A stretch of 64,000 bases of DNA from an uncultured Methanosarcinaceae archaeon (GTDB lineage: Archaea > Halobacteriota > Methanosarcinia > Methanosarcinales > Methanosarcinaceae). The notes below the pieces were generated by a model. It was not told the origin of the DNA. It saw nothing but the letters and a program-made list of their open reading frames with translations, and made no database searches. The stretch covers positions 352,001-416,000 of the forward strand of contig CAWJYV010000008.1 in assembly GCA_963847185.1 (NCBI GenBank), in the 5' to 3' direction. A program made the translations under genes and the position numbers. This document shows positions 1-64,000 of this stretch, one piece after another (within the stretch, counting starts at the first letter, position 1; each line of letters starts with the position of its first letter).

Positions 1-45
1 CACCTCATAATCTTTTACCAGGTTGGAAATCTTGAGCATAATCAT
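1..45 (-). CDS. 5' end of a probable ABC-type ATP-binding protein (runs off window)
   Basis: Minus strand reads MIMLKISNLVKDYEV directly after GAGGT; typical ABC ATPase N-terminus, only 15 codons visible. Confidence 0.5.
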   Translation of the reverse strand, partial: MIMLKISNLVKDYEV

Positions 46-301
46 ACCTCTTAGTGTTCAACTCAAATTGACACTGGATCTCTTATGGATACTGAAGGTT
101 TAACCTTCTTTCCTTTTAGAAAATTTGTATGTTTTGAATCATTGCATTTTCCAGATCTGTTAGCGTTAGTAGAATATGAAACTAAAATAGGAATCAGGTA
201 CTTTTCTTTAAAACTATTTATTATAATCGGCTGCCTGTTAATTACCATCTGGACAGTTTCGAAAAGTAAGTATAGAGATAGTTTCTAAAATAAAAAGATT
301 G

Positions 302-396
302 GGTAAAGAAAACATTGGATAAAGAAAGCATTAGGTAAAGAAAACATTGGATGAAGAAAGCATTAGGTAAAGAAGAAACAGCAGGTAAAGAAAAGG
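302..396. repeat. Tandem repeat, 32-bp unit (GGTAAAGAAAACATTGGATRAAGAAAGCATTA) x2 plus degenerate partial copies
   Basis: Directly visible; lies just downstream of the MTH865-like gene. Confidence 0.85.
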
Positions 397-404
397 ACCG
401 AAAT

Positions 405-644
405 TTAAAGTCCTGCTCTTTCAACCAACAATTCTGCTATTTGTTTTGCGTCTTTGAAAGGGAAGTCTTTCTCTGTAATCAGACTTCTCGCTTCTGCTGC
501 AGTAACTACAACATCTCCTATTATGCAAGTGGTATCCAGTCCCTCAGGTAAAGCAGCAATCAACTCTCCCTCCGTGTTGATTGGAAACTTGGAATTTTTA
601 AGTGCTTCAATGATCTGTTCATAGACCTCTTCCCTTACGTTCAT
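405..644 (-). CDS. MTH865-family small protein
   Basis: 79 aa, FPIxTxxELxxALPxGxxTTC and DFPFK motifs; GGAG RBS upstream. Confidence 0.85.
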   Translation of the reverse strand: MNVREEVYEQIIEALKNSKFPINTEGELIAALPEGLDTTCIIGDVVVTAAEARSLITEKDFPFKDAKQIAELLVERAGL

Positions 645-912
645 TTTCTTCTCCTATTCTTTTTTTTGCAGCTATATATTCTTAAAACCATTGTTCTTTG
701 ATTTCCTGTTAACAGCTACTTATTATATTTCATCTACTCTCCCCTTAAGTTATCATTCGTTACATTCTTTAGGGGAAAAAGGCTCTATGAGAAAAGACAA
801 CTTACGCTTTGAGAGAGAACGTTAAAAAATGAATCTTTAAAAAATAAGTGGATTGAGTAAGCTTTTAATCTCAAAAGCAGGCAGCACATTCCAAAACTAT
901 CATTTTCAGGAA

Positions 913-1656
913 TTACTTCTTTATAGCTGATACAAGTTCAGCTACTTTCGCAGTAACATCTTTTACTTCTTCAACAATCGTACCTGTTACTATCATATCC
1001 GCACCTGCAGAAGCACAGAGCTTTGCGGTTTTTGCATCTCTGATCCCGCCGCCGATGATAAGTTTGTTTTCTCCAAGTGCGTGCTTGACTGCCCCTATCA
1101 TCTCAGGGTTAACAGGTGTATCTGCTCCTGATCCGGCTTCAAGATACGTATAATGCATGCCCAGGTACTTGCCTGCAAGGGCGTAAGCGACTGCAAGTTC
1201 AGGTTTCCTTCTTGGAATCAGTTTCGCGTCTCCTACCCATCCGACAGTTCCCCCAGGCTCGACTATAAGGTATGCCATAGAGATAGGTTCTATCTGACTT
1301 CTGTATACAAGCGGAGCTCCAAGTACTTGGTTTGTAATTACGTATCCTATGTCTCTGGAGTTCAGAAGACTCATGAAAAATACTGCATCTGCATACTTGC
1401 TAAGCCCGGCTGAATTCCCTGGAAAGAGGATTGTTGGGACATCTACCTTCTCTTTTATCTTTATGACAGTCTCATCAAGTAGAGTCCCTGATGCTCCCGT
1501 TGAGCCCCCGATCATGATAGCATCGGTACCTCCTTCAACTGCCGCAAGGGCAATTTCAGCGGCTCTTTCCGGCGTTTGAGACGCCGGGTCGATAAGGGTA
1601 AGATGTACTTTTCCTTCCTGATCAATAATTTTCTGAAGGTGTGCTTCCACCTGCAA
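913..1656 (-). CDS. Geranylgeranylglyceryl phosphate synthase
   Basis: HLTLIDP, GTDAIMIGGS, FMSLLNS, YLEAGSGA, GGGIR motifs. Confidence 0.95.
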   Translation of the reverse strand: MQVEAHLQKIIDQEGKVHLTLIDPASQTPERAAEIALAAVEGGTDAIMIGGSTGASGTLLDETVIKIKEKVDVPTILFPGNSAGLSKYADAVFFMSLLNSRDIGYVITNQVLGAPLVYRSQIEPISMAYLIVEPGGTVGWVGDAKLIPRRKPELAVAYALAGKYLGMHYTYLEAGSGADTPVNPEMIGAVKHALGENKLIIGGGIRDAKTAKLCASAGADMIVTGTIVEEVKDVTAKVAELVSAIKK

Positions 1657-1662
1657 AAAAGA

Positions 1663-1812
1663 TCATGCTCCCTTGGATTCCTTGGATTTTACACGAAGGG
1701 CGCTGGAACCGCATTTTCTGCAGCGTGTTGCTCTTACTGCATTTCTTGCATTGCATTTCATGCAGATCTTTTTATTTAATAATCTTTCTTCTGCTTCTGG
1801 AAAACGACCCAT
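1663..1812 (-). CDS. rpl40e: 50S ribosomal protein L40e (not in ORF track)
   Basis: Manual translation [49 protein letters not shown]; AGGTGA RBS. Confidence 0.95.
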
Positions 1813-2167
1813 TTTTTGTCACCTGCTATTATTTTTATTATCGATAAGGTATATAGCCCGCTTAATGGATGTTAAGGCATATAATGTTTTTCATCAAAAA
1901 ATCCGTTGTTTACGGAGTTTGATCTTCTTTTTTTCTTCTTTTTTCGCGTGCATGAAGTTTTTACTGTGCTTTTGACTCAAAGCTTATTTATTGGTTATGT
2001 TGTTTATTCCCTGACTTCTATACTAATCGAGGACTAAATGATAATTAAGTTAACGTCGAATTTTGCATACGTTAATGTGGAAATTACATAAAGCTAAAAA
2101 TCATATTTAATGTTATAATCCATTTTATGTTTAATCAACTCGGGATTTTGAGTTCCCTATCTCTTTA

Positions 2168-3526
2168 ATGGTGATCGACGTGACTATTCATCCTATAGAT
2201 TATCGGTATGGTACAGCGGAAATGAAATATGTGTGGAGTCAAGAAAACAGACTTGCCAAAATTCTCCGGACAGAAGTTGCTCTTGCAAGGGCCGAGGCGG
2301 ATATGGGGATAATTCCTGCAGAAGCGGCTGAAATTATTTCTGAAAGCATTACTTCTGTAAAGCCTGAGAGAGTAGATGAGATCGAAGCTGAAATCCATCA
2401 TGATATGATGGCCGTGGTTCTTGCGATCTCTGAACAGTGCAGAGATGATGCTGGAAAATGGGTACATTTTGGAGCCACTTCAAATGATATTCTGGACACA
2501 GCAACAGCTCTCCAGATTAAGGATGCAATTGAGATCTTTGAAGACAAACTTAAGACTTTATTAAAAACCCTGCTTAATCAGGCAGAAGATCATAAGCAAA
2601 CTGTCTGCTGTGGCAGGACCCACGGGCAGATTGGAGTTCCAACAACTTACGGGCTCCGTTTTGCTATATGGGCTTCAGAGATCTCAAGACATCTCGAGAG
2701 ATTGTACCAGCTTACTCCGAGAGCAACTGTAGGACAAATGACTGGAGCAGTTGGGACACAGGCTGCATTTGGAAAATCCGGAATTTTAATACAGAAACTT
2801 ACCATGCAACACCTTGGAATTGGAGCTGTCGATGTTTCCAATCAGATCATCCAAAGGGATAGGCATGCTGAATTCGTAATGTGGATGGCAAATGCCGTCA
2901 CTACTCTGGATAAAATAGGAGTCGAAATCAGAACTCTTCAGCGAAGCGAGATCGCCGAGATTGAAGAAAGCTTTGGAAAAAAGCAGGTAGGATCATCTAC
3001 CATGCCTCATAAGCGCAACCCAATAAAATCAGAACAGATCTGCGGGCTTGCAAGGATTGTAAGGGCTATGGTCGAACCTGAGCTTCTTAACAACACCCTA
3101 TGGGATGAAAGAGACCTTACCAACTCTTCCTGCGAGAGGGTGGTTTTTCCTGAAGCCTGTGTTCTGACCGACCATATACTTAAGCTCGGGATTTCTGTGC
3201 TTGAGAACCTGAGGTTCTATCCTGAAAATATTCGGAAGAATTTGGAATTGCTTAGGGGCCTAAACATGGGAGAAGCTGTCATGATCGAACTTGCAAAGAG
3301 AGGTGTGGGCAGGCAGGAAGCTCATGAGCTTGTCCGGGATGCAGCAATGAGGGCTCATGATACAGGGCAATATTTCAAAAACGTCCTTCTGGAAACTCCT
3401 GCTGTTGCAAGGTATCTGTCTGCTCTCGATATTGAAAATCTCGTAAATCCTGATAAATATATAGGAACTGCAGTTGAACAGGTTGAAGCACTCGTTGTAA
3501 AACTTCGTGAGGGTTATTCCCTCTAA
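2168..3526 (+). CDS. purB: Adenylosuccinate lyase
   Basis: HFGATSND, GRTHGQ, GSSTMPHKRNP signature. Confidence 0.97.
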   Translation: MVIDVTIHPIDYRYGTAEMKYVWSQENRLAKILRTEVALARAEADMGIIPAEAAEIISESITSVKPERVDEIEAEIHHDMMAVVLAISEQCRDDAGKWVHFGATSNDILDTATALQIKDAIEIFEDKLKTLLKTLLNQAEDHKQTVCCGRTHGQIGVPTTYGLRFAIWASEISRHLERLYQLTPRATVGQMTGAVGTQAAFGKSGILIQKLTMQHLGIGAVDVSNQIIQRDRHAEFVMWMANAVTTLDKIGVEIRTLQRSEIAEIEESFGKKQVGSSTMPHKRNPIKSEQICGLARIVRAMVEPELLNNTLWDERDLTNSSCERVVFPEACVLTDHILKLGISVLENLRFYPENIRKNLELLRGLNMGEAVMIELAKRGVGRQEAHELVRDAAMRAHDTGQYFKNVLLETPAVARYLSALDIENLVNPDKYIGTAVEQVEALVVKLREGYSL

Positions 3527-3768
3527 CCTTTTTCTTTCTTTTAAGCTAATCAATAAGGGCGATTAACTGATGGAAAAATATAAATTACTTGTTTCTCAGT
3601 TCAAGTATAGAGCTTAATAACGTTTTGTCCAAAAAAACAGTTTTGCGCAAGAATTGTAAAGCTCCGAACTTCTTCATTTATGTGAAAGATTAAATATAAA
3701 TGTTTATATCCTATGAGCTTTATTATATTAAAACAACTTTGTCAAAAGTTTCATCCAACTTGGGTGAT

Positions 3769-3863
3769 TGAGGCATCTAAAAATTAGGTGTTGCGTAACT
3801 TAAAATGTCTAGTTGGGCTAGATATGTAGATGTTTTAGGTGTGAAAGTGGATTAGATGCCTCA
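3769..3863. ncRNA. Candidate structured small RNA, copy 1
   Basis: TGAGGCATCT...AGATGCCTCA closing stem; conserved blocks shared with 4658-4753; TATA-like motif on minus strand at 3885-3892. Confidence 0.55.
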
Positions 3864-4083
3864 TTAACTCCTATGTAGAGGTTATTTATAAAATTTGTGC
3901 TAATTTCCTGATTCTATCTTCTCAAAAAAATAATCCTTCCCTTCTCTATTCTTCCATTTTTTACCTCTTATCTTTTCCCTCTATTGTTCTCAATTTTCGA
4001 AGCTATTTTCTTTGTTTCCTCTTATCCAATTACTCATAGGGTAAACCGTCTTTTTAGATATCTAATTTACGATCCTGAAGCAT

Positions 4084-4400
4084 GGAAATCGGAGATCTTG
4101 TGGAAGTTATGATGTAATTACAACAGTGTGAGGTGCTTTTCGCCCCGAGTTCCGTCTCCCGAGCTTCGCTTCCCGAGTTCCGCGTCGGGATCACAGGAAA
4201 TTGGAGATTTTCTGGGAGTTGCGATGTAATCGCAACAGCACGGGGTCTGTTCACTTGCTTCGCTCGCTCAAGCAGACTATTATGGTTTAAAATCCGAAAA
4301 AAATCCCATTGTAGAAGCCATCAGTCCTTTTTGATGCGCTCAAGAGGACTAATTTATGGCTTTTTGATGCTTCTAGTGGGTGGGTACAGAGAATTTTAGT
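4084..4400. repeat. Composite intergenic palindromic/direct repeat element (MITE/REP-like)
   Basis: ~50-bp imperfect direct repeat (4084-4133, 4196-4245) with hairpin GTTGCGAT-GTA-ATCGCAAC; CCCGAG x3; GCTCAAG..GACTA..TTATGG x2. Confidence 0.6.
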
Positions 4401-4657
4401 TTTTAATGTAAATATTAGATTTTTTGAATTTGATCGGTGTTTGTGCCCTAACCTTCCATAATTATAAAAAAATAGTGGTTCCTTCCAGATAGGATGTGGA
4501 CTTTTGTGCTATTTCAGGGCTATTCTGTCCGGTCATGTGTAAAAAATGCTTCTGTGACTTAAATTAATTTTCAAGTTAATTTTTATTTTGTGGTATAACT
4601 ATAAACGCTTATATATGATGATTTTCTATCCCTTTGAGCGTTGCTTTATCCAAGTAT

Positions 4658-4753
4658 TGAGGCATCTGAAATAGGTGTTGCGAAACTTAAAATATCTATC
4701 TGGGCTAGTTTGGGTAGATTATTTCATGGTGTGAAAGTGGATTAGATGCCTCA
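4658..4753. ncRNA. Candidate structured small RNA, copy 2
   Basis: Closing stem extends to 13 bp (TATTGAGGCATCT/AGATGCCTCAATA); same conserved blocks and same minus-strand TATA-like motif (4777-4784) as copy 1. Confidence 0.55.
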
Positions 4754-5040
4754 ATAATTTCTAATGATAAGGTTATTTATATAATTTGTGTTTACTGTAT
4801 GCACAACCGCCCAAAACTGACATTTTACAGTAGATTGTTTATGTTTCCTTGATTGTTTTCAGTATCTATGTAGTATTTTTTTATAGTGATTTCTTCCTTC
4901 TGCTTGTGTTTTCTCCTGATTTATTTTGTTAAGTTCTTCTGTCCCGAAACGGATAGTGCTGTATATGTAAACTATGGTCCAGAATTATTTACAAGTTATT
5001 TTTCCTTAAGCTTGAAGTCGCTAGTGTTTGAGACACTTCA

Positions 5041-6666
5041 TTATTCCTGCTGGGAAGGTTTGAATACTTCCAGATTTTCCCAGTTGAATTTATCTGGAGG
5101 ACAGGCTCTTATGCATTTCTGACAGTGAGCTCCTTCACAGAGGTCAGTGCTTATCATAACTCTGTTTTCCTCATCAATTGTTATAGCATCATTAGGGCAG
5201 ACTTTTATGCACTTTTTGCATTCGGGGCAATCCACAACCATGGTCATATATGTCCCGACCCTCTCCAGCACATAGAGTCCTTCTTCCCCAAGCACAGGAA
5301 TGTCCCTTTCTACACGTTTCTCGACGATGGGATTGTCTATAGGATCATCAAGCCCTGGAAGTCCTTTCTTTTTGAGATATTTTTTAAACATTTTAAAAGG
5401 CATACCCTCTTCCCAATACGCAAGTTCAAGAATATACGCATCCCTGAATTCAGGGGATGTTGCAAACATAATGTGAGTACCTATAATCTGGTTTGCAATG
5501 TCCTGAAGTTCCCAGAGCCTCTCTTCTGAAAGAAGGACTTCTTTTGCTACTATTAGGGAAGTATTTCCTATCTGACAGATTCTTTTCGTGGAATAGGGGA
5601 TCAACCCTATTTTCTGGGCTTTTGCCGCATCCATATAGGTGCCAGCAGCTCCTGCCATATAAGCTGTATTTATATCTTCCATTTGAATTCCTGCAGATGA
5701 ACAGAGGGTAATATGTCCTGCTCGTATGGCTCCTATAGCTTTTCCAGCTTCATGCATATCTTTTTCTGAAAATTTGATCTTATTCTGCAGGTGAATTGTG
5801 CCATCAGGGGTTTTAATCTTCGGAAGTTCAGCGAGTCCACGCCCCAGGGCTTTTTCTATCAGGGCTATAACTCCTGTCCCTGTTATACCTCTTGCTTTTA
5901 TTTGCCCTTCTTTAATTATATTTCCCGTAGCTGGATCTACAAGGTCTCCTGGGACTTGTTTCATCTCTTCGTTGAGCACATAGTTTCTCAGAAATCCGTT
6001 CTCGAATTCAAAATCAGATATCGTGAATGGAGAAGCAAGTTTCCCTTGCTTTATTTGCTGTCCTTCGAGAGCCGGTCCAGCAGCTGCGGATCCTGTATAA
6101 ATAATATCTTTCACTTTAAGGGCCATTTCGGCATTTGTCCCATAGTCCGTTGCAATTGATATCTCATCACTTTCAAGCATTCCTGATTTGACAATCAGGG
6201 CAAGGGCATCAGCTCCGACTTCGTGTTTTATTGCAGGGGGAACTCTCAGTTCGAAGTCAAATTCTTCAAATCCTGGAATTTCTTTGCTGGAAGCAATTCT
6301 GGCATTTCTATTCTGTTCTTTTATATTGTATTTCTGTTTCTTCCGCTCGCCTGCGTAAGCAAGGTCTTCTATGGAAATTCCCTGAAAGATTGACAGCTGG
6401 ATGGGGTTTCCACAAATCGAAAGCCTTTCCAGTTCTTTTCTCTCCACACCCAGAGTTTTGAATATATTTTTTACAGCGTTTACTGAAAGCTCGTGTGCAA
6501 GGTTTTGCCCATAGTGGATTGCGAAGTCCATGTGGTCCATCACATTCGCGCCGGGAAGTGGGTTCCTTAAAGTTATTACAGTTCTTTTGATCTCTCCATT
6601 GTCAAGGTCAATTTTCTGAGCTCGATATCCACTTGTACCCAGGTCAATTGCAACTCCGTATCTCAT
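5041..6666 (-). CDS. ramA: Methylamine methyltransferase corrinoid protein reductive activase (RamA family)
   Basis: N-terminal AIDLGTSG ASKHA motif, DYGTNAE, C-terminal ferredoxin-type Cys motifs CPECKKCIKVCP and CEGAHCQKCIRACP. Confidence 0.9.
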   Translation of the reverse strand: MRYGVAIDLGTSGYRAQKIDLDNGEIKRTVITLRNPLPGANVMDHMDFAIHYGQNLAHELSVNAVKNIFKTLGVERKELERLSICGNPIQLSIFQGISIEDLAYAGERKKQKYNIKEQNRNARIASSKEIPGFEEFDFELRVPPAIKHEVGADALALIVKSGMLESDEISIATDYGTNAEMALKVKDIIYTGSAAAGPALEGQQIKQGKLASPFTISDFEFENGFLRNYVLNEEMKQVPGDLVDPATGNIIKEGQIKARGITGTGVIALIEKALGRGLAELPKIKTPDGTIHLQNKIKFSEKDMHEAGKAIGAIRAGHITLCSSAGIQMEDINTAYMAGAAGTYMDAAKAQKIGLIPYSTKRICQIGNTSLIVAKEVLLSEERLWELQDIANQIIGTHIMFATSPEFRDAYILELAYWEEGMPFKMFKKYLKKKGLPGLDDPIDNPIVEKRVERDIPVLGEEGLYVLERVGTYMTMVVDCPECKKCIKVCPNDAITIDEENRVMISTDLCEGAHCQKCIRACPPDKFNWENLEVFKPSQQE

Positions 6667-6982
6667 ATATACTCCCCTAACTTTTCTTATTTCGTCGGAT
6701 GTTTTTTAATTTAGCCGTTGAGGTTTTATGTATTCAATATTTTGAAAATAACATATAAATAAATAGAGCAATTTATTCGTTTATATTTATATTTAATTCG
6801 AAATAAATTACGCGTTAATTGCTTTTTAAAAATTACTCTCGAAATTTTTGTTATACCTTATATGGTAAATTTTATTAAAAAAGATGTTTGCTAGGCCTAT
6901 TTCTTTCCTTTTGTCAGGCAGCCTGAGCCTTTTAAAATCCTTTGCTAAAAATAGATATCGGGAGAAATATGGTGAAGATATC

Positions 6983-6990
6983 TTTATATA
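6983..6990 (+). promoter_or_regulatory. TATA box of SRP RNA
   Basis: TTTATATA about 23-30 nt upstream of the SRP RNA 5' end. Confidence 0.7.
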
Positions 6991-7012
6991 GTACAAGTGT
7001 CTTTGTATAGTC

Positions 7013-7327
7013 GATGAGCTAGTCTGGGTAGCTCGGCGTTACCTGTAACCCGAAATCGCCGATATGCGGGGGACGAAGCCAAAGGAAGATGCGTCAAAGA
7101 AACTCCAGCCTGGAATCTCAACTGAGAAGCCCCGTCCTACTTGGATGGTGCAGGTATGCGGGTTTGCTGGAAAACAGATCTTCATACCATAACTGCGGAA
7201 ACCGGTCGAGGCCCGGAAGGGAGCAGACTTACTGTGGGCAACTGTCGCTTGCGGGGTCGCGGGGTGGAGAAGAGAATCCAGTCTCCTGGAATCTCCAAGA
7301 TGCACCAACCTGAGGTGTGCTCATCAC
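7013..7327 (+). ncRNA. ffs: Archaeal SRP (7S) RNA
   Basis: Helix-8 motif GGCCCGGAAGGGAGCAG, Alu-like TGTAAC, terminal pairing GATGAGC/GCTCATC, about 310 nt. Confidence 0.93.
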
Positions 7328-7468
7328 TTCAAACTTTTCGAGAGCTTACTTCTATAGTATAATTTAATTCTTTGAAACTCTTTGGGTAACACAATTGTAA
7401 AATGCTCTCCGGAAAAGATTAAATACATGAAATGCGTTTAAGGGGACGCGCTTCTTAAAGTCCGTTGT

Positions 7469-7553
7469 GACGAGATAGCCAAGCCCGGTATGGCGCGGGA
7501 TTGCTAATCCCGTGATGCCCCGCATCCCGGGGGTTCGAGTCCCCCTCTCGTCG
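7469..7553 (+). tRNA. tRNA-Ser (GCT)
   Basis: Acceptor GACGAGA/TCTCGTC+G, anticodon arm CGGGA-TTGCTAA-TCCCG, long variable arm, GGTTCGAGTCC. Confidence 0.95.
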
Positions 7554-7728
7554 TTTCATTTTTTCATAAACTTTTTTATTCATTCAGTATTTATGCAAGA
7601 TGTTCGTAGCCTCAAATTTTCCTATCCTGCCGTTGTTCAAGACTATTAATTTTCATATATTGCCCCCCCTTTTCTTAATAGAGTTCAAGTCAATGAAATT
7701 TATATTATTTAAAAATTAATATCTATTA

Positions 7729-9717
7729 ATGGCAGACCTGCTTCTAACCGACCTTCTTATCATTTTCGGGCTTTCCATTCCTGTAGTTTTTATTTTTTCA
7801 AGGTTAAAAATAGCTCCGCTTGTGGGTTTTTTGCTTGCAGGTATCCTAGCAGGACCTTTCGGTTTCGGATTGATTAGGGATATAGAAAATATCGAAGTCC
7901 TGGCTGAGATCGGAGTCGTCTTATTGCTCTTTACTATCGGGATAGAGTTCTCTCTGCGTGAACTTCTCAAGCTCAGGCGAATTGTTCTTTTAGGAGGGGG
8001 ACTGCAGGTTTTTCTTACTACGGTTATTGTTGCTTTTATCTTCTCGGGGCTTGGATATCCCCCTAAAGCTGCGATTTACATGGGGCTTATTGTATCATTG
8101 AGCAGCACCGCTATTGTCCTGAAATTGCTTCAGGAAAAGGGGGAGATATATAGTGCGCATGGAAGAATTGCACTCGGAATCCTTATTTTTCAGGATATAG
8201 CTGCAGTTTTGATAATTATTCTTGCTCCTCTTCTTGCTGGGCAAACAGTAACTGGAGATGCTATCTTTGAGCTTGCTTTTAGAGGAATCGGGCTTGTCCT
8301 TCTCACCCTTATAAGTTCCCGTTATGTAGTTCCTTTTCTTCTGTTCCAGGTGGCGAAGACGCGCAATAACGAACTTTTCTTACTAAGCGTCGTGGTAATA
8401 GGTCTTTCAGTTGCCTGGATTACCTCTTTGGCAGGTCTTTCCCTTGCTCTTGGAGCTTTTCTTGCAGGATTGATTATTTCTGATTCTGAATACTCTACAC
8501 AGGCACTTGGAAATGTTATTCCTTTCAGGGATATGTTCATGAGTATCTTTTTTATCTCCACAGGTATGCTGCTGGATCTTGATCTTATAAGGACGCATTT
8601 TTTCCTTATTCTTGCAGCCACTGCTCTGGTCCTCTTCCTTAAAACTATTGTAAATGCCCAAACTACTTTCCTAATAGGGTTTCCTCTGCATACTATGCTC
8701 CTTGTAGGTTTTTCCCTGGCCCAAATAGGCGAATTTTCTCTTATTACGGCGAGTGTAGGTTTCGAGAATGGGATTCTTTCAGAGGAAATCTATCAGGAGT
8801 TCCTGGCTGTTACCGTGCTTTCTATGGTACTGACTCCTTTTTTCATGGATCTGGGGCATTACTATGCAGCTTCCAGCCAGAGACTTCACCTTCCCGGAGT
8901 ACTCGTATATGACCGGTACAGGATTTTCCAGGGAGAGAAACAGGGAGAAAAACTTGAAAATCACCTGATCATAATAGGTTTTGGAGTCAATGGAAGGAAT
9001 GTTGGAATTGCTGCCCAAAAAGCTTTGATTCCCTATTTGATCATTGAAATTAATCCCGAAACTGTCAAACATGAAAAACTAAAAGGAGAGCCGATTATCT
9101 ATGGAGATGCAGCCCAGAAAGCTGTGCTTGAGCATGCAGGGATCAGGGCAGCAAAATCAGTTGTAATTACCGCAGGAGATCCTGCAAGTTCCATACGAAT
9201 CATTGAAGCAGCCAGGAGACTAAATCCTGATACTCATATTATTGCAAGAACTCACTTCCTGAATCAACTTGATAACTTATATTCTATAGGGGCCAATGAG
9301 GTTGTCTCGGATGAATTTGAGTCTTCCATAGAACTCTTTTCCAGGGTACTTAATACTTACATGGTCCCTGAGAATGAAATTGAAACTATGAATACACAGC
9401 TCAGGGCCGACCATTACCAGGTACTTCGTAATCCTGAATTGCATCGGACAGGCATATGTGAACTTGCCCTTGACTTCTCTGATGTGGAAATTAAAAGTAT
9501 AAGAGTTGAAAAAGGTTCGGAAGCTTCAGGAAAAACTCTGGGAGATCTTGATATCAGAAAAAGGTATGGAATTACCATCCTTGCTATTTCCAGAGATCAC
9601 AGACTCATATACGACTTGGGAGCTAAAACAGAACTTAAGCAAGATGATATTTTGCTTGTAATCAGCCCTCCAGAACAACTTGAGGAAATTAGGGAGATTT
9701 TTTCAAAAACGAGCTGA
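7729..9717 (+). CDS. CPA2 cation:proton antiporter (Kef-type) with TrkA-N and TrkA-C domains
   Basis: Multi-TM N-half with SLSSTAIV and GILIFQD; GFGVNG Rossmann motif; C-terminal RCK_C. Confidence 0.92.
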   Translation: MADLLLTDLLIIFGLSIPVVFIFSRLKIAPLVGFLLAGILAGPFGFGLIRDIENIEVLAEIGVVLLLFTIGIEFSLRELLKLRRIVLLGGGLQVFLTTVIVAFIFSGLGYPPKAAIYMGLIVSLSSTAIVLKLLQEKGEIYSAHGRIALGILIFQDIAAVLIIILAPLLAGQTVTGDAIFELAFRGIGLVLLTLISSRYVVPFLLFQVAKTRNNELFLLSVVVIGLSVAWITSLAGLSLALGAFLAGLIISDSEYSTQALGNVIPFRDMFMSIFFISTGMLLDLDLIRTHFFLILAATALVLFLKTIVNAQTTFLIGFPLHTMLLVGFSLAQIGEFSLITASVGFENGILSEEIYQEFLAVTVLSMVLTPFFMDLGHYYAASSQRLHLPGVLVYDRYRIFQGEKQGEKLENHLIIIGFGVNGRNVGIAAQKALIPYLIIEINPETVKHEKLKGEPIIYGDAAQKAVLEHAGIRAAKSVVITAGDPASSIRIIEAARRLNPDTHIIARTHFLNQLDNLYSIGANEVVSDEFESSIELFSRVLNTYMVPENEIETMNTQLRADHYQVLRNPELHRTGICELALDFSDVEIKSIRVEKGSEASGKTLGDLDIRKRYGITILAISRDHRLIYDLGAKTELKQDDILLVISPPEQLEEIREIFSKTS

Positions 9718-10006
9718 GAGTGGATATTCTTCTGGAATATTTTCTCTTTTTTTCTCTTTTTTATTTTTCTGCTCTTATTACTTACTTAAATAATGAACTA
9801 TCTCCTTTATCTCTTTTTTTCTTCCACTCTATTCTCTTAAATAATTCACAATAACTTTAAATAATGTATCTTTCTATTTACTATATGTAAAGTTTATATT
9901 ACATATTGTAATCGAAAATAGTCAATTTGTTTGCACTACCATACTTAATGACTTTAATTATTAATTTGATTTTTATTGAAATACCATACTTACGGAGGAT
10001 TCGCAA

Positions 10007-10389
10007 ATGAAAAAGAAAGAATTCAGAATTATTTCTTTCCTTATTCCAATGATTATGGGAGTTATCGTTGTTCATTCAATATCAATCGGAAATCCGATAC
10101 TTGCTGTGGGTTCCGTTTTTGCAGGCATGATTGTCATGTACCTTTCTAAACACAGGCTAAATGATATTGTGGAAGACGAGCGTATTCGTCAGATTAGTCA
10201 GAAAGCTTCTGGATTACTCTTCAATTTATTGCTGTCAGCTTTGCCCTTGGAGGAACAGCCCTTATAGCAATGAAAAACACTTATCCAGGCTATATAAATC
10301 TTGGTTTTTTCATGGCATATGCAAGTTGTGCAGTTCTTGTTCTTTACTCCCTTTCTTACATTTATTGCAACAGGGAGTATGGGGGATGA
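10007..10389 (+). pseudogene. DUF2178-like membrane protein with 1-bp frameshift near 10209
   Basis: DER motif; alternative frame continues WITLQFIAVSFALGG...YIYCNREYGG* giving ~127 aa. Confidence 0.75.
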
Positions 10390-10423
10390 TAAAGCTGATT
10401 TAGCAAAAAGTACGGAGTCTGAG

Positions 10424-10627
10424 ATGAAGAACAATATTAAAGTTTACAGGGCAATCCATGATCTTACGCAGGAAAACCTTGCTGAAAAGGTAGGGGTAAC
10501 AAGGCAAACCATACATGCTATTGAAAAAGGTAAATACGATCCCTCTCTTGAGCTTGCATTCAAACTTTCCAGGCTTTTTGGTGCCCGAATTGAGGATATC
10601 TTCCTCTATAAGGACGGTGAAAATTGA
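10424..10627 (+). CDS. XRE-family HTH transcriptional regulator
   Basis: MKNNIKVYR..LTQENLAEKVGVTRQTIHAIEKGKYDPSLELAFK. Confidence 0.93.
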   Translation: MKNNIKVYRAIHDLTQENLAEKVGVTRQTIHAIEKGKYDPSLELAFKLSRLFGARIEDIFLYKDGEN

Positions 10628-11047
10628 GATACTCTGAGTAAAAAGATTGAACTATTTAGTTTCTAAAGGGTTTACCTTAGAATCTCGAAACTATTTTTAA
10701 CCCAAAATTTCTTTAAAAAAATTTCCTTTATTATATTTTGTCGAGATAAACTTAGCTTTCCTAATTTCCCTAATGCAAATAAACTGTAAGACAAAAGTCA
10801 TATATTTCTTTCTTATTTTCTGAAAAAACAATAATCTGAGAGCTATCAAGACTTCTGGGTGAGTAAGCTAACTTTCTTTGAAGCAAATGCGCCGACGCAT
10901 CATGAAAAACAACTTTTGTTTTTAAATATGTTTATAAGAAATGAGAAGATAGTAATAATCAGCATACGTTTGCTATGTAAAACCTGCGTGTGTCAACAAA
11001 AATTAACATGTAAATATCCAGATAACAAGAAACAAGAGGGAAGAAAT

Positions 11048-11227
11048 ATGATGCAATCTTTTATAGTGGAACATTATCTCAGCAAAGCTATAGATGTTTA
11101 CTGTGGCGGGCCAGATGTTTTTAAGGGAACAGTAGAAGCCTGTGCTGATAATGTCCTTACGCTGAATAATGAAGGGAAGCTTACCCACATAGCTATTGAT
11201 AAAATAATAGCACTCTGGGCTCAATAA
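11048..11227 (+). CDS. MM0924-like small protein (Sm/SH3-like), copy A
   Basis: 59 aa after GAGGG RBS; paralog immediately downstream. Confidence 0.85.
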   Translation: MMQSFIVEHYLSKAIDVYCGGPDVFKGTVEACADNVLTLNNEGKLTHIAIDKIIALWAQ

Positions 11228-11274
11228 TCTAAGGACTTTATATTTCAAGATCGTCACATTAGAGGTATGATAAA

Positions 11275-11451
11275 ATGCAATCTTTTATTGTGGAACACCA
11301 CCTGGGTGAAGTCATAGATGTTTACTGTGGAGGGCCTGATGTTTTTAATGGAAAGGTAGAAGCCTGCGCAGACAACGTGCTTACTCTTGGACAGGACGGA
11401 AAGTACACACATATAGCAATTGATAAAATTATAGCGCTCTGGCGTGCTTAA
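11275..11451 (+). CDS. MM0924-like small protein, copy B (not in ORF track)
   Basis: Manual translation MQSFIVEHHLGEVIDVYCGGPDVFNGKVEACADNVLTLGQDGKYTHIAIDKIIALWRA*; 46/58 identical to copy A; GAGGT RBS. Confidence 0.88.
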   Translation: MQSFIVEHHLGEVIDVYCGGPDVFNGKVEACADNVLTLGQDGKYTHIAIDKIIALWRA

Positions 11452-11598
11452 AATAAAAAAGTTCAAGAGCTTGGAAAAATTTATTGAATAAAAGGCTCTG
11501 TTAGCACAGATAAAACTCTGGGAATACGTGGAAAAGCTGGTGGAAAAGAAGCTTCTTGACTTTCAGCTTTTTCCATCAATTCAAGATAAATATACTTA

Positions 11599-12474
11599 TT
11601 ATGCTATTTTACGGCTTTTTGCATTAGATGCAATAAACTCTCGCATTAATTTTGCTCCCAGCATGGCTGCCTGTCCTGAATCATACTCAGGAGCGATTTC
11701 TACAATATCAAAAGCCATTGAGAAAGGAGCAAGAGTCCTTACTGCAGTTCTTACATCTCTGGCACTCAGACCGAAAGGCTCCGGTGTTCCGAGACCAGGG
11801 GCATAAGAAGGGTCTATGGCATCCATATCAAGAGAAAGATACAGCTGACTGCAGCCCAGCCACTCAACAGCTTCCTTTAGGACTTCAACCATGCCTATGG
11901 ACTCCACATCATCGGCTGTATAATATTTCAGTTTATTTTCCCTGGCAAAAACCCATTCCTCTTCAGGGCCGCTTCTAATTCCTATAGATACCAAATTCTT
12001 CGTAATCTGATTGAGAATATTTCGGGATACACAGGCATGATTATTCTTGAATCCTCTATATTCCTCCCTAAGATCAAAATGGGCATCCAGTACAAGAACT
12101 CCAAAATCATCCCCTGCAAATTCTGCACAGGCTTTTACCATAGCAAACGTCAGGGAATGTTCCCCTCCAAGCATGATAGGGAGTTTTCCATCATTAAGGA
12201 GATCTTTTGCGGCTTCGTAGAGGCTCTGCAAGGTTTCGTCAACCGAAGCTGAGGTTTCCATATTTCCTGCATCGTAAATGGGAATGTCTACAATGTCAAT
12301 GTCGAAAGTAGGGTTGTAACTCTCAAAATTTGCAGAGACCTGCCTCATAGCGTCTGGAGCCCAGCGACTTCCTGCCCGATATGATGAGGTATTGTCAAAA
12401 GGCACACCAAAAATTACATAGCGTGCGGATTCATAATCTGAGAGGGCATCTATAAAAGAATTAGGTAAAAACAT
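11599..12474 (-). CDS. speB: Agmatinase
   Basis: GGEHS, DAHFD, SLDMDAIDP..APGLGTPEPFG ureohydrolase motifs; adjacent to eIF5A. Confidence 0.93.
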   Translation of the reverse strand: MFLPNSFIDALSDYESARYVIFGVPFDNTSSYRAGSRWAPDAMRQVSANFESYNPTFDIDIVDIPIYDAGNMETSASVDETLQSLYEAAKDLLNDGKLPIMLGGEHSLTFAMVKACAEFAGDDFGVLVLDAHFDLREEYRGFKNNHACVSRNILNQITKNLVSIGIRSGPEEEWVFARENKLKYYTADDVESIGMVEVLKEAVEWLGCSQLYLSLDMDAIDPSYAPGLGTPEPFGLSARDVRTAVRTLAPFSMAFDIVEIAPEYDSGQAAMLGAKLMREFIASNAKSRKIA

Positions 12475-12504
12475 AATCCAACCTGCACGTAATATATTTT
12501 TAGT

Positions 12505-12536
12505 AAAAAAAGAGCTCAGGTTGTTGACCTGAGTTT
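12505..12536 (-). terminator. Hairpin plus U-tract after eIF5A
   Basis: CTCAGGT-CAACA-ACCTGAG followed by T-run on minus strand. Confidence 0.6.
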
Positions 12537-12554
12537 TCACTGCTTTGAGGAAAC

Positions 12555-12941
12555 TTACATCCTTATGTCGAGTTTGATCTTGCCGAGGGCTGTAATGTAA
12601 GAAACTTCTTCTCCCTCTTTGACTTTCTCTTTGTACTCCTCAGGAATCATGATTTCAAAGGTTGAGAAGTCTCCCATGTCCATAAGCTGGGCAATGTTCC
12701 CGGTAATAGAGATTATCTGTGCACTCTTTCTTTCCACAATCGGGACGTAGACTTTGTTTGCAACGGAACCTATGTAGGAGCGCTTCTGTCCGTCAAAGAG
12801 GCCGATAGCCTCTACTCTTGCTTTTGCAGCTCCGTGTTTTCCTGGCTTGGACTTGGTAATGCTCTTTATGACGCATGCTTCGTCATCGATGATTAAGTAT
12901 TTCCCTTCTTTTAAGTCTTTTACTTCTACTTGCTGTTTCAT
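12555..12941 (-). CDS. eif5a: Translation factor aIF5A
   Basis: SKPGKHGAAKAR hypusination motif. Confidence 0.97.
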   Translation of the reverse strand: MKQQVEVKDLKEGKYLIIDDEACVIKSITKSKPGKHGAAKARVEAIGLFDGQKRSYIGSVANKVYVPIVERKSAQIISITGNIAQLMDMGDFSTFEIMIPEEYKEKVKEGEEVSYITALGKIKLDIRM

Positions 12942-13396
12942 AACAATTCTCCCATATGTCTTTAAGACATGTAGTATCAATAAGCTGTAAACGCCATACC
13001 GAAATCCCTGATTCCTTTTTCCTGGTTCAAGTCCGGCGGAGCAGTATTAGAAGGCTTTTCTAATTTTTGCCTGTCTCTTCTTTTATCCATACATCGCTTC
13101 TATCGCTCAGTACAGTAAAATCGGAAAGTAATTTCTGGCCTGGATGCCTGCAGACCTATAAAGGTCGAGAATTAATACGATTAATTATCCTACAGTATAT
13201 AACGCTTATGCGAGATTCCACTCTTTCTGGCGAGATTTCAGGGGAAAAGGCCCGAAACGCACAAAAAATATCGTTTATCTATGGAAAACATCCGGGTTTA
13301 GAAGATAAAACATTATACGCTACTTAAATATTTATTTTTCTATCTGGCATATCTTACTGGCTGGGAAAACTTTTTGGCTCCATTAATTCCCTTTTT

Positions 13397-15133
13397 TCAG
13401 CAACTGAGCCCAAGTTCTTTCAGTTTTCCAGATAAAGGTACTCCTTCTCTGTCCCATCCGCGGTAATGATAGTATTCCTGAAGGGCAGTCTCAAACTCTG
13501 TCCTGGAAACTGTGTCTCCTTCGTTTTCTCCATCTCTTTCAAAAAATCTTTCTGGAATAATGTCATCTTTCCGTGCAAAACCTGCCCCAAGGTTATAAAT
13601 TCTCTCCAGATTCCAGATCCTCTCTCCTATTCTCAGGAGTTCAGCAGGCGAGATTTCCATCCCTGCAGCCGAAAGCAAAAGAGCTGAGCATATTTCTTCA
13701 TTAAAAGCAAAAATTGAGAACGGACAGAGCACAAGAGAGTCAAGTACAGAGGTCAGGTTTTCAAAAACCTGAAGAATTCCTGCTTTTCCTTTTAGGCTCA
13801 GGCGATCAAGGCTCAAAGGTTTTCCAAGTATCTCGGGTCCAATCATAAAGGCGGTCAGGTAATCCCCTCCGTGTGAAGATGTAGCATAGGCAAGGGCCTG
13901 CCCCTTTATTCCTCCTGGATCAAAGCCTGCCAGTTCCAGACCTTTTACATCCATACTCAAATCTTCTTTTCCTCTGGCCGAAAGATATTTTCTGGCTCCT
14001 CCTCCCATTTCACTCCCTTCTCCTATTTCCAGGAGCAAAGATTCCAGTTCATCAGGTTCTATTGATCCCCACTTTTGTTCTATTCCTGATTTAAGTTCTG
14101 AGAATGCGCCGAGAACCGAACCTGTCGAAACCGGATCAAGCCCGTAATCCTTACATATCCCGTCGGCGTTGAGTATGGAAGTAAAGTCTGGATTTTCAAG
14201 GTTAAACCCGAATGCCCAGAGAGAATCATAATCAGGTACAATTTGTCCTGTCTCTTTTATTCTCTTTTTGCAGCCCAGAGGACAGCCCGAGCAGCTTTCT
14301 TTTTCAAGCTCAAAACAGGCTTTTATATATTCTCCTGAGAGAAGATCTGCAAAAGGCGTTCCTTTTCCGGTAAAATTTCTGCTGGGTATGAGATTCATAT
14401 AATTCAAAAGCTTCACAAGCACAGGCGTACCGTAGTTTGCAAGCCCTTTGGAAAGTATGGGACTTGCATCGAAAAGCTTCAAAATTTTTGTATTAAGCAC
14501 TTTTAGCCCCTGAGGATTAGAAGGTAACAGTTCTTTTTCTCCTTTTACAACTACGGCTTTCAGCATTTTTGAGCCTGCAACAGCTCCGAGCCCTCCTCTC
14601 CCGCTGTAAACGGAGTCAGTTACAAAAGAGGATATAAGAACCTGTTTCTCTCCAGCCCTGCCTATACAGGCCACGCTTCCCTTTCTTTTGAGAGCTTCAG
14701 TACAGGCTTTAACATTCTTCCCCCAGAGTCCTTCTGCAGGTACAATTTCAGTATTTTCATCCCTGACTTCCACATAAACAGGCCTCTTTGCCTTTCCGGT
14801 AATAACCAGGGCATCAATCCCGGCTTTTTTCAGCTCTCTCCCAAAGCCTCCTTCTATATTCCAGCTAAACACTGTGCCTGTTAGGGGTGATTTCGATGTA
14901 AGCACTGCCCCTGAAGCCATAGGTGCAAAGCCTGAAAGTGGACCTGATGTGAAAATCAGGGGATTGACGGGGCTAAGTGTATCAATATAGGAATCTGTAA
15001 GCTCGGAAAGTAGTTTTACTCCAAGTCCTCTGCCTCCAAGGTAGCTTAGAATTAACTTTTCGTCAGTTTTGGTGACACTGACTGATTCGGCGCCAAGATC
15101 TACATATATTGTTTTTCCTATCGAGCCTGCCAT
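13397..15133 (-). CDS. Aldehyde:ferredoxin oxidoreductase family protein
   Basis: YLGGRGLG, KSPLTG, GRGGLGAVAGSK, CSGCPLGC, DxxGLD, YYHYRGWD motifs. Confidence 0.9.
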   Translation of the reverse strand: MAGSIGKTIYVDLGAESVSVTKTDEKLILSYLGGRGLGVKLLSELTDSYIDTLSPVNPLIFTSGPLSGFAPMASGAVLTSKSPLTGTVFSWNIEGGFGRELKKAGIDALVITGKAKRPVYVEVRDENTEIVPAEGLWGKNVKACTEALKRKGSVACIGRAGEKQVLISSFVTDSVYSGRGGLGAVAGSKMLKAVVVKGEKELLPSNPQGLKVLNTKILKLFDASPILSKGLANYGTPVLVKLLNYMNLIPSRNFTGKGTPFADLLSGEYIKACFELEKESCSGCPLGCKKRIKETGQIVPDYDSLWAFGFNLENPDFTSILNADGICKDYGLDPVSTGSVLGAFSELKSGIEQKWGSIEPDELESLLLEIGEGSEMGGGARKYLSARGKEDLSMDVKGLELAGFDPGGIKGQALAYATSSHGGDYLTAFMIGPEILGKPLSLDRLSLKGKAGILQVFENLTSVLDSLVLCPFSIFAFNEEICSALLLSAAGMEISPAELLRIGERIWNLERIYNLGAGFARKDDIIPERFFERDGENEGDTVSRTEFETALQEYYHYRGWDREGVPLSGKLKELGLSC

Positions 15134-15393
15134 ATTGAATCCTTTATTTTTTCACTTTGATTTCTATATTTTTTTATAACTCTACTTTCTCTACTTCTTT
15201 TTAATTTCTTTTGTATTTTTCTATTGTTATTCCTTTTGTAGCCTATTTTTTATCCCTTGAGTTCCAGGTTTAATTTTAAATATTCTTTTCTGTATGTTAA
15301 GAAGTAAGCGTTAAAAGATGTTTTAAAATGTGCCTTTTTCTCAAGATCTTAAAAGAGCCAGCCTTTAAGACAGGGAAATCTCACATATTATGT

Positions 15394-15831
15394 ATGAATC
15401 TGGAGAAACCTTATATTATTTCTGTATATGCCCTTCTCCGGAACGAGAAAGGCGAATTTTTGCTTCTCAGGCGCTCGGAAAATTCAAAAACTAATCCGGG
15501 CAAATGGGATTTGCCAGGGGGAAAACTGGGTCGTATGGAACCTCTTAAAGAAGCCGTTGTAAGAGAAGTATGGGAGGAAACCGGGATTTCAATCGTTCCC
15601 GGGGACATTGCAGGATATGTAGCCTTTGAACTTCCCGAAAAAAAAGTAGTCGCCATAGTTTATGATGGTGGTTATATCATTGCTGATATAAAATTAAGCT
15701 ATGAGCATATAGAGTATGCATGGATTTCCCTTGAAAGCATTTTGGAAATGAATACTCTGCCTGCTTATTTCAAAGATTTCTTTAAAATATTTGACGTAGA
15801 GAACAAAAAATCTTCAGGGTCAACCATTTAA
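15394..15831 (+). CDS. NUDIX hydrolase
   Basis: Nudix box GGKLGRMEPLKEAVVREVWEETG. Confidence 0.92.
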   Translation: MNLEKPYIISVYALLRNEKGEFLLLRRSENSKTNPGKWDLPGGKLGRMEPLKEAVVREVWEETGISIVPGDIAGYVAFELPEKKVVAIVYDGGYIIADIKLSYEHIEYAWISLESILEMNTLPAYFKDFFKIFDVENKKSSGSTI

Positions 15832-15843
15832 TTCAAATGAAGA

Positions 15844-15878
15844 ATTCGATTCGATTCGATTCGATTCGATTCAATTCA
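15844..15878. repeat. (ATTCG)n microsatellite
   Basis: Five or more tandem ATTCG units between convergent genes. Confidence 0.9.
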
Positions 15879-15936
15879 TGATTTTAGGCTGACATTATCC
15901 TGAAAATTCTTCGTTTCATTTCTTTCCTTTGAATTT

Positions 15937-16662
15937 TTACTTAAGGTATTCATCCTCAAGTTCTTTCCTTTTTTTCCTGCTAAGTCGCCAGCTTACAGAG
16001 AGGAAGACAATAATCGCAACAGCCCCGTAAAGTGCTGTGCGCAGCAGAGGGCTATACTTAGTCAACAGGATAGGATCTATGTTGTCCCTCATCTCGTATT
16101 CAGGATACATGATATCTCCCTTATCGTTGCTGTGATCCAGCCCAAGGGCGTGTCCAAGCTCATGTTTTGCAATTACAAGCATAGTTGCGTCCCCATATTG
16201 TCGCCAGGCTTTGCCCTTATAATTTCCTACTTCAAGAACTATATCTACCCTTCCAAATTTTCCATGGATTGTAGTAGGAAGTGCATAGCCTGCAACTCCT
16301 GAAGGCGCACCCTGGACAGTTTCTAAATTTTCTACCCATATTATCTTTATGTCAGCTTCTTCAGAATCCACAAGCTTAAAAACAGGCTTGTACTTCAGGT
16401 TCCCGTTACCCCCTTCTTCCCAGTATTCAAGAGCCTTTTCGATCTGTCCATAATAGGTAGGACTGTAGTGCTCAGGTACGCTTTTGTTATCTATATATAC
16501 TGTAATAGGAGAATGATCCCATGGATAATCTAAAATTCTTCCTTGGCTTTCTTCGGAAGATGTAAAAATCTGTTGAAATGGTAACTGTGCCATTAAGATC
16601 AGTTCGTTTTCTTCAGAAGCTGTAGAACCTAAAGGTAAAATTAGTACCATCAATAACAGCAC
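15937..16662 (-). CDS. Matrixin-family zinc metalloprotease, membrane anchored (start uncertain)
   Basis: HELGHALGLDH plus Met-turn IMYP; hydrophobic N-terminus; C-terminal TM and basic tail. Confidence 0.9.
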   Translation of the reverse strand: MLLLMVLILPLGSTASEENELILMAQLPFQQIFTSSEESQGRILDYPWDHSPITVYIDNKSVPEHYSPTYYGQIEKALEYWEEGGNGNLKYKPVFKLVDSEEADIKIIWVENLETVQGAPSGVAGYALPTTIHGKFGRVDIVLEVGNYKGKAWRQYGDATMLVIAKHELGHALGLDHSNDKGDIMYPEYEMRDNIDPILLTKYSPLLRTALYGAVAIIVFLSVSWRLSRKKRKELEDEYLK

Positions 16663-16948
16663 AAAGAACAGTTTTATTCCGTTCGTTCCATTCCGATTAA
16701 TGTAAACCAGCCTTCCTTATCACTAATTGTTTAATTCTAAAAACAGATGTAATGGAATCTGTACACTGGATTATTTTTATTATTCTTATTAAATAAAATC
16801 TGTTGCAGGAATGCTCTAATTTATGCACTTTAACTTTAAATAATATTTTTCAAGCAGGACAGAAACATCAAAAAATAAAATTAAGTTTCATAAACTGAAT
16901 TTACAAAACTCAGAAAAACAGAATTAACTTATTTTTGAATTCACCTAT

Positions 16949-17437
16949 TTACTTAAGAGTGGCTTTGGAAATATTGCATACTTCACAGTTCTGATCATAG
17001 CCGTTTTCTTCTTTTTCTATCTCTTCATCTTCACTTTTCTCGTCACCAGGAAACTCGGAAGCAAGAGCTCTTGTACTTTCTGCAAGTACTGCAGCGTTAG
17101 AAATGGATGCTCCTATCATAATGGCATTAAATATGCTCTCTTTCTTGATTCCTCTCCTTTTTGCGATTCTAATATGCATTTTCAGGCAGTGGTCGCAGCG
17201 AAGGGCAGAAGCTACTCCTATTGAAATAAGTTCTACTGTCTCAGGATCGAGGTTTTTAAATTCCCTCATTATAGAGTTGTCATAAAGGGTTTTCGGGATA
17301 AAAATCTCCGGGAGATCTTTCATGAAATTCATAATGTAAGGGACTTCGCCATATTGCTTCCGAACATCCTCCAGAAGTTCAGGAACCGCTCTTTCAGGGT
17401 CCTTTTTCAAAATTTCCACAATATCTTCAAGTTCCAT
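16949..17437 (-). CDS. Carboxymuconolactone decarboxylase/AhpD-family protein
   Basis: ELISIGVASALRCDHCLKMH motif; extra C-terminal CEVC. Confidence 0.88.
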   Translation of the reverse strand: MELEDIVEILKKDPERAVPELLEDVRKQYGEVPYIMNFMKDLPEIFIPKTLYDNSIMREFKNLDPETVELISIGVASALRCDHCLKMHIRIAKRRGIKKESIFNAIMIGASISNAAVLAESTRALASEFPGDEKSEDEEIEKEENGYDQNCEVCNISKATLK

Positions 17438-17581
17438 ACGAAACCACCATCATATCTCTACGTGGAAACTGGAATATGACGCCATTTTTTCCGGGTCAGG
17501 CTTTACAGTTTTAAGGATAAGTGAGAAACACAAACCCAGTAAAAATGTAAAGTAATAATTCTTAACACAACAGAATCCGGG

Positions 17582-18514
17582 TCAAATTGCAAAACCAACG
17601 TCAGACTTAGATTTGATTTTTATCAATATATAATTTTTCATTTTTGACTTGGAAATATTAGCAAGTTCTGAGAGGACAACTCCCTCATCAAATTCGAGCT
17701 TCTCAATTTTTTCGTGGAATTCATCATATGGAAGTTTGACCCTGAGCCCGTCAAGCTGGAGGGTAAGAGGGGCAGGAGAGAGTACAGTACGGATTTCAGG
17801 GACCTGATTTTCTATCTCCTTCATAACTCTTGCGGGAAGTACGGCAAGAGGATCTTTTGCTTGCTGCCTGCGAATGTTGTCAGCAATCTTTCCAATCTCT
17901 TCATTGAGTTTGTCAAGGGCACTAACTTCTTCTGTTTTCCTTAATCTATGAGAGGTTCTTCCGATATTTCCAACGTAAAGATCTGCTCCGGAGACTTCCT
18001 CAGTTTTCAGGTCAGGTCCACCTGTCACCACAATTGGGATTTCGATACCCTCAAAGAGCTTCGGCTTCTTATTGATAATACAGTCACTGAAAGACCCGAA
18101 TGTGAAAACTGCAATATCGTGTTCATTAATAAGTTTCCTTTCGTAGTCCATGGATAGAGACACTCTGCGTCCCATTCCTCTGGCAAGCCCTATCATATTT
18201 GTGTTGGCTCCCGGGTGGCGAAGGTATTCTGCTACATCGCAGGCTGAATGTGGAAGATGATGAGAGGCAAGGGTCGGTGAAACGACTGCAATCTCTACTC
18301 CCGTAAGAGGAGCTTCTATCATGATTCCAAGCAGTTCGTCAGATTGTTTTTTTACTATTTCGATGTCCTTTTCAGGGACAAGCATTATTAGATTAACTTC
18401 CGTGCCGGTAACTACTTTTTGAATTAAGTAGCCCCCCAGGTCTTCCAGCAGTTCGATTAAAAGCCCGTGTTTGTGGACACCGCCTGTGTAAAGATAGGGT
18501 CGGAGTATAGCCAT
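17582..18514 (-). CDS. Methanogenesis marker protein 7
   Basis: GGVHKH..ELLEDLGG, HHLPHSACD motifs; cluster context. Confidence 0.9.
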   Translation of the reverse strand: MAILRPYLYTGGVHKHGLLIELLEDLGGYLIQKVVTGTEVNLIMLVPEKDIEIVKKQSDELLGIMIEAPLTGVEIAVVSPTLASHHLPHSACDVAEYLRHPGANTNMIGLARGMGRRVSLSMDYERKLINEHDIAVFTFGSFSDCIINKKPKLFEGIEIPIVVTGGPDLKTEEVSGADLYVGNIGRTSHRLRKTEEVSALDKLNEEIGKIADNIRRQQAKDPLAVLPARVMKEIENQVPEIRTVLSPAPLTLQLDGLRVKLPYDEFHEKIEKLEFDEGVVLSELANISKSKMKNYILIKIKSKSDVGFAI

Positions 18515-18515
18515 T

Positions 18516-19115
18516 TTATTTTTTCCCTCCTTCTATCAGATCTTCGAGCATTGCCCCTGCCTCTTGAATCCATTCAGGTTTTAATGCTTCCTCAGATGCT
18601 ACAAAAACAAAATTGTTGGATTTGTACAGGTGGTAACGGACCCTGAAACCTTCTGGAGTAACCCTGATTGCAAAATCTACAAGGTTTTCATGAAGTCTGT
18701 GTCTGGGATCTGCAATCATCATTTCTTTAATAAAAACCGCTTCTTCCTCTGGTTTATCTACAGTTACGGCTACAGTCCAGCGGTCAGGCTGGCTGATATT
18801 AGCTTTACCATAACGTTCCCAGAGCTTCCCTAACAGCTCAGGGATATATTGTTCCTTTTTGATCACAATTATTATTTCACCTGCAACCGGCTTTGCTTCC
18901 ACATCCGCAATGTCAATTGTCGTAACCCTGGTGCCTACATCCCTGAGAACAATTGCCATTTGAAAGAGAGAATCTTCAGGCCTCAGCTTTACCTTGATTC
19001 TTCCTATTGCCGGAGCAAGCTTGAGATTTGAAAGGTTGTCCTCGATAATTTTCCTATAAAATTCCTGCTCCGAAGCAATTGCGGACTCGACAACAAAGGT
19101 CTCAAGCGAATCCAT
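18516..19115 (-). CDS. Methanogenesis marker protein 17
   Basis: QPDR and PEGFRVR motifs; cluster context. Confidence 0.88.
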   Translation of the reverse strand: MDSLETFVVESAIASEQEFYRKIIEDNLSNLKLAPAIGRIKVKLRPEDSLFQMAIVLRDVGTRVTTIDIADVEAKPVAGEIIIVIKKEQYIPELLGKLWERYGKANISQPDRWTVAVTVDKPEEEAVFIKEMMIADPRHRLHENLVDFAIRVTPEGFRVRYHLYKSNNFVFVASEEALKPEWIQEAGAMLEDLIEGGKK

Positions 19116-19122
19116 TTCTTCC

Positions 19123-20370
19123 TCACTCCTCTATGAAACCTGAAGCAAGCAGAGCTGCTCCTACCGCCCCTATGAGATGGGAGTTTTCAGGCACAAGGAC
19201 ATCGATTTTAAGGAGTTTTCCCAGAGCTTTTGGAACCCCTTCAATCAGGGAAGATCCGCCCACAAGAATCAGCGGTTCTTTTACGTCCACTTCCTGCAAC
19301 TGCTGCTCGTATATCTGTTCTACCACACTATAACAAGCTGCAGCTGCCACATCTTCAGGTGTAGCTCCTTTGGCAAGAGAATTCACCAGGGACTGGATCC
19401 CGAAAACTATACAGTAACTATTCATGGAGACGTTTTCGTGCATGCCTTTGACTGCCAGAGCTCCGAGCTCGGTAATGTCTACGCCAAGTCGCTTTGAGAT
19501 CATCTCAAAAAAACGTCCTGAGGCTCCGGCGCAGATTCCGCCCATTGTAAACATTCCGGGAATTCCGTCTTGAACCGAGATTGCCTTGTTGTCCATACCA
19601 CCTATATCAATAACTGTTGCAGGGCCTTTCTGTCTGTCTGCAAGGTAGACAGCTCCTTTCGAGTTGACGGTAATTTCTTCCTGGATAAGCTGGGCTTTTA
19701 AATGGTTACCTACGAGGAATCTCCCATATCCGGTTGTGCCCAGAGCTTGAATCTCTTCCCTGGAAACTCCAGCCTCTTTAAGAGCAAGAGAGTATGCTTC
19801 TTCGGCACTTTCGAGGACTTTCGTTGTGGGTACCCATCCCTTGCCTATTATTTTGTTATCCTTCATTATCACTGCTTTTGTAGTCGTTGACCCCGAGTCT
19901 ATTCCTGCAGTCAGTCCTTTTTGGACCTCCCTCGTGAGAAGGTGCCTGCGTCTGACAATTGTGGTCAGAGCTTCCAGACGGGTAAGAAGGGTACCCGCAG
20001 TGGTGCTCTCGGTAAATGAATAGCTAATTACTGGAATAGTGGAGTGCTTATGGATGTACCTTCTAACCTCATTTCGTACGATAGCTCCTTCAGCACAGCG
20101 GAAACAGGTGGTAATAAAAACTCCATCTACACTGGTTGTGCCCTCAACGACAGCTTTCGCCCTTGCCATCATAAGCCTCAGGTCTCCACTTGCAACCTCA
20201 AGCCCGAAATCTCTGCCTATGGTATCTATGGATGCGATGTCAATCTCAGGAAAAACGAATTTTGCATTCACTTTGGCCGCAACTTCCTCAAATTCTGGCT
20301 GAACTCCGGCATATTCAGAGCCGCAGGATACCAGGGCAATCTTGACAAGTCCCGATTCTTCAGCACTCAT
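19123..20370 (-). CDS. Methanogenesis marker protein 15 (BadF-type activase ATPase)
   Basis: [35 protein letters not shown]. Confidence 0.92.
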
Positions 20371-20879
20371 TTCTTGTCCTCCTTTTCTGCCTGTTCATTT
20401 TCTTTCGGGTTTTCATCCTCTCCAGGCTTTTCTTTGGGCAACGATTCCAGAAATGCTGCAATTTTATTTACAAAATCACGGGCTTCCTCATCTGACTCCG
20501 GGTATTTTACCTCGAGTACAGGGATACCTTTAGAGCGAACCAGATATTTCATTAGTTCGTTTGTGCGGTTACAGCCCACACAGCCAAAGTTTGTGGGGGG
20601 GTTCTCAACTATAATTGCAGCCTCTGTCTCTTCTATAAGGGGACCTATAAGTGCCATTCTACCCCTTACTCCAGCCGGCACTTCAATTGCAGCGTATTTA
20701 AGACCCAATTTCGGGTCCTCGTGAGTGATGTTTATGGGAGGAGAATCCAGGCTGATATTTGTAACTTTTTCTCGTACCTGGTTCATCATAGTAAGGGGTT
20801 TATGTCCAAAACGCTCAACCAGGTCAGAAAGAATAAGACTGTTTATAGGGTAAATGAAAACCTTTGCCAAAAAACTCAC
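20367..20879 (-). CDS. Methanogenesis marker protein 5
   Basis: [30 protein letters not shown]. Confidence 0.92.
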
Positions 20880-21340
20880 CTCGCAAGCTCCTCTTCAATA
20901 ATCTTTTCCAAATCGGAAGTCTTAAGCCTGCATTTCTCTTTGCTCTTTTCTTTTACAGATTCCTTTGCTTCCAGTTCATCAAGTGCAGCTCCTATGGCAG
21001 GGAGCATCTCTACTTCTTCCCTCAAGAAATGGAATCCAGGCCTTGGGCCACCCCCTCTGCTTGCCCGGCACCGTCTACTATCTCCTGCAGGAAATCCTCT
21101 ATCTTTCACAAAAATGTGGTTTTTATCCATCTGTCGGATTTTTTCGGTCACTGTCAGAATATCCTCCTTTGGTCCTGTAACAATGAGTCCAAAGCAGGTT
21201 TCCTTTACTGTGATCGGAAACTCTGATTCATAAATTTTCATGGCTGCATCTGAAGGTAGCACTTTATCCGAACTGATCACAATGTATTTTGTAATCTCTT
21301 CTTTTTTCGTTTCAGTCATCTTTTGTCTCTCCTTGGTCAT
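20876..21340 (-). CDS. Methanogenesis marker protein 6
   Basis: KETCFG, RGFPAGDSRRCRA..GGPRPGFH. Confidence 0.92.
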   Translation of the reverse strand: MTKERQKMTETKKEEITKYIVISSDKVLPSDAAMKIYESEFPITVKETCFGLIVTGPKEDILTVTEKIRQMDKNHIFVKDRGFPAGDSRRCRASRGGGPRPGFHFLREEVEMLPAIGAALDELEAKESVKEKSKEKCRLKTSDLEKIIEEELAR

Positions 21341-21523
21341 GGGAGACTTGTCCTGCTAAACCCTTATATGTGAATCCTTCAAGGATCTGGATCACATATA
21401 GGGCAATTGCATTTACAAATTAGTTGATTTTCTTTAGTCTGTTTTTTATCTGGTATTAATGCTATAATTTACCAGTTTTTAATTTACCTGTAGCCAATAC
21501 TTATTGCTGCTACTTCCCAGTTA

Positions 21524-21574
<51 letters not shown>

Positions 21575-21643
21575 TAGAGTACTCAGTGTATATGTCTCAT
21601 GAATTATATGATACTAAAGTTAGTTGTCTGTGATCTTGAAGTT

Positions 21644-23209
21644 TTACTTTTCGGTTTCCCTGAGTTCACTCACGTATATTGCATCTCCTTTCTTGATGCC
21701 TTTGAGTTTCTCAGGATTGATTATCCTGCCGATAATATTGGTTGATGAGAATTTTTCTCCAGTTGGGCCGAACATGTCGTCATCTTCAAGTTTGACTCCT
21801 ATGGTCCCCATCCTTTTTGCCGCTTGATTTGTAATTCCTATTTCCCCGCCATGTACTTTTTCAGTAGGGGTGTTTTCGGGAAGGATTTCTTTATACTTCA
21901 CTACATCCTTTTCAGTTTTGAAGAGATAAGTATCTTCATAGGTCATACTGACAGGCAATTTTCCAACATTTTTTGTCTTAAGTTCAAGAGCGTGGCGGAA
22001 AAAGTCCACAGATTTAGGGGCCCTTTCAGGATAAAGTTCAATTTCGATAAGTTTTGCTCTGGATACTGCATACGCAGTCACTTTTGCTTCCCCAAGGATT
22101 TCCATTGTTGTTGGGGGATCCTGTTTGACAATTACTGAATCTTCTCCAGTGTACCCGCCTCTTACAAGTTCTATTCCTATGGTAGAAAGTACAGGTTCTA
22201 CTTCTTCAAAGCTGTGTCCAAGAAGAATTAGCTGTGGAGGAAGACTTTCGACTGAGAGCTTCTGCCCCTTTTCTGCGAGTTTGACAAGTTCAAGACCCTT
22301 TGTTACCTTTCCTACAACAGAATGCACAAGACTTGAAGGTCGTTCTTCTTTGGAAATATAGGTCCTGCCTGTCCCGTACCCGACTGTCCTAATTGAAATA
22401 GCTCCTTCACTTCTCGGCTCGAAATTTTCGTAAGGAACAGTTTCTCCTTTCAGATTGTCATCCGAGATATATGAGCTAGTAATCATATCTACAGTAAGTG
22501 TACCTTCACGGGTCAGAGCATAGAATTGTTCTGCTCCTTTTGGGGCATTTCTGGAAAGTTCCACTTCAAAATAAGTAAATATGCTATTTCCGTCTTCAAG
22601 AAGAGTAGAAAGGTCAGATGTGCAGGTTTTTTCTGATATTTGTTCCCATTCTATTATAGGCTCAATGTTCAGAATTGTATCCTCTTTCGAAAGTTTATAA
22701 AGGATTTTTCTTCCGGTCACAACTGTTGCAAAAACACCATCTTCAGGAGTCCCATACTCTGCAGAATGTCTTTTTCTTGAAAAGATCAGATGAGTATTAC
22801 GGGAATCAAAACCTCCAGCTCCAAAGAGGACATCTAAAGCTTCAAAGCTGCTGATCTCACGCGAGGGCTTAAATTCGGCTTCAAAAGGCCCGAAAGCAAG
22901 AGCTTCTGAGCCTGTCCAGTGAACAGGTTTTCCTTCATACTCTTTAAACTGCTCAGCCCATAATTTTCCTGAGGGTGATTCAGGATTTTTAATTTCTATC
23001 CTGAGTTCCCCTTTAGGAGTATTGATAGCGTATTCGGTGATTATTTCCGTTCTCTTCTCATCAGCGGTCTCTTTCAGAATCCCGATCGCTGTACCTGCTA
23101 TATAGGGGGTTCTGGAAACTTTAAGGGCATCCCCTAGGGTAGAGCCTGCAGGTAAAGTGTATTTCTGCCCGTTCACCTCTACGCTGATCTCATTACTCGT
23201 AATCGGCAC
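21644..23209 (-). CDS. Methanogenesis marker protein 3
   Basis: 521 aa, APKSVDFFR, PENTP, GPTGEKFSSTNIIG; cluster context. Confidence 0.9.
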   Translation of the reverse strand: MPITSNEISVEVNGQKYTLPAGSTLGDALKVSRTPYIAGTAIGILKETADEKRTEIITEYAINTPKGELRIEIKNPESPSGKLWAEQFKEYEGKPVHWTGSEALAFGPFEAEFKPSREISSFEALDVLFGAGGFDSRNTHLIFSRKRHSAEYGTPEDGVFATVVTGRKILYKLSKEDTILNIEPIIEWEQISEKTCTSDLSTLLEDGNSIFTYFEVELSRNAPKGAEQFYALTREGTLTVDMITSSYISDDNLKGETVPYENFEPRSEGAISIRTVGYGTGRTYISKEERPSSLVHSVVGKVTKGLELVKLAEKGQKLSVESLPPQLILLGHSFEEVEPVLSTIGIELVRGGYTGEDSVIVKQDPPTTMEILGEAKVTAYAVSRAKLIEIELYPERAPKSVDFFRHALELKTKNVGKLPVSMTYEDTYLFKTEKDVVKYKEILPENTPTEKVHGGEIGITNQAAKRMGTIGVKLEDDDMFGPTGEKFSSTNIIGRIINPEKLKGIKKGDAIYVSELRETEK

Positions 23210-23249
23210 CTCATTTTAGTATTTTCTATACTAAGAGGTGGCAGCATAT

Positions 23250-24863
23250 TTATATTTCTTCTGCAGCTTGGAGCTTTTCTTCTTCAGTTAGCTGGGAGAG
23301 CACGTTCTCCGGTATCCCTATTGCTACAATCTTCCCATCACGCATAAGTGCTACACGGTCGCAGATCTGGTGTACAAAATCCATGTCATGAGAGACTATT
23401 ACAAAAGTTTCCCCTATCTCTTCTCTGGCTTTGAGGATAGAATTTGCCACGGATGCTTTGGTTATCGGGTCCATTGTCCCTGTAGGTTCATCCATTATGA
23501 CAATTCTGGGTTCCTTAATGAGGACCTGTGCAAGTGCAATTCTATGCCGTTCCCCTTCACTCATTTCATCGGTCTTTTTGGGTAAAATAGCTTTTGCCTT
23601 ATTTTCTTCAAAACCTGCAGCTTTGAGAGTTATTACAGCTTTCCGTACACCAAGTTCGAAAGGCAAATCAAGGCTGATAGATTCGGTGAGGTTATCTATT
23701 ACAGAACTTTGGGTATAGAGTCCATATTCCTGATGCAGAAATCCCATGTATTTTGTTGCTCTTCCTTTGTTTTCCACACCCAGCTTTGTCATATCAACCC
23801 AGTCATCTCCCACTCGAACTTCAACTTCTCCGGAAGTTGGGGGTAAAATTCCTATAAGAATCTTTGAGGTTGTAGTCTTGCCTGCTCCGCTAACTCCAAC
23901 AAGTCCGAAGATCTCTCCTTCTCTTACTTCAAAAGAAATATTATCCACAGCTCTTACCACACCGCGATCTACTGAGATATAACGTTTTGAAAGATCCTTT
24001 ACTCGGATTATGGGTTCTCCGACCATAGAGCACTTTTCTTGCTTTGTCATGCATACATTCTGCATAAAGATTGCAGAAACTTCAAGTGGATCCCCTTCCT
24101 GAACTACTTCTCCGTTTTCAAGCAGGATCGCCTTGTCTGCCATATTCTCAATGACTTCAGGCCAGTGAGAGGTAAGGATCATACTCATGTTGTAGTTCCT
24201 CACCGCGTTAAGCATAGCATCATGAACGAGCTTTGCAGTTAGAGGATCAAGTGTACCTGTAGGTTCGTCAGCTAATAGGAGTAAGGGATTTCTTACAAGC
24301 TGTCTGGCAAGAACAACTCTCTGCTTTTCTCCGCCTGATAGCTCTCTTGCAACATGCATCATGCGGTGGCTCAGATTTACTTCTTCCAACAGTTCAACCG
24401 CTTTTCTCATGGAGTCTTCTCCCTTGTATCCTATTTCGTTCAGGGAGTTTATTACATTCACAAGAACCCTTTCGTCTCCATAGAGGGCAAAGGTACGCTG
24501 GAGCATGATTGCAATTTTTTTGGTGATATCTTTTCTTATGGGATCATACAGGGAAAGTTTTACAAAATCTGCTTCAAATGCTTCGAGTGTTTCTCCACAG
24601 ACCGGGCATTTCTGGCCTACCTTGCTGGGGCGTTCTACATATCCGCATTTCTCACAGCGGGCAAGATGGTAAATTACTTCCCCTGAGATGTTTTCAAAAG
24701 ATTCAGTCCCACGCAACACATGCATCAGGATTGTTTTTCCCGATCCGCTTTTTCCCAGAATTCCGACTATTTCCCCTTCGTTGATACTTAAGCTTACGTT
24801 TTTCAGCGCCTTAAAACCGTCGAAATCTACGGTTAGATTCTTGACTTCAATAAATACTGGCAT
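23250..24863 (-). CDS. atwA: Methyl-coenzyme M reductase system component A2
   Basis: Two ABC domains (GKSGSGKT, GVSGAGKT), CxxC..CxxC insert, no TM segments. Confidence 0.95.
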   Translation of the reverse strand: MPVFIEVKNLTVDFDGFKALKNVSLSINEGEIVGILGKSGSGKTILMHVLRGTESFENISGEVIYHLARCEKCGYVERPSKVGQKCPVCGETLEAFEADFVKLSLYDPIRKDITKKIAIMLQRTFALYGDERVLVNVINSLNEIGYKGEDSMRKAVELLEEVNLSHRMMHVARELSGGEKQRVVLARQLVRNPLLLLADEPTGTLDPLTAKLVHDAMLNAVRNYNMSMILTSHWPEVIENMADKAILLENGEVVQEGDPLEVSAIFMQNVCMTKQEKCSMVGEPIIRVKDLSKRYISVDRGVVRAVDNISFEVREGEIFGLVGVSGAGKTTTSKILIGILPPTSGEVEVRVGDDWVDMTKLGVENKGRATKYMGFLHQEYGLYTQSSVIDNLTESISLDLPFELGVRKAVITLKAAGFEENKAKAILPKKTDEMSEGERHRIALAQVLIKEPRIVIMDEPTGTMDPITKASVANSILKAREEIGETFVIVSHDMDFVHQICDRVALMRDGKIVAIGIPENVLSQLTEEEKLQAAEEI

Positions 24864-25105
24864 GAATTTTCCTCCGCACTTATGAGTTGCAAATAACTCT
24901 TTCTGATGACTCTTCCTTGCCTGCCTGGGTATATTGTTTAAAGTGAAAAGCAATTTATCAAATGATCTTAACATAATCAATTAATTTCACACATTTGGGC
25001 AACAACTACATAAGAGTAAACATTACATAAATATAACGCATTATTTTTTCACTGTTAACATCTAAAATCAAGATCAAAGGGTTATTTCTGCCGGATTCTT
25101 GCTTA

Positions 25106-25906
25106 TTACAACCCTTTTATCACATCCACAACTTTTATTATGTCATCAAGCACCACATTTGCTGCTTTTCGGAGTTCTTCTGGCCTTTTATCTCCCTGCT
25201 GCGTTGTCATTATTCCCACATCTGCTGCCCTGAAAGCTAGGATATCGTTAATTCCATCCCCTACCATAACTACTTTTTCATATCTGCTTTTTAGTTCAAG
25301 CACAACCTTCTCTTTCATAAAGGGATCTGCAAAGGCGAAGACTCTTTCTTGAGGGATATTTATTAACTCTGCAAGCTGCAGGAGGGCTGACATTCTATCT
25401 CCTGATGCTATGTAGATATCCACTTCCATCGCATGGAGCAACTGGATGGTTTGTAGGGTCTTACCGAATACATGTCCTCCAGTGCTGAGGACATAGGGTA
25501 TTCTTCTTGCTTTTGAGTCTACTATCAGACCTGCCGCAAGATAAATGCTATCAGGACAACGAGATGTAACTGCTCCGAGCACATCATGCACGTCCCCCAT
25601 CTGTATGTAAGTCCCCCTTATGATCTCACATGCAATATCAGGGGTGAAATATCCTTTTGAACAGCTTATTCCTATTGAAACTCTATACTCATCTATAAAC
25701 TCCAATAGAGACATATCCCTTCTTGAGTGAAGAATTATCTCTTTTTCGGTATTCAGAGCAACAAGCCCGCAACCTTCCTTTTTTGAGACAATTGCAGTGC
25801 TCTCTATATTTTCGAGGATGTTTCCTGTACTGGCTTCTTTTGCAACCCTGTACATGCGGAGAAGAGTTCCTGCACTGTCAAAGACCACTGCGATTCTTTT
25901 GGACAT
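25106..25906 (-). CDS. HAD-family hydrolase (soluble P-type ATPase-like)
   Basis: FDSAGTL, ASGD, MVGDGIND. Confidence 0.88.
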   Translation of the reverse strand: MSKRIAVVFDSAGTLLRMYRVAKEASTGNILENIESTAIVSKKEGCGLVALNTEKEIILHSRRDMSLLEFIDEYRVSIGISCSKGYFTPDIACEIIRGTYIQMGDVHDVLGAVTSRCPDSIYLAAGLIVDSKARRIPYVLSTGGHVFGKTLQTIQLLHAMEVDIYIASGDRMSALLQLAELINIPQERVFAFADPFMKEKVVLELKSRYEKVVMVGDGINDILAFRAADVGIMTTQQGDKRPEELRKAANVVLDDIIKVVDVIKGL

Positions 25907-26024
25907 GTAAAATGATTAATCTGTAAAATAAAAAATCTTTGCAAAAATCAAAAACAACACTTAAATTCAATTTTATAAAAATAAATAATCAGGGAGAATT
26001 CAAATTTCACTCTACATTATTGAT

Positions 26025-26921
26025 TTACAGTATTGATGCCCCTGAAAGCAGGACACCAATAAAAAATCCAAGGATTACTCCGGAGTTCAGAAAGGGGAGC
26101 CCTGCTTGTGGTTTTCCTCTCATTACAAGGATAGAAAGTACTGCGTGTCCTGCAAGGGTACCGAGCATTGCCCCGAGCACGGGAAGTGAGATCCCTCCAT
26201 TACTTTGCATGAAGACATTTGCCGAAACTACGAGCAGGGTAGGCATAACGGCATCTCCAAGGCCCATAAAAAAAGCTTCCCTTTTTTCTCCTTCTTTGAA
26301 ACTTTCCTTTATAAATGAATAATCGGAGTGCTTTGGAATAACAAAGAGAATGGGAAGTTTCAAATCCATTATTCCTTCGGCCATGTCTATCATATGCTTT
26401 GTTTTGTATACCGATATAGCGTCATAGATTGCAAGGAGTAACAGAAGAATTATCACAGGGATAACTGCAAGGGAAATCCCTATCAGGGCACTGACTCCTC
26501 CTGCAATACAAATCCCAACAATGTCAATCACGTACCATTCTGGGTATTTGTAAAGCAGGACCGTTATACCCGTTGATATCAAAACTGATAAAATATTTTC
26601 AAATCCTGAAAGAGATGGAATAAGGGTGAACAGGGCATAGAATACGTAATATAAAGTACTTATTATGGCCAAATATATGGAGAGACTGATAACCCATTTA
26701 ATATTCTTTTTTATTGCTATCAGAACAAATACAGTGAAAGCAAGGATCATTATTATATAATATATAGAGTTGTATACCTGGGTAGGATCCTCAAAAGCTT
26801 GCATGTCATTGACTTCCATGGGGGCCGATAGAAATAATGCAAGAATTTGCACTATGAGGATCAATCCTCCCATGCAAAGAATTGGTAAATAATCTTTAAT
26901 TGATTGTTCGCTGGAACTCAA
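26025..26921 (-). CDS. Presenilin-family intramembrane aspartyl protease (PSH)
   Basis: YDAISV and GLGD catalytic motifs, AGLPFLN, multiple TMs. Confidence 0.93.
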   Translation of the reverse strand: MSSSEQSIKDYLPILCMGGLILIVQILALFLSAPMEVNDMQAFEDPTQVYNSIYYIIMILAFTVFVLIAIKKNIKWVISLSIYLAIISTLYYVFYALFTLIPSLSGFENILSVLISTGITVLLYKYPEWYVIDIVGICIAGGVSALIGISLAVIPVIILLLLLAIYDAISVYKTKHMIDMAEGIMDLKLPILFVIPKHSDYSFIKESFKEGEKREAFFMGLGDAVMPTLLVVSANVFMQSNGGISLPVLGAMLGTLAGHAVLSILVMRGKPQAGLPFLNSGVILGFFIGVLLSGASIL

Positions 26922-27384
26922 GTGCTAAACTCCTTAATTCTTAACAGTATGCCTTTTTTATTCCTTTATATTCCTTTTATATTTACTGCCTTGTTTGTCT
27001 TCGGTATTCCTCGACTTATCCGTATATCGCTCTGTTTATTTATAATTCCATCTATTGATTAATATTTTTCAATTCTCCATACCCTTCTTCTCAAGGGGAT
27101 CTTTCACTGAAATCTTACTTTATTACCATATTCTTTATGGGTTACTTGTGCTTACAGAAAACTGAAGTAAGAAATGAGTGATGCATAAAGGATACATAAA
27201 TAGTTTGTGCAAAATGTTATATAGTATCTTTGTGTAAAAAAATAAACAAAAATGGAAAATATAGTAGAAATAGAAAAGCAGTAAATACTTTCATGAAAGT
27301 ATCTCCACTTAATAATTTTGAAACAAGCTATATCATAAAAATTGTGGTATCTGCAGAGAATTCACAATATATTAGAGGTATACA

Positions 27385-27720
27385 ATGGAGACTAAAGATA
27401 CAGTATTTCTTGTTGTGATGGTTCTATCATCCTTCCTTTTATCCTTCGAATGGCTTAAAAGGTTTACATACAGGCCTGCAAATCCTTTCATTGACCCCTT
27501 AATTATTCTTTCGGTTATGATCCTGGTCGGAACCTTGTCTGTCATGCTCATTTCTATTAATAACAAACTTCAGGAGTTTGAAGATAAAATGGAAGCAAAG
27601 GATCGTACTCTCAAGGTCAACATTGAGAGTATGGGGACAAAAATCGAAGAAAGGATGAATGAGCTCTCAACTAAAGTTGATAATGCTGTCTATGAATTCA
27701 ACCGCAGAAAGTACCATTAA
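27385..27720 (+). CDS. Hypothetical membrane protein (2 TM plus coiled coil)
   Basis: GAGGT RBS; hydrophobic N-half, heptad-like C-half. Confidence 0.75.
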   Translation: METKDTVFLVVMVLSSFLLSFEWLKRFTYRPANPFIDPLIILSVMILVGTLSVMLISINNKLQEFEDKMEAKDRTLKVNIESMGTKIEERMNELSTKVDNAVYEFNRRKYH

Positions 27721-28286
27721 ATTTTACTCATAATCCCATTTTTTCGATCTGCTTTTCAATTTGCCTTTTTAGTCTGCTTTTTGTTCATTTTTTAATCTTA
27801 TTTTTCTATGACAAGCAGAATTTTAATATTCTATTTATAAATGAGGTACTTTTTGAAAATCCAAATTTTTCTAACAATTCAGTATAATATTTGATTTTTA
27901 AGTATATATTAAGCTAGAAGCATACCTTCTATTATATATGAATATCTTCTATACACAGATTTAATTAAAAGAAAAAGACTGTTACTTATTTTTTATAAAG
28001 AAACTCTAATCTCACAAGATTTTGAATGGCTGTTTATTCCCTACTATCTTAGGTTTGATAGCAATATATGTTAATTTTTTCTATTTGATTCTTACTCAAT
28101 TAAAGCATTTCAAGAACAGGATCTACAGCCTCGAAAAGTATATATATTGGCTATTATGTAGTACAAAGGAATATCTGAAATCAAATTCAATGTAAATATA
28201 ATGGATCAGATATTTCCTATCGTAAATTATTATTACCCGGAGTTAATTTGATTACTTGTGTAAGCAGGTAAAGAAGGAAAGCTGAT

Positions 28287-28589
28287 ATGCACCTTAATCT
28301 AGAACCGATTGGCATTATTAAAAAGGTTGCAAATAGGTCGGAAATTTTGATTTATTCTGATTTTGAACAGGTCATACGAAATATTGTTTCCAAAATAGGA
28401 GAAGGGGCTGAAATGGGCCAAAAACTCCTGGTTGTTCACAAAAACAACAGTAAGAAACAAGTGGATGGTCATCAGGTTCAGGTCACAAAAGCGACACTAT
28501 TGGAAAGAAAAGGCAATTTGCTGACAATATCTAAAATTGAGGCAAATGAAGATTCAGTAATTGATGTCCGTCTTGATACTACTGCCTGA
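28287..28589 (+). CDS. Hypothetical protein, degenerate TrmO/YaeB-like beta-barrel
   Basis: LEPIG..SEILI..LLERKGNLLTI..VIDVR pattern. Confidence 0.7.
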   Translation: MHLNLEPIGIIKKVANRSEILIYSDFEQVIRNIVSKIGEGAEMGQKLLVVHKNNSKKQVDGHQVQVTKATLLERKGNLLTISKIEANEDSVIDVRLDTTA

Positions 28590-28800
28590 TTCTCCTAGTT
28601 CTGCAAAAACAGATAAAGGTTTGTTTGGTCCGTTTCTTTTCTTTCCCCCACTGATACTTGATCTGGTCTTCGGGAGGGGCAAATTGGATATTCATTACGA
28701 AACCGAATAGTTTCATTCCTGTTTTTCCGGCAAGTTGTTATTCTATATTTGTAATAATCTTCGAGCTTTTTATGACTTTTTATGAATTACAGTGAAGCTT

Positions 28801-29954
28801 GGTACCTCATTTGTATTTAGTTGATATTATATAGTAGGAAAGATATCATATTCCCCTAATGGGAAAAAGAGGAGCAAAGCCAAAGTTCACTGACGTTTCT
28901 TGTCCTAATCCGGATTGTAAACTTTATGGTGCTACTGGAAAAGAAAACATCATAGGCAATGGTACCTATCAAATCAAGAATAAGCGAGTTCGAAAATATA
29001 TCTGCCGCGAATGCGGCAGAGTATTCAATGATCGAACAGGTACTTTTTTTGAGAATGTTCGCAAAGATGAATCTGACATTAAACTAGCCCTTAAAATGGC
29101 TATTAAAGGAATGTCAATACAAGCTATTTCTGATGTATTGGAAGTTCAACCTGCCACAGTAAGTAACTGGTTGTTTCGCGCAGCGAAACAATGTGAGAAG
29201 GTAAATGAAGACTTGATGAAGGATCTTAATATTTCCAAAGTTGAGATGGATGAACTATGGGTAATAATTGAAAAAAAGTTGCTCCAAGAATAGAAGTTGA
29301 AGATGATGGAGCATGGATGTGGGTGAGCTTTGCACCTGAGTCCAGATTAATAATTGATTTTGTACTGGGACCAAGAAAACAGTATGTGGCAGACGAATTT
29401 GTAAATATTACAGATAAACATCTTTCAACTTTAAAACCTCTTTTTGTTACAGATGGATTAAAATTCTATGCTGAAGCTCTTTTGAAAAAATATGGTGATT
29501 TGGTAGAGTTTTCTAAAACTGGAAAGAGGGGAAGACCCAGAAAACCAGCAATAGTACCTAATGAAAATCTGAAATATGCTCAGGTTATCAAAAACAAACT
29601 GGGAAAGAAGCTTCAGAAAATTGAAAAAAGAGTAATCTTTGGTCAAAATATAGATCAAAGTGAAATTTCAACAAGTTTGCTTGAAAGACAAAATCTAACA
29701 TTTAGACAGGATAACAATAGAGTTTCAAGGAAGACAATAGGGTTTTCAAAGAAAATTGAGGGATTGTACAACCAAATGAGACTTTATTGCACTCATTTTA
29801 ACTTTTGTAGAGACCATAGAGGATTAAAAAAAGAAAGAAAATGGAGTTTTGGGAAAGAAAACACCAGCAGAAAAATATGGGATTACTAAAAATAAATGGA
29901 CATTAACAGATTTGTTAAATTATAGGAATAGAAAAATATCAACTAATTAATGAG
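28801..29954 (+). mobile_element. IS1-family element, probably defective
   Basis: InsA-like CPNPDC/CRECG+HTH (28859-29293), A7G slip site near 29271, InsB-like DE/TDG/ERQN (to about 29950); IRs ACCTCATT..TTAGTTGATATT; GTGAAGCTT duplicated at 28792-28800 and 29955-29963. Confidence 0.9.
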
Positions 29955-30138
29955 GTGAAGCTTCGGTAAGTATGAATTTGGTACTTATAACACCTATATT
30001 TATAATACAGGTTGGGGTAAAGTACCTCTTAAACATTCATGCCCGGAACAATTAAATGGGCTAATAGTGAAAATAAACTAAAGGTAAGGATTTAGGACAA
30101 AGTTTCTAGGACAAAGTTTCAGATATTTGAGGGTAAAC

Positions 30139-31155
30139 ATGGGTACAGACATAGGTATTCTCCTCCAGAAGAGAAAAGTTGAGCTACCGGATCTTGCAAA
30201 CCAGGTGATTGCTATTGATGCTTTTAATACACTTCACCAGTTTTTGAGCATTATCCGCCAGCGGGACGGGAGTCCTCTGGTCGATTCCGGAGGAAGAGTT
30301 ACTTCCCATCTCTCAGGCCTGCTCTATAGAACCGCGAGCCTTGTTGAAGTAGGAATCAAGCCTATTTTTGTTTTTGACGGCACGCCTCCTGAATTGAAAT
30401 CTCAGACTCTGGACAAAAGGAGAGAAATAAGGGAATCTGCACTTGAAAAATGGGAAAATGCAAAGGTTGAGGGAAATCTTGAGGCTGCTTATAAGTATGC
30501 TCAGGCTTCTTCTAAGGTAAATCCGGAGATTGTTGAAGACTCCAAATACCTTCTAAGTATTATGGGAATCCCTTTTATTCAGGCTCCATGCGAGGGAGAA
30601 GCGCAGGCTGCACATATGGTTCTTAAAAAAGATGCCGACTGTGTTGCTACTCAGGACTATGATTCTTTTCTTTTCGGAGCCAGAACAGTTGTCCGGAATC
30701 TAGCTGTCACAGGAAAACGAAAGCTTCCGGGAAAGAGTGCGTATGTCGACGTTGAACCTGAAATCATTGAACTGGAAGAATCCTTGAATTCTCTCGGCAT
30801 CAACAGGGAACAACTTATCGATATTGCAATATGCGTGGGCACGGATTATAATAAAGGCCTGGAGAAAGTTGGCCCTAAAACAGCTCTTAAACTTATCAAA
30901 AAGCATGGGGATATCTATAGCTTGCTCCGGGAAAAAGGTGTAATAATCGAAGCAGTGGAACAGATAAGAGAATTTTTTATCCGTCCTGATGTAACAGACG
31001 ACTATGAAATCAAATGGGGAAAACCTGATTCAGAAAAGCTTATCGAATTCCTTTCCGAGAAGCATGATTTCTCTGTTGACAGGGTGGAAAAAGCTGCAGA
31101 ACGCCTTAAAGCCGCTTCAGGTGCCAGACAGAAGACTCTTGATCAGTGGTTTTAA
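30139..31155 (+). CDS. fen: Flap endonuclease 1
   Basis: [24 protein letters not shown]-terminal PIP box QKTLDQWF. Confidence 0.97.
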
Positions 31156-31269
31156 CGGAACCTTCTATAATCGAGTTTTCTTTTATAACAGTATTTTTAA
31201 TCAAATTTTCCTTTTCCTTTCACATTTTTCTTATACAAATTCCCCCTTTAAGTATACAGGCAAGGAGGT

Positions 31270-32277
31270 TTGAGACTGAAAAAAGCAGGTCCAAACTTTT
31301 CTCAAAAAGAATTCCCTCATGCTCGTTTTCACGGAATCGTGGATCCTGAATTTTTCTCAACGTCCAGAGGACTCTATGCGGTCAAGTGGTCTTTCATCGG
31401 ATTGATAATTACAGCTTTTTTTCAAATTTATATTGTCTTGGTTTCAGGAAGTGTAGCCCTTCTTGCTGATACAATACATAATTTAGGGGATGCAGCAACC
31501 TCAATTCCTCTGGGTTTTGCCTTTCTTCTCTCCAGAAAAAAACCTAACGATCGCTTTACCTACGGTTACGGCAGAGCTGAAGACCTTGCAGGTTTGTTAA
31601 TTGTCTTTTTAATATTTCTCAGTGCGATTGTTGCTACCTATGAATCAATTTCCAGGCTTCTTAATCCGCAACCCGTAAAGTTTCTTGGATCTGTAATCTC
31701 AGCTTCTATTGTCGGCTTTCTGGGAAATGAACTGGTTGCAAGGTTTAGAATTAAAATAGGAGCAGAGATAGGTAGTGCTGCTCTTGTCGCTGACGGTTAC
31801 CATGCAAGGGCTGATGGCTTTACAAGTCTTGCAGTACTTTTCGGAGCACTTGGTGTCTGGTCCGGATACCCAATTGCGGATCCTCTCATAGGACTTTTTA
31901 TTACAATTGCAATCTTGCGAACTGTCTGGAAAGCAGGAAAATCCGTATTTTCCCGAATTCTTGACGGAGTAGAGCCTGGAGTTGTTGATGAAGTGCGGCA
32001 GGTCGTCAAAAGGGTAGAAAAGGTGAATGACGTGACTGAAGTAAGGGTTCGCTGGTTAGGGCACAGGCTTTATGCGGAAGTGAACATTGCAGTAAACCCC
32101 GAGCTTTCTGTAAAAGAAGGTCATGAAATTGCAGTAGAAGTGCGGCACAGGATGCTGCATGGGCTAGGTTATCTCTCAAATGCAGTTGTGCATGTTGACC
32201 CTTTAGGTTCATCTGGAGAAGTTTTTCATCGACTTTTGGAATCTGAACATGATAGTCTACATTCTCACTCCCACTAA
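31270..32277 (+). CDS. Cation diffusion facilitator family transporter
   Basis: ADTIHNLGD, ADGYHARAD, His-rich C-terminus. Confidence 0.92.
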   Translation: MRLKKAGPNFSQKEFPHARFHGIVDPEFFSTSRGLYAVKWSFIGLIITAFFQIYIVLVSGSVALLADTIHNLGDAATSIPLGFAFLLSRKKPNDRFTYGYGRAEDLAGLLIVFLIFLSAIVATYESISRLLNPQPVKFLGSVISASIVGFLGNELVARFRIKIGAEIGSAALVADGYHARADGFTSLAVLFGALGVWSGYPIADPLIGLFITIAILRTVWKAGKSVFSRILDGVEPGVVDEVRQVVKRVEKVNDVTEVRVRWLGHRLYAEVNIAVNPELSVKEGHEIAVEVRHRMLHGLGYLSNAVVHVDPLGSSGEVFHRLLESEHDSLHSHSH

Positions 32278-32299
32278 ATTTCAATATAAATTTTCAAGT

Positions 32300-33256
32300 T
32301 CATACTCTTGAAATCTCTGCACCATTATTCTCTGCTCTGGTCAGCATGACAGTTCCGCCTACCGACTCATCAAGCATTTTCTGGATTTCCGCCTGAAGTT
32401 GTCTGCCTTCTGCTTTATTGTCTACAAAAGAGTACACTACGGGTCCAAAAGAACTTACTCCGGCTCCGTAACTCCTACTGCGCATAAAGGATGCGATATC
32501 TTTCACAAAATTGGGCCAGATAAGGCTCTCTCTTTTGTTAAATCCTACTTTCTGGACATGATTTACAGCAGCCCCAAAGCTTTCGATATCTTGTTCTATT
32601 ATTGCAGGCATCATCTGCATGAGCACAACATGGGCAACTTCCCTGACTTCTTCTATCGGGAGGGGACAGAATTCCTTGAAAAGATTAATCTCTTCCTGGT
32701 CATGAACTCCCTTCTCATCAGGAACTGCTACAACTATATCCCATTCTGGAAAATCTTCTCTGAAGAGCACCGGTCCAGGTGGAACCTTGCTGGCGGCAGA
32801 GGGCATGAAAGCTCCCTTGTCTTTAAACCTGTGCCCCCCATCAACTATGAATCCACCCTTCTCGAAGGCAGTCACACCTATCCCGGAGGTCCCTCCTCTT
32901 TTTACTGCGAATGCAAGTTCTCTAACACTTTTTCCAAGTCCGTACAGTTCGTTAACTGCTGCTGCAGCAGCCAGAGACGACTGAGTTCCTGACCCGAAAC
33001 CTGTATGTGAAGGAATAAGTTCTTCAACATTGATCCTTACACCTTCTCCTTCAGGAAGTAAGGCCTCTACAGCTCTTTTCATCCGATCGGCAAATCCCTG
33101 CAGACCAGAGATTCTGGTTTCTTCAGCTTTTTCTGCCGTGATTTTCACATTTGGAGAAGTAAGAGTTAGCCCTGCTCCCCCGTCCACTCTTCCGATCTCG
33201 GCATTCATGTCAATAAGGGTTATATGAAGCCGGCAAGGAGTAATTATTTTTATCAT
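32300..33256 (-). CDS. mptG: Beta-ribofuranosylaminobenzene 5'-phosphate synthase
   Basis: TPCRLHITLID, HTGFGSGTQ, RGGTSGIG, SSFGP (GHMP fold). Confidence 0.92.
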   Translation of the reverse strand: MIKIITPCRLHITLIDMNAEIGRVDGGAGLTLTSPNVKITAEKAEETRISGLQGFADRMKRAVEALLPEGEGVRINVEELIPSHTGFGSGTQSSLAAAAAVNELYGLGKSVRELAFAVKRGGTSGIGVTAFEKGGFIVDGGHRFKDKGAFMPSAASKVPPGPVLFREDFPEWDIVVAVPDEKGVHDQEEINLFKEFCPLPIEEVREVAHVVLMQMMPAIIEQDIESFGAAVNHVQKVGFNKRESLIWPNFVKDIASFMRSRSYGAGVSSFGPVVYSFVDNKAEGRQLQAEIQKMLDESVGGTVMLTRAENNGAEISRV

Positions 33257-33685
33257 TTCTGTCAACCTCGGAGAAGGATTCAATTATTTTTGACTTTTTT
33301 ACTTATTCCATATTTTAATTTTGCTGCCGATACTTAATCTTGCAAAATATTTGCTTATTAAGCTTTAAATTTTATGAAAATATCGAAAGATGAAAACAGA
33401 ATCAAAATAATTTCAATGAAAATACAAAAAGAATATATTTCCAAAAAGGAGCATGATATTCCTTGAATACCATGCACAATACATGAAATTGCCTGCGGTT
33501 GGCAGAATTTTCATGATAAAACAGAACTAGTCTTAACCATTTAATTACTGGTCATTTATAAGTTAAGAATCAGTATACTGTAACATAGAAATACGAAAAT
33601 TATGTCAATAATTAAATTGTCATGAAACTAGTTAACTAAGTATTGAAGCTTCAAGTAATTTTTCTTCTTAATTTTTCCGTTTCAA

Positions 33686-35233
33686 TTACTCTTTTACAAT
33701 CAGTGATTCTCCTTTCATTTCTTCAGGTTTTTTTATGCCTAAAAGTTCCAGAAGAGTTGGTGAAAGATCGCACAGCTTTCCGTTTTTAAGAGCTTTCACC
33801 TCGCCATCTCCTACATAAATACATTTTACCGGATTTGAAGTATGTGCAGTATGTGGCTGACCTGTATTCGGGTCTTCCATTTGTTCGGCGTTTCCGTGGT
33901 CTGCAGTTATAAGTGCCACACCTCCTACTTTTGTCAAAGTTTCCACAATTCTGCCCACGCAGGTGTCAACAGCTTCTACTGCAGCAACTGCAGCCTCTAA
34001 AATGCCGGTATGCCCAACCATATCCATATTTGCAAAATTAAGAATTATTATGTCATATTTCCCGGATCCAATTCTTTTTATTACTTCATCCGTAACCTCA
34101 TAGGCGCTCATCTCAGGTTTCAGATCATAAGTTGCTATTTTTGGAGAGGGAATAAGGCAGCGATCTTCTCCTTCATAACATTTCTCTACTCCGCCGTTCA
34201 GGAAAAAGGTTACGTGAGCATATTTTTCTGTCTCGGCAATTCGGAGCTGGATAAGCCCATGCTTGCTCAGTATTTCTCCAAGTACATTTTCCAGTTTTTC
34301 TGGGGGGTAGGCAATGGGCAGATCCAGAGTTTCGTCGTACTGTGCCATACAAACATAGTGAACCTGTGGGTGTGCTTCTCTCTGAAAACCTTCAAAGTCT
34401 TTATTCATAAAAGCCCAGGTAAGCTGACGTGCTCTATCCGGTCTAAAGTTAAAAAATATCACGGAATCGTTGTCTTTTATGCTGGTTATCGGCTGTCCTT
34501 TGGAGTCAGTTACAATGGTTGGTTTTACAAATTCGTCAGTTTCTCCCCTGCTATACGCTTCAGAAACTGCGTCCACGGGATCCCCAACTGTAAATGGGGC
34601 AACTCCCAGAGTTAAGGCATCATAAGCAAGCTTTGTTCTCTCCCAGCGCTTATCTCTGTCCATAGCATAATAGCGCCCTGATACCGTCGCAATCTTAGAG
34701 TTACCTTCTTCCCTGCAGAAGGCTGCAAGTTCCCTGATATCTTCAAGGGCTGCTTTAGGTGGAACATCCCTACCATCAAGAAAAGCGTGTATGTACACTT
34801 TCTCCAGTCCCCTCTCTTGTGCAAGTTTGGTCAGGGCGTAAAGATGAGTCATATGGCTGTGAACGCCTCCATAAGAAACAAGCCCCATTAAATGCAAGCT
34901 TGAATTATGGGCTTTCGCGTTTGAAATGGCATCTAAAAAAGCAGGATTTTCGAAGAAGTCTCCGTTTCTTACGGAGAGATTGATCCTGGTAAGATCCTGA
35001 TACACTATTCTGCCGGCCCCGATATTAAGGTGCCCGACTTCTGAATTTCCCATCTGGCCTTCGGGAAGTCCTACAGCCTCGCCGGAAGCCTCCAAAAAAC
35101 AGGAAGGGTATTCTTTCTGCAGTCGGCTGAGATTTGGGGTTCTGGCCGCCAGGATAGCATTTCCTTCTTTTGCCTCTCTGTAGCCCCAGCCATCAAGGAT
35201 CATGAGCATAAGAGGTTTTCTTGCCTGAGTCAT
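33686..35233 (-). CDS. gpmI: 2,3-BPG-independent phosphoglycerate mutase
   Basis: [38 protein letters not shown]. Confidence 0.96.
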
Positions 35234-35462
35234 ATGAAGGAAATTCCTCACTTGCCAATAAATAGCTTGTTATGGAATTCAGAATTATTATTAATATATA
35301 TCTCAAAAATATATAAACAGTCCTCAAGTATAAGTATTAATAATTACATATTCCTGCAAAACGTAAAAAAGACGGCTCAAAAACGACTGAGAGTCTCAAA
35401 TATAATTCTTATTGGAAGTTCAGGCTAAATTTCCGGTTTAACTGGAAGGAGGATTGGATTTA

Positions 35463-36065
35463 ATGAGTCAAAGCATCAAAGATATTACAAACATTAGTAA
35501 TGTAAAAATAACAGATTTAACCGCGAACCCTGCCCCTCTGGGTTTGATGGGTTTCGGAATGACGACTGTGCTTTTGAATATACACAACGCAGGCTTCTAT
35601 CCGATGAACTCGATGATTCTTGCGATGGGTTTTTTCTATGGCGGATTAGCGCAGGTTATTGCCGGAATAATGGAATGGAAAAAAGGTAATACTTTTGGGA
35701 CTACCGCTTTTACCTCATATGGACTTTTCTGGCTGACCCTTGTAGGACTTGTCTTACTCCCTAAGTCTGAAGAATATGCAGGGTTTGCTACTGCATCATT
35801 TCCTTTTGCTGCTTACCTTTTCATGTGGGGACTTTTCACCCTTTATATGTTCATAGGTACACTAAAAGCAACAAGAGCTCTTCAAGTCGTTTTCCTGACC
35901 CTTACGATCCTATTCTTCCTGCTTGCAGCTGGAAACTATCTGGGCAGTGAGGAAATTCTTAAAATTGCTGGATATGAAGGGATTCTTACAGGGCTTTCAG
36001 CAATTTATGCTGCCATGGGTCAGGTATTGAACGAAATGTATGGAAAGAAAATGATCCCTCTCTAA
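35463..36065 (+). CDS. Acetate uptake transporter (GPR1/FUN34/SatP family)
   Basis: [11 protein letters not shown] signature; 6 TM. Confidence 0.93.
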
Positions 36066-36094
36066 AGGATATTTCAGTCTTTATTATTCTTTTC

Positions 36095-36119
36095 TCGGGC
36101 CAGATGCCCGAAATTTTTA
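36095..36119 (+). terminator. Hairpin plus T-tract after acetate transporter
   Basis: TCGGGC-CAGAT-GCCCGA followed by AATTTTT. Confidence 0.55.
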
Positions 36120-36182
36120 TTATTTTTTTATGTCATCTATTCTATTTAATAGAGTAAACTCTTTTTCATTGGCCTTTTCTTA

Positions 36183-37042
36183 GGGTTCTAATTTATATGC
36201 TTGGTAGACAGTTTGTTGTTATGTAAAGTACGTTTATCAAAGTGACTTATCAAATGAACAATGGAAAATAATTAAGCCCCATCTCCCTACTACTCAAACT
36301 AATAGAGGTAAAAAGCGGATTCATCCTTATCGAGAGATCTTGAATGCCATCTTTTATTTGCTGCGTTCTGGTTGTGCATGGCGTATGTTACCCATGATTT
36401 TCCTCCATGGAAAACTGTCTACCATTATTTCCGTGTTTGGAGGAATGACGGAGTTTGGGAATGTATAAATGCTGCATTGAGAACTGATCTGAGAGTTGCA
36501 TGTGGCAGGAAATCAGAACCTAGTGCCGCTATTTTAGATAGCCAGTCAGTGAAAACAACAGAAACACCAGGAGTACGCGGCTATGATGCCGCCAAGAAAG
36601 TTAAAGGGAGAAAGCGTCACATTCTAGTGGATACAATAGGGCTATTGTTAATTGTTGTAGTTCATGCGGCTAATATTCAGGACAGAGATGGAGCTAAACT
36701 TGTTCTGGAGCAAGTTAAGGGTAAATTTTCTAGATTGGAGCTTATTTGGGCTGATGCTGGATATTCAGGTAAACTGATTGATTGGGTTAATTCAGTTTGT
36801 GGTTGGATATTGCAAATAGTAAAGCGCAGTGATGATATCAAGGGTTTTCAAGTTCTTCCAAGAAGATGGGTAGTAGAGCGTACATTTGGATGGTTGGGAA
36901 GATATCGACGTTTGAGTAAAGATTACGAAGGATTGACAGAATCAAGTCAAGCATTCATTTATGCTGCTATGATTATATTATGGTGAAAAGACTGGCTCAG
37001 ATAAAATCATAAAAATGAGAAAATGTAATTTTAAGACAGCTC
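36183..37042 (+). mobile_element. IS5-family (IS1031-like) element, decayed; transposase frameshifted
   Basis: YQSDLSNEQW..NAIFYLLRSGCAWRMLP/HDFPPW, DSQSVK, DAGY, RWVVERTFGW; right IR TTTTAAGACAGCTC, TTA on both flanks; frameshifts near 36392 and 36973. Confidence 0.88.
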
Positions 37043-37998
37043 TTAGTTTGGATTTCTTATTTATTCTCAACATTCTTTTAATGCAGGTGAAGGATTTCAG
37101 TTTTTTCCAGCTTCATTAAGTATCGCTAATTATTATTTTTTTTGTATTGTCTCTTTTGATCAATTGTTTTTTATTTTCCCTGGAATATACCTCTGGAAAA
37201 TAGGTACGGGGTTGAGAAAACAGTTTTCGTGTGTCTCTTAATCTGCAGTCCAGTGTTCTCGACATTGGATCAAAACCACTTTAAAATCTCGATAAGGCTG
37301 TTGAGCACTCTAAGCCTCAGTATTCTGCTTTTTCCCCTGAAAAGGAGGAGATTCTAAGGTCCTATCTCAAGTACATGCTTGAGGAAAAATGGAGTGATTA
37401 TAGAAAATGGTTGGAGTAGAAGAGTGAAGTTGTGGTGGAACGTTTCTGCCTTTTGAGAGAATATGGCTTACATACAGTTCTTTTTCTCTGAATAGTTTAT
37501 CCTACAATTGCCTGTGTAGTATTATCTGTTTCTCGCAGTCTTTATATCTTCTTTTCTGATCATGGAAATATCTGGATAAGATTTCTTATTCGTTGACATG
37601 ACGGTTATAGACAAAAATCTATAGTTATCTTTATATATTAAATTCCTGTGCATATTGTTTTTATCTCTTTTTCTGGTGTCCAATTTAGATATACAATTAA
37701 TATCTCAGATCTTTCCTGAGATATTTCTATAACTTTTGGCAAAATTTATTCTGTATCTGTGTAAATTATTCAAGTACTACTTTTTCTCTAATTTACCCTT
37801 ATTTTTTCTACATTTATGGCTACTGATTCTTTTTCCTTGTGAATATCTAAAAATTCGTTATTTTCATAATATAACAGTAGTTCATTCTGCTAATCACTTG
37901 TCCAATCTTCTTTTCTTAGTTTATTCTTTATATCTTATACCACTCTTTGAAGATTCTATTAAATTAATAATATTAGGAAGTCAAATAGTTTTAGCTTC

Positions 37999-38922
37999 AT
38001 GAGCTCCAGTGTATTTTTCGGAAGTATAGGTCAATTTTTCAGGCACAGACGAACGAACACCTACGAATACCGGGAAAAAAACGCTACTCTTGAACTATTA
38101 AAAAGTTCTGTTTTGGTTGCATTTTCAGGTGCACTCAGGATTCATCTAGCTTTTCTATTACTTCAAGTCCAGTCCGATTTGTTTACCTGCATTGCGGGTG
38201 GGCTTGTTATCTATACTGTATACACACTTGACAGAGCTCTTGGCTCTGAAGAAGATTCTGTAAATCGTAAAGAACTAAATGGTTCAAAAAAAGAAATTGG
38301 TCTTGCTGTCTCTCTGATAGCTTTTCTCATTGGGGGTTTTATACTGGCAAAAGAGGGAATGCTTGTACTTGCATTCATACCATTTATAACAGGTTATCTC
38401 TACAGCAAAGGCCTTAAAATTGGGAAATTTTCTTTAAAACTCAAAGGTGGACTTGGAGTTAAAAATTTTATTGTGGGTCTTACATGGGGGATCTTCATTG
38501 CAGGGCTTGCAGGTTGTAAATGTGGGAACCTTATTCCTGTTATTATGGTTTTTACTTTCTTTGGAGTTAAACTCTTTGTCAATTCTGCTATTTATGATTT
38601 CAAAGACATCAAAGGAGACACTCTTGCAGGTATCAAAACTCTTCCAGTAAGTCTTGGAGCAAGGAATACTCGTAATCTTCTTGCTGGAATGCACCTTTTC
38701 TCTCACATGATTCTCGGAATTGCTTCAATTTATGGAATTATTGCTTTCGAGCCTCTTGTTATTTTCTACAGCTTCATATGCGGTCTGATCTGCATTCAGG
38801 GTCATACAAAATCTGATGATGAAGATCTTCCCTCCCGGAATTTAGAAAGGACTTTTCTTGTGGACGGAGAGTCAACTTCAATTCTTGGACTCCGAATGAT
38901 TGCAGGCTCTTTACTTGCATGA
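37999..38922 (+). CDS. UbiA-family prenyltransferase-like membrane protein
   Basis: YTLDR..EDSVNR and DFKDIKGD..GIKTLPV Asp-rich motifs. Confidence 0.88.
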   Translation: MSSSVFFGSIGQFFRHRRTNTYEYREKNATLELLKSSVLVAFSGALRIHLAFLLLQVQSDLFTCIAGGLVIYTVYTLDRALGSEEDSVNRKELNGSKKEIGLAVSLIAFLIGGFILAKEGMLVLAFIPFITGYLYSKGLKIGKFSLKLKGGLGVKNFIVGLTWGIFIAGLAGCKCGNLIPVIMVFTFFGVKLFVNSAIYDFKDIKGDTLAGIKTLPVSLGARNTRNLLAGMHLFSHMILGIASIYGIIAFEPLVIFYSFICGLICIQGHTKSDDEDLPSRNLERTFLVDGESTSILGLRMIAGSLLA

Positions 38923-39076
38923 AAGATATCTTTTCAGTTTAAATAAAAAATAGTATAGTCTGATAGATATCGGAAAACTATCAAATTCATCTTAACTTTA
39001 TAGGACTGAAGATACAGAACCCTCAATCCGTACTTTCCTATTTCATCTTCAATTTTTTCTTTAATCTCAGTATAAT

Positions 39077-39871
39077 TTACAAATTTTTTATCTCAATCGA
39101 GTTTTCTTTATAATGCTTAAAAAGATCTTCTCCCCACTTGACTGATAATGAATCAAAACCTATTAGATCATTTCTGGGGTCAAAGGTTCCATTTTTGAAA
39201 AAGAGCGAAAGGGATATGAAGCGGTCTGTTACCACAAAGGCTATTTTAGCATTGTCATACACATGAAAACTTGTATTCTTTAATTTAAGGAATTCTTCGA
39301 TTTCAGCGTTATGCTCACTTTTTATTTTAAAGAAAACATTTGGAGTAACGATAATGGAAACAGGAATATTCTTACGGGCCATTTCCAGGAACATGGTGGG
39401 GTGGCTTGGAAGGAAAATAGATGTAAATCCCATGAAGCGGTTAGAGGTTTGTACGTTGTCTATAAATGTCTTATGGGAATCATAAATATGTTCATGTTCA
39501 TCTCGTACAATCCTGCACTCTTTAAGTTCCTGAATCCTGGTCAATAAAGTCTCAGGAATTGCAACAAGATCATGGTCTCTCCAGAAATCTTCGTTTGCTT
39601 CTATGGCTGTGAGGGTATCCAGGAAGGGCTTGTAATATATGGCTGAAACTCTCCCAAGAGGGGTTAGATGATACATTCCATCCTGCCTGACAATCATATT
39701 TGCAGTTTCCATTTCTTTCAGGCGAGGCAGGATCTCAGGTGATCTTACATCGAAATAATCTTTGATGTCTGAAAGAGTTTTGGGACCCTCTTGAAGCTGG
39801 AATAAAATATCTTTTCGTTTTTCAGAAAAGGTGAGAATACTTAAAAGTCCTGTGGATTTCACTTTTATCAA
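39077..39871 (-). CDS. Winged-HTH transcriptional regulator (DUF1724-type)
   Basis: SEKRKDIL..GPKT..YHLTPLG wHTH; FWRDHDL..IP; WGEDLF C-terminal motif. Confidence 0.88.
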   Translation of the reverse strand: MIKVKSTGLLSILTFSEKRKDILFQLQEGPKTLSDIKDYFDVRSPEILPRLKEMETANMIVRQDGMYHLTPLGRVSAIYYKPFLDTLTAIEANEDFWRDHDLVAIPETLLTRIQELKECRIVRDEHEHIYDSHKTFIDNVQTSNRFMGFTSIFLPSHPTMFLEMARKNIPVSIIVTPNVFFKIKSEHNAEIEEFLKLKNTSFHVYDNAKIAFVVTDRFISLSLFFKNGTFDPRNDLIGFDSLSVKWGEDLFKHYKENSIEIKNL

Positions 39872-40633
39872 CCTGTTATTTTTTATGATTGTTCTGGAGA
39901 CAATTAAAATTTTCTAACTTCATTTTTAAGTTCATAAGTAGTTTCTCCGTTTCTGATTCACAGTAAATGAGATTTAATTTTTTGATTCTTCTCATTTTTT
40001 ATATTGAATGAAGGTGAAGCTCATATCTGAGTGATATAATATTGCTAGAATGGTATACGAATTCAAGATATATTATCTTTTTTAAGAGTAAACAATTTTA
40101 TTAATACTTCTTTCCATCATTCAAGTTTCTATGTATCTGTCTTCCGAAAAGTTGGAATGAGTGTCCAAATAAAGTTTCCTTGAATTTAAAAAAAGCCTGT
40201 ATGTTAATGGTATCTGATTATTTTACTGATATATAGCTTTGAGCCGGATATTTAGATAATAGAAAGAAAATCATAAACAAAAAATTGACATTTAGGATTT
40301 GTATTTTAGCAAATAATTATCAAATGTAAAAATACATAGACGAAAAATCCGTCTGATGTGGGTGCTAAATATATTGGAGTAAGTTGTTAGTAAATTGGTA
40401 CATTCTTTCTAAACATACTTAAACTCTATACGTTGAACTCCGTTTTATGCTCAGTTACAAAACATTTGAATAAATATGTAAAAATAGAGCGAGCTCTATG
40501 TAATTCTTTTTAAAAAAAGATTTTGTAAATTAATTTGCCCTGCCGTGAGATGGCAGGATTATTAGAATTTAAGTTTTGTTTATTCTTCATGCGCGTCTAT
40601 TCTTCATTACTTATTTATTTCTTGTTTATTCTC

Positions 40634-42250
40634 TCAATGGAGAAAATGACGCATACCTGTAAAAATCATGGCAACGGCAAGCCGGTTTGCAGTAGCAATA
40701 ACCTCACTGTCTCGGATTGATCCTCCTGGAGAAACTACATAGCGGATGTTGTTCTCTGCAGCGTAGACAATACTATCATCAAAGGGGAAGAAAGCATCCG
40801 AGGCCATTACACATTCCGACATGACCTTCTGACAGTATTCTTCGAAGGGGATGTCAGGCTGTTCTCTTGCATAGATGATCCTGAGATTTTCGACAGCTTT
40901 TGTAGCCGCAAGTTTGCGAATCGAGTCCACTCTGTTTGGCTGTCCTGCCCCCATAGCGAGCACCATGAAGAATCCTGGTTCGTACTCATGAGCAAGAATC
41001 ACTGCGTTGGATTTAGTTGCTTTACAGGCTTTTATACAGAATTCCGAAAGAGAGCGCTTCTCTTCAGGATAGGGAATATCTGTAACTGATTCCCACTTTT
41101 CATACACTCCTGTATCACGGCTTTGCTTGAGCATGCCTCCGATTACGTATTTATATGTGTACTCTGTCCCGAAAATTTCTCTGAGCTCAGGGAGTTTCAG
41201 AAGTCTCAGATTCTCACTTTTGTTTTTCAGGTATTCAAGGGCATCGTGCTTGAAGTCAGGAGCAAGAATAATTTCTACAAATTTTCCGTTCAGAAAAGTT
41301 GCCGCTTCAAGATCAAAGATTTCATTCGTGCAAATTATGCTTCCGTAAGCCGAAATAGGGTCCCCATCCCAGGCAGCTTGGAGAGCCTGCAAAAGTGTAT
41401 TTCCAGTAGCAAGTCCGCATGGGTTATTATGTTTTACAATTGCCACTGCAGGGGATGAGTTTCCAAGTTCTTTGACCGTCTGGAGGGCATTATCAGCGTC
41501 TATATAATTATTATATGAAAGTTCCTTCCCATGAAGCTGGATTGCTTTTGCCAGGCTAGGTCCTTTGATTTTGGGATCTTTATAGAAATTGGCTTCCTGG
41601 TGCCAGTTTTCTCCATAGCGAAGTTTCACTCCGTCAGTAAATTTCATATGGAGTATTTCTTCCCCTAGAAGAGTCCTGCTCAGGTAGGTATCGATAGCTG
41701 CGTCATAATCAGATGTGTGCCTGAAAGCCTTGACTGCAAGGGCAGCCCGAGTTGATTCAGCAATTGTCCCACTTGAACGCAGTTCTTTCAGAACATGCCC
41801 GTAATCCGCCGGGTCAGAGAGCACTACCACCGAACGGTAGTTTTTGGCTGCCGAACGGAGGAGAGTTGGGCCTCCTATATCTATATTCTCGATAGCTTCT
41901 TCGAGTTCCACGCCTTTTTTCGAAACCGTTATCTCAAAGGGATAAAGGTTCACAGCCACCAGATCAATGAGGGAAATATCTTCTTTTGCAGCTTCTTCCA
42001 TCTGTTCTTTACTGTCCCGCAGGCATAAGAGCCCACCATGAATTCTTGGATGGAGAGTTTTGACCCTTCCTCCCATCATCTCAGGAAAGCCTGTAACTTC
42101 CGAAACATCGGTAACTTCAATACCGGCATCACGAAGAATTTTCGCTGTCCCGCCTGTCGAGATTATCTTCACGCCAAGTGATTCAAGCCCGCGTGCGAAT
42201 TCTGCAATTCCTGTCTTATCTGAGACGCTGAGCAATGCCCTTTTTACCAA
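40634..42250 (-). CDS. purH: Bifunctional AICAR transformylase/IMP cyclohydrolase
   Basis: ALLSVSDK, GRVKTLHP, IDIGGPT, KHNNPCG, SDAFFPF, RHFLH. Confidence 0.97.
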   Translation of the reverse strand: MVKRALLSVSDKTGIAEFARGLESLGVKIISTGGTAKILRDAGIEVTDVSEVTGFPEMMGGRVKTLHPRIHGGLLCLRDSKEQMEEAAKEDISLIDLVAVNLYPFEITVSKKGVELEEAIENIDIGGPTLLRSAAKNYRSVVVLSDPADYGHVLKELRSSGTIAESTRAALAVKAFRHTSDYDAAIDTYLSRTLLGEEILHMKFTDGVKLRYGENWHQEANFYKDPKIKGPSLAKAIQLHGKELSYNNYIDADNALQTVKELGNSSPAVAIVKHNNPCGLATGNTLLQALQAAWDGDPISAYGSIICTNEIFDLEAATFLNGKFVEIILAPDFKHDALEYLKNKSENLRLLKLPELREIFGTEYTYKYVIGGMLKQSRDTGVYEKWESVTDIPYPEEKRSLSEFCIKACKATKSNAVILAHEYEPGFFMVLAMGAGQPNRVDSIRKLAATKAVENLRIIYAREQPDIPFEEYCQKVMSECVMASDAFFPFDDSIVYAAENNIRYVVSPGGSIRDSEVIATANRLAVAMIFTGMRHFLH

Positions 42251-42634
42251 AAAATCACCAATATACTTGGTTTAAAAATTATTAGCTATAAAACTTATGG
42301 TTTACATACTATTATTTTAGAAAGAAATATCTTTTTCTGGAAAATAGGATTTTGATACTTTCTAGCTAATATCTGTTAACTTTTGATCTTAACATCTGAT
42401 CTCTTCATATCCCAACATTTGATCTCCTTTAATATCTACTTTCAATTTTGTAAGGGTTTAATTCTTCAGGTCTTTGATTTTAATCTCATTTTCTATTTTT
42501 ATATCAGGAAATTCTCTCAGGAATAAAGTTTGGGCGAGTTACTTATCCTTTCTAGATAGATTAAGTAAAAGTGTACGTGAGTAGCCTTTTACAATCTTTT
42601 TTCAAGAGGTAGCGTATCAAAAGGGAGGAAAGTT

Positions 42635-43987
42635 ATGGAGAGGGACTATAATGTCATAATTGTCGGAACCGGTACCGCAGGCAGGACTCTTGCTGGCAAA
42701 ATCTCGCATTCAGGATTAAAAATTGCTATTGTTGACTCAAGGGAATATGGGGGTACCTGCCCTCTGAGAGGTTGCGATCCGAAAAAGGTGCTTACAGGTA
42801 CCGCCGAGATCACGGACTGGAATAATCGGTTGATAGGGAAAGGCGTGGGGGCACAAAATCCTTTAATTATTGACTGGCCCCCGCTTATCAAATTCAAGAG
42901 AACGTTTACGGAAGAATATTCCCGAAAAACTGAGAAGTATTTCATTGAAATAGGAATTGATACATATCACGGAAGAGCTTATTTTGAGAATCAAAACACA
43001 GTTGTTGTTGGGGAAGACAAAATTAAAGGGGAATATATTTTCCTTGCTACGGGTTCAAAGCCGAGAAAACTCAATGTTCCAGGAGAAGAGTATGTAGCTA
43101 CAAGTGAGAAGTTCATGGAAACCGAAAAACTTCCCGAAAGAATTGTTTTCATAGGAGGTGGTTATATCTCCTTTGAGTTCGCTCATGTAGCAAGAAGAGC
43201 CGGATCAGAGGTTACAATTTTGCACAGAAGTGAAAAACCCCTGGAACCCTTTGATTCTGATCTTGTGGATTTACTTTTAAAAGCGTCCGAATCCGCAGGA
43301 ATCAAAATCCTTACAAATAAACCAGTGGTTGCAGTAGAAAAAGAAGGCAAAGGCTTTCTGGTGAGGACTGAATTTAAATCCGGGAACAGAACCGAAGCTC
43401 AGAGTTTCCGTGCAGATATGGTGGTGCATGGAGCAGGCCGCGTTCCGGATATAGAAGATCTGCATCTTGAAAGGGCTGGGGTTGATACTGAAAAGGGTGG
43501 TATTGTAATTAATACGCGTATGCAGACTTCAAACCCTCGCATTTATGCAGGCGGGGACTGCACGGCAGAGGGTGTGCAGCTAACTCCCGTGGCAACCCTC
43601 CAGGGACAGGTTGCCGCATCTAACATTCTTAATGAAGATAGTGCTGAGGTGGACTATACAGGTATTCCGAGTGCAGTTTTTACCATTCCTGTCCTTGCTT
43701 CTGTTGGGGTAAGTGCTCCAAAAGATAGCAGTAAGTATAAAGTAATTTTCCGGGATCGAAGTGGCTGGAATACTACCTTGAGGGCAGGAATCGAGTTTGC
43801 AGCTTCAAAGGTAGTTATTGATGAAGCAAACGACAGGATACTAGGCGCTCATATCTTAGGTCCGAATGCAGAAGAAGCTATCAATATCTTCGCCACGGTA
43901 ATGCGATTGGGACTTAAGGCATCTGATATAAAAAAGTTGATATTTTCCTACCCTACCGTATGTTCGGATATTCCATATATGTTGTAA
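42635..43987 (+). CDS. Class I pyridine nucleotide-disulfide oxidoreductase (glutathione reductase-like)
   Basis: GxGxxG, GGTCPLRGCDPKK redox disulfide, GGGYI. Confidence 0.9.
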   Translation: MERDYNVIIVGTGTAGRTLAGKISHSGLKIAIVDSREYGGTCPLRGCDPKKVLTGTAEITDWNNRLIGKGVGAQNPLIIDWPPLIKFKRTFTEEYSRKTEKYFIEIGIDTYHGRAYFENQNTVVVGEDKIKGEYIFLATGSKPRKLNVPGEEYVATSEKFMETEKLPERIVFIGGGYISFEFAHVARRAGSEVTILHRSEKPLEPFDSDLVDLLLKASESAGIKILTNKPVVAVEKEGKGFLVRTEFKSGNRTEAQSFRADMVVHGAGRVPDIEDLHLERAGVDTEKGGIVINTRMQTSNPRIYAGGDCTAEGVQLTPVATLQGQVAASNILNEDSAEVDYTGIPSAVFTIPVLASVGVSAPKDSSKYKVIFRDRSGWNTTLRAGIEFAASKVVIDEANDRILGAHILGPNAEEAINIFATVMRLGLKASDIKKLIFSYPTVCSDIPYML

Positions 43988-44121
43988 ATCTTCCCGCAGT
44001 GCTCAAATGAGGTCCCTTTATTCCTTAATAATCCTGTTCCAGAAAATGTAAATAGAAATTCGTGTAAAAATTACATTTCTCGTCAAAAACTGAGAATAAA
44101 CCCGAATGCTTGGAGTTACTT

Positions 44122-44826
44122 ATGCCTGAAAAGAAACCAAAGAAATTAAATTTTCAGGACTTTCTACAGGAATATGACCTTCCTGACAACAGACATAATT
44201 TTGGCAGAATCTGGGCTCTCCTTAAGGAAGAGTATCCTGATGCAAAACCTTCTCTTAATTACAGTAATCCCCTGGAACTTCTTGTAGCAACCGTGCTTTC
44301 TGCCCAGTCTACAGATGTCCAGATTAACAGAGTAACCGAAAAATTATTTAAAAAATATAGAACTGCAGAAGATTACGCGAAAGCAGACCTCAGGGAACTT
44401 GAGAATGATGTTTATTCAACAGGCTTTTACAAAAATAAAGCAAAGAATATTCAGGCTGCTGCTCAATTGATTCTTGAGCGCTATAATGGAAAAGTTCCAC
44501 ATACTATGGAAGAACTGATTACTTTACCAGGAGTAGGAAGAAAGACTGCAAACATAGTGCTTTCCAGAGGATTTGGAGTAATAGAGGGTATTGCCGTAGA
44601 TACCCATGTGAAAAGAGTTTCAAGAAGAATGGGCTTAACAAAAAATGTCGATCCTGAGAGGATAGAACAGGATCTTATGGCACTTGCCCGAAAAGAAGAT
44701 CTGGATGTACTTTCCATGACACTAATATACCACGGGAGGAGGGTTTGCAGGGCGAGGCAACCCCGCTGTCCCTCATGTGTTGTGCGTCATCTCTGTCCTT
44801 CGAGTATTATATTTATGAATCCTTAA
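44122..44826 (+). CDS. nth: Endonuclease III
   Basis: LSAQSTD, LPGVGRKTAN HhH, VDTHV, C-x6-C-x2-C-x5-C. Confidence 0.95.
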   Translation: MPEKKPKKLNFQDFLQEYDLPDNRHNFGRIWALLKEEYPDAKPSLNYSNPLELLVATVLSAQSTDVQINRVTEKLFKKYRTAEDYAKADLRELENDVYSTGFYKNKAKNIQAAAQLILERYNGKVPHTMEELITLPGVGRKTANIVLSRGFGVIEGIAVDTHVKRVSRRMGLTKNVDPERIEQDLMALARKEDLDVLSMTLIYHGRRVCRARQPRCPSCVVRHLCPSSIIFMNP

Positions 44827-44871
44827 TCTCTGTTTTTTCTGGAGGAAAATAGAAACTTTAATTCGAGAATC

Positions 44872-45177
44872 TCAGGCTTTTTTCTTGAATACTTTTCCAA
44901 AGCCTAAGCTGATTACCAGTACTGCAAGTGCTCCTACTCCAATTGCTAGGACTTCTCCGCTCTTCCCCATACCTTCAATTGAATAGTCAGGCATTGGAGA
45001 ACCTACTACAGGTTCCATCTCTTCAATCTGGGACATTTTTGATTCTTCAACTACTCCTCCAGCAGCACTTTCAAGCCCATCAGGATCTGGTGAGGCGAGA
45101 AATGGAGCTAGAACTGCGAGCAAAAGCGCAATTGCAATTCCAACATAAAAGAATTTCACGTTTGAATTCTTGCTCAT
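44872..45177 (-). CDS. PDGLE-domain ECF transporter component (NikN-like)
   Basis: ASPDPDGLE motif, 2 TM. Confidence 0.9.
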   Translation of the reverse strand: MSKNSNVKFFYVGIAIALLLAVLAPFLASPDPDGLESAAGGVVEESKMSQIEEMEPVVGSPMPDYSIEGMGKSGEVLAIGVGALAVLVISLGFGKVFKKKA

Positions 45178-45839
45178 GCCCGCACCTCTTTTTTGGATTT
45201 CTCCGGTCTCGCACTGAAATCATCTTCAAGGAGGTCAGGACGGGATTTTGCAATAGCTGTGATTACAACTGTCGTGATCAGTCCTTCTCCGATAAAACCA
45301 ATTATCAGGTGATAGGTGCCCATGGCAACAAGGCCGGGAACAAGGGGAAAGGTTCCTGCAACCCACATCTGAATCGCGCAGACTATAGCTGAGGTTGAGA
45401 GCCCGAGCCAGGCGCCTCCGAAAGCTGCAATACTTGTGCCTACCATCTTTCGAAGGGATGCATAGGTATAATATCCTATAAATCCGGAAACAATCCCCAT
45501 ATTCAGGATATTTGCTCCCATGGTAGTGATTCCACCATCTCCAAAGGCAAACCCCTGCACAAGCAGCACCAGAGTCAGTACAAGAACTCCAGCCCACGGG
45601 CTTCCGAAAACGATAGCTACAAGAGTAGCTCCTACCATATGCCCGCTTGTTCCCATCCCTATAGGAATATTCATTGCCTGTATTGCAAAAATGCCAGCTG
45701 CAAGGGCTGCAAGAACAGGCACTTTCATCTCATCAAGCTCATTTTTTGCCCATCTCATTGACATTATTATAAATGGAAGAGCAATTGCCCAATAGATAAT
45801 CGCCTGTGTTATCGGTATAAATGAATCAGGTATATGCAT
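45174..45839 (-). CDS. cbiM: Ni/Co ECF transporter S component (NikM/CbiM)
   Basis: N-terminal MHIPD, GTSGH, GDGGITTMGAN. Confidence 0.92.
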   Translation of the reverse strand: MHIPDSFIPITQAIIYWAIALPFIIMSMRWAKNELDEMKVPVLAALAAGIFAIQAMNIPIGMGTSGHMVGATLVAIVFGSPWAGVLVLTLVLLVQGFAFGDGGITTMGANILNMGIVSGFIGYYTYASLRKMVGTSIAAFGGAWLGLSTSAIVCAIQMWVAGTFPLVPGLVAMGTYHLIIGFIGEGLITTVVITAIAKSRPDLLEDDFSARPEKSKKEVRA

Positions 45840-46076
45840 TTTTTGTCTTCCTCTTTCCCTTTTTACACCCTATCTTTAGTCTTCACGTTTTTACTTTGAA
45901 CATTTAATTTACTATATTTTAGAGCATTCGTGAATGGATAAAATAACCTAAACCCAAAAATTATTGAGTGGTATTAATTTGCTTAAAATTCAGTTTATTA
46001 AGCAATTAACACTGTCCCTAATGTGCATTTTTGAACATATTTCTGAAAGATTCTCTGTATAATCTTAGATATTTCA

Positions 46077-46104
46077 GTATTACATATATACATTTTGGTA
46101 TTAC
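46077..46104. promoter_or_regulatory. Putative NikR-type operator overlapping TATA box of cbiM/nikM
   Basis: GTATTA-N16-TATTAC enclosing TATATA. Confidence 0.55.
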
Positions 46105-46391
46105 TTTTTTCGAGTATTTTTTTTATTTGTATTTAATTCGCTATCCAGAATTCTATTTTTCAATCAAAAGAAATATTCTCATATTTCTCTCTAAGTCGAA
46201 TATCTCTTCACATCAGATTAATTGGTATTAACTCACAGAAATAATCATTTGATTTTCAAAGCCTGCTCCGCGTTCCCAAAATTTTTCTTTTTATTTTCAA
46301 ATAGGGAGATTTTTCACAAAATACGCTTAAATAATAAAATAGTTTCAAAAACTATATCTCTCAGTTCTTGAGGGTTCAGGCATCGGATATT

Positions 46392-47198
46392 TCAGATATA
46401 AAGATGGATATATAATATACAGCCCAAACTAATGAGCAAGAAAAAAACATCTGGAATCCTTATTTTTGTCCTATAATATGTTTTCTCGTGCCCACTCCCA
46501 TAGCCTCTGCAAAGCATGCTGATATATGTCCTCTCTCCCTGCTCGTATGAACGTATGAAAATTGCGCTCATGCTATTGCCTACCTGCTCAATGACCCATC
46601 GGCGGGGGACATTTTTATTCCATATATTGAAGAGCCTGGTCTGCTGCGCAATTCTTATCCTTTTGAGGACGGCCCAGAAAAGGAAAAGATAGCGTACCAT
46701 CATGCTGAGTAGAAGAGTGAATTCCCTGGGGATACCTATCCTGCCTGCTGCTGCAACCATATCTCTAAGGCGAGTAGTGGAAGAGAGGAGAATAACGGTT
46801 GTTATACATACAAGGAATTTCGCAAGCAGTGTGCTCCCGAAGGCAAGTCCTTCATATGTTATACTGAGCCCTAAAGGCAGATCCAGGGGGTAAGGAGTAA
46901 AATTTTCAATAAAGGAAGGCCTCAGGAAAGGCTGAATAAGGGCAATTCCAAGCCCGAAAGGCAAAATTGCAAGAATTCTAAGGAAAAAATATCTTAAATC
47001 CAGTCCGGCAGCGAGCACAAGAAACAGTAAATAAGCTTCTATGGAAAAAAGGCGAATCATGTTTTTTTCGTGAATTCTGGGAAGGCTCACTACATAAATG
47101 ATTATTGCAAGCGAAAAGAGCAATTTTACTCTGGGATCAAGCCGGTGTATGGGGCTGTTTTTGTATGACTCGCGTTCAATGTCTGTGAGGGTTACCAT
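46392..47198 (-). CDS. cbiQ: ECF transporter T component
   Basis: SPIHRLDPRVKL, FIRSYEQGER..MLCRGY. Confidence 0.92.
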   Translation of the reverse strand: MVTLTDIERESYKNSPIHRLDPRVKLLFSLAIIIYVVSLPRIHEKNMIRLFSIEAYLLFLVLAAGLDLRYFFLRILAILPFGLGIALIQPFLRPSFIENFTPYPLDLPLGLSITYEGLAFGSTLLAKFLVCITTVILLSSTTRLRDMVAAAGRIGIPREFTLLLSMMVRYLFLFWAVLKRIRIAQQTRLFNIWNKNVPRRWVIEQVGNSMSAIFIRSYEQGERTYISMLCRGYGSGHEKTYYRTKIRIPDVFFLLISLGCILYIHLYI

Positions 47199-47232
47199 TT
47201 AATGTTCTCCTGTCAGGAGCCTTCTTTCCGGC

Positions 47233-48216
47233 TTACTCAGTCCCTGCTTTTTGCTGTCTGGAGCTTATAAGCCTCAGGATTTCATCTCTGGCTGTTTCCG
47301 CTGTTATCTGTATGTTTACATCAAGCCCTTCCTGCTGGAGCATTTCGAATACTTCTGCCACTCTTGGAAGTCTAAGGTGAGCTTTCCTGAGAAGCTCGGG
47401 GTCATTGAAAATTTCATCTGGACTTCCATCAGCTTCAAGTCTTCCGTGGTGGAGCACAAAAACTCTTTCCGCAAAATAAGGAACAACATCAACATCATGT
47501 GTTGAAAGAAGCAGAGTGATTCCAAGTTCTCTGTTCATTTTCATAATAAGCTCCAGGATACGGACAGAACTCAGAGGATCGAGGCCTGCTGTTGGCTCGT
47601 CAAGCACGATAACTTCAGGACGCATGGCAAGGATACCTGCAATTGCCACAAGTTTCTTCTGTCCTCCACTCAGGTGGTGAGGGGCTCTTTCTTCAAAACC
47701 AGTGAGTCCTACCATTTCAAGAGCTTCTTTAACTCTTGTTTCGACTTCTTTTCTGGATAAGCCCATGTTTATAGGCCCAAAAGCGATATCTTCTTCTACG
47801 CTGGGGGCAAGTACTTGATCATCAGGATCTTGAAAGACAATTCCAACCGTTTCCCTGCAGGTCCTGATGTTTTTTTTAGTGATGGTTTCTCCCTTTACTA
47901 CAACTTCCCCTGAATGAGGCCGCAGGATTCCATTAAGATGCTTAAATAAAGTAGATTTTCCAGCCCCATTAGCTCCAAGAACCGCAACTCTTTCTCCTTT
48001 GAACACTTTCAGATTGATTTTGTCCAGAGCGTTTGAATCAAGGTGAGGATATCTATAGCAAAGGTCTTTGACTTCAACGATAGGGATGCTATTTCTTTCA
48101 GAGGCTCTGTCTGCTTCTTCAAAGCTAAGCTCTGTCTTAAGGCTATTCTTGCCCGTTATTTCTTTCTGGATATTTGTTGATTCTTTAGAGTTATGTGGGG
48201 GATTTGATATACTCAT
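47233..48216 (-). CDS. cbiO: ECF transporter ATPase (start uncertain)
   Basis: GANGAGKST, FQDPDDQ, LSGGQKK, LDEPT. Confidence 0.92.
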   Translation of the reverse strand: MSISNPPHNSKESTNIQKEITGKNSLKTELSFEEADRASERNSIPIVEVKDLCYRYPHLDSNALDKINLKVFKGERVAVLGANGAGKSTLFKHLNGILRPHSGEVVVKGETITKKNIRTCRETVGIVFQDPDDQVLAPSVEEDIAFGPINMGLSRKEVETRVKEALEMVGLTGFEERAPHHLSGGQKKLVAIAGILAMRPEVIVLDEPTAGLDPLSSVRILELIMKMNRELGITLLLSTHDVDVVPYFAERVFVLHHGRLEADGSPDEIFNDPELLRKAHLRLPRVAEVFEMLQQEGLDVNIQITAETARDEILRLISSRQQKAGTE

Positions 48217-48465
48217 ACTTGAAAACGTCCTGCATGAAGGTCCGTGTTTAAACACTGAATACTATTTTTTTCAAAAACAGTGTTACACCTAATGAAGTTA
48301 TCTGTTTTATGTGTTATGGTTTTTGTTTTATATTTTTTACATTCTATCTAAGTGATTCAAATTTTCGGTTCGTTTATTCTCTATGCTTTCACTTTTATTG
48401 TTCCAGAGTTTGAGAAATAATGTTTGAGAGATAATTATACAAATCTTCCCGACCTATTTTTTTTG

Positions 48466-49563
48466 ATGCAGCGTGTTGTCCTCCATGTAGATATGGATTA
48501 TTTTTTTGCAGCTATCGAAGAGAGGGAAAATCCGGACCTTAAGGGAAAAGCAGTCGTTGTCTGCATGCTCTCTGGAAGAAGTGAGCTCAGCGGCGCTGTA
48601 AGCAGCTGCAACTATGTAGCGCGAGAATTTGGTATAAGGTCGGGTATGCCCTGTACGAGGGCAAAAAAGCTGAATCGTGAGGCTGTCTTCTTGCCTGTCA
48701 GGAAGGGTTTTTACACTCCAATCTCGAACAGGATCATGGAAATTCTTCGGAGTTATTCGGATGTTGGGGAAAACGGGGACGCTTTTGAGCAGGTCAGCAT
48801 TGATGAAGCATTTGTGGAAATTACCGAGAAGGCAGATGGAGACTTTAATCTGGCTTTTGAACTTGGGATGCAGATCAAGGAGGAAATAAAGGAAAAAGAA
48901 AAATTGACGTGCTCTGTTGGAATAGGGCCTAACAAACTTATTTCCAAGATGGCTTCCTCTGTCAAGAAACCAGATGGGATTACAATCATAAGCCCGAGTG
49001 AGCTTGAAAACTTTCTCTGGCCACTTAAAGTGTCCAAACTCTGGGGAATAGGGGACGTAACTGCAGGAAAACTACAGGAAATGGGCATAGTTACAGTAAA
49101 AGATCTTGCCGAACATGATGTAATTGACCTTGTTTCCACATTCGGAAAAGCTCGAGGCATCTGGCTCAAGAATGCGGCAGCAGGAGTCGACGAATCCCCC
49201 ATAAAAGAAAGAGAAGGTTCCGAACAGATAGGAAGGATCGCAACATTGCCTGAGGATACCCTTGACATTGAGCTTATTTCTCCGTTACTTGAAAGGCTGG
49301 CCGAAGACGTAATCTCAAAACTGAATTCGAGAGAGCTTTCCTTCAAAAACGTAACTATCACGGCCATAAATTCAAACTTCAGGATGTATACTAAAAGCCG
49401 TAAATTAAACCATCCCGTTTATTCAAAGGAAATTCTCCTGGATGTCGCTCATGAAATTATGAACGAATTCCTCTCCGAGGCCAAGATGAATTTCCGGCGG
49501 ATAGGAGTTAGGGTAGGAGAGCTTCAGATAAGAAAAGGTCAGAAAAGCCTTTTTGATTATTGA
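48466..49563 (+). CDS. dinB: Y-family DNA polymerase IV
   Basis: HVDMDYFFA, SIDEA, C-terminal PIP box QKSLFDY. Confidence 0.95.
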   Translation: MQRVVLHVDMDYFFAAIEERENPDLKGKAVVVCMLSGRSELSGAVSSCNYVAREFGIRSGMPCTRAKKLNREAVFLPVRKGFYTPISNRIMEILRSYSDVGENGDAFEQVSIDEAFVEITEKADGDFNLAFELGMQIKEEIKEKEKLTCSVGIGPNKLISKMASSVKKPDGITIISPSELENFLWPLKVSKLWGIGDVTAGKLQEMGIVTVKDLAEHDVIDLVSTFGKARGIWLKNAAAGVDESPIKEREGSEQIGRIATLPEDTLDIELISPLLERLAEDVISKLNSRELSFKNVTITAINSNFRMYTKSRKLNHPVYSKEILLDVAHEIMNEFLSEAKMNFRRIGVRVGELQIRKGQKSLFDY

Positions 49564-49623
49564 ATCTGACCTACTTCTAATCATATTATAGATAGACTGT
49601 AATACTTTTAGAAAAGAAAATGG

Positions 49624-51527
49624 TTAAATAAATTTAACAAGCGGACATACTTCTATACATGCTCCGCAGTGAATGCAGTTTTCTTTGATCCTTACCTTCT
49701 TTTCTTTCATTTCAATAGCACTATGCTCACAGTGACCTACACAAATCCCGCATCCCTGGCAGAGCAGAGCCCTTCTAACTGAGAATTCAACCATTCTCAT
49801 GAGCTTTTTCAGCACCTTTTCGTTTTCACTTCTTCCATTCACATTTCCTGATGCAAAAATCTGAGCTCTGGACTCTCCGAAGGAAACAGATGCAGCTCCT
49901 TCTATAAAAGAGACCTTTCCTATCGAGTAAAGCATTCCGCTTTCTTCCAAAGTTTCTATATCTATTGCCTGGCCGAAACTTCCGTCTGCAGATATCCCTC
50001 CTGCTTTACAGGGCCTGTATCCAGTTGCGACTTCAAAATGAAGCTCCTTTGGAGCTTCTTGATTCGGAAGCAGGGAAATTCCTTTTTTCTCCGCAAGTTC
50101 CTGAAGTACTTTTGGATATCGTTTATATCGCCATAAGCCGTACTTTACCCACTCAGGAGAAAGCCCCATTTTTTCTGCGTAGGCAAGTAAATGATTATTG
50201 AGCTTTTTCGCAAGTTCAGGATGACTTTCCTCAAGCTGGAAAAAGTCGGCAAGGGAGGAAGAAGGGCAGAGCCAGCATCCCATCCGATCATATCCTTTCT
50301 CATAAGCCGGATTGTAAGGAGTTTTTGTCCTGAAAAGGTAGAGCCAGATATGAAGTGCGGTCCATTCCTGTATAGGGGAAGCCCCTACCTGATTTCCTAC
50401 CCAGGGGTTTTTCCATACCTTTTTGCTGATTGAGCGGGCATGGGATTCGTACTGACGCTGTCCTATGAAACTCAGACAGCCCCCTTCGTAGTTTTCATCA
50501 ATTAAACGGGTAATTGGTCCGAGTTTGCAGATCTTGCAACACCAGCGGGTATCCATGGTCGGAGGGCCAAAAACGCCTATGGATTCCCAGAAAGAATCTC
50601 CTGAACTTGAAATTTTTACTTTTTTCCCATAATATTCGGCAACATTTTTGACATTTTCAAGAGTCTCAGGGAATTCAAGCCCGGTATCGGCAAACATTAT
50701 CTCGTAATCCTCCAGAGTTTCATCAACCAGCTGGAGCACTGCAAGGCTGTCTTTTCCCCCTGAATATGATACGCTTACCTTCATGTCCATGCTGTCTGCG
50801 ACATTTTTAATGAACATATGGGAGTTTTCTATCATTCTATTCAGGATTTGCTCGTTGGCTTTTACGGCATCATCCCAGCTCTGTCCTCCACTCTGGGTTT
50901 TTGAGGCTTCGGCTCTCCACTCCAGCGGGGTTTTACTGCATTCCCTCGCTGTTCTTCACACATTTCCTTTCCTGTCATGCGGGCACGGCCGCAGCAGATT
51001 ACTTCTCCGACAGGATTCAGGACAACAACTTCGTCTTCTTTCTGGATGGCTGGGTCTGCTTCAAGAATGCCTGGGGCCAGAACACTTGCTCCTTTTTTAA
51101 TTATGAAAGGTACGACTGCCTCCTCAATAACAACCCATTTCTTCAGGTCCTTTCTGTCTCTGCCCTGGAAAATTCTTCTTGCCCCTTCGAGCCTTGGGAG
51201 CAGGACCCATTCACAACTCTCTATTTCGAATCTGAGAGATGCAAGGACTTCCCCATCAACTATAATCTCATCCATCCTGTCTTCATATGGGGCTTTATTC
51301 AGTACTACAAGGTGCCCATCGGGTATGAGGGAAGCATTAAACTGTTTTTGAGAAACAGAATTTATGCGCTTTATGTCATAGTCAAAAGCAGGGCGAATAT
51401 CCCCTGGAGGAGTAACCTCTACTTTTCTTGTATTTTTTCCGCATCCGCACTGTTTTCCAAGCACAGGCACATTACAGGCCTCGCACCAGTGCAGGTGCAT
51501 TTTGCCAAGGTATGCTGGTCTGGACAT
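49624..51527 (-). pseudogene. PUA + PAPS-reductase-like + ferredoxin protein split by a 1-bp frameshift near 50900
   Basis: N-part Zn-ribbon/PUA (50862-51527), C-part SYSGGKDS, WCCKICK, RMGCWLCP, 2x[4Fe-4S]; one extra A in the A5 run fuses them into ~634 aa. Confidence 0.8.
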
Positions 51528-51730
51528 GTCACGCAGATTGAGAGATGTTCACCTTTAAAAGGGTTTGGCTTTTCCTCAGCTTTTTCTGACTCCCCTAAAT
51601 AAGTATCTGAGTACACGTGCCCTATAACCGCTTCTCTTTAAAGCACCTCCCGATCTTCAAGACACCTCTTGAAATCAATAATAACATAATTATATAAGCT
51701 AAAATTCAAAATATCAGTTGGGGGAATTTC

Positions 51731-52018
51731 ATGGTAGTCATAAAAGAAATCGACTCCGCTGGATTTGGAAAAATCCTTACAATCCTTTACGGGACAATGG
51801 GTTTCGTTTTCGGATTTTTTACAACAATCGCTGCTCTTATGGGGATCTCGATACCAAATAGGTTCGGGATCTTTTCCTTGATTTTCGGAAAATGGGCTGT
51901 ATTGAGCCTTCCTGTATTTTATGGAGTTTCGGGTTACATCATAGGACGTATCGCAGCTAGCCTGTATAATGTAGCAGTGGGCTCAAAAAAAGGTCTCAGA
52001 GTAGAGACTTTGCGCTGA
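51731..52018 (+). CDS. Small membrane protein (2 TM), DUF3566-like
   Basis: IKEID..GK, LYN..A..KGLRVE pattern; TATA and GGGG RBS upstream. Confidence 0.75.
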   Translation: MVVIKEIDSAGFGKILTILYGTMGFVFGFFTTIAALMGISIPNRFGIFSLIFGKWAVLSLPVFYGVSGYIIGRIAASLYNVAVGSKKGLRVETLR

Positions 52019-52033
52019 TTTCAGTTTGCCGAT

Positions 52034-52852
52034 TCACAGAAACTTTGACAAAAGAGATGGTTCTGAAATACACTGTTCTGAAAAGTTACATTCTTTACAG
52101 AATTTCTCTTCTTTTTTTTCGGGCATGAGTCCAGATTTTATTTTTTCCACGCGTCTGCAGATCTGGAGGACTTCTCGTCTATCTGAACTTCGAATAATTA
52201 CTCTCCTGAGCAGGCCGAAACTTACATACTCCACAAAGGCAAATGGGACTTCTTTTCCACTTTCGGCTTCAAGAAGAAGAACAAGGGCCGCGGCATGCAA
52301 CCTATCCGAAGCCCAGACCCCCTGTTCAGGACACTTTCCGGGTTTCAAAATTGAGGGAACTTGTACACCTTCGAAACAAACAAGTTTGGATGGAACACCT
52401 TTCAGGTTAAGTCTTTTTGAAGAAAGAAAAGGCTCGGTTTTGATAGGGGTGAGTGCGGCAAGTATAGGTTCTTTCCCATATTCTTCAACTGCTTTGAGAA
52501 GGTTAGATGTTATTTCGGGAATTTTAGCTCTTGCCCGCGCCTCAGCTTCATCATATATTTCCTTTCCAATACTGGCAAATACTGCAGGAAACAGAATCGG
52601 AAGGTCTATACACCTCTGGACAAGGGAAGCTTCAAGCTCTTTAAAGAGGTTATCGGCATTTAACGAACACACTTTCACGATTTCAGGGTATGTCAGGGAG
52701 AGTTCTTTCAGGACTATGCTTTCGAGTCTTTGTTCATTTATTTCTGGAAACAGTTCAAATCCTCTGCTAACAAAATATACCTTTCTCGGGCACTTGATAT
52801 AGAGAAGGAGATCTGAAACATTTACTTCGGGATTCTGTGACTCAGCAGACAT
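52034..52852 (-). CDS. Solo Cas4/Dna2-like protein, probably nuclease-inactive
   Basis: VSDL..YIKCPRK plus C-terminal CKECNFSEQC Fe-S staple; no CRISPR or other cas genes in window. Confidence 0.8.
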   Translation of the reverse strand: MSAESQNPEVNVSDLLLYIKCPRKVYFVSRGFELFPEINEQRLESIVLKELSLTYPEIVKVCSLNADNLFKELEASLVQRCIDLPILFPAVFASIGKEIYDEAEARARAKIPEITSNLLKAVEEYGKEPILAALTPIKTEPFLSSKRLNLKGVPSKLVCFEGVQVPSILKPGKCPEQGVWASDRLHAAALVLLLEAESGKEVPFAFVEYVSFGLLRRVIIRSSDRREVLQICRRVEKIKSGLMPEKKEEKFCKECNFSEQCISEPSLLSKFL

Positions 52853-52991
52853 TTGATACTAATTTCTTTTGCAAAGTTTATAAATTTTTTCCAGATGATT
52901 TCGATGTAACTCGATATTACTATTCTGCGACAATTGCCGAACTCGCATTCGTTAAATATATATGTGAATATTTCATCTTAGAGTACAGGTC

Positions 52992-53732
52992 ATGACATCC
53001 GATGAATCATCAGAAAATCTGCGCAACCGCCTGGCGGAAAAAATGGCTGGAGATATCACCCTTTCGGAAAAACCGGGAGAGTCACTTAAAAAGTGGAGGT
53101 TAAACTTCGAGATATCCCAGACAGATATTGCAAATTACCTGAAAGTTTCCCCTTCCGTTATCAGTGATTATGAAAGTGGGAGACGAAAGTCTCCAGGAAC
53201 TTTGATTATCAAGAAGATTGTGGAATCTCTTCTTGAAATTGATATAGAGCGGGGAAGCAAGAAAATTCACGCTTACGAGTCAATACTTAACGCCGAAAGT
53301 AGTACAAAGTCCATCTACTCAACATACGAGTATACACTCCCCATACAGATTGCAAAATTGGTCAATCTTATCGATGGAGAAATTGTTTACAAAGGAGTTG
53401 AAAAGCCTCTTTATGGCTTCTCTATAGTGGATAGCCAGAGAGCGATTCTGGAACTTTCCTCCCACGAGTTTCAGAAACTCTACGGCTGGAGCACAGACAG
53501 GGCCATGATCTTTACGAAGGTAAGTACCGGAAAATCCCCCCTGGTAGCCATCAGGGTTACCAATCTTAAACCCGGGGCCGTGGTGTTGCACGGGCTTCGA
53601 AAAGAAGAGGTCGAACCTGTTGCAGTCAAGATGGCGGAAGTTGACCGTATACCCCTGGTCGCGACTACAATGGACCTCGACCAGATTGTCCAGCTACTGA
53701 GAAAATACAGTCAATACTATGCAAGGGAATAA
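52992..53732 (+). CDS. XRE-HTH transcriptional regulator with C-terminal DRTGG-like domain
   Basis: [29 protein letters not shown]; [12 protein letters not shown]. Confidence 0.88.
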
Positions 53733-53778
53733 TCTTCTGGAAACTGATGCCCTGAAACTATTAAAAACAGGTGAAAAT

Positions 53779-54828
53779 ATGACTATTGGAATAGTATCTT
53801 ACGGTGCTTATGTTCCGAAGTACCGTATAAAAATTGAGGAAATCGCCAAGCTCTGGGGTGACGACGCAGAAGCTCTTAAGAATGGCCTTATGGTGTATGA
53901 GAAATCCGTTCCTGACGTCGATGAAGACGCAGCAACCATAGCTGTGGAGGCAGCAAGATCTGCAATGGTAAGAAGCGGGGTAGACCCCCGAAGAATCGGG
54001 GCAGTATATACTGGTTCGGAGAGTCATCCTTATGCTGTAAAGCCAACAAGTACGATTGTCGCTCAGGCAATTGGAGCAACCCCCGAAATGACTGCAGCGG
54101 ACTTTGAGTTTGCCTGCAAGGCCGGAACAGCTGCAGTTCAGGCCTGCATGGGATTGGTGGGTTCAGGGATGGTCGATCTAGGTCTGGCCATAGGAGCAGA
54201 TGTTTCCCAGGGAGCTCCAAGTGACGCTCTTGAGTATACTGCGGCTGCAGGCGGAGTTGCTTGCCTTATCGGAAGAAAAGAATCCGAGCTTGCCGCAATC
54301 ATTGAGGACACTTATTCTTTTACGACTGATACCCCTGATTTCTGGAGAAGGGAGGGAATGCCCTATCCTGAGCATGGAGGCCGCTTTACTGGAGAGCCAG
54401 GCTACTTCAAACACGTAACCCATGGTGCAAAAGGTCTTCTGAAGAAACTCGGGACAAAGCCTGAAGATTATGATTATGCGGTTTTCCACCAGCCAAACGG
54501 AAAATTCCCAAGCAAAGTTGCAAAAATGCTAGGTTTCACCAAAGCGCAGATTACTCCCGGGCTTGTGGTTCCTAAGATAGGGAATACCTATTCAGGGTCC
54601 TGCCTTATGGGGATTGCTGCAACCCTGGATCAGGCAAAGCCAGGAGACAGGATCTTCGCAACTGCCTTCGGGTCAGGAGCAGGGGCTGATGCTTTCAGCA
54701 TAACAGTTACAGACAGGATCGAGGAAATCCGAAACAAGGCTCCGACGGTTTCCGAATTAATCAAAGATCCTGTATTTATCGACTACGCAAAGTATGCCAG
54801 GCATAAAGGCAAAATCCGTCTGGCCTGA
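53779..54828 (+). CDS. Hydroxymethylglutaryl-CoA synthase
   Basis: [33 protein letters not shown]. Confidence 0.96.
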
Positions 54829-54844
54829 AAACGGGGTGAATATA

Positions 54845-56017
54845 ATGAGAGACGTAGCAATTATCGGAGTAAAGAATACCAAGTTCGGAGAACTCTGGGA
54901 AAAATCCCTGAGGGACATAGTCGTAGAAGCCGGAATAGGTGCAATCGAAGATGCAGGTGTTAGCGGAAAAGAAATAAATGCTCTCTATGTAGGGAACATG
55001 AGTGGAGGCCGCTTTGTTGAGCAGGAACATATAGGAGCTCTTATCGCAGATTATTCCGGGCTTTCCAGAAATCTTCACATTCCGGCTACCAGAGTAGAGG
55101 CTGCCTGTGCATCTGGCGGGCTTGCTCTTCGCCAGGCCATTATGTCTGTAGCATCTGGTTATACTGACATCGTGGTTGCGGCCGGGGCAGAGAAGATGAC
55201 CGATGTCGGGTCTGAAGAAGCATCTGCAGCTCTTGCGGCAGCAGCCGACAGGGAATGGGAAGGCATGGCAGGGGCAACTTTCCCTGGCCTTTATGCAATG
55301 ATTGCGAAATTGCATATGCACAAATATGGAACCACAAGCGAACAGCTTGCAGAAGTTGCCGTAAAAAACCATAAAAACGGTTCTTTCAACCCTATAGCTC
55401 AATATAAAAACACAATTACTGTGGAAGATGTCTTGAAATCCATAATGGTAGCAGATCCTCTGCATATTTTCGACTGCTCTCCAATAACGGATGGAGCTTC
55501 AGCCCTTGTGCTTGCTCCTGCTGATATCGCCCACAAATATACCGATACCCCCATTTATATCAAGGCAACAGCCCAGGCAAGTGATACGATTGCGCTTCAT
55601 GATAGAAGGGATATAACGACTCTGGATGCAACTGTAATGGCTGCAAAGCGAGCCTATGATATGGCAAAGTTGAAGCCTGAAAATATTGACCTTGTGGAAG
55701 TTCACGACTGCTTTACTATTGCGGAAATATGTGCTATTGAAGATCTCGGCTTTGCAGAAAAAGGTAAAGGCGGAATTGTCACCGCAAACGGAGAAACTTC
55801 AATAGGAGGAAGAATTCCTGTCAACACATCTGGCGGCCTTAAAGCCTGCGGACATCCTGTAGGAGCAACGGGCATAAAGCAAGCAGTAGAAGTTGTGACC
55901 CAGCTGCGCGGAGAGGCAGGCAAACGCCAGGTAGCAGGTGCAAAGTATGGAATGACCCACAATGTAGGAGGGTCAGGAGCAACAGCAGTAGTACACATCT
56001 TCTCGAGGGAGAGGTGA
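54845..56017 (+). CDS. Acetoacetyl-CoA thiolase
   Basis: [20 protein letters not shown]. Confidence 0.94.
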
Positions 56018-56022
56018 TATAG

Positions 56023-56421
56023 ATGTCTTCCGTTCCAAGATTCTGGAGAAATCTCGACAGCCGGTATAATCTTGTAGGTACCCGCTGCAAAGAATGTGGA
56101 AATTTTTTCTATCCACCACGTAATTTCTGCGTAAACTGCAGGCGTACAGGTCAGATTGAGACCTACAAGTTTAAAGGTACAGGCGAAATAGTAAGCTACA
56201 CATTAATTCATACAGCTGCAGAGGGTTTTGAAAACCAGGCTCCCTATACACTTGCAATAATTCAGCTTGATGAGGGTCCCCGTCTTACTTCTCAGGTAGT
56301 TGGTGACCCTGAAAAGATGCATATCGGAATGAGGGTAAGATCCATTTTCCGTAAGCTCGGGGAAGATGGTGAACGCGGTATGATTTACTACGGTACCAAA
56401 TTCACCCCTGCAGACGCATAA
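56023..56421 (+). CDS. DUF35 Zn-ribbon/OB-fold scaffold protein
   Basis: CKECG..PPR..CVNC, OB fold; follows HMGCS and thiolase. Confidence 0.93.
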   Translation: MSSVPRFWRNLDSRYNLVGTRCKECGNFFYPPRNFCVNCRRTGQIETYKFKGTGEIVSYTLIHTAAEGFENQAPYTLAIIQLDEGPRLTSQVVGDPEKMHIGMRVRSIFRKLGEDGERGMIYYGTKFTPADA

Positions 56422-56460
56422 CAGGATCCGGGCTTTCCGGATTCTATATTTAAATTAAGT

Positions 56461-56530
56461 TTAAACACACCACCACTAAACACACCACCATTAAACACAC
56501 CACCATTAAACACACACCAAAACACCACAT
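56461..56530. repeat. 15-bp tandem repeat (YTAAACACACCACCA) x3 plus partial copies
   Basis: Directly visible. Confidence 0.88.
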
Positions 56531-56794
56531 TTCTTCACCAATCTTCAAAAATAAGTACGGAAAGCGGGAATGCAAGTAAATATTGCACCCGTGTTTCCTT
56601 TCTTCTATATTTTCTCATTTTTGATTATCGTAATTTTTGGGAAATTTCTCCTAACTGCCAATTTCCTAGCTGTCGATTTTTTGTTCCTGATTTTGGACTA
56701 AAGTTTTAAGTGCATTTGCTGTATTATTCAAGTTCAGAACTATTTTGAAGACTTTCCGGAATTTTTCCGGGTAGAATTGGAGATGTTTGTAAAT

Positions 56795-57328
56795 ATGATT
56801 GAAATAGAAGTCAAGGTCAGAGCTGATCATTCAAAAGTTCGCTCCGTCCTTAAGAATATAGGGGCAACGAAAGTTGGGGTTGAAAATCAGTCAGATTCTT
56901 ATTTTGCAGCCCCACACCGAGATTTTGCAAAAACCGACGAAGCTCTCAGAATTCGTTCTCTGGAAGGTCAGGCTGTCCTGACTTATAAAGGTCCTAAGAT
57001 TGATAAAGTCTCTAAAACCAGGGAAGAACTTGAAACTCCTGTAGATGAAGCCGCTACCACAAAAATACTCCATGCTCTTGGCTTCTCGGATGCGGGAATA
57101 GTTCGAAAAAAAAGGGAAGTATTCAGCGCAGGAGAGATAACTGTCTGCCTTGATGCAGTTGAAGGTCTCGGAGAATTTCTTGAAGTCGAAATTGTTGCTG
57201 AAAACGAAAAAGAACTCGATACTACAAGGGAAAAGCTGTTTGAATTCTTAAAACAATTTGGCGCCGGAGAAAAGGACTCTATCAGAACTTCTTACCTTGA
57301 AATGGTACTAGAGAAAAAAAGTCATTAA
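56795..57328 (+). CDS. cyaB: CYTH-family protein (class IV adenylate cyclase-like)
   Basis: EIEVK, ALRIR, LTYKGP, LGEFLEVE, SYLE. Confidence 0.9.
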   Translation: MIEIEVKVRADHSKVRSVLKNIGATKVGVENQSDSYFAAPHRDFAKTDEALRIRSLEGQAVLTYKGPKIDKVSKTREELETPVDEAATTKILHALGFSDAGIVRKKREVFSAGEITVCLDAVEGLGEFLEVEIVAENEKELDTTREKLFEFLKQFGAGEKDSIRTSYLEMVLEKKSH

Positions 57329-57446
57329 TCTACCCTATATTTGGAATTTGCTTCTTTAATCAATATTTTGAGTGGTAATATAAAAAGAAGATCCTGATAA
57401 CTTATGTTTAATTATTTACTCTTTCAAGAAGTAATGTATTTCTAAA

Positions 57447-59422
57447 TTAGGGTATATACAAATGAAAAAAATAAACTCTTCCTAAAGAATCTCCAGCAAC
57501 AATAATATTTTCGTCCTTTAAAATATCAATAGCTGTAAACGGGACATCTCCTGTAAAACAAGAGACTTCAGTACTGATTTCTAAATCCCAAACTTTTAGG
57601 GTTTTATCCGTCGAACCTGAAACAACGTACCTTGGATTAGAGGTGACTGCGACTAAACCGGCAGAATCTGTGTGTCCTTTAAGTGACTTTTTAGCTACTT
57701 TTTTTTCCATGTCCAGAACTTTAATTGTTCTATCGTATGAAGTCGAAACTGCATATTTTCCATCAGGTGTAATCACAATTTTTACTGGTAAAGAGTTATG
57801 TCCTTCCAATGTCACAATTTCGTCTCCTCTTCCCAAACTCCAAATCTTGTGGGTACCATCTCCTGAAGCTGAAACAGCATACTTACCATCTGAAGTTATC
57901 GCTACTGAACCTATGGATCCTGAATGACCCACAAGATTTACTATCTCTATTCCTTTCTCTAAATCCCACACTTTAAGAATTTCATCATGTGAACATGATA
58001 CGACATACTTTGTATTGGGTATGATAGAAATAGTGGACACATAGTCTTTGTGCCCTTTCAATGTTGTTTTTTCTCTCCCTTTTTCCAAATCCCAAACTTT
58101 AAGTGTTTTATCGTCTGAACCTGAAATAGCATACTTTCCATCTGAGGTAATTGCTACTGAAGTCACTCCATCCTTATGCCCTCTTAAAGTCATTTGTTCG
58201 TTTTCTTTTTCCAAGTCCCAAACCCTTAAGGTTTTATCACTTGAACCTGAAACAACATAATTCCCATTAGGGGTTATCGCAAAATCAGTTACTGATTCAA
58301 AATGCCCTTTTAAAGTTGTTTTCTCTTCCCTTTTTCTCAAGTCCCAAACCTTTAGGGTTCCATCGTATGAACCTGAAACAGCATATTTTCCGTCAGGAGT
58401 GATCACTATTTTATTTACTGGTTTTGAATGTCCTTTAGATATTGCTTTGTCATCTCGTTTTCTCAAATCCCAAACTTTTAGAGTTTTATCACTTGAACCT
58501 GAAACAGCATATCTTCCATTAGGAGTAATCGCGATTTTATTTACTGAGTCTGAGTGTCCTATCAAAGTCGAAATTTCTTCCCTTTTTCCCAAGTCCCAAA
58601 CCTTTAGGGTTCCATCGTATGACCCTGAAACGACATGCTTTCCATCAGGTGTGATTATAATTTCAGTTACTGGCTCTGAATGCCCTTTTAAAGTTGCTTT
58701 TTCTTCTCCGGTCTCTAAGTCCCAAACCTTTAGGGTTCCATCAGATGAACCCGAAACAACAAGTTTCCCATCAGAAGGTATCGCAAAATCAGTTACTGGC
58801 TCTGAATGCCCTTTTAAAGTTGTTTTTTCTTCTCCTGTTTCCAAGTCCCAAACCTTTAGGGTTCCATCGTGTGAACCTGAAACAACATGTCTTCCATTAG
58901 AAGTGATTGCAATTGAAAATACCTTCTCGTGCCCTCTCAAAGTTGCTATTTCTTCCCCTTTTTCCAAATCCCAGACTTTAATGATATTATCTCCTGGAAT
59001 TTCATGTAGTGAATTCTCTAAATGGTCAAAAGCGGAAGAAGAAGTAGAAATTACGTATTTTCCATTGGGAGTTATTACAACTTTATTTATCGGCCCTTCA
59101 TGTCCTACTAATGTTGTTTTCTCTCTTCCTGTTCCCAAATCCCAAATTTTAATAGTTTTATCAAGTGAGCCCGAAACGACATATTTTCCGTCTGGAGTGA
59201 TAGCAACTGTTTGAACCCAATGTGTGTGTCCTTTAAGAGTCGTTTTTTCTTCTATTTTTTCCAAATCCCAAATCTTGATATTCTTATCTCCAAACAAGCA
59301 CATTATGTGGTAAGAACAAGAAGCGGCATATTTTCCGTCCAATGATACCGCAATTGCAGTTACAGGAGTGGAATGTCCCTGCAACGTCCCTTTTTCTACC
59401 CATTCATTCAAATCCCAAATTT
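57447..59422 (-). pseudogene. C-terminal WD40 beta-propeller part of the IS-interrupted TIR-NB-ARC-WD40 gene
   Basis: 14 GH..WD-type repeats plus a degenerate terminal blade; in frame with 60163-62793 once the IS and one TSD copy are removed. Confidence 0.9.
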
Positions 59423-60162
59423 GGCATTGGTATCTAAATACTGATATATATTATGAGAACTTATACCTCTTGATGAACTGTCCAAGATGTAAGAGTCTCG
59501 ATCATAATAAGAATGGTAAAGTTAATGGCCGTCAACGCTACAAATGCTCTGATTGTGGGTATAATTATTCAGTAGAGCTAAAATCAACTGCTAGCTCCCC
59601 TTCTGTTAAGAGACAGGCTTTACAACTCTATCTTGAAGGATTAGGATTTCGGTCAATAGGGCGTTTTTTGGGAGTAAGTCATGTTTCTATCCAAAAATGG
59701 ATAAAGAAATTTGGTCAGGAGTTAGAAGAACTAAAAAGCGAAAATGAGATCTCTATTGTTGAAATGGATGAGATGCACACTTACATCGGTAACAAAAAAA
59801 ATATTGCTGGATCTGGATTGCTGTTGATAGAGTTGGGAAAAAGTTCATCAACTGCTCTTTTGGCAGCAGAGGGACAGAAACTGGACAAAATCTCTGGGAA
59901 AAGTTAAAGGAAAAAGAGATTGAAAAAGTGATGACTGATCACTGGAGGGCATATGCAGAGTTCGTTCCAGATAAAATTCATACTCAATCAAAAGCAGAAA
60001 CGTATACTGTTGAAGGATATAACAGCATATTTAGACACTTTCTGGCAAGATTGAGAAGAAAGACAAAATGTTATACTAAGAGTCTTGAAATGCTAAAGTA
60101 TTCAGTTCTTCTCTTAATGAAATACAGAAATAATGAGTTAACTATATTTAGTTAACAATGCC
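59423..60162 (+). mobile_element. IS1-family insertion sequence, apparently intact (740 bp)
   Basis: IRs GGCATTGgtatcTAAATA / GGCATTGttaacTAAATA; 8-bp TSD CCAAATTT (59415-59422, 60163-60170); InsA CPRC..CSDC from 59473, A8 -1 slip near 59794, InsB to 60155. Confidence 0.95.
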
Positions 60163-62793
60163 CCAAATTTTAATAGTTTTGTCCGTTGAAGCAGAAATTG
60201 CATATTTTCCATTGGATGTGATAACAACATCGTTTATCGGATATGTGTGTGCTTCAAAAGTTCTTTTCAGCGAGCCACCGGGTGGTTTTAGGCAAGGTTG
60301 AAGAGGTATTATTTTGACACCGTTTTCTTTCCATTCAGTAGCTTGATCCAACAGTAGTCGTATCCCTTCATTTTGATTGAAAACGTGCAGTCGTCCAATA
60401 AGTTGTCCAGAAAATTGAGCTTCACCTTTAACTATAACGTCAAAAGAAAGCTGGATTGCTCCTTTCACAAGTTCAATTTCTGGTTCATTAGAGATAGATT
60501 CGTAATCATGAAGTAGGGAATTTAAATCAGGTATTCCTTTTCCGTCTTTTTCCTGCATTAAACGAACACATTTGATCTTTTTGCACATCCATTCAAAATT
60601 CAAAAGAAGCTTGCGAAGCTCTTCTCTTTTTCCTGCTTCTTTCATATGATATGCAAGATGTCTGTAAAAATAGCCATCTTCAGGACCTGAACTCCATTTA
60701 TTGTCACATTCCTTCCCATATGCTTCCAGTATATTGTTATGGAGGTTGGGAAAATCGCCTGCTTTTGCTCTCAGGTAGTCGAACTGAAGGTCATGTAAAG
60801 ATATAAGACGATTAGGGGCTTCACCATCAAGCCGCAAAAGAGATCTGTCTTTTAATTTAGTAAGCAGCTTTTCAACGTTACGTCTTTTCAGATTTCCAGT
60901 ATGTCCCCATAGAGTTGTAATCGTAGCTTCAGGCACTAATTCATCTTCAGGGAAGATCACTAATTCCTGATAACGCAGTACAGCATTAGGGTCTTCGTGT
61001 GAGAGAAAATCAACACTAACTTTCAATGCTCTTCCTACATTGGGATCTGGATAATTTGGTAAATGAGCTTCAATGAATTCAAGATCAGCTTCTTGTAAAG
61101 CTTCAAGGATATACATCCATGATATTCCACTTTTGGCCATAGCACCACATATGGATAGAGCAAGTGGTAGGTATCCGCATTCTCTGGCAATCTCTGCAGC
61201 GTGAGATGGCAATGAATTAACTTCCTCTTCGCACCAGTTTGCCAGAAGTTTCAAAGCGTCAGGTTCGCTTAGTACTTCGATTTTATGTTCTTGAGCTCCA
61301 AGAGAAGTGACCACATCATTATTTCGTGTGGTAATAAGTAGCCTGCAGCGTGAACCTAAAGCATTGACGAAAGGTGTAGCTTGTGGAACTTTCCATATGT
61401 CATCAAGTACAATGAGGCATATCTTTTCAGAAAGTACATTTGAAAGACTTGCTTCAGCTTCTCTTTTGCTTCTATAATTTGCAGGGTCATCTCCAAATTT
61501 TGTCCCAATCAATCTCATGTACTCAATAAGATCAGAATCCGATGTATCCAATCCAACAGTTACCCAGAATATCCCATCACAAAAAGCTCTACGAGTTTCC
61601 ACAGCGCGGGCAAAAGCTGTTGATAGTACAGATTTTCCCATTCCCCCCATACCTTGAAGGGCGGTAATCTTCTTTGAGGATGTGATTACCACAGGTTTAA
61701 CAGTGTCAGCTAATATTATTTCTTTAATTATATTGAGGTCATCTTTTCTAGGTAAGTAGTTAGGGGGTAGTGAGGGAACTCCAATTAAAGGACCAAGTGG
61801 AGGGATAGGCTCTTTTATAAGCCGGATCAGTTCTTCGAGCGCTTCGTCATAAGGACGCGTTTCTCGGAAATCCGGGCAATGTAGTTTCGACATTTCAGGG
61901 AGAAGTAATTTATAATCCCCCATACGCAAAATTGGAATTACACCTTTACTAAAAAGAAGGGCGTGTTCCCATTCATACCTAACAGAATCGGATTCTAATG
62001 CTTTAGGTCCGATAACGGCAATTAACAGGTCTGAGTCCTCAATTGCATCTCGTATTTCCTGTAGAAAAGTTCTGCCGCGATTTTTCATAGCGGCTCTGTC
62101 CCACCAGATCTTAAAACTTTTCTCTTTAAGATCTTTATAGAGTTTTTCTACAAATGGTTCGTCATCTTCTCGGGCATATGAAATAAATAAGGATGGTAGT
62201 TTTTCAACTGGACTTTCTTTTTCTTCAATTCCTATGGAGCTATCGCTTATAAGCTTTTTAATATCGTTAAATCCGTTTGCTACTTCTTTTTTTATATCGA
62301 AGTGCCGACGGTTGGCGAGGGCATTAGAAGCACCTGAAGATCCCTCATTTGCTGCTCTGTTTAGAGAAACTTGAATTCCTTCGTCCAGTACCTCAAATAC
62401 CTTAAATAAAAAAGAATTTCTTTCCTCGGTTTCCAGATCTCTTCTTCCATTCTCTATCCTTATTGTCTTGGGAAACAATGATACAAAATTTTTCTTGATA
62501 TCGTCAAGGTTTTTATTCATACCACTTTGAAACACATACAATTGCTTGATTATTGATTCGATATCCTCAGATTCGTATAAAATCTCACAAATAGCCTTTA
62601 TATCCTCTTGATATATCAGAGGAAACTCTTCTAATTCTGTTTTCGCTATAATTATTTTTTCAAAATCAGCTTCTCTAATTGCTGTTTTCTCAATCGGCTC
62701 CCTTTCAAAAATATAGCTTTTTACTTTATTATATAGGTAGACCCCTACGCTGCTTATCCCTCCACTTATTAAATCTTCAGCAGTAGGTTTCAT
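60163..62793 (-). pseudogene. N-terminal part of NLR-like STAND protein: helical N-region + TIR + NB-ARC + APAF-1-like helical domain + first WD40
   Basis: TIR LFISYARED..SVRYEWEHA; Walker A GMGGMGKS; Walker B LIVLDDIW; LLITTR; CGYLPLAL; LHDL. Confidence 0.92.
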
Positions 62794-63789
62794 GGTGTAC
62801 CCTTGGAATTTTAGTCTCATGTTTCGAGGAATTATTTCCCAATTAAACCTTTCGTTTTTGTTTATTTGGGATCTTTTTTAAGTTTTTACAAGTAAAAAAG
62901 TTCCTTCCCATTTTATTAGGTAGTTATGTTGATATTTGGTAAAACAAAACAATGATTATCTACAAGTTCTTTTTCTGATCCTTCCCTCGTAATCAGCCTT
63001 CTTACGCTGTTTTTGTCACGCTCGCTTGCGAGCGGCTTTTCTTATGAAATATAAAAAGGATATATTACTCCAAGAATACATTCTTTAAAAGAAGGAGCAA
63101 TTACTCAGAACCTGATTCCATTTTATTTCTATTTTCCCCATATCATTAAGGGTTATTGAGTCTCATTTAATAAATTAAGTGTAACTTCAGATATTTCTAA
63201 AAAAAAATATATTGTAATAGGATTATTTGCTATTCAAAGGGATAAAAAATTTTAATTTTTGGTTTCAAATATCTTTAATCCTTATTTTGGATTTTTTATT
63301 TAGTATACTAAATAAAAAAGCTGGATGCCGTAATTGAAAATAATTATAATTTGTCAATATATTAAGGTTTTATTCAACTTTATTACTCCTTTTAACGATT
63401 AATAAAATTTATTTTTCCGCATATCTGTCTATTATTATCTATTTTGATATAAGAGATTGCTTTATTAGCTTATTGTCAAAATAAACAATTTAAATCATTT
63501 ATTTTATACTCTCTTTTTAAAGAAACCTATTATTGCATCTTTATGAACATTTATCTGCATTTTTCCTATTTCGATTATCAACACACTATTAATATTTATT
63601 TTAGCTTTCAGTAGCTATATATCTTTAACTTAATATGATATTATCTAATGAATGTTCTTTCAATAGTAAAAAAGAATATTCATAGTAAAACTAGAACTTA
63701 AATAATCAATCTAACTAAGGGAATCAAATTGAAAGTACACCAGTTTAAGAATTGTGTTAAATCTGGAGAATAGTGGGGAATCAAGACAA

Positions 63790-64000
63790 ATGCCAAAACA
63801 AGTCTTTGACGTCATAAAAAAGGCAGGTTATCTTTTCATGGTAACCTTAATGTTATTAACACCTGCAGCTGCAGAGAGCAACGCAGGAAGCAAAAGCATT
63901 ACATATAACAATGGGACGAGTTCAGGGAACTCATTTGAAGATGTCTCATTGGAAAATGTCGAATTTAACAATGTGACATTTATCAATGTTACATTTATCA
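63790..64000 (+). CDS. Secreted protein with pentapeptide-like repeats (5' partial)
   Basis: MPKQVFDVIKKAGYLFMVTLMLLTPAAA signal peptide then FEDVS LENVE FNNVT FINVT F; runs off window. Confidence 0.7.
   Translation, partial: MPKQVFDVIKKAGYLFMVTLMLLTPAAAESNAGSKSITYNNGTSSGNSFEDVSLENVEFNNVTFINVTFI

What the first reader, a model, noticed from the sequence alone, without database searches (positions are those of the whole stretch)
3769..4790. Two paralogous ~95-nt structured elements, each with a conserved promoter-like motif, between purB and ramA: candidate new sRNA family
Seen: copies at 3769-3863 and 4658-4753 share a 10-13 bp closing stem (TGAGGCATCT/AGATGCCTCA) and the blocks AGGTGTTGCGxAACTTAAAAT and GGTGTGAAAGTGGATT, around a variable inner hairpin; the flanks have diverged. 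Both have CACAAATTwTATAAATAACC on the minus strand, placing a start about 28-30 nt away at the base of the stem. The minus-strand RNA would expose UUUCACACC and CAACACCU, complementary to the GGUG core of Shine-Dalgarno sequences. Known: Methanosarcina sRNAs can act by masking ribosome-binding sites. Inference: redundant trans-acting sRNAs, possibly tied to methylotrophic regulation given the ramA neighbour. I cannot tell whether they match an already catalogued sRNA.
Basis: partly seen in the sequence, partly recalled or inferred. Interest (0 to 1): 0.72.

Follow-up and report, generated by a model that had tools for sequence, protein, structure and literature searches.

The report
Known Methanosarcina sense/antisense small-RNA pairs
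The two repeated elements are real small-RNA genes, but they are the counterparts of transcripts already catalogued in Methanosarcina mazei, each overlapped by an RNA from the opposite strand, and their function is still unknown.

Summary
Two ~95-nt copies (3769-3863, 4658-4753) share a closing stem, conserved blocks and a BRE/TATA motif on the minus strand. They are the only two copies in the 4.04-Mb genome, so this is not a MITE.

The family is not new. A same-genus genome (G126) carries, in the same ramA-purB spacer, two copies that match letter for letter the sequences printed for M. mazei Gö1 sRNA060 and sRNA061 (PMC11456600 supplements).

In M. mazei each element is also covered by a longer opposite-strand RNA (spRNA09, spRNA10). 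A 2025 preprint reports the pairs spRNA09/asRNA60 and spRNA10/asRNA61, with RNA-seq and Northern blots, but does not characterise them further.

Added here:
- The two pairs are tandem paralogs.
- The small ORFs assigned to the spRNAs are not conserved (5-58 codons).
- The first 25 nt of the minus-strand RNA are identical in 39 of 52 distinct copies.
- No trans target scores better than shuffled seeds.
- The anti-Shine-Dalgarno idea rests on a 4-5-nt match.
- The ramA neighbourhood is not kept in a third genus.

Most likely these are convergently transcribed RNA pairs that control each other. What they ultimately regulate is unknown.

The parts
3714..3863 (-). Copy 1 RNA gene, ortholog of M. 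mazei sRNA061/asRNA61. The structured element is 3769-3863 and the 5' end is placed at 3863 by homology. The 3' end is uncertain; 3714 assumes the 150-nt length given for sRNA061.
   Evidence: The purB-proximal copies form a clade of 18 rows with support 99/97.
3880..3899 (-). BRE/TATA promoter of copy 1 (CACAAATTTTATAAATAACC on the minus strand).
   Evidence: TATA centre is 26 nt upstream of position 3863.
4665..4753 (-). Copy 2 RNA gene, ortholog of M. mazei sRNA060/asRNA60. The structured element is 4658-4753 and the 5' end is placed at 4753 by homology. 4665 assumes the 89-nt length given for sRNA060; the RNA may run further.
4771..4790 (-). BRE/TATA promoter of copy 2 (CACAAATTATATAAATAACC on the minus strand).
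   Evidence: TATA centre is 27 nt upstream of position 4753.
4800..4817 (-). Conserved motif upstream of the copy-2 promoter (TTTTGGGCGGTTGTGCA on the minus strand). It lies inside the 3' part of the plus-strand RNA. Its role is unknown.
   Evidence: It is present in ramA-proximal copies of genus g1, in both copies of g13 and in g2, and is absent from the purB-proximal copies of g1.
3838..3862 (-). Near-invariant 25 nt at the 5' end of the copy-1 minus-strand RNA (GAGGCATCTAATCCACTTTCACACC).
   Evidence: identical in 39 of 52 distinct copies; the other 13 differ at one position each.
4728..4752 (-). The same near-invariant 25 nt in copy 2.
3718..3990 (+). Inferred plus-strand RNA across copy 1, ortholog of M. 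mazei spRNA10 (272 nt). Both ends are placed by homology only.
4637..4860 (+). Inferred plus-strand RNA across copy 2, ortholog of M. mazei spRNA09 (222 nt). Both ends are placed by homology only.
3690..3712 (+). Conserved TATA-like block, the probable promoter region of the plus-strand RNA of copy 1.
   Evidence: Its spacing to the published spRNA10 5' end looks short, so this assignment is uncertain.
4599..4621 (+). Conserved TATA-like block, the probable promoter of the plus-strand RNA of copy 2. TTATATAT at 4609-4616 is about 24-25 nt upstream of the homology-placed start at 4637.
2168..3526 (+). purB (adenylosuccinate lyase), a flanking gene.
   Evidence: Lyase_1 2e-53, ADSL_C 3.5e-22.
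5041..6666 (-). ramA-like corrinoid reductive activase, a flanking gene on the same strand as the two small RNAs.
   Evidence: RACo_C_ter 1.2e-65, Raco_middle, Fer4. The M. mazei counterpart MM_0940 is named as such.

Best explanation
Identity (about 0.95): the two elements are the orthologs of two published M. mazei Gö1 sense/antisense RNA pairs in the ramA (MM0940) - purB (MM0941) spacer. Copy 2 (4658-4753) corresponds to sRNA060/asRNA60 with its opposite-strand partner spRNA09. Copy 1 (3769-3863) corresponds to sRNA061/asRNA61 with spRNA10.

Architecture (shown by homology and conservation): each module has two convergent promoters. A minus-strand BRE/TATA fires a roughly 90-150-nt non-coding RNA that begins at the T of TGAGGCATCT. 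A plus-strand TATA-like block beyond the other end fires a roughly 220-270-nt RNA that reads through the whole element and through the minus-strand promoter.

Mechanism (inferred, about 0.45): the two RNAs of a module are perfectly complementary over at least 90 nt, and their start sites face each other about 117-146 bp apart. They therefore most likely limit each other, by duplex formation and/or by transcriptional interference. Because the 25-nt 5' segment is the same in both paralogs, each minus-strand RNA can also pair with the plus-strand RNA of the other module. The conserved function lies in the RNA, not in the small ORFs assigned to the plus-strand RNAs. The downstream output is unknown.
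For: Orthology:
- BLAST from the window finds two copies in G126.
- Their cores equal the printed sRNA060 and sRNA061 sequences letter for letter.
- Promoters and flanks align copy for copy.
- The gene order ramA - two copies - purB is the same in the window, in M. mazei and in genus g13.

Transcription of both strands in M. mazei:
- The supplement rows give sRNA060 at 1114177-1114265 (+) with RNA baseMean 4215, and sRNA061 at 1114828-1114977 (+) with 5457.
- They give spRNA09 at 1114086-1114307 (-) with 1535, and spRNA10 at 1114698-1114969 (-) with 4828.
- The preprint passages report RNA-seq profiles and Northern probes for both pairs.

Minus-strand promoter: the ACAAA-TATA motif is present in 53 of 55 copies, with its centre 25-27 nt from the published 5' end.

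Structure on the minus strand:
- The closing stem has 94.7% of cells paired, against 28-40% when the partners are slid.
- All one-sided changes in the core 10 bp give G.U in the minus-strand RNA: columns 4/104 in 2 sequences, 9/99 in 1, 11/97 in 6.
- The consensus fold is -12.98 kcal/mol on the minus strand and -7.29 on the plus strand.

Against a coding function:
- The reading frame of the M. mazei spRNA09 sORF gives 5-58 codons across 55 copies. The commonest length is 9 (25 of 55), and the start codon is lost in 2.
- The sORFs given for spRNA09 and spRNA10 start at different places and use different frames of homologous sequence.
- Whole-transcript translation efficiency is 0.15-0.28, against the paper's cut-off of 0.5.

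Mutual control: in one table the asRNAs change by +1.14 and +1.10 log2 (padj 0.038 and 0.048) while spRNA09 changes by -0.92 (padj 0.11).

Best partner: the only outstanding pairing partners of the invariant 21-mer in the genome are the opposite strands of both copies (-35.5 to -37 kcal/mol).
Against: - No RNA data exist for this organism. The four metatranscriptome or metagenome runs gave only a few unstranded contigs, and three of them (4665-4812, 4629-4821, 4674-4858) run across the predicted start. They show nothing about ends or strand.
- There are no compensatory (two-sided) changes in any helix, and no inner helix is supported.
- At the inner edge of the stem, two lineages, one of them the window's copy 2, carry changes that pair only on the plus strand.
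- A perfect antisense partner is complementary whatever the sequence. Mutual control therefore does not explain why 25 nt are nearly invariant, which points to a third partner that I could not find.
- spRNA10 shows no reciprocal change (-0.13, padj 0.84).
- The authors curated both sORFs as translated and state that the predicted peptides are well conserved (Fig. S1, which I could not see).
- The preprint did not follow these two pairs further, so no functional test exists.
Confidence: 0.55

Rival explanations
1. One reading: the minus-strand RNAs are redundant trans-acting regulators. Their exposed C/A-rich segments (AAUCCACUUUCACACC and CAACACCU) pair with mRNAs, for example at ribosome-binding sites, possibly in methylotrophic metabolism.
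For: - The 25-nt 5' segment is near-invariant (39 of 52 distinct copies identical). That needs a sequence-specific partner other than the automatically complementary antisense RNA.
- It is predicted to be unpaired beyond the stem.
- Other M. mazei sRNAs act in trans (sRNA162: PMC3510493; sRNA154 and sRNA41 are cited in the preprint passages).
- ramA and both asRNAs change in the same direction in one table (+1.16, +1.14, +1.10).
Against: - The best trans site for the invariant 21-mer is -22.8 kcal/mol, and 9 of 10 shuffled seeds find better sites (best -22.2 to -30.1).
- The match to the SD is only 4-5 nt (16S 3' end).
- The second block is not conserved: AACACC in 8 of 52, and CACCT in the interior of 7 of 52.
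- In genus g2 the RNA is not next to ramA.
- The scan used duplex energy only. It did not use accessibility, annotated start sites or cross-species target conservation, so it is a weak negative.
Confidence: 0.25
2. The plus-strand RNAs are small mRNAs, as their published name spRNA says. Their small proteins are the functional product, and the minus-strand RNAs are translational silencers, in the manner of type I toxin-antitoxin pairs.
For: - The Ribo-seq manual curation is 'yes' for the sORFs at 1114219-1114272 (17 codons) and 1114905-1114943 (12 codons).
- The preprint states that the predicted peptides are conserved (Fig. S1, not seen) and shows this logic working for spRNA24/asRNA94.
- The sORF09 start sits in the 5' arm of the stem, which the asRNA would cover.
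Against: - The ORF length varies from 5 to 58 codons over 55 copies. Only the first four residues, encoded by the invariant stem arm, are shared. The window's own copies give 11 and 5 codons.
- The two paralogs' sORFs are not homologous in frame.
- All three codon positions are equally invariant in the conserved part.
- Whole-transcript translation efficiency is 0.15-0.28.
- No proteomics entry appears in the row shown.
Confidence: 0.1
3. The structured minus-strand RNA is a protein-binding RNA, a decoy or scaffold. The closing stem presents the invariant single strand to a protein, and the plus-strand RNA acts as its sponge.
For: - The invariant sequence has no identifiable RNA target.
- Both RNAs are abundant in M. 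mazei (baseMean 4215 and 5457).
- A conserved U-run precedes the 3' arm.
Against: - No known protein-binding motif was found. I saw no K-turn, C/D or H/ACA features by eye.
- No Rfam family reaches its threshold. The best overlapping hit is sn2417 at 18.9 bits, against a gathering score of 80.
- The idea is speculative and nothing here tests it.
Confidence: 0.1
4. A DNA-level element rather than an RNA: a MITE or other mobile repeat with terminal inverted repeats, or a protein-binding DNA site.
For: The terminal inverted repeat TGAGGCATCTAA/TTAGATGCCTCA resembles MITE ends.
Against: - There are only 2 copies per genome, always at the same syntenic place. The covariance model finds at most 2 loci per genome in 24 of 151 family genomes.
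- Transcripts are documented in M. mazei.
- The G.U changes respect an RNA helix.
Confidence: 0.01

Closest known systems
M. mazei Gö1 sRNA060/asRNA60 with spRNA09, and sRNA061/asRNA61 with spRNA10. Catalogue attributed to Jäger et al. 2009, which I could not read. Rows seen in the PMC11456600 supplements; pairs described in bioRxiv 10.1101/2025.10.28.685009.
   Same: The locus is the same (ramA-purB spacer) and so is the strand relative to ramA. The 5' sequence, closing stem and promoter motifs match, and there are two tandem copies.
   Different: The inner part differs between species; M. mazei sRNA060 lacks the AAGTTACGCAACGCC block. The M. mazei sORFs (17 and 12 codons) are not kept here, where the sORF09-type reading gives 11 and 5 codons. 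Searches of the preprint's main text for 'paralog' and 'duplicat' found nothing, so the paralogy of the two pairs seems not to be stated there.
M. mazei sRNA162/sRNA171 (PMC3510493)
   Same: A pair of homologous Methanosarcina sRNAs, conserved only in close relatives, with stem-loops and an antisense overlap with a neighbouring transcript (passages).
   Different: sRNA162 is 191 nt with three stem-loops, and has a validated trans target (MM2441-MM2440) as well as a cis target. No sequence similarity and no target are known here.
spRNA24/asRNA94 of M. mazei, and bacterial type I sense/antisense pairs such as hok/sok, which the preprint discusses
   Same: A small RNA is overlapped by an antisense RNA, and reciprocal levels are proposed.
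   Different: Those pairs have a functional small protein (sP24 is membrane-associated; Hok is a toxin). Here the ORF is not conserved.
sRNA41 and sRNA154 of M. mazei (masking of ribosome-binding sites). Seen only as citations in passages; details are recalled.
   Same: Methanosarcina sRNAs that act through exposed loops.
   Different: No comparable complementarity to a ribosome-binding site was found here: a 4-5-nt match to the SD and no enriched target.

Membership tests
M. mazei sRNA060/sRNA061 (asRNA60/61) small-RNA family | Sequence homology to the published sRNA060 and sRNA061 sequences | tested here: met
   The window copies hit G126 at E 5.5e-37 and 3.4e-20. The G126 cores are letter-identical to the sequences printed in the PMC11456600 supplement.
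M. mazei sRNA060/sRNA061 (asRNA60/61) small-RNA family | Location between ramA (MM0940) and purB (MM0941), on the ramA strand, as two tandem copies | tested here: met
   Window: purB at 2168-3526 (+) and ramA at 5041-6666 (-), with both RNAs on the minus strand. M. mazei coordinates are. Genus g13 has the same order.
M. mazei sRNA060/sRNA061 (asRNA60/61) small-RNA family | Transcript starting at the T of TGAGGCATCT, driven by an upstream BRE/TATA | tested here: inconclusive
   The promoter motif and spacing are conserved (53 of 55 copies, 25-27 nt). No stranded RNA data exist for this organism, and the contigs cannot show ends or strand.
spRNA09/spRNA10 (small-protein-encoding RNAs) | An opposite-strand transcript covering the element | tested here: inconclusive
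   A conserved TATA-like block sits at the homologous place. Transcription was not measured here.
spRNA09/spRNA10 (small-protein-encoding RNAs) | A conserved small ORF | tested here: not met
   The sORF09-type frame gives 5-58 codons in 55 copies, 11 and 5 in the window. The sORF10 frame is not kept either. The preprint's Fig. S1 could not be seen.
MITE / mobile repeat | Many dispersed copies per genome | tested here: not met
   2 copies in the own genome. At most 2 loci per genome in 24 of 151 family genomes.
Any Rfam 15 family, including C/D and H/ACA guide RNAs | Score at or above the family's gathering threshold | tested here: not met
   The three matches at E of 10 or less are all far below threshold. 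The only one on the element is sn2417, at 18.9 bits against 80. No tRNA or tmRNA lies in the region.
Anti-Shine-Dalgarno sRNA (RBS masking) | A conserved exposed segment complementary to the SD or to start regions | tested here: not met
   The 16S 3' end is GGATCACCTCCT. UUUCACACC pairs with only 4 contiguous SD nucleotides. A CACCT-containing block occurs in 7 of 52 copies. No target scores better than shuffles.

The most novel reading that the evidence does not exclude
The published label 'small-protein RNA' for spRNA09/10 misses the conserved function. What selection keeps is the structured minus-strand RNA, with its near-invariant 25-nt 5' segment and closing stem. It was duplicated in tandem and is kept in three Methanosarcina-like genera. 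On this reading the segment recognises a still unknown partner (a protein or an RNA), and the convergent plus-strand RNA is its built-in antagonist. Together they would form a self-contained RNA switch, present in two cross-talking copies.
Probability: 0.3. Interest if true: 0.45.

Novelty: already known. Interest (0 to 1): 0.2.

Why it matters
The scan rediscovered, from sequence alone, two real and abundant archaeal small RNAs, with the correct strand and start. As a discovery it is not new.

The comparative results may still help people working on M. mazei:
- spRNA09/asRNA60 and spRNA10/asRNA61 are paralogs.
- The assigned small ORFs are not conserved across the genus.
- The strongest constraint lies on the first 25 nt of the antisense RNA and on its promoter.

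These results argue for studying the locus as an RNA-level device, and they name the segment to mutate first.

Tried and rejected
- Rfam scan of 3400-5100 at E of 10 or less found nothing usable. ARAGORN found no tRNA or tmRNA in the region.
- MITE: rejected by copy number.
- H/ACA and C/D guide RNA: I saw no ACA tail at a constant place after the stem, and no C/D boxes or K-turn. This was by eye on the alignments, with no formal test beyond Rfam.
- A leaderless ORF on the minus strand (nine codons starting one base before the stem): rejected. The published 5' end excludes the start codon, and indels after codon 9 shift the frame.
- Inner helices (CGUAA/UUACG and two registers of AUCUA/UAGAU): no support. 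They contain many A.C cells and the consensus fold omits them.
- Expression in this organism: 4 public runs held only 4-6% of the sampled words. When laid on the stretch they gave a few unstranded contigs of relatives. Three cover copy 2 together with its promoter (4665-4812, 4629-4821, 4674-4858). One RNA-library contig starts inside copy 1 (3809-4096), and one run that is probably DNA covers 3672-3836. This is not evidence for or against transcription.
- Trans-target scans with the invariant 21-mer of either strand were no better than shuffled seeds. The top plus-seed site, on contig C7 near 843,600 and matching about 17 of 20 nt, is at the level expected by chance.
- Full-text search for six sequence strings of the element found 0 papers. 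The hit came only from the supplement tables.
- The Jäger et al. 2009 PNAS paper is not held. Earlier findings of this scan were not open.
- Tree of 55 modules: the purB-proximal copies of genus g1 form one clade (99/97). Both copies of g13 fall with the ramA-proximal type. The tree is rooted only at the midpoint and some forks are weak, so I do not decide between one old duplication followed by divergence and a second duplication.
Full report
**1.
The pattern TGAGGCATCT-N60-90-AGATGCCTCA occurs exactly twice in the window, at 3769-3863 and 4658-4753. None of 100 shuffles produced a match. The repeat finder recovers the shared inner blocks and the 21-nt promoter-like motif at 3879-3899 and 4770-4790, which are 95% identical. 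Either strand folds into a long closing stem with energies below all 200 shuffles, z from -4.65 to -6.32. The flanking genes are as stated: adenylosuccinate lyase at 2168-3526 (+) and a RACo/RamA-type activase with a ferredoxin domain at 5041-6666 (-).

**2. It is not a mobile repeat, and it is conserved.**
- The 4.04-Mb genome has only these two copies; the other 10 listed matches have E of 0.275 or more.
- BLAST over 121 genomes sampled from the family finds it in 18, counting the window's own genome. By genus this is 8 of 19 in g1, 6 of 6 in g13 and 2 of 2 in g2, plus one 29-nt match in g4 that covers only the promoter part.
- All 59 genomes of the genus: 27 have it, and 18 of the 39 high-quality ones.
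- A covariance model built on 32 copies with the closing stem finds it in 24 of 151 family genomes. That is 15 of 34 in g1, 2 of 2 in g2 and 6 of 6 in g13, with none in the samples of the other 13 genera.
- No genome has more than two loci. The extra weak hits are the same loci read on the other strand.
- The order ramA - two copies - purB is kept in g13. In g2 the single copy lies beside TBP, a family-2 glycosyltransferase and a KaiC-like gene.

**3. It is already catalogued.**
No Rfam family matches, and no paper in the full-text library prints the sequence in its main text. The supplement tables of the M. mazei Ribo-seq paper (PMC11456600) do contain it:

| Feature | Coordinates in NC_003901.1 | Strand | Length |
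|---|---|---|---|
| sRNA060 | 1114177-1114265 | + | 89 nt |
| spRNA09 | 1114086-1114307 | - | 222 nt |
| sRNA061 | 1114828-1114977 | + | 150 nt |
| spRNA10 | 1114698-1114969 | - | 272 nt |
| MM_0941, adenylosuccinate lyase | 1115096-1116442 | - | |

- Both sRNA060 and sRNA061 begin with TGAGGCATCT.
- Handle G126, found by BLAST from the window, holds two copies whose cores equal these printed sequences letter for letter.
- Alignment shows window copy 1 matching the sRNA061 locus and copy 2 matching the sRNA060 locus, promoters included.
- Passages of a 2025 preprint (10.1101/2025.10.28.685009) name the pairs spRNA09/asRNA60 and spRNA10/asRNA61, located between MM0940 and MM0941. The preprint attributes the catalogue to Jäger et al. 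[quoted passage not shown] It then studies other pairs.
- I could not read the 2009 paper or the preprint's supplements.

**4. Anatomy of one module.**
In minus-strand orientation the parts are:
- A conserved upstream motif (TTTTGGGCGGTTGTGCA), found in copy 2 only within genus g1.
- ACAAA-TATA, present in 53 of 55 copies with the TATA centre 25-27 nt before the published 5' end.
- The RNA itself.
- A T-run: four or more T within 30 nt of the stem in 25 of 55 copies, and five or more in 15 of 55. These are mostly in g13 and g2.
- A second conserved TATA-like block 40-60 nt further on.

In M. mazei the spRNA09 5' end lies about 21 nt downstream of that second block when read on the other strand. 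That block is therefore the probable promoter of the plus-strand RNA. For spRNA10 the spacing to the nearest TATA-like half looks too short, so that assignment is uncertain. Placed by homology, the window's plus-strand RNAs would run from about 3718 to 3990 and from about 4637 to 4860.

**5. Structure and strand.**
- Only the closing stem is supported. 94.7% of cells are paired, against 28-40% for slid partners, and there is no two-sided change.
- In the core 10 bp every one-sided change makes G.U on the minus-strand RNA and would make A.C on the plus strand.
- With 52 distinct copies the consensus fold is -12.98 kcal/mol on the minus strand and -7.29 on the plus strand.
- At the inner edge (columns 14-15) the evidence is mixed. 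Two lineages favour the minus strand and two favour the plus strand, including the window's copy 2.
- Candidate inner helices are not supported.

**6. What is conserved.**
- The first 25 nt of the minus-strand RNA (GAGGCATCTAATCCACTTTCACACC) are identical in 39 of 52 distinct copies. The other 13 differ at one position each.
- The M. mazei sORF09 frame, which starts at the TTG in the plus-strand stem arm, gives peptides of 5-58 residues across 55 copies. Nine residues is the commonest length (25 of 55), and the start codon is TCG in 2. The window gives 11 and 5 residues.
- The sORF given for spRNA10 starts elsewhere and uses another frame of the homologous sequence.
- Whole-transcript translation efficiencies are 0.15-0.28, against the paper's cut-off of 0.5 and a mean of 1.13 for sRNAs.
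- I therefore read both RNAs as non-coding in most species. This goes against the authors' curation and their unseen Fig. S1.

**7. Mechanism.**
- Anti-Shine-Dalgarno action is not supported. The 16S 3' end is GGATCACCTCCT, UUUCACACC matches only 4 contiguous SD nucleotides, and the better-matching block is not conserved.
- Genome-wide duplex scans with the invariant 21-mer find the opposite strands of both copies at -35.5 to -37 kcal/mol.
- The best other sites are -22.8 (minus-strand seed; 9 of 10 shuffles do better) and -27.4 (plus-strand seed; 2 of 8 shuffles do better).
- The best-supported reading is a convergently transcribed pair whose members limit each other, by duplex formation and/or by polymerase collision, with cross-talk between the paralogs.
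- In the M. mazei table the two asRNAs and spRNA09 move in opposite directions (+1.14, +1.10 and -0.92 log2), while spRNA10 does not move (-0.13). I did not verify the sign convention of that contrast.
- This reading does not explain the invariance of the 25 nt. A third partner, either RNA or protein, remains likely and unidentified.

**8. Paralogy.**
A tree of 55 modules puts the purB-proximal copies of genus g1 in one clade (18 rows, support 99/97). All other copies fall in the second clade. The duplication therefore predates the divergence of the g1 species that carry it. The history in g13 is unresolved. The preprint's main text contains neither 'paralog' nor 'duplicat'.

**9. Verdict.**
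This is a real feature with the strand and start correctly read, but it is already known as catalogued and Northern-verified transcripts. Its function is open. Interest is low as a discovery, with modest added value from the comparative results.

Noticed in passing
window 4144-4295 (spacer between the two modules): A G+C-rich dispersed repeat. A 341-nt query over 4060-4400 gives 54 matches in the own genome including itself, most of them over query positions 85-236. It contains internal direct repeats (4084-4126/4196-4238 at 81%). It has a sub-threshold resemblance to CRISPR-DR58 (23.6 bits against 38). Contigs from the public runs continue from it into unrelated sequence. It probably explains why the spacing between the two RNA modules varies between species.
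   Followed up: partly
window 3690-3712 and 4599-4621: A near-palindromic TATA-like block (ATATAAAyATTTATAT) is conserved beyond the 3' side of each minus-strand RNA in genera g1 and g13. It is read here as the promoter region of the opposite-strand RNA. A minus-strand reading (AAACATTTATATT) is equally promoter-like and could drive something further downstream.
   Followed up: partly
window 4800-4817: Conserved motif TGCACAACCGCCCAAAAC (plus strand), containing a TGTGCACA-like palindrome in many species. It lies upstream of the copy-2 promoter and inside the plus-strand RNA. The purB-proximal copies of genus g1 have lost it. It could be a regulator site or a 3' element of the plus-strand RNA.
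   Followed up: no
L027 and L028 (genus g2): The homolog is shorter (81-82-nt core), lacks the AAGTT part, ends in a U5-6 run right after the stem, and sits in a different gene neighbourhood (TBP, glycosyltransferase 2, KaiC-like). One g2 genome (G001) has a second copy on another contig.
   Followed up: partly
M. mazei rows in PMC11456600, supplement file 6: ramA (MM_0940) and both downstream same-strand sRNAs change by nearly the same amount in the nitrogen contrast (+1.16, +1.14, +1.10 log2; padj 0.046, 0.038, 0.048). This could mean co-regulation or read-through from ramA.
   Followed up: no
window 7468-7554: tRNA-Ser (GCT) on the plus strand, upstream of ramA. It is the only tRNA in the window.
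   Followed up: no
window, minus-strand RNA just before the 3' stem arm (about 3775-3781 and 4668-4672): Most copies have a run of 5-7 U just before the 3' arm, and the annotated 3' end of M. mazei sRNA060 falls 6 nt after its U-rich tract, inside the arm. If termination happens there, part of the RNA population would lack the closing stem and would expose the whole 25-nt 5' segment.
   Followed up: no

Follow-up and report, generated by a model that had tools for sequence, protein, structure and literature searches.

The closest described relatives of the protein reported here are the prokaryotic TIR-NB-ARC(AP-ATPase)-WD40 NLR-like STAND proteins, which belong to the same sequence family and have the same domain order, although most of them are without an N-terminal helical domain, and the copy in the window (the whole 64,000-nucleotide stretch of archaeal DNA that we analyzed) is cut by an insertion sequence (IS). 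NLR-like architectures in Methanosarcina and TIR-AP-ATPase fusions have already been published, as seen in the accessible text of the reports concerned (bioRxiv 10.1101/2020.01.06.895854; PMC7159879), and existing annotation of M. mazei and M. barkeri already lists the intact orthologs as NB-ARC or TIR proteins. Both the architecture and its occurrence in Methanosarcina are therefore known, and as a discovery the locus is modest; the less expected result is the N-terminal helical domain. In the literature that we searched, archaeal NLR-like receptors appear only in comparative-genomic mentions, and we found no experimental test.

Three further groups of proteins share parts of this organization. 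Apaf-1 has the same NBD-WHD-HD2 module followed by a double WD40 sensor of ~15-16 blades, but the window protein has no CARD (Pfam) and instead carries a TIR and an unmodelled helical domain at its N-terminus, and the cytochrome c/caspase logic of Apaf-1 is not to be assumed for it. The plant TIR-NLRs (RPP1, ROQ1, WRR4A) likewise place a TIR N-terminal to an NB-ARC switch, with an expected oligomerisation-activated NADase logic, but their sensor is LRR + C-JID where that of the window protein is WD40, and the window protein has no EDS1/helper pathway. The Avs (AVAST)/bNACHT proteins also combine an effector, a STAND module and a repeat sensor in one chain, and their N-terminal effectors are swappable; in contrast, the window sensor is WD40 and not TPR, and the Pfam NACHT model stays below its cut-off (18.5 bits vs 26.7). 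A PADLOC run, a check proposed in the earlier note on this DNA, yielded no system model that covers the whole protein or matches the NB-ARC/sensor part as such; it gave partial TIR-level matches (the best being PDC-S66, 41.9 bits, residues 177-283) and a repeat-level match of the WD40 part to HEAT-ARM_XIII.

A receptor gene split by an IS1-family element

The receptor gene is present as two minus-strand ORFs, 60148..62820 (890 aa) and 57447..59411 (654 aa), with the plus-strand ORFs of an IS in between (Table 1). In-silico deletion of 59423-60170 (748 bp) produced a 4626-nt frame encoding a 1541-aa product with 0 internal stops, whereas a 749-bp deletion gave 58 stops. The rejoined junction reads ...KIW/DL... 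within WD40 blade 1, and the 1541-aa frame is colinear along its full length with four intact Methanosarcina orthologs of 1480-1522 aa (P0002, P0004, P0005 and P0010). This confirmed three claims of the earlier note, i.e., that one gene is hidden as two ORFs, that removing the IS1 and one copy of the target-site duplication rejoins the frame at ...DKTIKIW, and that the product is of about 1,530 aa (1541 aa, or 1532 aa if counted from the likely start M10). The two ORFs are halves of one gene, and its effector-NOD-repeat-sensor chain is complete once the IS is removed in silico and interrupted in the genome as it stands.

Table 1. Coordinates of the receptor gene, its domains and its surroundings in the window.
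Feature	Position	Strand	Description
cyaB-like CYTH gene	56777..57328	+	conserved flank; convergent with receptor gene
3′ part of split gene	57447..59422	-	blade 1 end, WD40 blades 2-16, stop codon
Target-site duplication copy 1, CCAAATTT	59415..59422		8-bp direct repeat
IS1-family insertion sequence	59423..60162	+	740 bp; inverted repeats, insA-like frame, DDE frame
Target-site duplication copy 2, CCAAATTT	60163..60170		8-bp direct repeat
5′ part of split gene	60171..62820	-	residues 1-883 + one base; N-domain, TIR, NB-ARC, WHD, HD2, most of WD40 blade 1
APAF-1-like winged-helix + HD2	60559..60972	-	Pfam residues 617-683 (LHD 675), then 691-754
NB-ARC nucleotide-binding domain	61012..61677	-	residues 382-603; Pfam E 2.6e-28
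TIR_2 domain	61825..62187	-	residues 212-332; Pfam E 3.9e-22
N-terminal helical domain	62221..62793	-	residues 10-200 from likely start M10; no Pfam model
Upstream intergenic region	62821..63753		24.8% GC; presumed promoter region

At 59423-59440 and 60145-60162, the inserted element has 18-nt inverted repeats that are 89% complementary. Its insA-like frame occupies 59473-59907, and a -1 slip at the A8 site 59794-59801 gives access to a DDE frame ending at 60155. Its first ORF scores 127.1 bits against the NCBIfam IS1 model NF033558 (cut-off 100) and its second frame 36.9 bits against Pfam DDE_Tnp_IS1 (cut-off 24.1). The Zn-ribbon/HTH InsA frame, the DDE_Tnp_IS1 frame entered through -1 slippage on an A-run, the short inverted repeats and the 8-bp duplication are all shared with the IS1 family, within which the present element represents an archaeal lineage. 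Eleven full-length copies at 90-100% identity are present in this genome, several of the others also being flanked by 8-bp A/T-rich duplications, and the element is thus multicopy and recently active. Since dN/dS is low in every domain of the receptor (0.07-0.41, G000 vs G005), we judge the inactivation to be recent. In the explanation that we consider probable when taken as a whole, i.e., together with the mechanism proposed below, the IS1-family element hit the K-I-W codons of WD40 blade 1 and so recently inactivated the receptor gene, which would add to the examples of costly immune-type genes being disrupted by active IS1-type elements.

The earlier note had read the locus as a working receptor, a reading that does not apply to the present strain, where the gene is split by the IS and is a pseudogene. 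Unexcised, the 5′ ORF continues into the IS and stops at 60148, and the strain can encode at most this 890-aa fragment without a sensor and a WD40 fragment without a start. Both ORFs are open, and the gene is also in pieces in two related genomes (G005 and G041), as might be expected of a functional split system made of a TIR-NB-ARC protein and a separate WD40 protein; however, the split is made here by an IS with a target duplication, the breaks in the two relatives lie at other positions, the intact orthologs are single chains, and the first start of the downstream ORF is a TTG inside a blade, which makes such a system extremely unlikely.

Domain architecture of the rejoined protein

The rejoined protein consists, in order, of a helical N-domain, TIR, NB-ARC, WHD, HD2 and a 16-blade WD40 region. 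The NB-ARC domain scores 99.4 bits in Pfam (cut-off 23.5) and contains the Walker A motif GMGGMGKS at residue 390 (61630-61653), the Walker B motif LIVLDD at 469, TTRN at 497 and GYLPLAL at 549. It is followed by matches to the Pfam models APAF-1-like_WHD (26.4 bits, slightly below the cut-off of 27) and APAF1_C (48.5 bits, cut-off 22.8), with the HD2 helices extending to about residue 830 in the predicted structure and the LHD motif aligned with the LHD of Apaf-1. The Apaf-1 sequence 3sfz matches at E 5.5e-34 across NBD, WHD and HD2 with the motifs in register. These results agree with the earlier description of intact Walker A/B motifs, of GLPL-like and MHD-like motifs, here GYLPLAL and LHD, and of a helical domain, which corresponds to APAF1_C/HD2.

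An AlphaFold model (pLDDT 78.7), a check that had also been suggested earlier, has Apaf-1/NLR folds as its best Foldseek matches. ADP-bound Apaf-1 (1z6t) ranks first with E 3.5e-21, 3sfz is also a fold match, and these are followed by plant NLRs including the TNL RPP1, with WRR4A also present, and then by Dark and CED-4. By these fold matches, the NB-ARC of the window protein resembles Apaf-1 more closely than it does plant NLRs. The WD40 region is recognized by Pfam at residues 850-886 and in 14 stretches of the second ORF, and 15 K-x-W-D-L repeat ends plus a terminal blade give 16 blades, the approximate number stated before. These repeats resemble each other, with a mean identity of 53% and a maximum of 81% among 12 regular 42-aa units.

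The TIR_2 domain scores 79.4 bits in Pfam (cut-off 28), and its candidate catalytic residue is E283 (codon 61972-61974), which aligns with the Glu conserved in BtTir (7uxr) and in a TLR TIR and is present in 109 of the 111 family sequences and, in a further set, in 40/40 relatives. The HMMER alignment to AbTIR is shifted, so that the catalytic Glu of AbTIR faces a Leu; we therefore assign E283 from its conservation and from the alignments to BtTir and the TLR, and with this assignment the earlier claim of a TIR with a Glu at the catalytic position stands. Comparison of G000 with G005 placed the TIR at a dN/dS of 0.07, and on the evidence of motif and conservation the domain is likely to be enzymatic, as a predicted NADase.

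Genomic setting, distribution and predicted mechanism

The cyaB-metG interval, in which the gene lies, varies from 182 bp to 15.6 kb across 37 genus genomes, and with homologs being rare this bears out the proposed accessory placement. The same is not true of the AT-rich segment in which the earlier note had set the gene, since the GC content of the gene is 38.1% vs 39.9% for the genome, i.e., at the 32nd percentile of 4.6-kb windows. Other genes within the interval encode an ArsR, a metal P-type ATPase, a PKD protein and an HNH protein, with no known defence gene among these neighbours. No ORF of at least 60 aa is found in the upstream intergenic region, and there is therefore no partner gene between the receptor gene and the divergent ORF starting at 63754; nor do the syntenic loci of G005 and G041 have a partner gene in common with the present locus. 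Among the sequencing runs, the best contains 0.31 of the sampled words of 59000-60600, and RNA runs contain at most 0.12.

Close homologs occur in few genus genomes, and in a phylum sample at E<=1e-40 a match was present in 5 of 401 genomes; the distribution is thus patchy. Identity to orthologs is ~90% in the TIR and NBD, 64% in WHD+HD2 and 47-58% in the WD40 region. A family search at E<=1e-3 returned 221 proteins; the identity is 77-82% for the M. mazei and M. barkeri orthologs and 41-64% for bacterial/archaeal members, and most relatives span ~76-77% of the query, i.e., they are without the N-terminal helical domain. On the same chassis, the N-terminal module is exchanged for a trypsin-like peptidase in G048, and the TIR is absent in G041. 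When metagenomes were scanned for intact orthologs in synteny, the only finds were two distant loci, 31-32% identical. In close relatives, broken copies carry a 1-nt frameshift (G005), are present as fragments (G041) or have several frame breaks (G047). The gene is thus broken independently in relatives, although misassembly of repeats may account for part of these breaks, and the broken copies could mean that the gene is dispensable or costly, not protective. The IS null allele, the intact orthologs, the TIR-less variant and the protease-bearing variant together make this locus natural test material on one chassis.

The domain-wise identity gradient, the module swapping, the patchy distribution and the variable interval are suggestive of immune-like evolution, and the intact form is most likely an NADase that oligomerises when triggered by a ligand and drives the cell into death or dormancy. 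In the mechanism that we propose, the fast-evolving WD40 propellers would keep the protein inactive as long as no trigger (most probably a viral protein) is bound to them; the Apaf-1-type NB-ARC module would then swap nucleotide and oligomerise, and the N-terminal TIR domains, once clustered, would build active NADase sites around E283, with NAD+ depletion or an NAD-derived signal leading to arrest or death of the infected cell. The extra N-terminal helical domain, which also occurs in other STAND NTPases, may serve as a second output or assembly module. We consider it probable, as part of the joint explanation given above, that the gene encoded a single-gene NLR-like STAND receptor of a Methanosarcina that acted in this way before its inactivation by the IS.

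A different output would follow if the TIR produced a cyclic ADP-ribose isomer as signalling nucleotide, like those of Thoeris or plant TNLs, and a separate effector read it, with no killing by NAD+ depletion. The TIR does have matches to the ThsB and Thoeris type III ThcB4 models, and a second, small TIR_2 ORF is present elsewhere in the genome. We nevertheless consider this unlikely, since the ThsB and ThcB4 matches are far under the family cut-offs (36.6 bits vs 220 for ThcB4), which also places the window protein outside Thoeris ThsB, and since no partner adjoins the receptor or is common to the two syntenic loci.

The trigger might also be cellular, with the protein acting as a receptor for cell-cell conflict or programmed death in Methanosarcina aggregates (self/non-self or damage sensing) and not as a virus sensor. 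The WD40 repeats of fungal allorecognition NLRs are internally similar, and those of the window protein can be likened to them. In their accessible text, two reports link NLR-like and similar conflict systems with prokaryotes that are multicellular or form aggregates, and both mention Methanosarcina by name (bioRxiv 10.1101/2020.01.06.895854; PMC7159879). No cellular ligand is indicated by the locus, however, and antiviral sensors fit the same evolutionary signs equally, so that we regard this reading, too, as improbable next to a receptor that senses a viral protein.

The N-terminal helical domain

The ~200-aa N-region of the earlier note corresponds to the helical N-domain. This domain also occurs in NACHT, nSTAND and other NB-ARC proteins and forms a family of 365 cluster representatives, and the locus thereby leads to an unmodelled family at the head of many STAND NTPases. 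Foldseek against the PDB returned nothing under E 0.7, and the best of 48,161 chains in VIA-align reached Z 5.3, which is the noise level for helical models. The members scanned gave no consistent Pfam match and no match to HeLo-type models, and the Pfam NNH models matched 0/10 members at E<=5 and, over the N-terminal region of 20 further members, 0/20 at E<=1; Atlas leads were weak (NNH2 0.85, NNH5 0.82).

Two features of this family may point toward membranes. Of the 141 members that start with M, 72 open with a hydrophobic 17-mer (KD>=1.6), vs 1 of 110 in the TIR-family set, and 82 carry D/E at position 2 or 3, vs 36 of 110. In its accessible text, one report describes an N-terminal hydrophobic helix with an early acidic residue for Bell and HeLo (bioRxiv 10.1101/2020.01.06.895854). 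Moreover, the N-domain is the sole candidate output domain in most relatives, as in 28 of the 43 scanned it accompanies NACHT and no further effector domain is recognized by Pfam. It could accordingly be argued that this domain is the real executioner, membrane-targeting like HeLo, Bell and the plant CC, with the TIR as an assembly or regulatory module. Against this, the hydrophobic helix and the early acidic residue are weak features in the window protein itself, the helix reaching a hydrophobicity of only 0.92, the first 22 residues of the domain model poorly, neither Foldseek nor VIA-align gave a fold match to a known executioner domain, and constraint within the protein is strongest in the TIR, as for an enzyme; we hold this arrangement to be very unlikely and retain the TIR as the predicted NADase.

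Slightly less doubtful, but still improbable, is a reading in which the N-domain would be an execution module new among prokaryotic NLR-like proteins, directed to membranes and placed before a TIR NADase in this Methanosarcina lineage. If so, one chain would hold both arms, i.e., NAD+ cleavage and membrane attack, which plants divide between TIR-NLRs and CC/RPW8 helper NLRs.

The N-domain was also considered as a stand-alone, EAD-like adaptor, but this found no support: 19 of 19 places in the genus lie within long open frames or one contig-cut fragment, and the short N-domain entries in databases are truncated gene calls that run into a P-loop or pre-NACHT region.

Insertion of an IS1-family element in the receptor gene

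Using a script to excise 59423-60170 in silico, we observe that the two minus-strand ORFs of the receptor gene, which have the plus-strand ORFs of the inserted element between them, rejoin as a single 4626-nt frame with zero internal stops; excision of one extra base gave 58 stops. The rejoined product is 1541 aa long from its first ATG and 1532 aa from the Met at position 10, which is the start in orthologs. This confirmed, as a whole, the observation of the earlier note, which had proposed this junction and excision and a protein of about 1,530 aa. The receptor gene in the window genome is a pseudogene, and it is extremely unlikely that the two ORFs form a functional split system.

On either side of the element is the 8-bp direct repeat CCAAATTT, and the insertion lies in the AAA-ATT-TGG codons of a WD40 'K-I-W' motif, a type of site that resembles its other targets. 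Its first frame scores 127.1 bits with the NCBIfam IS1 model (cut-off 100), and its second matches the Pfam family DDE_Tnp_IS1. The element has been recently active, since the window genome contains 11 full-length copies with 90-100% identity, in addition to fragments, and 8-bp A/T-rich duplications flank several copies; it also looks currently active.

Features of the receptor gene, its product, its locus and its relatives (G000, window genome; other G numbers, other genomes of the genus; C, contig; L, extracted locus)
Feature	Position	Remarks
5′ ORF of receptor gene	window 60148-62820, minus strand	890 aa
3′ ORF of receptor gene	window 57447-59411, minus strand	654 aa
IS1-family element	window 59423-60162	740 bp; 18-nt terminal inverted repeats and flanking 8-bp direct repeat
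A8 run of the element	window 59794-59801	joins the two IS frames via a -1 shift; programmed-frameshift site
TIR_2	residues 212-332	Pfam, E 3.9e-22
NB-ARC	residues 382-603	Pfam, E 2.6e-28
APAF-1-like WHD	residues 617-683	Pfam, 26.4 bits, just under the cut-off of 27
APAF1_C	residues 691-754	Pfam, above cut-off
WD40	residues 850-886 and 14 stretches in the 3′ ORF	Pfam, above cut-off
cyaB-metG interval, window genome	window 57329 to G000:C8:424940 (L017)	
407-aa and 132-aa ORFs directly upstream of cyaB	window 54794-56421	judged by the size and order of ORFs, also conserved beside cyaB in G005 and G041; the 407-aa ORF is read as putatively thiolase-like
G041 homolog	L012 5322-7592 (G041:C44)	syntenic
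G048 homolog	L013 6072-9974 (G048:C5)	intact 1300-aa ORF
NB-ARC-WD40 paralog cluster, G040	G040:C1:3628893-3648448 (L006)	three paralogs in about 20 kb, 34-37% identical to the receptor; two of the three have an N-domain profile match upstream
NB-ARC remnant, window genome	G000:C7:830244-830357	38 aa, 66% identity to the receptor's NB-ARC
Second small TIR_2 ORF, window genome	G000:C8:1076758-1077108	190-aa open frame
Paralogous STAND receptor, window genome	G000:C10:420572-421846	intact 1052-aa frame; N-domain then NACHT

Domain organization and proposed mechanism

The Walker A (position 390), Walker B (469), TTRN (497), GYLPLAL (549) and LHD (675) motifs of the rejoined protein align with the corresponding motifs of Apaf-1 (3sfz; E 5.5e-34). 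We modelled the 890-aa part alone with AlphaFold from a 40-row alignment (pLDDT 78.7); the best fold match of the model is ADP-bound Apaf-1 (1z6t; E 3.5e-21), followed by plant NLRs including the TIR-NLR RPP1, and then by Dark and CED-4. We count 16 WD40 blades, i.e., 15 K-x-W-D-L ends and one terminal blade, and 12 of these are regular 42-aa units with a mean mutual identity of 53% and a maximum of 81%.

In HMMER alignments, E283 (...RYE...) aligns with the conserved Glu of BtTir (7uxr) and with that of a TLR TIR; the alignment to AbTIR is gap-shifted, with a Leu at the position of its conserved Glu. In the 40-row alignment E283 never varies, and it is kept in 109 of 111 family sequences, with the neighbouring E285 kept in just 68 (this count leaves out 9 of the 119 listed relatives, which lacked a Walker A motif or had an N-terminus that was too short); E283 is the candidate catalytic Glu of the TIR.

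By analogy with what is established for Apaf-1, for the TIR-NLRs of plants and for the TIR and STAND defence proteins of bacteria, a ligand would free the receptor from its off state, and nucleotide-driven oligomerisation would then bring the TIR domains together as an active NADase, which would lead to cell arrest or death. We infer every one of these functional steps; the parts and their conservation pattern were observed directly. That the TIR instead makes a signal, as a signalling TIR, is unlikely. An NADase receptor that, when intact, acts against viruses is the most likely reading, and we regard a role in cell death at the level of aggregates as improbable. The analogy draws on established knowledge and on PMC7159879.

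Relatives and the cyaB-metG locus

Prokaryotic TIRs fused to AP-ATPases are described in PMC7159879 and an abundance of NLR-like architectures in Methanosarcina in bioRxiv 10.1101/2020.01.06.895854, and orthologs of the receptor are already named in databases; our receptor adds one member to a family known from databases and print. The literature searched, mainly abstracts, yielded no experiments with an archaeal member.

Of the 7999 candidates scored in our search, 221 matched at E<=1e-3, which makes this a large family. Four database proteins, P0002 (1484 aa), P0004 (1522 aa), P0005 (1480 aa, named M. mazei) and P0010 (1520 aa), are intact orthologs, all colinear with the rejoined protein and all containing its N-terminal helical domain (N-domain, residues 10-200). 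Identity to P0002, P0004 and P0005 declines along the chain (TIR and NBD ~90%, N-domain ~80%, WHD+HD2 64%, WD40 47-58%). Between the window genome and G005, a genome of the same genus, dN/dS is 0.07 for the TIR, 0.18 for WHD+HD2, 0.19 for the NBD, 0.31 for WD40 and 0.41 for the N-domain; these low regional values indicate that the gene was under selection through most of this divergence, and that the disruptions are recent.

The receptor gene is the sole NB-ARC gene of the window genome. Matches of any kind were present in 20 of 58 other genomes of the genus, with few close homologs, and matches at E<=1e-40 in 5 of 401 genomes sampled from the phylum. In the syntenic G005 homolog (82% identity), one nucleotide has been lost from an A-run in a later blade, disrupting the gene. 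In the G041 homolog the linker and TIR, exactly residues 196-332, are absent and the frame is kept, so that the N-domain is fused straight to NB-ARC, and its WD40 part is fragmented. The G047 homolog has several frame breaks, and G020 and G023 contain fragments; some breaks in relatives, being in draft or metagenome assemblies, may be errors. In the G048 homolog, which shares 65% identity across NB-ARC and HD2, a trypsin-like peptidase replaces the N-domain and TIR, i.e., an effector swap on one chassis.

The receptor gene is convergent with cyaB (CYTH), and the window ORFs include no partner gene for it; the intergenic region upstream has 24.8% GC. The next conserved gene, metG, is 15.6 kb from cyaB in the window genome, and the interval also contains genes for a secreted-looking protein, ArsR, a heavy-metal P-type ATPase, a PKD-domain protein and an HNH endonuclease-domain protein. 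By coordinate subtraction in the 37 genus genomes with both genes close on one contig (G044, with the genes 43 kb apart and stops in the metG match, was excluded), the cyaB-metG gap varies between 182 and 15,615 bp, with 10 gaps <1 kb. This interval is a variable hotspot, and it contains the receptor gene in the window genome, G005 and G041; in G023 and G032, single WD40-type matches adjoin cyaB at contig ends. The interpretation in the earlier note is supported in part. For its AT-rich accessory segment, 'accessory' is supported by this variable interval and the receptor's presence there in three genomes, and 'AT-rich' is not supported by GC comparison with the genome.

The N-terminal domain

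The less expected feature of the receptor is the unmodelled N-domain ahead of the TIR. Pfam gave no match to residues 10-200, nor, at E<=1, to this region in 20 additional members. The domain models as all-helical (pLDDT 76.3, pTM 0.68), and the search for a solved relative gave none that was convincing (best Foldseek E 0.7, best VIA Z 5.3). A 10-row profile found 365 cluster representatives at E<=1e-3, with the domain N-terminal in every one. In a Pfam scan of 43 of the 150 listed matches, mainly longer proteins, the N-domain was followed by NACHT (28), NB-ARC (3), nSTAND5 (3), nSTAND3 (1), a TPR-GreAB-C-PIN type (2), WD40 alone among the matches listed (best 25), with an NTPase possibly hidden (2), or nothing (4). 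Within the genus, all 19 places found are long STAND frames, one of them the intact N-domain-NACHT gene of the window genome.

Position 2 or 3 is acidic in 82 of 141 N-domain members, compared with 36 of 110 sequences of the TIR family set, and a hydrophobic helix at the start is present in 72 of 141, compared with 1 of 110. These recall the Bell/HeLo features described in bioRxiv 10.1101/2020.01.06.895854. That the N-domain is the executioner is highly unlikely, and in the receptor itself both features are weak.
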